Source: Bacillus sp. OV322 (GTDB taxonomy: Bacteria > Bacillota > Bacilli > Bacillales > DSM-1321). Taken from it: 24,000 bases of DNA. The stretch covers positions 123,510 through 147,509 of the forward strand of contig NZ_FOMA01000003.1 of NCBI RefSeq assembly GCF_900112495.1, written 5' to 3'. This document shows, piece by piece, positions 1 through 24,000 of this stretch. The position numbers were made by a program, and so were the translations under genes. The stretch's first letter is position 1. Each line of letters begins with the position of its first letter. A model generated the notes under the pieces. The model was given only the letters and a program-made list of their open reading frames with translations, made no database searches and had not been told where the DNA came from.

Positions 1-41
1 TATCAAAACCATTAGCAAAGGCAATATTGGTAGGGGGATGA
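1..41 (+). CDS. hrcA: possible 3' end of hrcA (heat-shock repressor), partial
   Basis: It sits directly upstream of grpE, as in the Bacillus hrcA-grpE-dnaK-dnaJ operon. Frame 3 reads ..SKPLAKAILVGG and stops at TGA 39-41. Only about 12 codons are visible, and frame 2 stays open to TAA 56-58, so the frame choice is uncertain. Confidence 0.3.
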   Translation, partial: SKPLAKAILVGG

Positions 42-99
42 ATATCCTCCCTGCTTAATATTCCTAGCATATAAACAACCCTTTTAGGGAGGTGAAATT

Positions 100-681
100 G
101 TGACAGAAGAAAGAAAGAACGAATCAACTGTTGAAAACGAGACAGTTGCAGAAACTGAGGCTGATGCTATATTTGCAGAAGGTGATGTTCAGGATGAAAA
201 TCCCCAAGCATCTGAAGAAACGACGGATTCATCCGCTAAAATCGCTGAATTGGAAGCGAAGATAGAGGAAATGGAGAATCGATACCTTCGCCTTCAGGCT
301 GATTTTGACAATTCACGGCGCCGTTCGAAATTGGATTTTGAAGCGGCTCAAAAATATAGAGCTCAAAACCTTGCTTCTGAACTTCTTCAGGCCCTTGATA
401 ACTTTGAAAGAGCCATTAAGGTGGAAGCGGATAATGAGCAGACTAAATCCTTACTTCAAGGCATGGATATGGTGCATAAGGGCATTTTAGCTGCACTTAA
501 AAAAGAAGGCGTTGAGCCGATTGAATCAGTTGGAAAAGAATTTGACCCCCACTTGCACCAGGCTGTAATGCAGGTAGAGGATGAAAATTTCGGATCCAAT
601 GTGGTTGTGGAAGAGTTCCAAAAAGGATACATGCTAAAAGATCGGGTCCTTCGCCCTGCTATGGTCAAAGTGAACGGATAA
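100..681 (+). CDS. grpE: nucleotide exchange factor GrpE
   Basis: 193 aa ORF with a GTG start preceded by AGGGAGG. The C-terminal part ([63 protein letters not shown]) is near-identical to B. subtilis GrpE as I recall it. It lies directly upstream of dnaK. Confidence 0.95.
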
Positions 682-2562
<1,881 letters not shown>

Positions 2563-2597
2563 TTCAGCTAAAAAAAGCTGAATTGACTACCATTAAA

Positions 2598-2636
2598 AAA
2601 GTCAAAGTCAGGGTTTCTTGGCTTTGGCTTTTTTTA
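2598..2636 (+). terminator. rho-independent terminator after dnaK
   Basis: Stem AAAGTCAAAGTCA (2598-2610) pairs with TGGCTTTGGCTTT (2619-2631): 13 bp including 2 G-U pairs. A T-run follows. A separate 9-bp hairpin AATTCAGCT/AGCTGAATT at 2561-2584 overlaps the stop codon. Confidence 0.7.
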
Positions 2637-2853
2637 AATGATACGTATTGTTTATCTCTGCAGGTGCGGAATCCAATGGTGGGCTGCCGGCCAAAGTCCC
2701 CTGGCCTGAAAGCGGTTTTCCAAATGGCGGTAAGATACAACCGGGAAATGGTTAATTTTCCCTTTAGCTGGAAATGGATGAAGCTGTATGCATATGATAA
2801 AGGGTCCTGTGTTAAATGTTGGGCGCAGTCATTTGCCGTGCTTACTTTTTACC

Positions 2854-2883
2854 TTGCACTTTAACTTTGAAAAATGATAATAT
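2854..2883 (+). promoter_or_regulatory. candidate sigma-A promoter for dnaJ
   Basis: TTGCAC (2854-2859), 18-nt spacer, TAATAT (2878-2883) with TG at 2875-2876 (extended -10). An internal vegetative promoter upstream of dnaJ is known for the B. subtilis dnaK operon. Confidence 0.4.
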
Positions 2884-2920
2884 TATCTTTATGTGAAACG
2901 GATCGGGAGTGGATTAATCT

Positions 2921-4060
2921 ATGAGTAAACGTGATTTTTACGAGGTATTGGGAGTGTCGAAAAGTGCTTCCAAAGATGAAATAAAGAAAGCATACCGCAA
3001 GCTTTCCAAACAATATCATCCTGATATTAATAAAGAAGCAGATGCGGCAGACAAGTTCAAGGAAATCAAGGAAGCTTATGAAGTACTGAGCGATGAACAA
3101 AAGAAAGCCCATTACGACCAGTTTGGACATACAGACCCTAATCAGGGCTTTGGCGGTTTTGGCGGCCAGGACTTTGGCGGCGGCGGTTTTGGCGGGTTTG
3201 AAGATATCTTCAGCACGTTCTTTGGCGGCGGCGGTGGCGGCAGAAGGAGAGATCCAAATGCACCAAGGCAGGGTTCAGATCTTCAATACACCATGACTCT
3301 TTCTTTTGAAGAAGCTGTTTTTGGCAAAGAAACGGAAATTGAAATCCCGCGTGAAGAAAATTGCGATACTTGCCACGGAACAGGTGCAAAGCCTGGCACT
3401 AAGGTTGAGACATGTTCGCACTGCCACGGAACAGGGCAGCTGAATGTAGAACAAAATACACCAATCGGGCGGATTGTGAATCGCCGCACCTGCCATCATT
3501 GCCAGGGAACTGGAAAGATCATTCCGAATAAATGTTCAACATGCCACGGAGCAGGCAAGGTACAAAAACGTAAAAAAATCAGCGTAAAGGTTCCGGCTGG
3601 TATTGATGATGGCCAGCAGCTGCGCGTTTCAGGCCAGGGCGAACCAGGTGCAAACGGCGGTCCTGCAGGAGACTTATACGTCGTATTTAACGTTCGCGGT
3701 CATGAATTCTTCGAGCGTGACGGAGACGATATTTACTGTGAGATGCCAATAACCTTTACTCAAGCAGCTTTGGGTGACGAAATAGAAGTACCAACCCTGC
3801 ATGGCAAGGTAAAGCTTAAAGTTCCTGCCGGGACGCAAACAGGCACTCGTTTCCGCTTGAAAGGAAAAGGTGTTTCCAATGTCAGGGGTTATGGCCAAGG
3901 AGACCAGCATGTGGTCATTTTGATTGTTACACCGAAAAAATTAACTGATAAACAAAAGCAATTGCTTAGGGAGTTCTCTGAAATCAGCGGTCAATCTGCA
4001 CCTGATGAACACGAAGACGGCTTCTTTTCAAAAGTAAAGCGTGCCTTTAAAGGCGAATAA
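2921..4060 (+). CDS. dnaJ: co-chaperone DnaJ (Hsp40)
   Basis: 379 aa. J domain with HPD (YHPDIN), a G/F-rich linker, and four CxxCxGxG zinc motifs ([32 protein letters not shown]). Confidence 0.97.
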
Positions 4061-4077
4061 GGGGAGAGTTTTGCAAT

Positions 4078-5019
4078 ATGAAGTGGTCAGAACTAACAAT
4101 CCACACAACAAATGAAGCAGTAGAGCCAGTTTCCAATATTCTGCATGAAGCAGGTGCCAGCGGGGTCGTCATTGAGGACCCTGCCGATTTGGTAAAAGAA
4201 CGGGAAAATGTTTTCGGTGAAATCTACCAGCTAAATCCTGCGGACTATCCGCAGGAAGGTGTAATCCTGAAAGCCTATCTGCCTGTCAACAGCTTTCTCG
4301 GCGAAACGGTAGAGGAGATCAAGGACGCAATCAATAATCTTCTCCTTTTTGATATCGACCTTGGAAGAAATTCTATTTCAATCAGTGAAGTGAATGAAGA
4401 AGAGTGGGCAACTGCCTGGAAAAAGTATTATAATCCCGTAAAAATTTCGGAAAGATTTACAATCGTTCCGACATGGGAAGAATATACACCAGTCAAGAGC
4501 GACGAACTTATCATCGAGCTTGATCCGGGAATGGCATTTGGAACAGGTACACACCCTACGACTGTTATGTGCATCCAGGCACTTGAGCGAACAGTAAAGC
4601 CTAATGACAGGGTTGTGGATGTCGGCACAGGCTCTGGTGTTCTGAGTATTGCGGCGGCTATGCTAGAAGCCCAAAAGGTTCAGGCGCTGGATCTCGATAT
4701 CGTTGCTGTTACTTCAGCAAAGCTGAACGTGAAGCTCAATAAGGTGCAGGATATTGTTTCTGTCACCCAGAACAATTTGCTTGATGGCATCGACGAAGCC
4801 GCTGATGTGGTTGTTGCCAATATCTTAGCGGAAGTCATCATTAGATTTACTGATGATGTAGCTAAAGCAGTAAAACCAGGCGGATATTTTATCGCATCAG
4901 GAATCATTCAGGCTAAAAAGCAGGATGTAAAGGATGCAATTAGCGCCTCCGGATTTACCATTGAGGAAACGATTCTAATGGAAGACTGGGTTGCGCTGAT
5001 TGCCAAGAGAAATCATTAA
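4078..5019 (+). CDS. prmA: ribosomal protein L11 methyltransferase
   Basis: 313 aa with the PrmA-typical motif [15 protein letters not shown] and SAM-binding motif [13 protein letters not shown]. Conserved position after dnaJ (B. subtilis yqeT). Confidence 0.93.
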
Positions 5020-5082
5020 AGCGCATCTCCGGCTTTTTTTCGACAAACGGGAAATTCTATTACTAAAAAAGCGGGTGCCAGC

Positions 5083-5832
5083 ATGCAGCGTTATTTTTTG
5101 AGGAAATGTGATGTTGAAGGAAATACTGTAACCATTTCCGGAGATGATTTTCATCATATTACCCGTGTCATGAGAATGGAAGCAGGCTCAAAAATTATTG
5201 CGGTTACAGAGGATGGACAAGCAGGTGTTTGTGAAATAACAAATATTGCCAGCGATTCGGTGATCGGTAACGTTATAGAATGGAAGCATGAAGAAAAAGA
5301 ACTGCCCGTTTCTGTAACCATTGCGAGCGGTCTGCCTAAAGGGGATAAATTGGAGTATATCGTCCAAAAAGGCACGGAACTAGGTGCAGCAGAGTTTATC
5401 CCTTTTATTGCGGCCCGTTCCGTCGTAAAATGGGATCAAAAAAAAGCCGGCAAAAAAACAGAGCGCCTGCAGAAAATTGCAAAGGAAGCGGCTGAACAAT
5501 CGCACCGCACAATTTTGCCGAATGTGCAAGAACCAGTTTCTCTTACGGAGCTTGCGAACCTTGGTGGATTCCATGTGAAGCTGATAGCATTTGAAGAAGA
5601 AGCAAAGCGGGGAGAAACCAGCATATTAGCCTCATTACTTGGCAAGGCAGAGCCCGGACAGAGAATTTTATTTGTCTTTGGTCCTGAGGGCGGCTTGTCA
5701 GAGGCTGAAATTGAAAAGCTAAGCGCTGCAGGGTTTATTTCTTGCGGGCTTGGGCCAAGGATATTAAGGACAGAAACAGCACCGCTATATGCATTAGCGG
5801 CTGTATCTTATCATTTAGAATTATTGAGGTGA
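5083..5832 (+). CDS. rsmE: 16S rRNA (uracil1498-N3)-methyltransferase RsmE
   Basis: 249 aa starting MQRYF. It carries GLPKGDKLE.I.QK.TELG, FGPEGG and LGPRILR.ETAPLYAL, as in B. subtilis YqeU/RsmE. Confidence 0.92.
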   Translation: MQRYFLRKCDVEGNTVTISGDDFHHITRVMRMEAGSKIIAVTEDGQAGVCEITNIASDSVIGNVIEWKHEEKELPVSVTIASGLPKGDKLEYIVQKGTELGAAEFIPFIAARSVVKWDQKKAGKKTERLQKIAKEAAEQSHRTILPNVQEPVSLTELANLGGFHVKLIAFEEEAKRGETSILASLLGKAEPGQRILFVFGPEGGLSEAEIEKLSAAGFISCGLGPRILRTETAPLYALAAVSYHLELLR

Positions 5833-5837
5833 TGAAA

Positions 5838-7190
5838 ATGGCAACTGTCGCTTTCCATACATTGGGCTGCAAAGTAAACCATTATGAAACAGAAGCCATT
5901 TGGCAGCTATTCAAAACACAGGGCTATGACCGTGTGGAATTTGAATCTCCTGCAGATGTTTATGTAATCAATACATGCACGGTTACCAACACCGGCGATA
6001 AAAAGAGCCGTCAGGTCATCCGCCGTGCCATCAGAAAAAATCCTGATGCCGTTATCACGGTGACCGGCTGCTATGCGCAGACTTCACCTGCTGAAATTAT
6101 GGCAATCCCGGGCGTTGATATTGTTGTCGGCACACAGGACCGGACCAAGATGCTTCAATACATCGAGCAATATAAACAAGAGCGCCAGCCGATCAATGGA
6201 GTAGGCAACATAATGAAAAACCGGGTTTATGAAGAATTGGATGTTCCTGCTTTTACTGACCGCACCCGTGCGTCCCTTAAAATCCAGGAAGGCTGCAATA
6301 ATTTCTGCACATTCTGCATTATTCCTTGGGCACGCGGCCTAATGCGTTCACGCGATCCTAAGGAAGTCATTCGCCAGGCACAGCAGCTTGTTGATGCAGG
6401 TTATAAGGAAATTGTGCTTACCGGCATTCATACGGGAGGCTACGGTGAAGACATGAAAGATTATAATCTAGCCATGCTTCTCCGTGACATGGAAGAACAG
6501 GTGGAAGGATTAAAGCGGATCAGGATTTCTTCTATAGAAGCAAGCCAAATCACTGACGAAGTGATTGAAGTGCTGGCAAAATCCGATAAAGTTGTCCGCC
6601 ATCTGCATATCCCTATCCAATCGGGTTCTGATACTGTCCTTAAACGCATGAGACGGAAATATACAATGGAATTCTTTGCAGACCGTTTAGATAAGCTTAG
6701 ACAGGCCTTGCCTGGGCTTGCCATTACATCGGATGTCATTGTAGGATTTCCTGGAGAAACGGAAGAAGAGTTCATGGAGACATTTTCTTTTATTGAAGAA
6801 CAGAAATTTTCTGAGCTTCATGTTTTCCCTTACTCCAAACGTACAGGTACGCCGGCAGCGAGAATGGAAGACCAAATTGATGAAGAAGTGAAAAATGAGC
6901 GTGTTCATCGTTTGATTGCCCTTTCTGATCAGCTTGCAAAGGAATATGCTTCACGCTTTGAAGGTGAAGTACTGGAAGTGATTCCCGAGGAACGTTTTAA
7001 AGAAGCTCCTGAGAGCGGATTATACGAAGGCTATTCAGATAACTACCTGAAAGTGGTTTTCCCGGCATCGGAAGAAATGGTCGGCAAAATCGTAAAGGTC
7101 AAGGTGACAAAAGCTGGATATCCTCACAGCGAGGGCCAATTTGTTACAGTTATTGAGAACAGTCCTTTAAAAGAAGCCGTTCTTGGCTAA
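5838..7190 (+). CDS. mtaB: tRNA threonylcarbamoyladenosine methylthiotransferase MtaB (radical SAM)
   Basis: The track ORF begins at 5742 inside rsmE. The likely start is ATG 5838 (MATVAFHTLGCKVNHYE), 6 nt after GAGGTG. It has the radical-SAM motif CNNFCTFC and a C-terminal TRAM-like region. Corresponds to B. subtilis YqeV. Confidence 0.93.
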   Translation: MATVAFHTLGCKVNHYETEAIWQLFKTQGYDRVEFESPADVYVINTCTVTNTGDKKSRQVIRRAIRKNPDAVITVTGCYAQTSPAEIMAIPGVDIVVGTQDRTKMLQYIEQYKQERQPINGVGNIMKNRVYEELDVPAFTDRTRASLKIQEGCNNFCTFCIIPWARGLMRSRDPKEVIRQAQQLVDAGYKEIVLTGIHTGGYGEDMKDYNLAMLLRDMEEQVEGLKRIRISSIEASQITDEVIEVLAKSDKVVRHLHIPIQSGSDTVLKRMRRKYTMEFFADRLDKLRQALPGLAITSDVIVGFPGETEEEFMETFSFIEEQKFSELHVFPYSKRTGTPAARMEDQIDEEVKNERVHRLIALSDQLAKEYASRFEGEVLEVIPEERFKEAPESGLYEGYSDNYLKVVFPASEEMVGKIVKVKVTKAGYPHSEGQFVTVIENSPLKEAVLG

Positions 7191-7209
7191 GAAATCACCT
7201 ATACGATAA

Positions 7210-7264
7210 CCCCCAACAGGATTGAATGGACCGCTTACAATCCTGTTGGGGGTTTTTGTTTTGG
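7210..7264 (+). terminator. rho-independent terminator after mtaB
   Basis: Perfect 14-bp stem CCCCCAACAGGATT (7210-7223) / AATCCTGTTGGGGG (7239-7252), followed by TTTTTGTTTT. Confidence 0.9.
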
Positions 7265-7324
7265 ATAGATGAATATTAGTGAAAGCGTGTTTAATATTAT
7301 TTTTTGGGTAATATGTAAAGAGCC

Positions 7325-7374
7325 TCGTCAATTTATCTTAAACATGTTATAGTTGAGAGGTACGTACATCTCAA
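7325..7374 (+). promoter_or_regulatory. candidate deoC promoter with overlapping palindromic operator
   Basis: TCGTCA (7325-7330), 17-nt spacer, TATAGT (7348-7353) with TG at 7345-7346. The 22-bp imperfect palindrome TTGAGAGGTACGTACATCTCAA (7353-7374) covers the -10 and predicted start site. Confidence 0.4.
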
Positions 7375-7400
7375 TAGCTGTTTTTGAAAGGAGTTTCACT

Positions 7401-8072
7401 ATGAGCCAAAATGTAGCAGGCATAATAGATCACACGCTGTTAAAGGCAGATGCAACAAAAGAACAAGTAAGAATTCTATGCGAGGAAGCTAAAGAGCACC
7501 ATTTCTTTTCTGTCTGCGTAAACCCGACATGGGTCAAATATGCGAGCGAATTGCTTCAAGGTTCAGACGTTAAGGTTTGTACTGTAATCGGTTTCCCTTT
7601 AGGAGCCAACACACCTGAAACGAAAGCGTTTGAAACGAAGAATGCAATTGAAAACGGTGCACATGAGGTTGATATGGTCATTAATATCGGCGCTCTGAAA
7701 GACAAAGACAATGAAGCGGTGAAAAAAGATATCCAGGCAGTTGTTGCAGCTGCAACTGGCAAAGCACTGACAAAGGTTATTATCGAAACTTCTTTGCTTA
7801 CTGAAGAAGAAAAAGTGCGCGCTTGTGAAATTGCTGTTGAAGCAGGTACTGACTATGTGAAAACCTCAACTGGTTTCTCAACTGGCGGAGCCACTCCGGA
7901 GGATATCGCATTAATGAGAAAAACAGTAGGACCGGATATCGGCGTCAAAGCTTCAGGCGGCGTGCGCAATACTGAAGATGCCAATAAAGTAATCGAAGCA
8001 GGAGCAACCAGAATTGGTGCTAGTGCGGGTATTGCGATCATTAAAGGGCTTACTTCGGACTCTGACTACTAA
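7401..8072 (+). CDS. deoC: deoxyribose-phosphate aldolase
   Basis: The likely start is ATG 7401 ([15 protein letters not shown]), after AAAGGAG. It has class I aldolase motifs, with Schiff-base lysine context DYVKTSTGF and a later VKASGG. About 223 aa. Confidence 0.93.
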
Positions 8073-8084
8073 GATAACGATAAG

Positions 8085-8127
8085 AAAAGCGTGAACGGGG
8101 GCATTTTGCCTGCCGCACGCTTTTTTT
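8085..8127. terminator. bidirectional terminator between convergent deoC and yqeW
   Basis: AAAAGCGTG (8085-8093) ... CACGCTTTTTTT (8116-8127), with an inner GGGCA/TGCCT helix. A-run on one side and T-run on the other. Confidence 0.7.
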
Positions 8128-8161
8128 GTTCAAATTTATTTCTCTGCAGATGATAAACCTT

Positions 8162-9088
8162 CTAAGTACGGGGCTTATGAAGAAATAAAATAAAACGGGC
8201 ATAGTGGTGCGAAAAGGGAAGAACAATGATTGAAGTTGCTGCATTAAACAGAACACTTGCATGGGCCAGCTGTGTTTCCTTGGCATCGGTAAGGTATGCT
8301 GAAGCCTGCTGAAGCTGGTGAATAAAAGGAAAAAACACAAGCACTCCGATAACATTGAGCCAGATATGTGCGTAAGCTGTAAAAGCTGCTTCCTTTCCTG
8401 ATCCGATGCTTGCCATGTATCCAGTAATGCATGTCCCGATATTTGAGCCCAGCATGATGGCAATGGCAGTCTCTACATTCAGCTGATTTCCCATCAAAAA
8501 GCTCATGGCAATTCCTATTGTGGCTGAGCCTGAATGTATGAGCGCTGTTAGGACCATCCCGATCAGCAGGGCCAGAAACAGGTTTTTTTCCATGGTATGA
8601 AGTACCTGATTTACAGCGGGATAAGCTGTAAGGGTGCTGGAAAGCATTTTAAAACCGCTCATAGCGGCAAAGATGGAAGATATTCCGATGAAGGCCATGC
8701 CAAGGCTCCGGGCCAGTGATTTTGGGATGAACAGGAGCATAGTGCCTAAAACTATTCCGGGAATGATAATGCGGTCAAGTGAAAAGGACATGAATTCAGC
8801 GGTAGCCGTAGATCCTATATTAGTTCCAAGGATAATGCCGATTGTCTGCGGAAACGTCAGGCTTCCTGCAGATACGAGACCAACCGTCATGACCATAACT
8901 GCGGAACTGCTTTGAAGAATGCCGGTAATAATGGTTCCCGAAAGAAAACCTTTCCAGGGAGCATCTGTGACTTTGGATAGAAATTCTTTTAATTTATCTC
9001 CTGAAAGCTGAAATAAGCCCTTTCTTAGCACAAGCATCCCTAATAAAAACATTCCGATATACAGGGAAAAAAGCAGTAAAACATGCAA
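8162..9088 (-). CDS. yqeW: Na+/phosphate cotransporter family membrane protein (YqeW-like)
   Basis: 308 aa polytopic membrane protein with the duplicated motif GTNIGSTATAEF / GSNIGTCITGY typical of the Na/Pi cotransporter family. Same position and orientation as B. subtilis yqeW. RBS GAGGTGAGG upstream on the minus strand. Confidence 0.85.
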   Translation of the reverse strand: MHVLLLFSLYIGMFLLGMLVLRKGLFQLSGDKLKEFLSKVTDAPWKGFLSGTIITGILQSSSAVMVMTVGLVSAGSLTFPQTIGIILGTNIGSTATAEFMSFSLDRIIIPGIVLGTMLLFIPKSLARSLGMAFIGISSIFAAMSGFKMLSSTLTAYPAVNQVLHTMEKNLFLALLIGMVLTALIHSGSATIGIAMSFLMGNQLNVETAIAIMLGSNIGTCITGYMASIGSGKEAAFTAYAHIWLNVIGVLVFFPFIHQLQQASAYLTDAKETQLAHASVLFNAATSIIVLPFSHHYARFILFLHKPRT

Positions 9089-9204
9089 GCCGCCTCACCT
9101 CTTATAACCAGTGTATGGACAAGTTGATCATCCAATGACTGGTTTTTAACACCTGTAACACAGGGAACATTTTGGCGGGAAGCGAAGAAGTTTCACAATT
9201 TCAG

Positions 9205-9233
9205 TTGACCTGCCTTTGGGCTTATATTATAAT
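9205..9233 (+). promoter_or_regulatory. sigma-A promoter of rpsU-yqeY
   Basis: TTGACC (9205-9210), exact 17-nt spacer, consensus TATAAT (9228-9233). Confidence 0.75.
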
Positions 9234-9302
9234 GGTTTAGTACATGTTATAGCATGTTGACAACTATGATTTATTGTGTTGTTCTCGGAGGGAGGGAAAG
9301 AG

Positions 9303-9476
9303 ATGTCTAAAACCGTCGTTCGTAAAAACGAATCGCTTGAAGATGCTCTTCGTCGTTTCAAACGTACTGTATCTAAAGCAGGATCGCTTCAGGAAGCACG
9401 GAAGCGCGAATTTTATGAAAAGCCAAGCGTAAAACGCAAGAAAAAGTCTGAAGCTGCCAGAAAACGTAAATTCTAA
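9303..9476 (+). CDS. rpsU: 30S ribosomal protein S21
   Basis: The true start is ATG 9303 ([21 protein letters not shown]...), after GGAGGGAGGG. 57 aa, and the sequence is typical of bS21. Confidence 0.96.
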
Positions 9477-9490
9477 GAGAGGGTGGAATT

Positions 9491-9937
9491 ATGAGTCTTC
9501 TCGAGCGTTTAAATAATGATATGAAACAAGCGATGAAGGACAAGGAAAAGGATAAACTCTCTGTCATCCGCATGCTTAAAGCTTCCCTTCAAAACGAAGG
9601 AATTAAGCTTGGCAAGCAGGAAATGACAGCAGAAGATGAATTGACAGTGCTCTCTCGCGAATTAAAACAACGCAAAGACTCCCTCCAAGAGTTTGAAAAT
9701 GCAGGTCGAATCGATCTCGTGGATAAAGTCCGAACCGAAATAGGATACGTTGAGGCATATATGCCAGAGCAACTTTCAGAGGATGAAATTTCTTCAATTG
9801 TTGCATCAACAATTGAAGAAGTTAACGCATCATCTAAAGCTGATATGGGTAAAGTTATGGGAGCGCTTATGCCGAAGCTAAAAGGCAAAGCGGATGGTTC
9901 AATCGTTAATAAACTGGTGCTTGAACGCCTTTCATAA
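9491..9937 (+). CDS. yqeY: GatB/YqeY domain-containing protein
   Basis: 148 aa ([24 protein letters not shown]..) matching the YqeY family. Conserved pairing with rpsU. Confidence 0.9.
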
Positions 9938-9953
9938 TTCTATACCTGACTAT

Positions 9954-9988
9954 AAACCGCAGGCAATGCAAATTGTCTGCGGTTTTTT
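9954..9988 (+). terminator. rho-independent terminator after yqeY
   Basis: 14-bp stem AAACCGCAGGCAAT / ATTGTCTGCGGTTT (one G-U pair), loop GCAA, then a T-run. Confidence 0.9.
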
Positions 9989-10039
9989 AGTAAAGAGAAA
10001 TGAATGAATATTCACTTATTTTATCCCTTTGAATTATGG

Positions 10040-10290
10040 GTTTTGTTTTCTGAATCCAGCTTCAGCGCCTAGCCCGCTGAGGCCTGCAGGATGCAGGTCA
10101 TGAAGGCGTTTCTGCAGGATGCAGAGGGTTTAGCCTTCGGTCCCTAAAAGATGCTTTGACCTAAGAAGGAAAGCCGCCTTCTGAGTTCAATGTCCTATTT
10201 GCTTAGGCCCCAGGATGGGGGTCACAAAGACGTTGCCGCAGGACGCGGCGCTCTTAGTCTTTGATCCTCTGCCAGGCGCTTACGCTTTTA
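10040..10290 (+). repeat. GC-rich structured intergenic repeat, long form (R1)
   Basis: Two roughly 65-nt arms (10081-10147 and 10206-10270) are direct repeats, about 68% identical by hand alignment. They flank a central hairpin, 10161-10169 / 10177-10185. The core is homologous to 17615-17679. The terminal motif GCGCTTACGCTTTT resembles GCACTTAATGCTTTT in R2. The boundaries are approximate. Confidence 0.6.
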
Positions 10291-10435
10291 TTATTCATGA
10301 AACTTTTTTGTTTTACAGATTTCCCGAACGGGAATGCCCACTCCTTTAGGTGTGGTGCTTCAAGTATCTGAAAGTTCTACTTAACTTCATTAATATTCCG
10401 TGGTAGTTTAATTATAAAACTAATACAATAAATGG

Positions 10436-10806
10436 ATGAATGAGTATAGAAGAACAAACACAACCGTATCATTAATTAACTATCATTTTGTCTTTTGTCC
10501 TCGATACAGAAGAAAAATATTCATTCGTGGTGATGTAGAGACACGCTTCAAACAGTTGGTAAAGGAAATATGTATGTTTCTAAACGTCCTGCCAACACTT
10601 AGCCCTGCCGATACGATGGCAAAAATTAAAGGAGTGACATCAAAAAGTTGAGAGAGGAATTTCCTCATCTTCAACACCTGCCAAGTTTATGGACACGTTC
10701 GTATTTCGTTTCTACCGTAGGAAATGTATCAAGCGAAACCATCAAGCAATATGGGAACAACAAAAAACAAGGGAGTGAAACAATGCTGCAAACGCTAACA
10801 GTCTAG
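10436..10806 (+). pseudogene. tnpA: IS200/IS605 Y1 transposase TnpA, inactivated
   Basis: The N-terminus MNEYRRTNTTVSLINYHFVFCPRYRRKIF is typical TnpA. After ..LVKEIC the HUH (HxH) segment is missing, indicating an internal deletion. The frame then shifts at the A-run near 10641-10645 (..KGVTSK|KLREEFPHLQHL) and again near 10678-10681 (PSLWTRSYFVSTVGNVSSETIKQY). Confidence 0.85.
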
Positions 10807-10812
10807 ATTAAA

Positions 10813-11859
10813 TTGCTTCCAACTAAAGAACAAATTCAATTATTAAAACAAAGCAGCCACGAATACATTAAAGTGATTAACACACTTGTAATAGAAATGG
10901 TTGAAGCAAAGAAAAGCACAAAGAAAACAACAAAAGATGTGCCTGCAATTCTGCCGAGTGCGGTTAAAAATCAAGCGATTAAAGACGCTAAAAGTGTGTT
11001 CCAAAAAGTAAAAAAAGCTAAATATCAAATCGTACCTGTATTAAAGAAACCTGTTTGCGTCTGGAACAATCAAAACTATTCTTTTGACTTCACGCATATT
11101 TCGATTGCGTTTATAGTGAACGGCAAATCAACTCGCTTGAAGGTTCGAGCGTTGCTCGTAGATAAAGATAACCGTAATTTTGATTTGTTGAAACACAAAT
11201 TAGGCACACTTCGTATCACGAAAAAATCAAATAAGTGGATTGCCCAAATATCTGTCACCATCCCTCTAGATGAGAAACCAGGGACCAAAATTATGGGTGT
11301 AGATTTAGGTTTAAAAGTCCCTGCTGTTGCCGTGACAGATGATGAAAAAGTACGTTTCTTTGGCAATGGCAAGCAAAATAAATATATGAAGCGGAAGTTT
11401 CGCACCGCACGCAAGAAATTAGGCATTAAAAAGAAATTGAGTGCAATTCGACAACTTGATGATAAAGAACAAAAATGGATGAAAGACCAAGATCATAAAG
11501 TAAGTCGTGCAATCGTCGATTTCGCAAAAGACCATAATATTTCTGTCATTCGTTTAGAACAACTAACGAATATCAGACAGACGGCAAGAACAAGCCGTAA
11601 AAACGAAAAAAATCTCCACACCTGGTCATTTTATCGCTTGGCTCAATTTATTGAATACAAAGCAGCTCTAGTCGGCATTCGCGTAGAATACGTGAACCCC
11701 GCCTACACAAGTCAAACGTGCCCAACTTGTACAGAAAAGAATAAAGCCAAGGACAGAAAATATGTTTGTAATTGCGGATTCAACAAACACAGAGATCTAG
11801 TCGGTGCAATGAATATTCGTTATGCACCTGTGGTTGATGGTGACAGTCAACCAGCCTAA
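10813..11859 (+). CDS. tnpB: TnpB-family RNA-guided endonuclease (IS605 OrfB), with original N-terminus interrupted by an in-frame TAG
   Basis: 348-codon open frame with the RuvC triad contexts GVDLGLK, IRLEQL and HRDLVGAMNI, and zinc finger CPTC..CNCG. The ancestral start is ATG 10783 after GGGAG: MLQTLTV-TAG(10804-10806)-IKLLPTKEQ. TTG 10813 has no RBS. Confidence 0.85.
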   Translation: MLPTKEQIQLLKQSSHEYIKVINTLVIEMVEAKKSTKKTTKDVPAILPSAVKNQAIKDAKSVFQKVKKAKYQIVPVLKKPVCVWNNQNYSFDFTHISIAFIVNGKSTRLKVRALLVDKDNRNFDLLKHKLGTLRITKKSNKWIAQISVTIPLDEKPGTKIMGVDLGLKVPAVAVTDDEKVRFFGNGKQNKYMKRKFRTARKKLGIKKKLSAIRQLDDKEQKWMKDQDHKVSRAIVDFAKDHNISVIRLEQLTNIRQTARTSRKNEKNLHTWSFYRLAQFIEYKAALVGIRVEYVNPAYTSQTCPTCTEKNKAKDRKYVCNCGFNKHRDLVGAMNIRYAPVVDGDSQPA

Positions 11860-12030
11860 GATGCTACACGCACTGTCTTAGGAGGGGTAATGAGATACCC
11901 TCACCTTGAAGGCTGTTCAAAACAGAAATGGACTGCGAACGATAAGTCATTCAAGAATCCCACCCGCCACACAGCAAGGTGTAGGGCTTGCGGCTTTAGC
12001 CGTGGGAGTCTCAAATACGTAATAAGTAGG
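11830..12030 (+). ncRNA. putative omega-RNA (right-end element RNA) of TnpB
   Basis: By analogy with characterised TnpB systems, the guide RNA derives from the tnpB 3' end plus RE. Hairpins lie at 11882-11903, 11914-11926 and 11987-12006, with long-range TCCCAC (11958-11963) / GTGGGA (12002-12007). The guide would be the flank from 12015. The extent is not determinable from sequence alone. Confidence 0.35.
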
Positions 12031-12073
12031 TAGGCAGGAAAAGTGAAAGGAGGAGCTGCTTCTGAAAAAGGCA

Positions 12074-13369
12074 TTGGTGTTCTTTTTATTTCTGTTCATT
12101 CTAATCCCCTCATATTTTTCTTCACATCAAGCTGAGGCTAAAGGCAAGCCGGTTTATATTGTCCCTATTGAAAATACTGTTGAAGACGGTTTGTATGTCT
12201 TTTTGTCCCGTGCTCTGGACAAGGCAGAAAAGGATCATGCCAGTCTTGTAATCTTTGAAATCAATACGCCTGGCGGTCTGGTGGATTCTGCCGGGAAAAT
12301 AGCGAAAATTCTGGGAAATACACCTCTTAAAACCGTTGCATATGTGAATAACCGTGCATTATCGGCTGGCGCCTATATTGCGCTTAATGCGGATCAAATT
12401 TATATGGTTCCAAGTGGCGTTATGGGGGCAGCGGCTGTTATCGATTCTGCTGGGAATACGGCAGGGAAAAAGGCGCAGTCATACTGGCTGGCAGCCATGA
12501 AAACGGCTGCTGAACAAAATGGGCGCAACCCTCTTTACGCTCAGGCGATGGCAGATGAAAATGTTGATTTGCCTGAATATGGAGCTGAAAAAGGAAAACT
12601 TCTCACCTTTACCTCGTCACAGGCTGAAAAAGCTGGCTATAGTGAAGGGACTGTTTCAGGAAAAAATGAACTATATGAAAAGTTGGATATCACTGCTGCA
12701 GATGTGAGGCCAATCGATGAAAATGTTGGTGATAAACTGGCGAGATTCATCACAAATCCGGTCGTAGTCCCGATTCTTTTGACTATTGCTTTACTTGGCA
12801 TTGTAATTGAATTATTTACGCCGGGATTTGGTATTCCTGGCATCATTGGAACCATCTCCATTGTGCTGTTTTTCTATGGCCATCTTGTTGCCGGAATGGC
12901 TGGTTATGAATCTATCGGCTTATTTGCAGCGGGAGTCGTCCTTTTGCTTCTCGAGCTGTTTGTGCCTGGAGGGGTCATTGGCGCCTTTGGGCTGGCCGCT
13001 ATCGTCGGCAGCTTATTTTTGGCCGCAGAAAGTGCTGTTGCCATGGCCATTTCACTGTTAATTGCACTGGCGGTATCCGTTATTGCAGCCATACTATTTG
13101 TAAAGGTGTTTGGTAAAGAAATGAAATTTTTCAAAAAAATCATTTTGAATGATTCAACGAATACAGAACAAGGATATATTTCGAGTCCGGACCGCTCCGA
13201 CCTTCTCGGGCAAACGGGCATGACCCTTACAGATCTGCGCCCTGCCGGCACTGTGCTTATCCAGGAGGAAAGGGTAGATGTGGTGACAGAAGGCGGGTTT
13301 ATTTCAAAAAACTCGGCTGTCAGGGTCGTTAAAACAGAAGGATCGCGAATTGTTGTAAGAGAGATATAA
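12074..13369 (+). CDS. nfeD: NfeD-family membrane-bound serine protease (YqeZ-like)
   Basis: 431 aa with a signal/anchor, a ClpP-like protease domain (FEINTPGG, NRALSAGAYIAL), multiple TM helices and a C-terminal NfeD OB-fold. It lies upstream of floA as in B. subtilis yqeZ-yqfA. The start is uncertain; see the finding on CTG 12062. Confidence 0.88.
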   Translation: MVFFLFLFILIPSYFSSHQAEAKGKPVYIVPIENTVEDGLYVFLSRALDKAEKDHASLVIFEINTPGGLVDSAGKIAKILGNTPLKTVAYVNNRALSAGAYIALNADQIYMVPSGVMGAAAVIDSAGNTAGKKAQSYWLAAMKTAAEQNGRNPLYAQAMADENVDLPEYGAEKGKLLTFTSSQAEKAGYSEGTVSGKNELYEKLDITAADVRPIDENVGDKLARFITNPVVVPILLTIALLGIVIELFTPGFGIPGIIGTISIVLFFYGHLVAGMAGYESIGLFAAGVVLLLLELFVPGGVIGAFGLAAIVGSLFLAAESAVAMAISLLIALAVSVIAAILFVKVFGKEMKFFKKIILNDSTNTEQGYISSPDRSDLLGQTGMTLTDLRPAGTVLIQEERVDVVTEGGFISKNSAVRVVKTEGSRIVVREI

Positions 13370-13396
13370 AATAAACAATCTTGACTAACAGGAAGG

Positions 13397-14398
13397 ATGA
13401 AGACGTTGGAAATGACTTCTGGAACAATTTTTTTATTGCTGATTATTGTGGCTGCAGTTATTGTTTTAGCTGTTCTGCTTACTTTTGTGCCAGTTATGCT
13501 CTGGATCTCGGCCCTTGCGGCAGGAGTGAAAATCAGCATATTCACGCTTGTGGGAATGAGGCTGCGCCGTGTTATTCCTAGCAGGGTGGTTAATCCTCTG
13601 ATCAAGGCTCATAAAGCGGGGCTTAGTGTAACGACAAACCAGCTGGAAAGCCATTATCTTGCAGGAGGGAACGTAGACCGGGTGGTAAATGCACTTATCG
13701 CTGCCCAGCGCGCGAATATCGAGCTTCCTTTTGAGCGTAGCGCTGCCATTGACCTGGCCGGCCGTGATGTATTGCAGGCTGTACAAATGAGTGTTAATCC
13801 TAAGGTCATCACGACTCCGTTCATAGCAGGGGTGGCGATGGACGGAATTGAAGTAAAGGCGATTGCACGGATTACTGTACGTGCGAATATTGACAGGCTG
13901 GTAGGGGGTGCGGGTGAGGAAACCGTCATAGCCCGTGTCGGCGAAGGCATTGTATCGACCATTGGTTCTTCTGAGAATCATAAAAAGGTACTGGAAAACC
14001 CTGACATCATTTCAAGGACCGTTCTATCTAAAGGGCTGGATTCCGGTACGGCATTCGAAATTTTGTCAATTGATATTGCTGATGTTGAAATCGGCAAAAA
14101 TATCGGTGCCATCCTGCAGACAGACCAGGCAGAGGCGGATAAAAAGATTGCTCAGGCAAAAGCGGAGGAGCGCCGCGCTATGGCTGTGGCACTTGAACAG
14201 GAGATGCTTGCACGCGTGCAGGAAATGAGAGCTAAAGTGGTGGAATCAGAAGCTGAGGTGCCTTTAGCTATGTCTGATGCATTAAAGAATGGAAACATTG
14301 GCATTATGGATTATATGAACTATCAAAATCTTTCTGCAGATACAGATATGAGAAATTCTATCAGCAATGGGACTAAAGATCCTAAAGATAAAAAGTAA
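13397..14398 (+). CDS. floA: flotillin-like protein FloA
   Basis: 333 aa, near-identical over long stretches to B. subtilis FloA/YqfA as recalled ([74 protein letters not shown]). The alternative start ATG 13412 gives a B. subtilis-like length. Confidence 0.95.
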
Positions 14399-14411
14399 GG
14401 GAGGCGTTTAG

Positions 14412-14894
14412 ATGCATTCCTTAACCGATTTGATCTTAAATAATATCTGGAGCATTATTGTTCTGATTGGAATCATTTCTTCTGCTGCCGGGAAAATAAA
14501 AAAAAGCACAGAAAAGCATTCGGCTGAAGGGCATAATAACCGGAAGCGAATAAGCAGGAAAGAACCTGCAGGGATGCAGGAGGAAGTATACGAGAAACAA
14601 CAGGTGCAAAAACCCCTTTCTGAAGCATTAAGGGATGAAAGCGCCCGGGAAGAACTTGCGAGACTTTCGCAGCAGGACGCCGCAATACGTCAAAGGCGAA
14701 TGGCGGAAAAAATGATGTCTGTGCGCCCGTCAGCTATCAGAGATGAATCCAGCCCGGTGTATAGGCAGGATTTAGCCTTTACAAGGGAAAAACTCGCGGA
14801 AGGGATTATACTTGCCGAAGTTCTGGGTCCGCCTAGATCGAAGCGTACACTTCGGCAGGTGCGCAGTACTGCGGGTCATGGCCGGCGAGGATAG
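14412..14894 (+). CDS. yqfB: YqfB-like membrane-anchored protein of the nfeD-floA operon
   Basis: 160 aa with an N-terminal TM helix, a charged middle and a conserved-looking C-terminus (LAEGIILAEVLGPPRSKR). AGGGAGG RBS. Its position after floA matches B. subtilis yqfB. Confidence 0.75.
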   Translation: MHSLTDLILNNIWSIIVLIGIISSAAGKIKKSTEKHSAEGHNNRKRISRKEPAGMQEEVYEKQQVQKPLSEALRDESAREELARLSQQDAAIRQRRMAEKMMSVRPSAIRDESSPVYRQDLAFTREKLAEGIILAEVLGPPRSKRTLRQVRSTAGHGRRG

Positions 14895-14903
14895 AAAAAA
14901 TTG

Positions 14904-14932
14904 TGCTAGAACCCCTTTTCATTTCATACATT
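14904..14932 (+). promoter_or_regulatory. candidate sigma-E promoter for yqfC-yqfD
   Basis: CATACATT at 14925-14932 matches the sigma-E -10 consensus CATACA-T exactly. The -35 region (TGCTAGA, 14904-14910) is only a weak match. yqfC-yqfD belong to the sigma-E regulon in B. subtilis. Confidence 0.4.
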
Positions 14933-14956
14933 GAGATGAAAGGGGGTTCTTTTTTT
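14909..14956 (+). terminator. rho-independent terminator of the nfeD-floA-yqfB operon
   Basis: 14-bp stem GAACCCCTTTTCAT (14909-14922) / ATGAAAGGGGGTTC (14936-14949) with one G-U pair, a 13-nt loop and then 7 T (14950-14956). Confidence 0.9.
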
Positions 14957-15241
14957 ATGGCGCGAAAATGGGGGCAGAAACTAAAACGGCTAATGGTGCA
15001 GACCATGGACCTACCGCAAGATGTCATGATGGACCTGCCGCGCATTACAATTATTGGCCAATTACATATTTATATAGAAAATCACAGAGGACTCCTGACT
15101 TTTACAGATACAGAAGTAAGGCTGATGTTGAAAAAGGGGCAGCTTTTGATAAAAGGAAATGCCTTTGTTATTAAAACGATTTTACCTGAAGAAATCATGC
15201 TTCAAGGAACGATAGATAAGGTTTATTTTATCAATGAGTGA
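14957..15241 (+). CDS. yqfC: sporulation protein YqfC
   Basis: The true start is ATG 14957 (MARKWGQKLKRLMVQTMDLPQDVMMDLPRITIIGQLHIYIENHRGLLTF), which is the YqfC family signature. 94 aa. The track ORF start at 14903 lies inside the terminator. Confidence 0.9.
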   Translation: MARKWGQKLKRLMVQTMDLPQDVMMDLPRITIIGQLHIYIENHRGLLTFTDTEVRLMLKKGQLLIKGNAFVIKTILPEEIMLQGTIDKVYFINE

Positions 15242-15259
15242 GCTTGGGGGAGGAGACCC

Positions 15260-16447
15260 ATGAAAAATCAATGGACAAACAAGTATAAGGGCTATGTCAA
15301 GGTAAAAGCGTATGGCCGGGGGATAGAGCGTCTTATTAATACGCTGACCAAACAGGGCATTCCGATATGGGATGTCAGGCGCTCGGGAACAGATGAAATC
15401 CTTTTTTTGATGGAATTCAAGGAGATTTCCCGGCTCAGGCAGGCGGTAAGGAAAAGTGACTGCAAGGTGAAATTCGAAGGAGGATTCGGAGGGCCGTTTT
15501 TTTTGAAACGCATGAAAAAAAACAGCGGATTTGTTGCAGGCCTTTTTGCTTTTTTGTTTTGCATTTTCATGCTGTCGAATATGGTTTGGGGCATACAGAT
15601 TCATAATGCCAAGCCCCAGACCGAGCATGCTATCCGCAAAGAGCTGGACAGGATGGGAGTCAAGATCGGCAAGGTGCAATTTTTTGTGGATGATCCGGAG
15701 ACCATCCAGCGCAAATTATCGGACCGTATCAGTGCCTTGACATGGGTGGGAGTGGAACTGAAGGGGACAACCTTCCATTTCCAGGTTGTAGAAAAGAAAC
15801 AGCCTAAAGCTGTGAAAAAAACTTCTCCGCAAAACCTGATTGCCTCAAAAAAAGCTGTTATTACTTATATGTTTGTGGAAAAGGGACAATCTATGGTTAA
15901 AGTGCATGATTATGTGGGCAAGGGACAACTGCTGGTCTCCGGCTTCATCGGAAACCCTGAAAGTCCGAAGATTGTTCCGGCAAAAGGAGTAATCATGGGT
16001 GAAACGTGGTATAGAGCTACAGCAGAGGTTCCTTTGGCAACTAAGTTCTCCGTCTATAACGGAGACGAAAATGTCCGGCACTATCTGAAGCTATGGAATA
16101 TCTCCATTCCTGTCTGGGGATTTAAAAATCCCGGATATAAGAAATATGTAGAAGAAGAAACAGTCAAGCCTTTTCATTTCCTCCAATGGGAACTCCCTTT
16201 TTCCTATAAAGTAAAAACAAAGCGGAGCAAAGAGGAAATTACCCGCACTTATACGGAAAAAGAAGCAGTGGCAAAGGCAATGGCAGATGCAAAAAAACAT
16301 TTGGAGAAAAAGCTACCTGAGGATGCCAGGATAACTGGGGAGAAAATTTTGCATGAAAGCATAGACAATGGTAAAGTAAAATTATCTATTCATTACCAGG
16401 TAATTGAAAATATTGCAGCTGGACAACCAATCATTCAAGGAGACTAA
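15260..16447 (+). CDS. yqfD: sporulation protein YqfD
   Basis: 395 aa with one central TM segment. Length and position after yqfC match B. subtilis YqfD. GGGAGGAG RBS. Confidence 0.88.
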   Translation: MKNQWTNKYKGYVKVKAYGRGIERLINTLTKQGIPIWDVRRSGTDEILFLMEFKEISRLRQAVRKSDCKVKFEGGFGGPFFLKRMKKNSGFVAGLFAFLFCIFMLSNMVWGIQIHNAKPQTEHAIRKELDRMGVKIGKVQFFVDDPETIQRKLSDRISALTWVGVELKGTTFHFQVVEKKQPKAVKKTSPQNLIASKKAVITYMFVEKGQSMVKVHDYVGKGQLLVSGFIGNPESPKIVPAKGVIMGETWYRATAEVPLATKFSVYNGDENVRHYLKLWNISIPVWGFKNPGYKKYVEEETVKPFHFLQWELPFSYKVKTKRSKEEITRTYTEKEAVAKAMADAKKHLEKKLPEDARITGEKILHESIDNGKVKLSIHYQVIENIAAGQPIIQGD

Positions 16448-16450
16448 CGA

Positions 16451-17413
16451 ATGCCAGAAGATGTAAAAGTAATAAACTTAGAGCTCGAATCGCCTAATGA
16501 AGCCCAGGCTTTACTGGGAAATGCTGATTCTAATTTAAAAGTGCTTGAAGAAGAGTTTAATGTATCGGTCATTACACGCGGCGGCGGCATCATGATTGCG
16601 GGAGAGGAAGAACGGGCGCTCGTTGCCGGCGATATCCTTAACGCTTTGCTTTCAGTTATCCGAAAAGGGATTTCCATCAGCTCGCGGGATGTTATTTATG
16701 CCATTGAGCTTTCAAAAAAAGGAACGCTTGAATACTTTGGCGATCTTTACGAAGAGGAAATTGCAAAAACGGCCAAAGGCAAATCCATCAGGGTCAAAAC
16801 CATCGGCCAAAGGCATTATGTGCATGCGATTAAAAAACAGGATTTAGTATTCGGAATCGGACCAGCGGGAACGGGGAAAACCTACTTAGCTGTCGTAATG
16901 GCGGTCAATGCCTTAAAAAATGGCCAGGTTAAACGGATTATTTTAACACGGCCTGCAGTAGAGGCGGGCGAGAGTCTTGGTTTTCTTCCAGGTGACCTAA
17001 AGGAAAAGGTAGATCCCTATCTCCGGCCGTTATACGATGCCCTTCATGACTTTTTAGGCATGGAACAGACCCAAAGAATGATTGAACGGGGAACCATTGA
17101 AATTGCTCCCCTTGCATATATGAGGGGAAGAACGCTGGATGATGCATTTGTCATCCTCGATGAAGCACAGAATACCACCCAGGCGCAAATGAAGATGTTC
17201 CTGACGCGGCTTGGCTTTGGATCAAAAATGGTCATCACTGGAGACAGAACACAGATAGACCTTCCTAAAGGCGTAAAATCAGGCTTAAAACGGGTTGAGG
17301 AAATTTTAAAGGGTGTTAAAGGACTTTCTTTCACCTACCTGGAACAAAGCGATGTTGTCCGGCACCCGCTTGTTGCGAAAATCATCACCGCCTATGACGA
17401 AGCAAACGAATAA
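16451..17413 (+). CDS. phoH: PhoH-family ATPase
   Basis: 320 aa with Walker A GPAGTGKTYLAV, Walker B-like FVILDEAQN, and GDRTQIDLP, typical of PhoH/YbeZ. Confidence 0.95.
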   Translation: MPEDVKVINLELESPNEAQALLGNADSNLKVLEEEFNVSVITRGGGIMIAGEEERALVAGDILNALLSVIRKGISISSRDVIYAIELSKKGTLEYFGDLYEEEIAKTAKGKSIRVKTIGQRHYVHAIKKQDLVFGIGPAGTGKTYLAVVMAVNALKNGQVKRIILTRPAVEAGESLGFLPGDLKEKVDPYLRPLYDALHDFLGMEQTQRMIERGTIEIAPLAYMRGRTLDDAFVILDEAQNTTQAQMKMFLTRLGFGSKMVITGDRTQIDLPKGVKSGLKRVEEILKGVKGLSFTYLEQSDVVRHPLVAKIITAYDEANE

Positions 17414-17416
17414 AAA

Positions 17417-17457
17417 GGGAAATCCGCCGCACATTATATGCTGGCGGATTTTTCTTT
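17417..17457 (+). terminator. terminator-like hairpin after phoH
   Basis: AAATCCGCC (17420-17428) / GGCGGATTT (17443-17451), followed by TTCTTTC. Confidence 0.6.
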
Positions 17458-17567
17458 CCCGGCATAAGTAGGATGAAATAAATTCTTAAAACTGTTATGA
17501 TTTTACATAATCAGATTTTGACAGCGAAAGATAATATCAACCATGCTTTGCTGTGACTAGTGCTTAT

Positions 17568-17710
17568 GGGGCACTTAATGCTTTTCTATGTCTAGCGCAG
17601 TGCCCAGTCTCCTGTGCAAAAGATGATTGCCCCGTGAAGCCAAAGGGCGGCATCGCGGTTCAATCCCTATTTGCTTTGGAGCCTGAACGGGCACTTAATG
17701 CTTTTCTATT
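17568..17710 (+). repeat. structured intergenic repeat, short form (R2), bounded by a perfect 21-nt direct repeat
   Basis: GGGCACTTAATGCTTTTCTAT occurs at 17569-17589 and 17689-17709, exactly 120 bp apart. The core 17615-17679 shares the ordered blocks AAAAGATG, GTTCAAT and CCTATTTGCTT with R1 at near-identical spacing. Confidence 0.65.
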
Positions 17711-17725
17711 TACGGAGGTGGTTTT

Positions 17726-19891
17726 TTGGGCGGGTTTCAGCGGTTTGTGAAGAGAATGAGGGTGCTGATGGACAGCCGGTCATTTCAATTGCTGCTGTTT
17801 GTGGTATTAGGCGTGTTTTCCTATTTAATGATGTATACGAATGTTAAGCCGGAGAAAGTCCATATAGAGCTCTTTAAGCCAGCGGAGCAAACGATCCGGG
17901 CTACCAAGACGGTTGAGGATCCCGTGAAGACGAAGGAACAGGTCGAGGACAGTATTAAGCAGGTTTCAGATATATATACTCTGAAAAAGGAATATGCCCA
18001 AAATAAAGTGGATTTAATATCCTCTATTTTTGATTCGGCTCTTGAGGTCCAAAAAGAAACCGCTCCTTCTCTAAGTGCGGATAAAGCGAATCAGGACGGC
18101 TCCAAGACATCTCCTGTGAAAACAGTGCAGGAAAAGGTTTCGCTTCTGAAGAGCAAGCTGACAGATGAAGTTAATAAGGACATACCGGATCAGGTGTTTG
18201 AAGCACTGGCCAATGCGGATGCGACTGAGCTTAATATTGCGAAGGACTCTGTAATAACTGCGGTCAACAAGGTTATGAACTCCAGGGTCACCGCTGTAGA
18301 TGTGGAGATGGCGCGCAACAAGGCTGAACAGGAACTGCGATCGTCCAGTTTACATACAGATATGAGAGAAGCGGCCACTACGCTTGCACGATCTGCGATC
18401 ATTCAAAATGTTTTTTATGATAAAGACAAGACAGAAGAGCAAAGAAAAATTGCGCAGGAAAATGTGGATCCCGTAAGGATTCTGCAGGGGCAGATCATTG
18501 TCGAGGAAGGCCAGCTGATAGACCGTGAAATATACAGGCAGCTGGAACTTGCCGGCTTTCTCAGCACGGATAAAACGATTCTGCCTTTTGTCGGACTGTT
18601 TTTATTTATCTTCTTGATTTTAAGCACTTTTTATTATTATGTAAAATCATCCAAAACTGAGGGAGAGCATAGAAATAATCAGCTGCTCATATTTAGCCTT
18701 GTTTATGTGCTGGCATTGTCTCTAATGAAAATCATCAGCCTGTTTACAGGCTTTAGATTTACGGATCTTGGCTACTTTTTTCCGGCAGCCATGTCCGCAA
18801 TGCTCATTAAAACCCTCTTGAATGACCGCTTTGGAGTGGCCATTTCCATTATCATTGGTGCATATGGCACATTGATCTTTAATGGAGATTCCCCGGGGAA
18901 TATGGATTTTGCAAAAGGGATGTACTTTTTATTCAGCGGGATTGCGGCAATCATCATCCTTTCAAGGAAAAACTTTAAGACAAAAATCCTTCAGGCAGGA
19001 TTACTGCTGGCGCTTGTGAATATTGTTTTGGTTTTTTCTCTTTTGTTCATAACGGACGGGCATTATACTAAGATGGAATATCTGTTTTATACTATTGCTG
19101 CCATCGTGTCGGGATTGGCATCCTCGGTATTGACAATAGGTCTCCTGCCGTTTTTTGAGCTGGGCTTTGGGTTTTTGTCATCCATGAAGCTGATTGAGCT
19201 TTCAAATCCGAATCATCCTCTGCTGCGGAAGATCCTTACCGAGGCACCGGGAACCTATCATCATAGTGTAATGGTGGCAAACCTTGCTGAGGGAGCGTGT
19301 GAGGCAATCGGGGCAAATGGTCTTCTTGCCAGAGTTGGCTGCTATTATCATGATATCGGCAAAACGAAACGGCCGCAGTTTTTTATTGAAAACCAGATGA
19401 ATATCAAAAACCCGCATGACCGGCTGCCGCCGGCAACGAGCAAAAATATTATCATCGCTCATGCCGTTGATGGAGCTCAAATGCTGTCAGCACATAAGTT
19501 CCCGCCAGAAATTATTGATATTGCTGCACAGCATCACGGGACAAGCCTGCTGAAATTTTTCTACTACAAGGCAATGAAGGAGGATGAGGGGACCATAGAA
19601 GCTGAATACCGATATCCTGGCCCAAAAGCCCAATCAAAAGAAGCGGCAGTTATCGGTATAGCAGACAGCGTGGAAGCTGCTGTGCGGTCCATGAACCATC
19701 CTACACCTGAAAAAATAGAAGAGCTTGTCATCCATATTATCGATGATCGGATACATGACCATCAATTTGATGAGTGCGATATTACTATGAAAGAATTAAA
19801 GATTGTGCAGCACTCATTATGCGAGACACTGAACGGGATCTTTCATTCAAGGATTGAGTACCCTGAACTGCAAAATTTACAAAGAAGGTGA
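17726..19891 (+). CDS. pgpH: cyclic-di-AMP phosphodiesterase PgpH (7TM receptor with HD domain, YqfF-like)
   Basis: 721 aa with a TTG start 5 nt after GGAGGTG. It has an extracellular N-domain, about 7 TM helices and an HD domain ([11 protein letters not shown]...YYHDIGK). Its position between phoH and ybeY matches B. subtilis yqfF. Confidence 0.9.
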
Positions 19892-19895
19892 CAAA

Positions 19896-20372
19896 ATGAT
19901 TTTAGAAATAGATTTTTTGGACGAAACCGGACAATTGGACGAAAAGTCAATTGAATTGGTTGAGAAGGTGCTGCAATTTGCGGCAGTAAAGGAAGAGATA
20001 GATAAAGGAAGCGAGCTTTCCGTTACTTTCGTGGACAATGAAAGAATCCAGGAAATTAATAAAGAATACCGGCATAAAGACTCTGCTACAGATGTAATAT
20101 CGTTTGCCCTTGAAGAAATGGGGGAGGATGAAGTCGAAATTATCGGGGGAGAAATGCCGAGAGTATTGGGGGATATTATTATCTCCATTGACAGGACAAG
20201 GGAGCAGGCGGAAGAATACGGACACACCTTTGAACGTGAACTTGGATTTCTGGCATTGCATGGATTCCTTCATCTGCTTGGCTATGATCATATGAACGAG
20301 GAAGATGAAAAACAGATGTTCACAAAACAAAGGGAAATATTAGATGCCTATGGCCTTTCCAGGGAAGCATAA
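19896..20372 (+). CDS. ybeY: rRNA maturation endoribonuclease YbeY
   Basis: The likely start is ATG 19896 (MILEIDF..), after AGAAGGTG. Zinc motif [11 protein letters not shown]. About 158 aa. Confidence 0.94.
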
Positions 20373-20730
20373 AAAAAGACAGCCATTATATAAAAGTTTT
20401 CTTTTTGCTTTTGAGGGAATATGGACTGCTTTAAAGTCTGAACGAAATATGAAAATTCACTTTGCAGCAGCGGCTGCAGTGTTATGCCTGGGCTTGTATG
20501 TTGAACTTTCAAAGCTGGAATGGATGCTGATTCTGATCTGTATTTTTGGCGTGATTTCTTTGGAATTGGTGAATTCTTCAATTGAGCGGGTTGTGGATCT
20601 TGCCACAAGCGAGACCCATCCGCTTGCCAAGCAGGCAAAGGACTTTGCAGCCGGCGCAGTACTGGTGTTTGCCATCTTTTCAGTCATTATCGGGTTGATC
20701 GTTTTTTTGCCAAAGCTTGTGGAATGGTGA
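20344..20730 (+). CDS. dgkA: diacylglycerol/undecaprenol kinase
   Basis: 128 aa with three TM helices and DgkA family motifs (ERN.K.H, SLEL.NS.IE..VDL, AKD.AAGAVL). It overlaps the ybeY end by 29 nt. Confidence 0.9.
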
Positions 20731-20753
20731 GGAAAAAGGGTAAGATAACGGAA

Positions 20754-20773
20754 GTGTTACACTTATGTAACAC
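20754..20773 (+). terminator. hairpin after dgkA (weak terminator candidate)
   Basis: GTGTTACA-CTTA-TGTAACAC: perfect 8-bp stem followed by TATTTCC. The T-run is poor. Confidence 0.3.
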
Positions 20774-20859
20774 TATTTCCAAGACAAGGGCAGATAGGCT
20801 AAAATAAGGATATAAAACGTTGATTAAAATAGACATTCTATTATTTTTATAAAAGATGA

Positions 20860-22222
<1,363 letters not shown>

Positions 22223-22323
22223 AAATTAGCAATTTTTACGTCACATGAAAATGTGCATAAAGGCCAAGATAATCTTATAGGGCAAAATATTAAAATGCTA
22301 GTACACGAAAGGTGGGCTTTAAT

Positions 22324-22467
22324 ATGTTGGATTTTACCTGGAAGGTTTTCTCTCAGACAGGTAATGTTGACACCTATCTTCTTTTTAAAGAAATAGAGGT
22401 GGAAAGACAGGAAAGACCCGAAAGTACAGATGCAGAACTAGCAGATGCTGATTTTCCTATATTCTAG
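22324..22467 (+). CDS. yqzL: small protein YqzL
   Basis: Not in the ORF track because it is under 60 aa. The 47 aa sequence MLDFTWKVFSQTGNVDTYLLFKEIEVERQERPESTDAELADADFPIF matches B. subtilis YqzL as recalled (MLNFTW.VFSQTGNVDTYLLFKE). RBS AAAGGTGGG. It lies between era and recO as in B. subtilis. Confidence 0.85.
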   Translation: MLDFTWKVFSQTGNVDTYLLFKEIEVERQERPESTDAELADADFPIF

Positions 22468-22503
22468 ATTTTTCTTGCCATATGAATAGGATGGTGACTT
22501 GTC

Positions 22504-23256
22504 TTGCTTAAAAAGTGTGAAGGCATTGTCATACGCCGGATGGATTATGGAGAAAGCAATAAAATAATAACCTTATATACACGTGAATTAGGGAAAATCG
22601 GAGTAATGGCAAGGGGAGCCCATAAATCAACAAGCAGGCTCTCCTCTGTCACCCAGTTATTTTACTACGGTTATTTTCTTGTCCAGACATCAAGCGGGCT
22701 GGGAAGCCTTCAGCAGGGGGAAACGATTGATTCGATGAGATCGATCAGGGAAGATTTGTTTTCAACTGCGTATGCTTCATATATTGTCGAGCTGCTTGAT
22801 AAAAGCACAGACGATAAAAACCCGAATCCCTTTTTGTTTGAATTGCTCTACCAGACCCTTCATTACATAAACGAAGGCTATGATGCTGAAGTCCTCAAGT
22901 TCATTTTTGAAATGAAAATGCTGCCGGTCAACGGATTGAATCCGACCCTAAACCAATGTGCAATATGCGGGGAAACCGAAGGGGAATTTTCTTTTTCAAT
23001 CCGGGAAGGCGGTTTTATCTGCCACCGGTGCCTGGATAAAGACCCTTATCATATGAAAATTTCACAGCAAGCCCTAAAATTGCTGAGACTGTTTTATTAT
23101 TTTGATTTGTCCCGGCTCGGTAATATATCGGTTAAGCCTGAAACAAAAAAAGAGCTTGAAAAAGTCATAGATGCCTATTATGAAGAATACTCAGGCATCC
23201 ACCTTAAATCCAAAAGGTTTTTAAAACAAATGGACAACATGAAAGACATGTTTTAA
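22504..23256 (+). CDS. recO: DNA repair protein RecO
   Basis: 250 aa with a TTG start. [34 protein letters not shown], the zinc motif C..C...C..C, and [14 protein letters not shown] are close to B. subtilis RecO. Confidence 0.95.
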
Positions 23257-23272
23257 AAGTTGGACCCTGCAG

Positions 23273-23301
23273 TTGACAATAGCTCATACATTCGTTAAAA
23301 T
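23273..23301 (+). promoter_or_regulatory. sigma-A promoter of glyQS
   Basis: Consensus TTGACA (23273-23278), 17-nt spacer, TAAAAT (23296-23301). Confidence 0.75.
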
Positions 23302-23307
23302 TTTCAG

Positions 23308-23528
23308 TACTGATAGTTAAGCTGCGTTGATGGAAAGTAGTACCTGATTCCCTCCATAATAGCGAACCCGGGACCGTGCAAGCCGGGGTATGGATAATCA
23401 GCGAAGGCATTCCGGAGCATTTCGTGCTGCATATTGCAGAAAAGAGGCCGTGACTTCACGGCAAATAGGGTGGAACCGCGGGTAACTCTCGTCCCTATGC
23501 TTACAAGGCATAGTGGCGGGAGTTTTTT
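23308..23528 (+). promoter_or_regulatory. T-box riboswitch leader, glycine-specific (GGC specifier)
   Basis: The stem I start carries a GA motif (GCGTTGATGGAAAGTAGTA). The specifier context is GAA-GGC-A, with GGC at 23406-23408. T-box sequence AAATAGGGTGGAACCGCG lies at 23463-23480, and its UGGA fits the U73 discriminator of tRNA-Gly. The terminator helix at 23486-23522 is followed by TTTTTT. Confidence 0.9.
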
Positions 23529-23578
23529 GTGTTTTCTGCCATTTGCCTTAAGAAGTGCAAATAATTTGGAGGTGCATG

Positions 23579-24000
23579 ATGAATATTCAAAACATGATTT
23601 TAACTTTGCAAAAGCATTGGTCTGAACAAGGATGCATCCTGATGCAGGCATACGATGTAGAAAAAGGGGCAGGCACAATGAGCCCGTATACGTTTCTGCG
23701 TGCAATTGGGCCAGAACCATGGAGTGTTGCTTATGTAGAGCCTTCCAGGCGCCCTGCTGACGGACGTTACGGGGAAAACCCGAACCGCTTGTATCAGCAT
23801 CACCAGTTCCAGGTAATCATGAAGCCGTCGCCCGACAACATTCAGGAGCTATATTTGGAATCCCTGCGTGCCCTTGGGATTGATCCGCTTAAACATGACA
23901 TCCGTTTTGTTGAAGATAACTGGGAAAATCCTTCACTTGGCTGTGCTGGCCTCGGCTGGGAAGTTTGGCTTGATGGAATGGAAATTACCCAATTCACTTA
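23579..24000 (+). CDS. glyQ: glycine--tRNA ligase alpha subunit, 5' part (continues beyond the window)
   Basis: Not in the ORF track because there is no stop in the window. The sequence [70 protein letters not shown] is nearly identical to B. subtilis GlyQ as recalled. RBS GGAGGTG lies 5 nt upstream. Confidence 0.95.

Follow-up and report, generated by a model that had tools for sequence, protein, structure and literature searches.

Downstream of yqeY in Bacillus sp. OV322, an intergenic region carries four hairpins, each exposing GGA in its loop. The locus raises the question whether these hairpins constitute a CsrB/Rsm-like small RNA that binds CsrA, as an initial annotation of the sequence had proposed, or a genetic element of another kind.

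Four GGA hairpins downstream of yqeY

The window, i.e., the whole stretch of 24,000 nucleotides analysed, contains the sequence CAGGAYG on the + strand at positions 10087, 10115, 10211 and 10239. All four hairpins were present exactly where the initial annotation had placed them:

10083-10097, + strand, hairpin H1, CCTGCA-GGA-TGCAGG
10111-10125, + strand, hairpin H2, TCTGCA-GGA-TGCAGA
10208-10220, + strand, hairpin H3, CCCCA-GGA-TGGGG
10235-10249, + strand, hairpin H4, GCCGC-AGGAC-GCGGC

The stem differences between H1 and H3 and between H2 and H4, which had been described as compensatory, are genuine in the window sequence, and so is the invariance of the four GGA loops. The second arm is indeed a diverged copy of the first, with an identity of 42/67 (63%) in the ungapped comparison instead of the 68% given originally. 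One helix per arm, designated P1 and formed around the second hairpin (10101-10107/10133-10139 and 10225-10231/10257-10263), had been overlooked, and the element reaches past the originally delimited 10081-10250, to about 10056-10292. A pattern of the module with 22 specified bases gave two matches in the window and none in 100 shuffles, even with three mismatches, indicating that the hairpin module is far beyond chance expectation.

The surroundings of the element are occupied by the following features:

9491..9937, + strand, yqeY (Pfam YqeY, E = 2e-52), upstream of the element
9957..9988, + strand, intrinsic terminator of yqeY, CCGCAGGCAAT-GCAA-ATTGTCTGCGG followed by TTTTTT, read by eye
10318..12015, + strand, IS200/IS605-type insertion sequence of 1.7 kb, with Pfam Y1_Tnp fragments and TnpB

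The element is situated 3' of the yqeY terminator, and the minus strand of the window is antisense to both neighbouring genes. A collinear locus, designated L001 (GCA_042672225.1), encodes a YqeY protein identical to that of the window and holds three tandem units of the composite repeat described below, as opposed to one at the same locus in the window; one unit of L001 has the arms and lacks the Bacillaceae-1 core. The IS200/IS605 element is missing from the otherwise collinear L001, and it is a recent insertion, 45 bp to the right of the repeat and not part of it. A link between this insertion sequence and the repeat was rejected, because of its absence from L001 and because no tnpA or tnpB homologue was found near the other copies listed. 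No target-site duplication was visible around the window copy in the comparison with L001.

Identification of the modules as Bacillaceae-1

The Rfam scan of the entire window at the gathering threshold yielded exactly two matches, both to the family RF01690 (Bacillaceae-1) and both on the minus strand. With the covariance model, the match at 10083-10149 reached 73.9 bits and the one at 10207-10273 reached 75.7 bits, the threshold being 35; both are full length (model positions 1-67 of 67). The terminal loops on the minus strand read AUCCU, AUCCU, AUCCU and GUCCU, i.e., RUCCU, which corresponds to AGGAY on the + strand. The four GGA hairpins of the + strand are two minus-strand Bacillaceae-1 modules with RUCCU loops, and the element in the window is almost certainly a tandem pair of Bacillaceae-1 that makes up the core of a composite repeat of about 240 bp. 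The motif was described by Weinberg et al. in 2010 from 149 representatives, and its two identical loops were taken to suggest a homodimeric protein partner (PMC2864571). Each of the stem columns carries several types of Watson-Crick pair over about 130-156 copies among the matches listed.

Organization of the composite repeat

The composite repeat, hereafter type I after its flanks, is organized along the + strand as follows:

10056..10082, + strand, left arm of the composite (type I) repeat, CCAGCTTCAGCGCCTAGCCCGCTGAGG
10064-10070, + strand, 5' half of the closing stem, AGCGCCT, within the left arm, predicted by RNAalifold
10083..10149, + strand, Bacillaceae-1 module a, consisting of H1, P1, H2 and the UCC tail (RF01690, 73.9 bits)
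10150..10206, + strand, spacer with the central hairpin at 10164-10182
10207..10273, + strand, Bacillaceae-1 module b, consisting of H3, P1, H4 and the UCC tail (RF01690, 75.7 bits)
10274..10292, + strand, right arm, AGGCGCTTACGCTTTTATT

For comparison, an alignment of seven dimer elements from at least four genera was prepared, including the window and L001, L096, L110, L117, L112 and L082; apart from L001, the non-window dimers are those of Peribacillus sp. B-H-3, Bacillus sp. MUM 13, Bacillus sp. SD088 and two Lederbergia species. The order of left arm, module a, central hairpin, module b and right arm is conserved over about 240 nt in all seven. Every internal helix shows compensatory changes in the RNAalifold consensus of the seven elements, in which 22 of 61 pairs carry double changes. 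The central hairpin (AGAAGG-AAAGCCG-CCTTCT, 10164-10182) keeps its position among the dimers, with compensatory changes in the copies of Lederbergia and Bacillus sp. SD088.

The consensus arms of the seven dimers are CCAGCTnCAGCGCCTAG...GAGG on the left and AAGGCGCTTnCGCTTTT on the right; the left arm is almost invariant, and so is, without exception, the sequence GGCGC-TT-N-CGC-TTT in the right arm. The right arm supplies either the 3' half of the predicted closing stem AGCGCCT/AGGCGCT (10064-10070/10274-10280) or, alternatively, a small hairpin followed by a T-run. The weak hairpin and T-run that had been noticed 3' of the element, at 10276-10289, is present, at 10274-10287 in our scan, and turned out to be a conserved component of the repeat itself. 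This 5-bp hairpin with its T-run (about 10274-10296) is conserved and weak, and it was the sole terminator-like site in the scan of 9850-10450, which omitted the yqeY terminator that was read straight from the sequence.

The polarity of the core relative to the type I arms is fixed. Among the copies listed, 51 left arms pointed forward relative to the core and none was reversed, while 68 right arms pointed forward and 2 were reversed. A forward right arm follows 3' of the Bacillaceae-1 core in 53/155 copies among the matches listed.

Distribution of the family

A pattern scan with one genome per species gave at least 119 loci, and the nhmmer profile search within these listed loci gave at least 166 copies; as the pattern used for retrieval prescribed the two loops and some bases of the stems, some columns are biased in both directions. 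As the original proposal had correctly cautioned, the element is one member of a dispersed family of repeats. The hosts among the loci listed include Bacillaceae, Planococcaceae, Lentibacillus, Virgibacillus, Oceanobacillus, Amphibacillus, one Paenibacillus and B. subtilis, and several loci may be found in a single genome, for example in Peribacillus sp. B-H-3 and Lysinibacillus sp. RC46. In B. subtilis, eight copies of Bacillaceae-1 are included in BSGatlas, where they are reported as missing from all earlier B. subtilis annotation resources, which argues against abundant discrete small RNAs.

At least four flank families, unrelated to one another and each with its own closing stem, surround the 67-nt core, and closing inverted repeats were found in every flank type, while the hairpin and T-run of the right arm are restricted to the type I flank. 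Units are arranged head to tail with a recurrent spacing of 124-132 nt among the copies listed. The core itself is strongly conserved in these copies, including the unpaired nucleotides; those of the internal loop and linkers, GGUCA, CGUUG and CUUAG, are conserved as strongly as the terminal loops. A loop variant, CACGAUG, which lacks GGA, recurs in several lineages and in copies within rRNA leaders. A pseudoknot between the GGA loop and the UCC tail was considered and rejected, as CGA loop variants have no compensating changes in the tail.

With respect to the neighbouring genes, 43 of the copies listed are co-oriented with both neighbours and 40 are anti-oriented to both, while 28 are located between convergent genes and 12 between divergent genes. 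In about half of the copies, the GGA strand may never be transcribed, since it is antisense to both neighbours. No recurrent transposase or other recurrent gene was found within 1.5 kb of about 120 listed loci; a mobilising neighbour gene was rejected, the biggest clusters of neighbours being those of ABC-F ATPases, of Mfd and of spurious ORFs that span the repeat. In two rows from B. subtilis and B. licheniformis, one and the same locus-specific terminator hairpin is present on both flanks, an arrangement that looks like a long target duplication. As a separate observation, a perfect DnaA box, TGTGGATAA, is located at -31/-32 of the left arm in L008 and L066, and only in these two among about two dozen type I first units listed; the DnaA box was not counted as a feature of the repeat.

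The composite repeat is polar, non-coding, non-autonomous, multi-copy and strictly intergenic, and its unit number varies between close strains. These data indicate that the Bacillaceae-1 cassette travels as a passenger inside several composite repeats of unrelated kinds, and is not a stand-alone gene for a small RNA.

The strand under structural selection

The initial annotation had read the hairpins on the + strand, on which the loops expose GGA, whereas the Rfam model is built on the opposite strand. Since G·U pairs of one strand appear as A·C or C·A mismatches on the other, the two strands can be compared by the non-Watson-Crick states in the stem columns. Over about 156 distinct copies listed, G·U pairs on the + strand, which the Rfam strand shows as A·C or C·A, outnumbered those on the Rfam strand by 82:21. 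After redundancy reduction by single-linkage clustering at 92% identity, the ratio of cluster-by-column events was 60:20 (p = 9e-6), and it was 33:17 (p = 0.03, clustered) when the two outermost P1 pairs were left out. At two further positions, which would extend P2 and P3, the Rfam strand has C·A or A·C in 151/157 and 135/157 copies, respectively; the same positions are U·G or G·U on the + strand, and their minority states are Watson-Crick pairs. The RNAalifold energy of the seven dimers was also lower for the + strand, -83.2 kcal/mol as compared with -72.0 kcal/mol for the minus strand. Against this overall trend, the closing stem contains three G·U pairs on the Rfam (minus) strand.

The bias was found in all gene contexts, 30:9 for co-oriented, 26:6 for anti-oriented and 23:5 for mixed copies, and is thus not a by-product of the direction of host transcription or replication. 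On balance, the G·U statistics over about 155 copies listed and the folding energy point to the GGA strand (+ in the window) as the strand under structural selection, in agreement with the choice made originally and opposite to the Rfam model. The bias is no proof of an RNA, however, because G·T pairs are also tolerated in hairpins of single-stranded DNA.

Copies adjacent to rRNA genes

Among the loci listed, L111 is the sole one that contains rRNA genes, and the original Weinberg alignment was used for a wider survey. At L111, 10 nt separate the end of one cassette from the mature 5' end of the 16S rRNA that follows, and another begins 6 nt past the 3' end of 23S rRNA, both in the UCC orientation relative to the rRNA. 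In 25 rows of the Weinberg alignment, the motif adjoins the 5' end of 16S rRNA, with 12 rows showing one orientation and 13 the opposite one; the orientation in the 16S leader is UCC in B. pumilus and GGA in B. subtilis. Close relatives, then, may carry the cassette at the same position of the pre-rRNA leader and yet in opposite directions. This flip weakens a strand-specific sponge function, and it is not predicted by an RNA function on one strand only.

CsrA and the question of a sponge

The sequence CAGGAYG is the repeat of CsrB, and the 28-nt spacing of the loops is within reach of a CsrA dimer. To our knowledge, FliW is the only antagonist of CsrA in the phylum, and in the literature found for B. 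subtilis, the antagonist of CsrA is likewise FliW, a protein and not an RNA. Gardner and Eldai noted that the reverse complement of Bacillaceae-1 strongly matches a CsrA-binding motif of RMfam, and proposed it as a candidate CsrA-binding small RNA of Bacillales, the discoverers of the family having been unsure of its strand (PMC4333381). No experimental follow-up of this proposal was found in the literature searched.

Neither CsrB, CsrC, RsmX, RsmY nor RsmZ matched the window at the Rfam gathering threshold. The promoter scan of 9850-10450 gave no promoter-like site on the + strand, in agreement with the earlier remark that no convincing sigma-A promoter precedes the element. The sole promoter-like site on the minus strand, 9966-9937, cannot drive the element because it lies downstream of the element on that strand. 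Sigma-A-like promoters within 150 nt upstream were found for 17/159 copies listed on the GGA strand and for 17 on the opposite strand, that is, without enrichment on either strand. A conserved promoter was rejected as well; the A/T-rich, TAAAAT-like box located about 25 nt before some type I left arms is without a matching -35 hexamer and is not general. T-rich runs follow 113 of these 159 copies on the GGA strand and 88 on the opposite strand, at median distances of 42 and 62 nt, respectively, an excess for which the UCCUUU tail, itself conserved, and the right arm of type I are mostly responsible. The small number of sites had also been raised as a caveat: the element has four GGA sites, all in loops, as compared with 13-22 cited for CsrB and CsrC.

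The proposal that the element is a gene for a CsrB/Rsm-like small RNA is not supported by this analysis, given the absence of a Csr/Rsm match and of a promoter, the occurrence of copies in both orientations (43:40), a finding that speaks against a strand-specific sponge, and a scaffold that is over-conserved for such a role. The binding of CsrA does not explain the conservation outside the loops, which goes beyond the needs of a string of CsrA sites. Binding of CsrA by read-through RNA is possible. We regard physiological binding of CsrA by the cassette as unlikely; the wider suggestion, that cassettes transcribed on the GGA strand are genuine high-affinity sites for CsrA or another homodimer, scattered in the UTRs and rRNA leaders of Bacillales, is if anything slightly less likely still. 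If this suggestion were true, the cassettes would form a distributed RNA layer of Csr control, and the Rfam family would be modelled on the wrong strand. If CsrA were bound by the cassette, this would be the first case in Firmicutes of an RNA that acts as its partner or antagonist, and a function would be at hand for an abundant Rfam family that has been an orphan since 2010.

Possible mode of action and rival explanations

Our tentative preference, held with somewhat less than even confidence, is for an RNA module on the GGA strand. Each cassette, with its GGA strand under structural selection, would fold into a three-helix module with two identical CAGGAYG loops at a distance of 28 nt, which would be presented to an RNA-binding partner that is itself a dimer; CsrA would be the best available, and the only named, candidate. 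Having no promoter of its own, the cassette could be transcribed only passively; in the window, its RNA might arise by transcription past the yqeY terminator or as leader sequence of the nfeD-floA operon downstream. The closing stem together with the hairpin and U-run may give a stable structure at the 3' or 5' end, which would stabilise or end the host transcript. The lack of promoter enrichment (17 vs 17), the antisense copies (40 vs 43) and the CACGAUG variant all count against this reading, as do the flipped orientation in 16S leaders, the conservation of the internal-loop and linker nucleotides and the role of FliW, a protein, as the CsrA antagonist described in B. subtilis.

The strongest competitor, which we consider somewhat less likely than the GGA-strand module, is a selfish or neutral DNA repeat of the BOX, REP or MITE kind, whose hairpins would act in single-stranded DNA and which would be mobilised, or copied by template switching, through activities of the host; effects on RNA such as stabilisation or termination would then be by-products, with no dedicated protein partner such as CsrA. 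The multi-copy, strictly intergenic distribution in both orientations, with more copies between convergent (28) than between divergent (12) genes among those listed, is what such a repeat would show, as are the modular head-to-tail arrays that differ in unit number between near-identical loci, the units made of arms only, the closing inverted repeats in all flank types, the possible long target duplication in the two rows from B. subtilis and B. licheniformis, and the lack of a conserved promoter. Even the strand bias, being independent of the direction of the host genes, fits a strand-specific single-stranded DNA intermediate. Still, neither a transposase nor any recurrent gene accompanies the roughly 120 listed loci, the window copy has no visible target-site duplication, and conservation of the core, down to its unpaired nucleotides, spans families of Bacillales and does not extend to the flanks. 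Selfish repeats are usually specific to a genus or species, and conservation of the core across families therefore points to a conserved cellular partner.

The two remaining explanations also invoke RNA, and differ from the GGA-strand module in the strand or in the mode of expression. That the orientation of Rfam is the right one appears improbable. In this case a minus-strand RNA with RUCCU loops, possibly connected with rRNA processing, would act in trans or as part of the leaders and trailers of pre-rRNA, either through a homodimeric protein that it binds or through base-pairing to AGGA-type (Shine-Dalgarno-like) sequences. Rfam and Weinberg 2010 modelled this strand, both rRNA-flanking copies of L111 and 12 Weinberg rows, e.g., B. 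pumilus, are co-oriented with the rRNA in this orientation, and the closing stem of the composite has its three G·U pairs there; on the other side, the G·U statistics favour the other strand by 4:1 to 3:1, the alifold energy is poorer by 11 kcal/mol, and 13 rows abutting 16S rRNA, including B. subtilis, are in the opposite orientation. In the window, moreover, this strand runs antisense to both neighbours, with 9966-9937 as its only promoter-like site, and the authors of the family were themselves unsure of the strand (PMC4333381). A sponge of the CsrB/RsmZ type, in which an independent, regulated + strand gene (about 10056-10292) would titrate CsrA with its four GGA hairpins, is the least probable of all and hardly to be expected. 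It would account for the presence of CAGGAYG in four loops of the strand that the G·U pairs favour, for the conserved small hairpin and T-run at the 3' end and for the matches to the CsrA motif by RMfam (PMC4333381), but it has to do without a promoter in the window or a conserved one elsewhere, without a match to any Csr/Rsm family and with only four sites; it also leaves unaccounted for the scattering of Bacillaceae-1 units in both orientations, even inside rRNA leaders, and the absence of the eight B. subtilis copies from the resources that preceded BSGatlas.

Comparison with known systems

The element shares with CsrB and CsrC, and with RsmX, RsmY and RsmZ, the repeated CAGGA(U/A/C)G and the exposure of GGA in hairpin loops. 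The Csr/Rsm RNAs of Gammaproteobacteria have about 5-22 sites, in contrast to four in the window element, for which no homology to them was found; unlike these RNAs, it is without a dedicated regulated promoter, the scaffold between its loops is highly conserved, and Bacillaceae-1 as a whole is a dispersed multi-copy repeat present in both orientations. TwoAYGGAY (RF01731), with two hairpins carrying AYGGAY loops, is another proposed binder of CsrA (PMC4333381), but it has another fold, belongs to other taxa (Clostridia and gut metagenomes) and gave no match in the window.

The pneumococcal BOX and the enterobacterial REP/BIME elements resemble the composite repeat in their short modular units of arm, core and arm, with a variable number of cores and the potential to form hairpins, and in their intergenic location, often at the 3' ends of genes, in both orientations and in arrays that expand and contract. 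In contrast to these elements, conservation of the Bacillaceae-1 core extends over whole families of Bacillales and is not confined to one species, no RAYT-like or other transposase was found near about 120 listed loci, and the covariation indicates a selected fold.

The proposal of Gardner and Eldai also concerns reverse-strand hairpins with GGA loops that match the CsrA motif, as a candidate CsrA antagonist; it was based on the motif match alone (PMC4333381), whereas the strand is backed here by the G·U asymmetry, and the data on promoters, orientation and rRNA leaders argue against a dedicated sponge gene.

The window arms agree with Bacillaceae-1 itself in their three helices and their identical pair of terminal loops, in having a Bacillaceae host and in occurring in many gene contexts and in tandem, and they score at about twice the gathering threshold; being without any structural difference, they are members of this family. 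The one difference lies in the strand, since the present analysis favours the reverse complement of that modelled by Rfam. As the family has been catalogued since 2010 and binding of CsrA was proposed in print in 2015, both the object and, as a hypothesis, its interpretation were already known. What is added here is the evidence on the strand, the architecture of the cassette as a passenger and the rRNA-abutting copies in either orientation.

Array size and neighboring elements at the shared intergenic site

The collinear locus L001 (GCA_042672225.1) carries three composite units in tandem (3572-4125) at the intergenic site where the window carries only one (10056-10292). The middle unit of the L001 array retains the arms and the central hairpin and is devoid of the Bacillaceae-1 cassette. 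Evidently, arrays of the composite repeat grow, shrink and exchange modules via recombination. The two loci also differ in an insertion element next to the repeat, which is absent from L001.

Insertion element beside the composite repeat in the window
10318-12015: IS200/IS605-type element, inserted directly 3' of GTTTTACA, 45 bp to the right of the composite repeat
10813-11859: tnpB, intact

The tnpA gene of this element is degenerate, its two fragments matching positions 1-37 and 80-118 of the Y1_Tnp profile with the middle part missing. Directly behind tnpB there is a non-coding tail of 156 nt, which could give rise to the guide (omega) RNA of tnpB.

Sequences flanking the composite repeat

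In Neobacillus terrae and B. subtilis alike, a type I left arm is preceded at the same distance by a perfect match to the DnaA-box consensus, TGTGGATAA.

Perfect DnaA boxes
L008: left arm at minus-strand position 4819, box about 31 nt upstream of it
L066: left arm at minus-strand position 6692, box about 32 nt upstream of it

Weaker versions containing GATAA are present at three other loci (L011, L044 and L091), and the box was not found at the other copies among about two dozen type I first units. In the alignment rows for B. subtilis (NC_000964.2/318464-318931) and B. licheniformis (NC_006270.3/1209976-1210443), a near-identical, locus-specific terminator hairpin is located on either side of the element (PMC2864571), an arrangement that resembles a long duplication of the target, or else an element inserted at a terminator.

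Cassettes in other settings

Bacillaceae-1 cassettes were also detected on two contigs of the viral (IMG/VR) collection, which may be genuine phages or pieces of host DNA, L002 (9137-9203) and L003 (680-746, 7848-7914 and 7939-8005), one of which includes an inverted cassette pair 91 nt apart. In B. subtilis DE0224, an epsC RNA motif (RF01735) and a cassette lie 5 nt apart (L092 5226-5345 and 5350-5416) on opposite Rfam strands, and therefore the GGA strand of this cassette is co-oriented with the eps leader element and directly behind it.

Loop variant and cassettes at rRNA ends

The loop variant CACGAUG, in which GGA is replaced by CGA, is recurrent in independent lineages and occurs in rRNA-leader copies as well.

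Copies with the CACGAUG loop
L118 1316-1382, in both loops
L063 5656-5723
L114 5794-5860
L106 7214-7280
L023 3453-3519
L084 4842-4908

The conserved UCC tail of the CACGAUG copies showed no change that would compensate for the altered loop.

In Peribacillus sp. SCS-155 (L111), cassettes adjoin the mature rRNA ends (2819-2885 and 7787-7853), one lying 10 nt upstream of 16S and the other 6 nt downstream of 23S. In the original Bacillaceae-1 alignment, 25 rows touch the 5' end of 16S; B. pumilus is among the 12 that share one orientation, and B. subtilis among the 13 with the opposite one (PMC2864571, supplementary file 94). This split indicates that close relatives can differ by an inversion of the cassette at a shared position in the leader.
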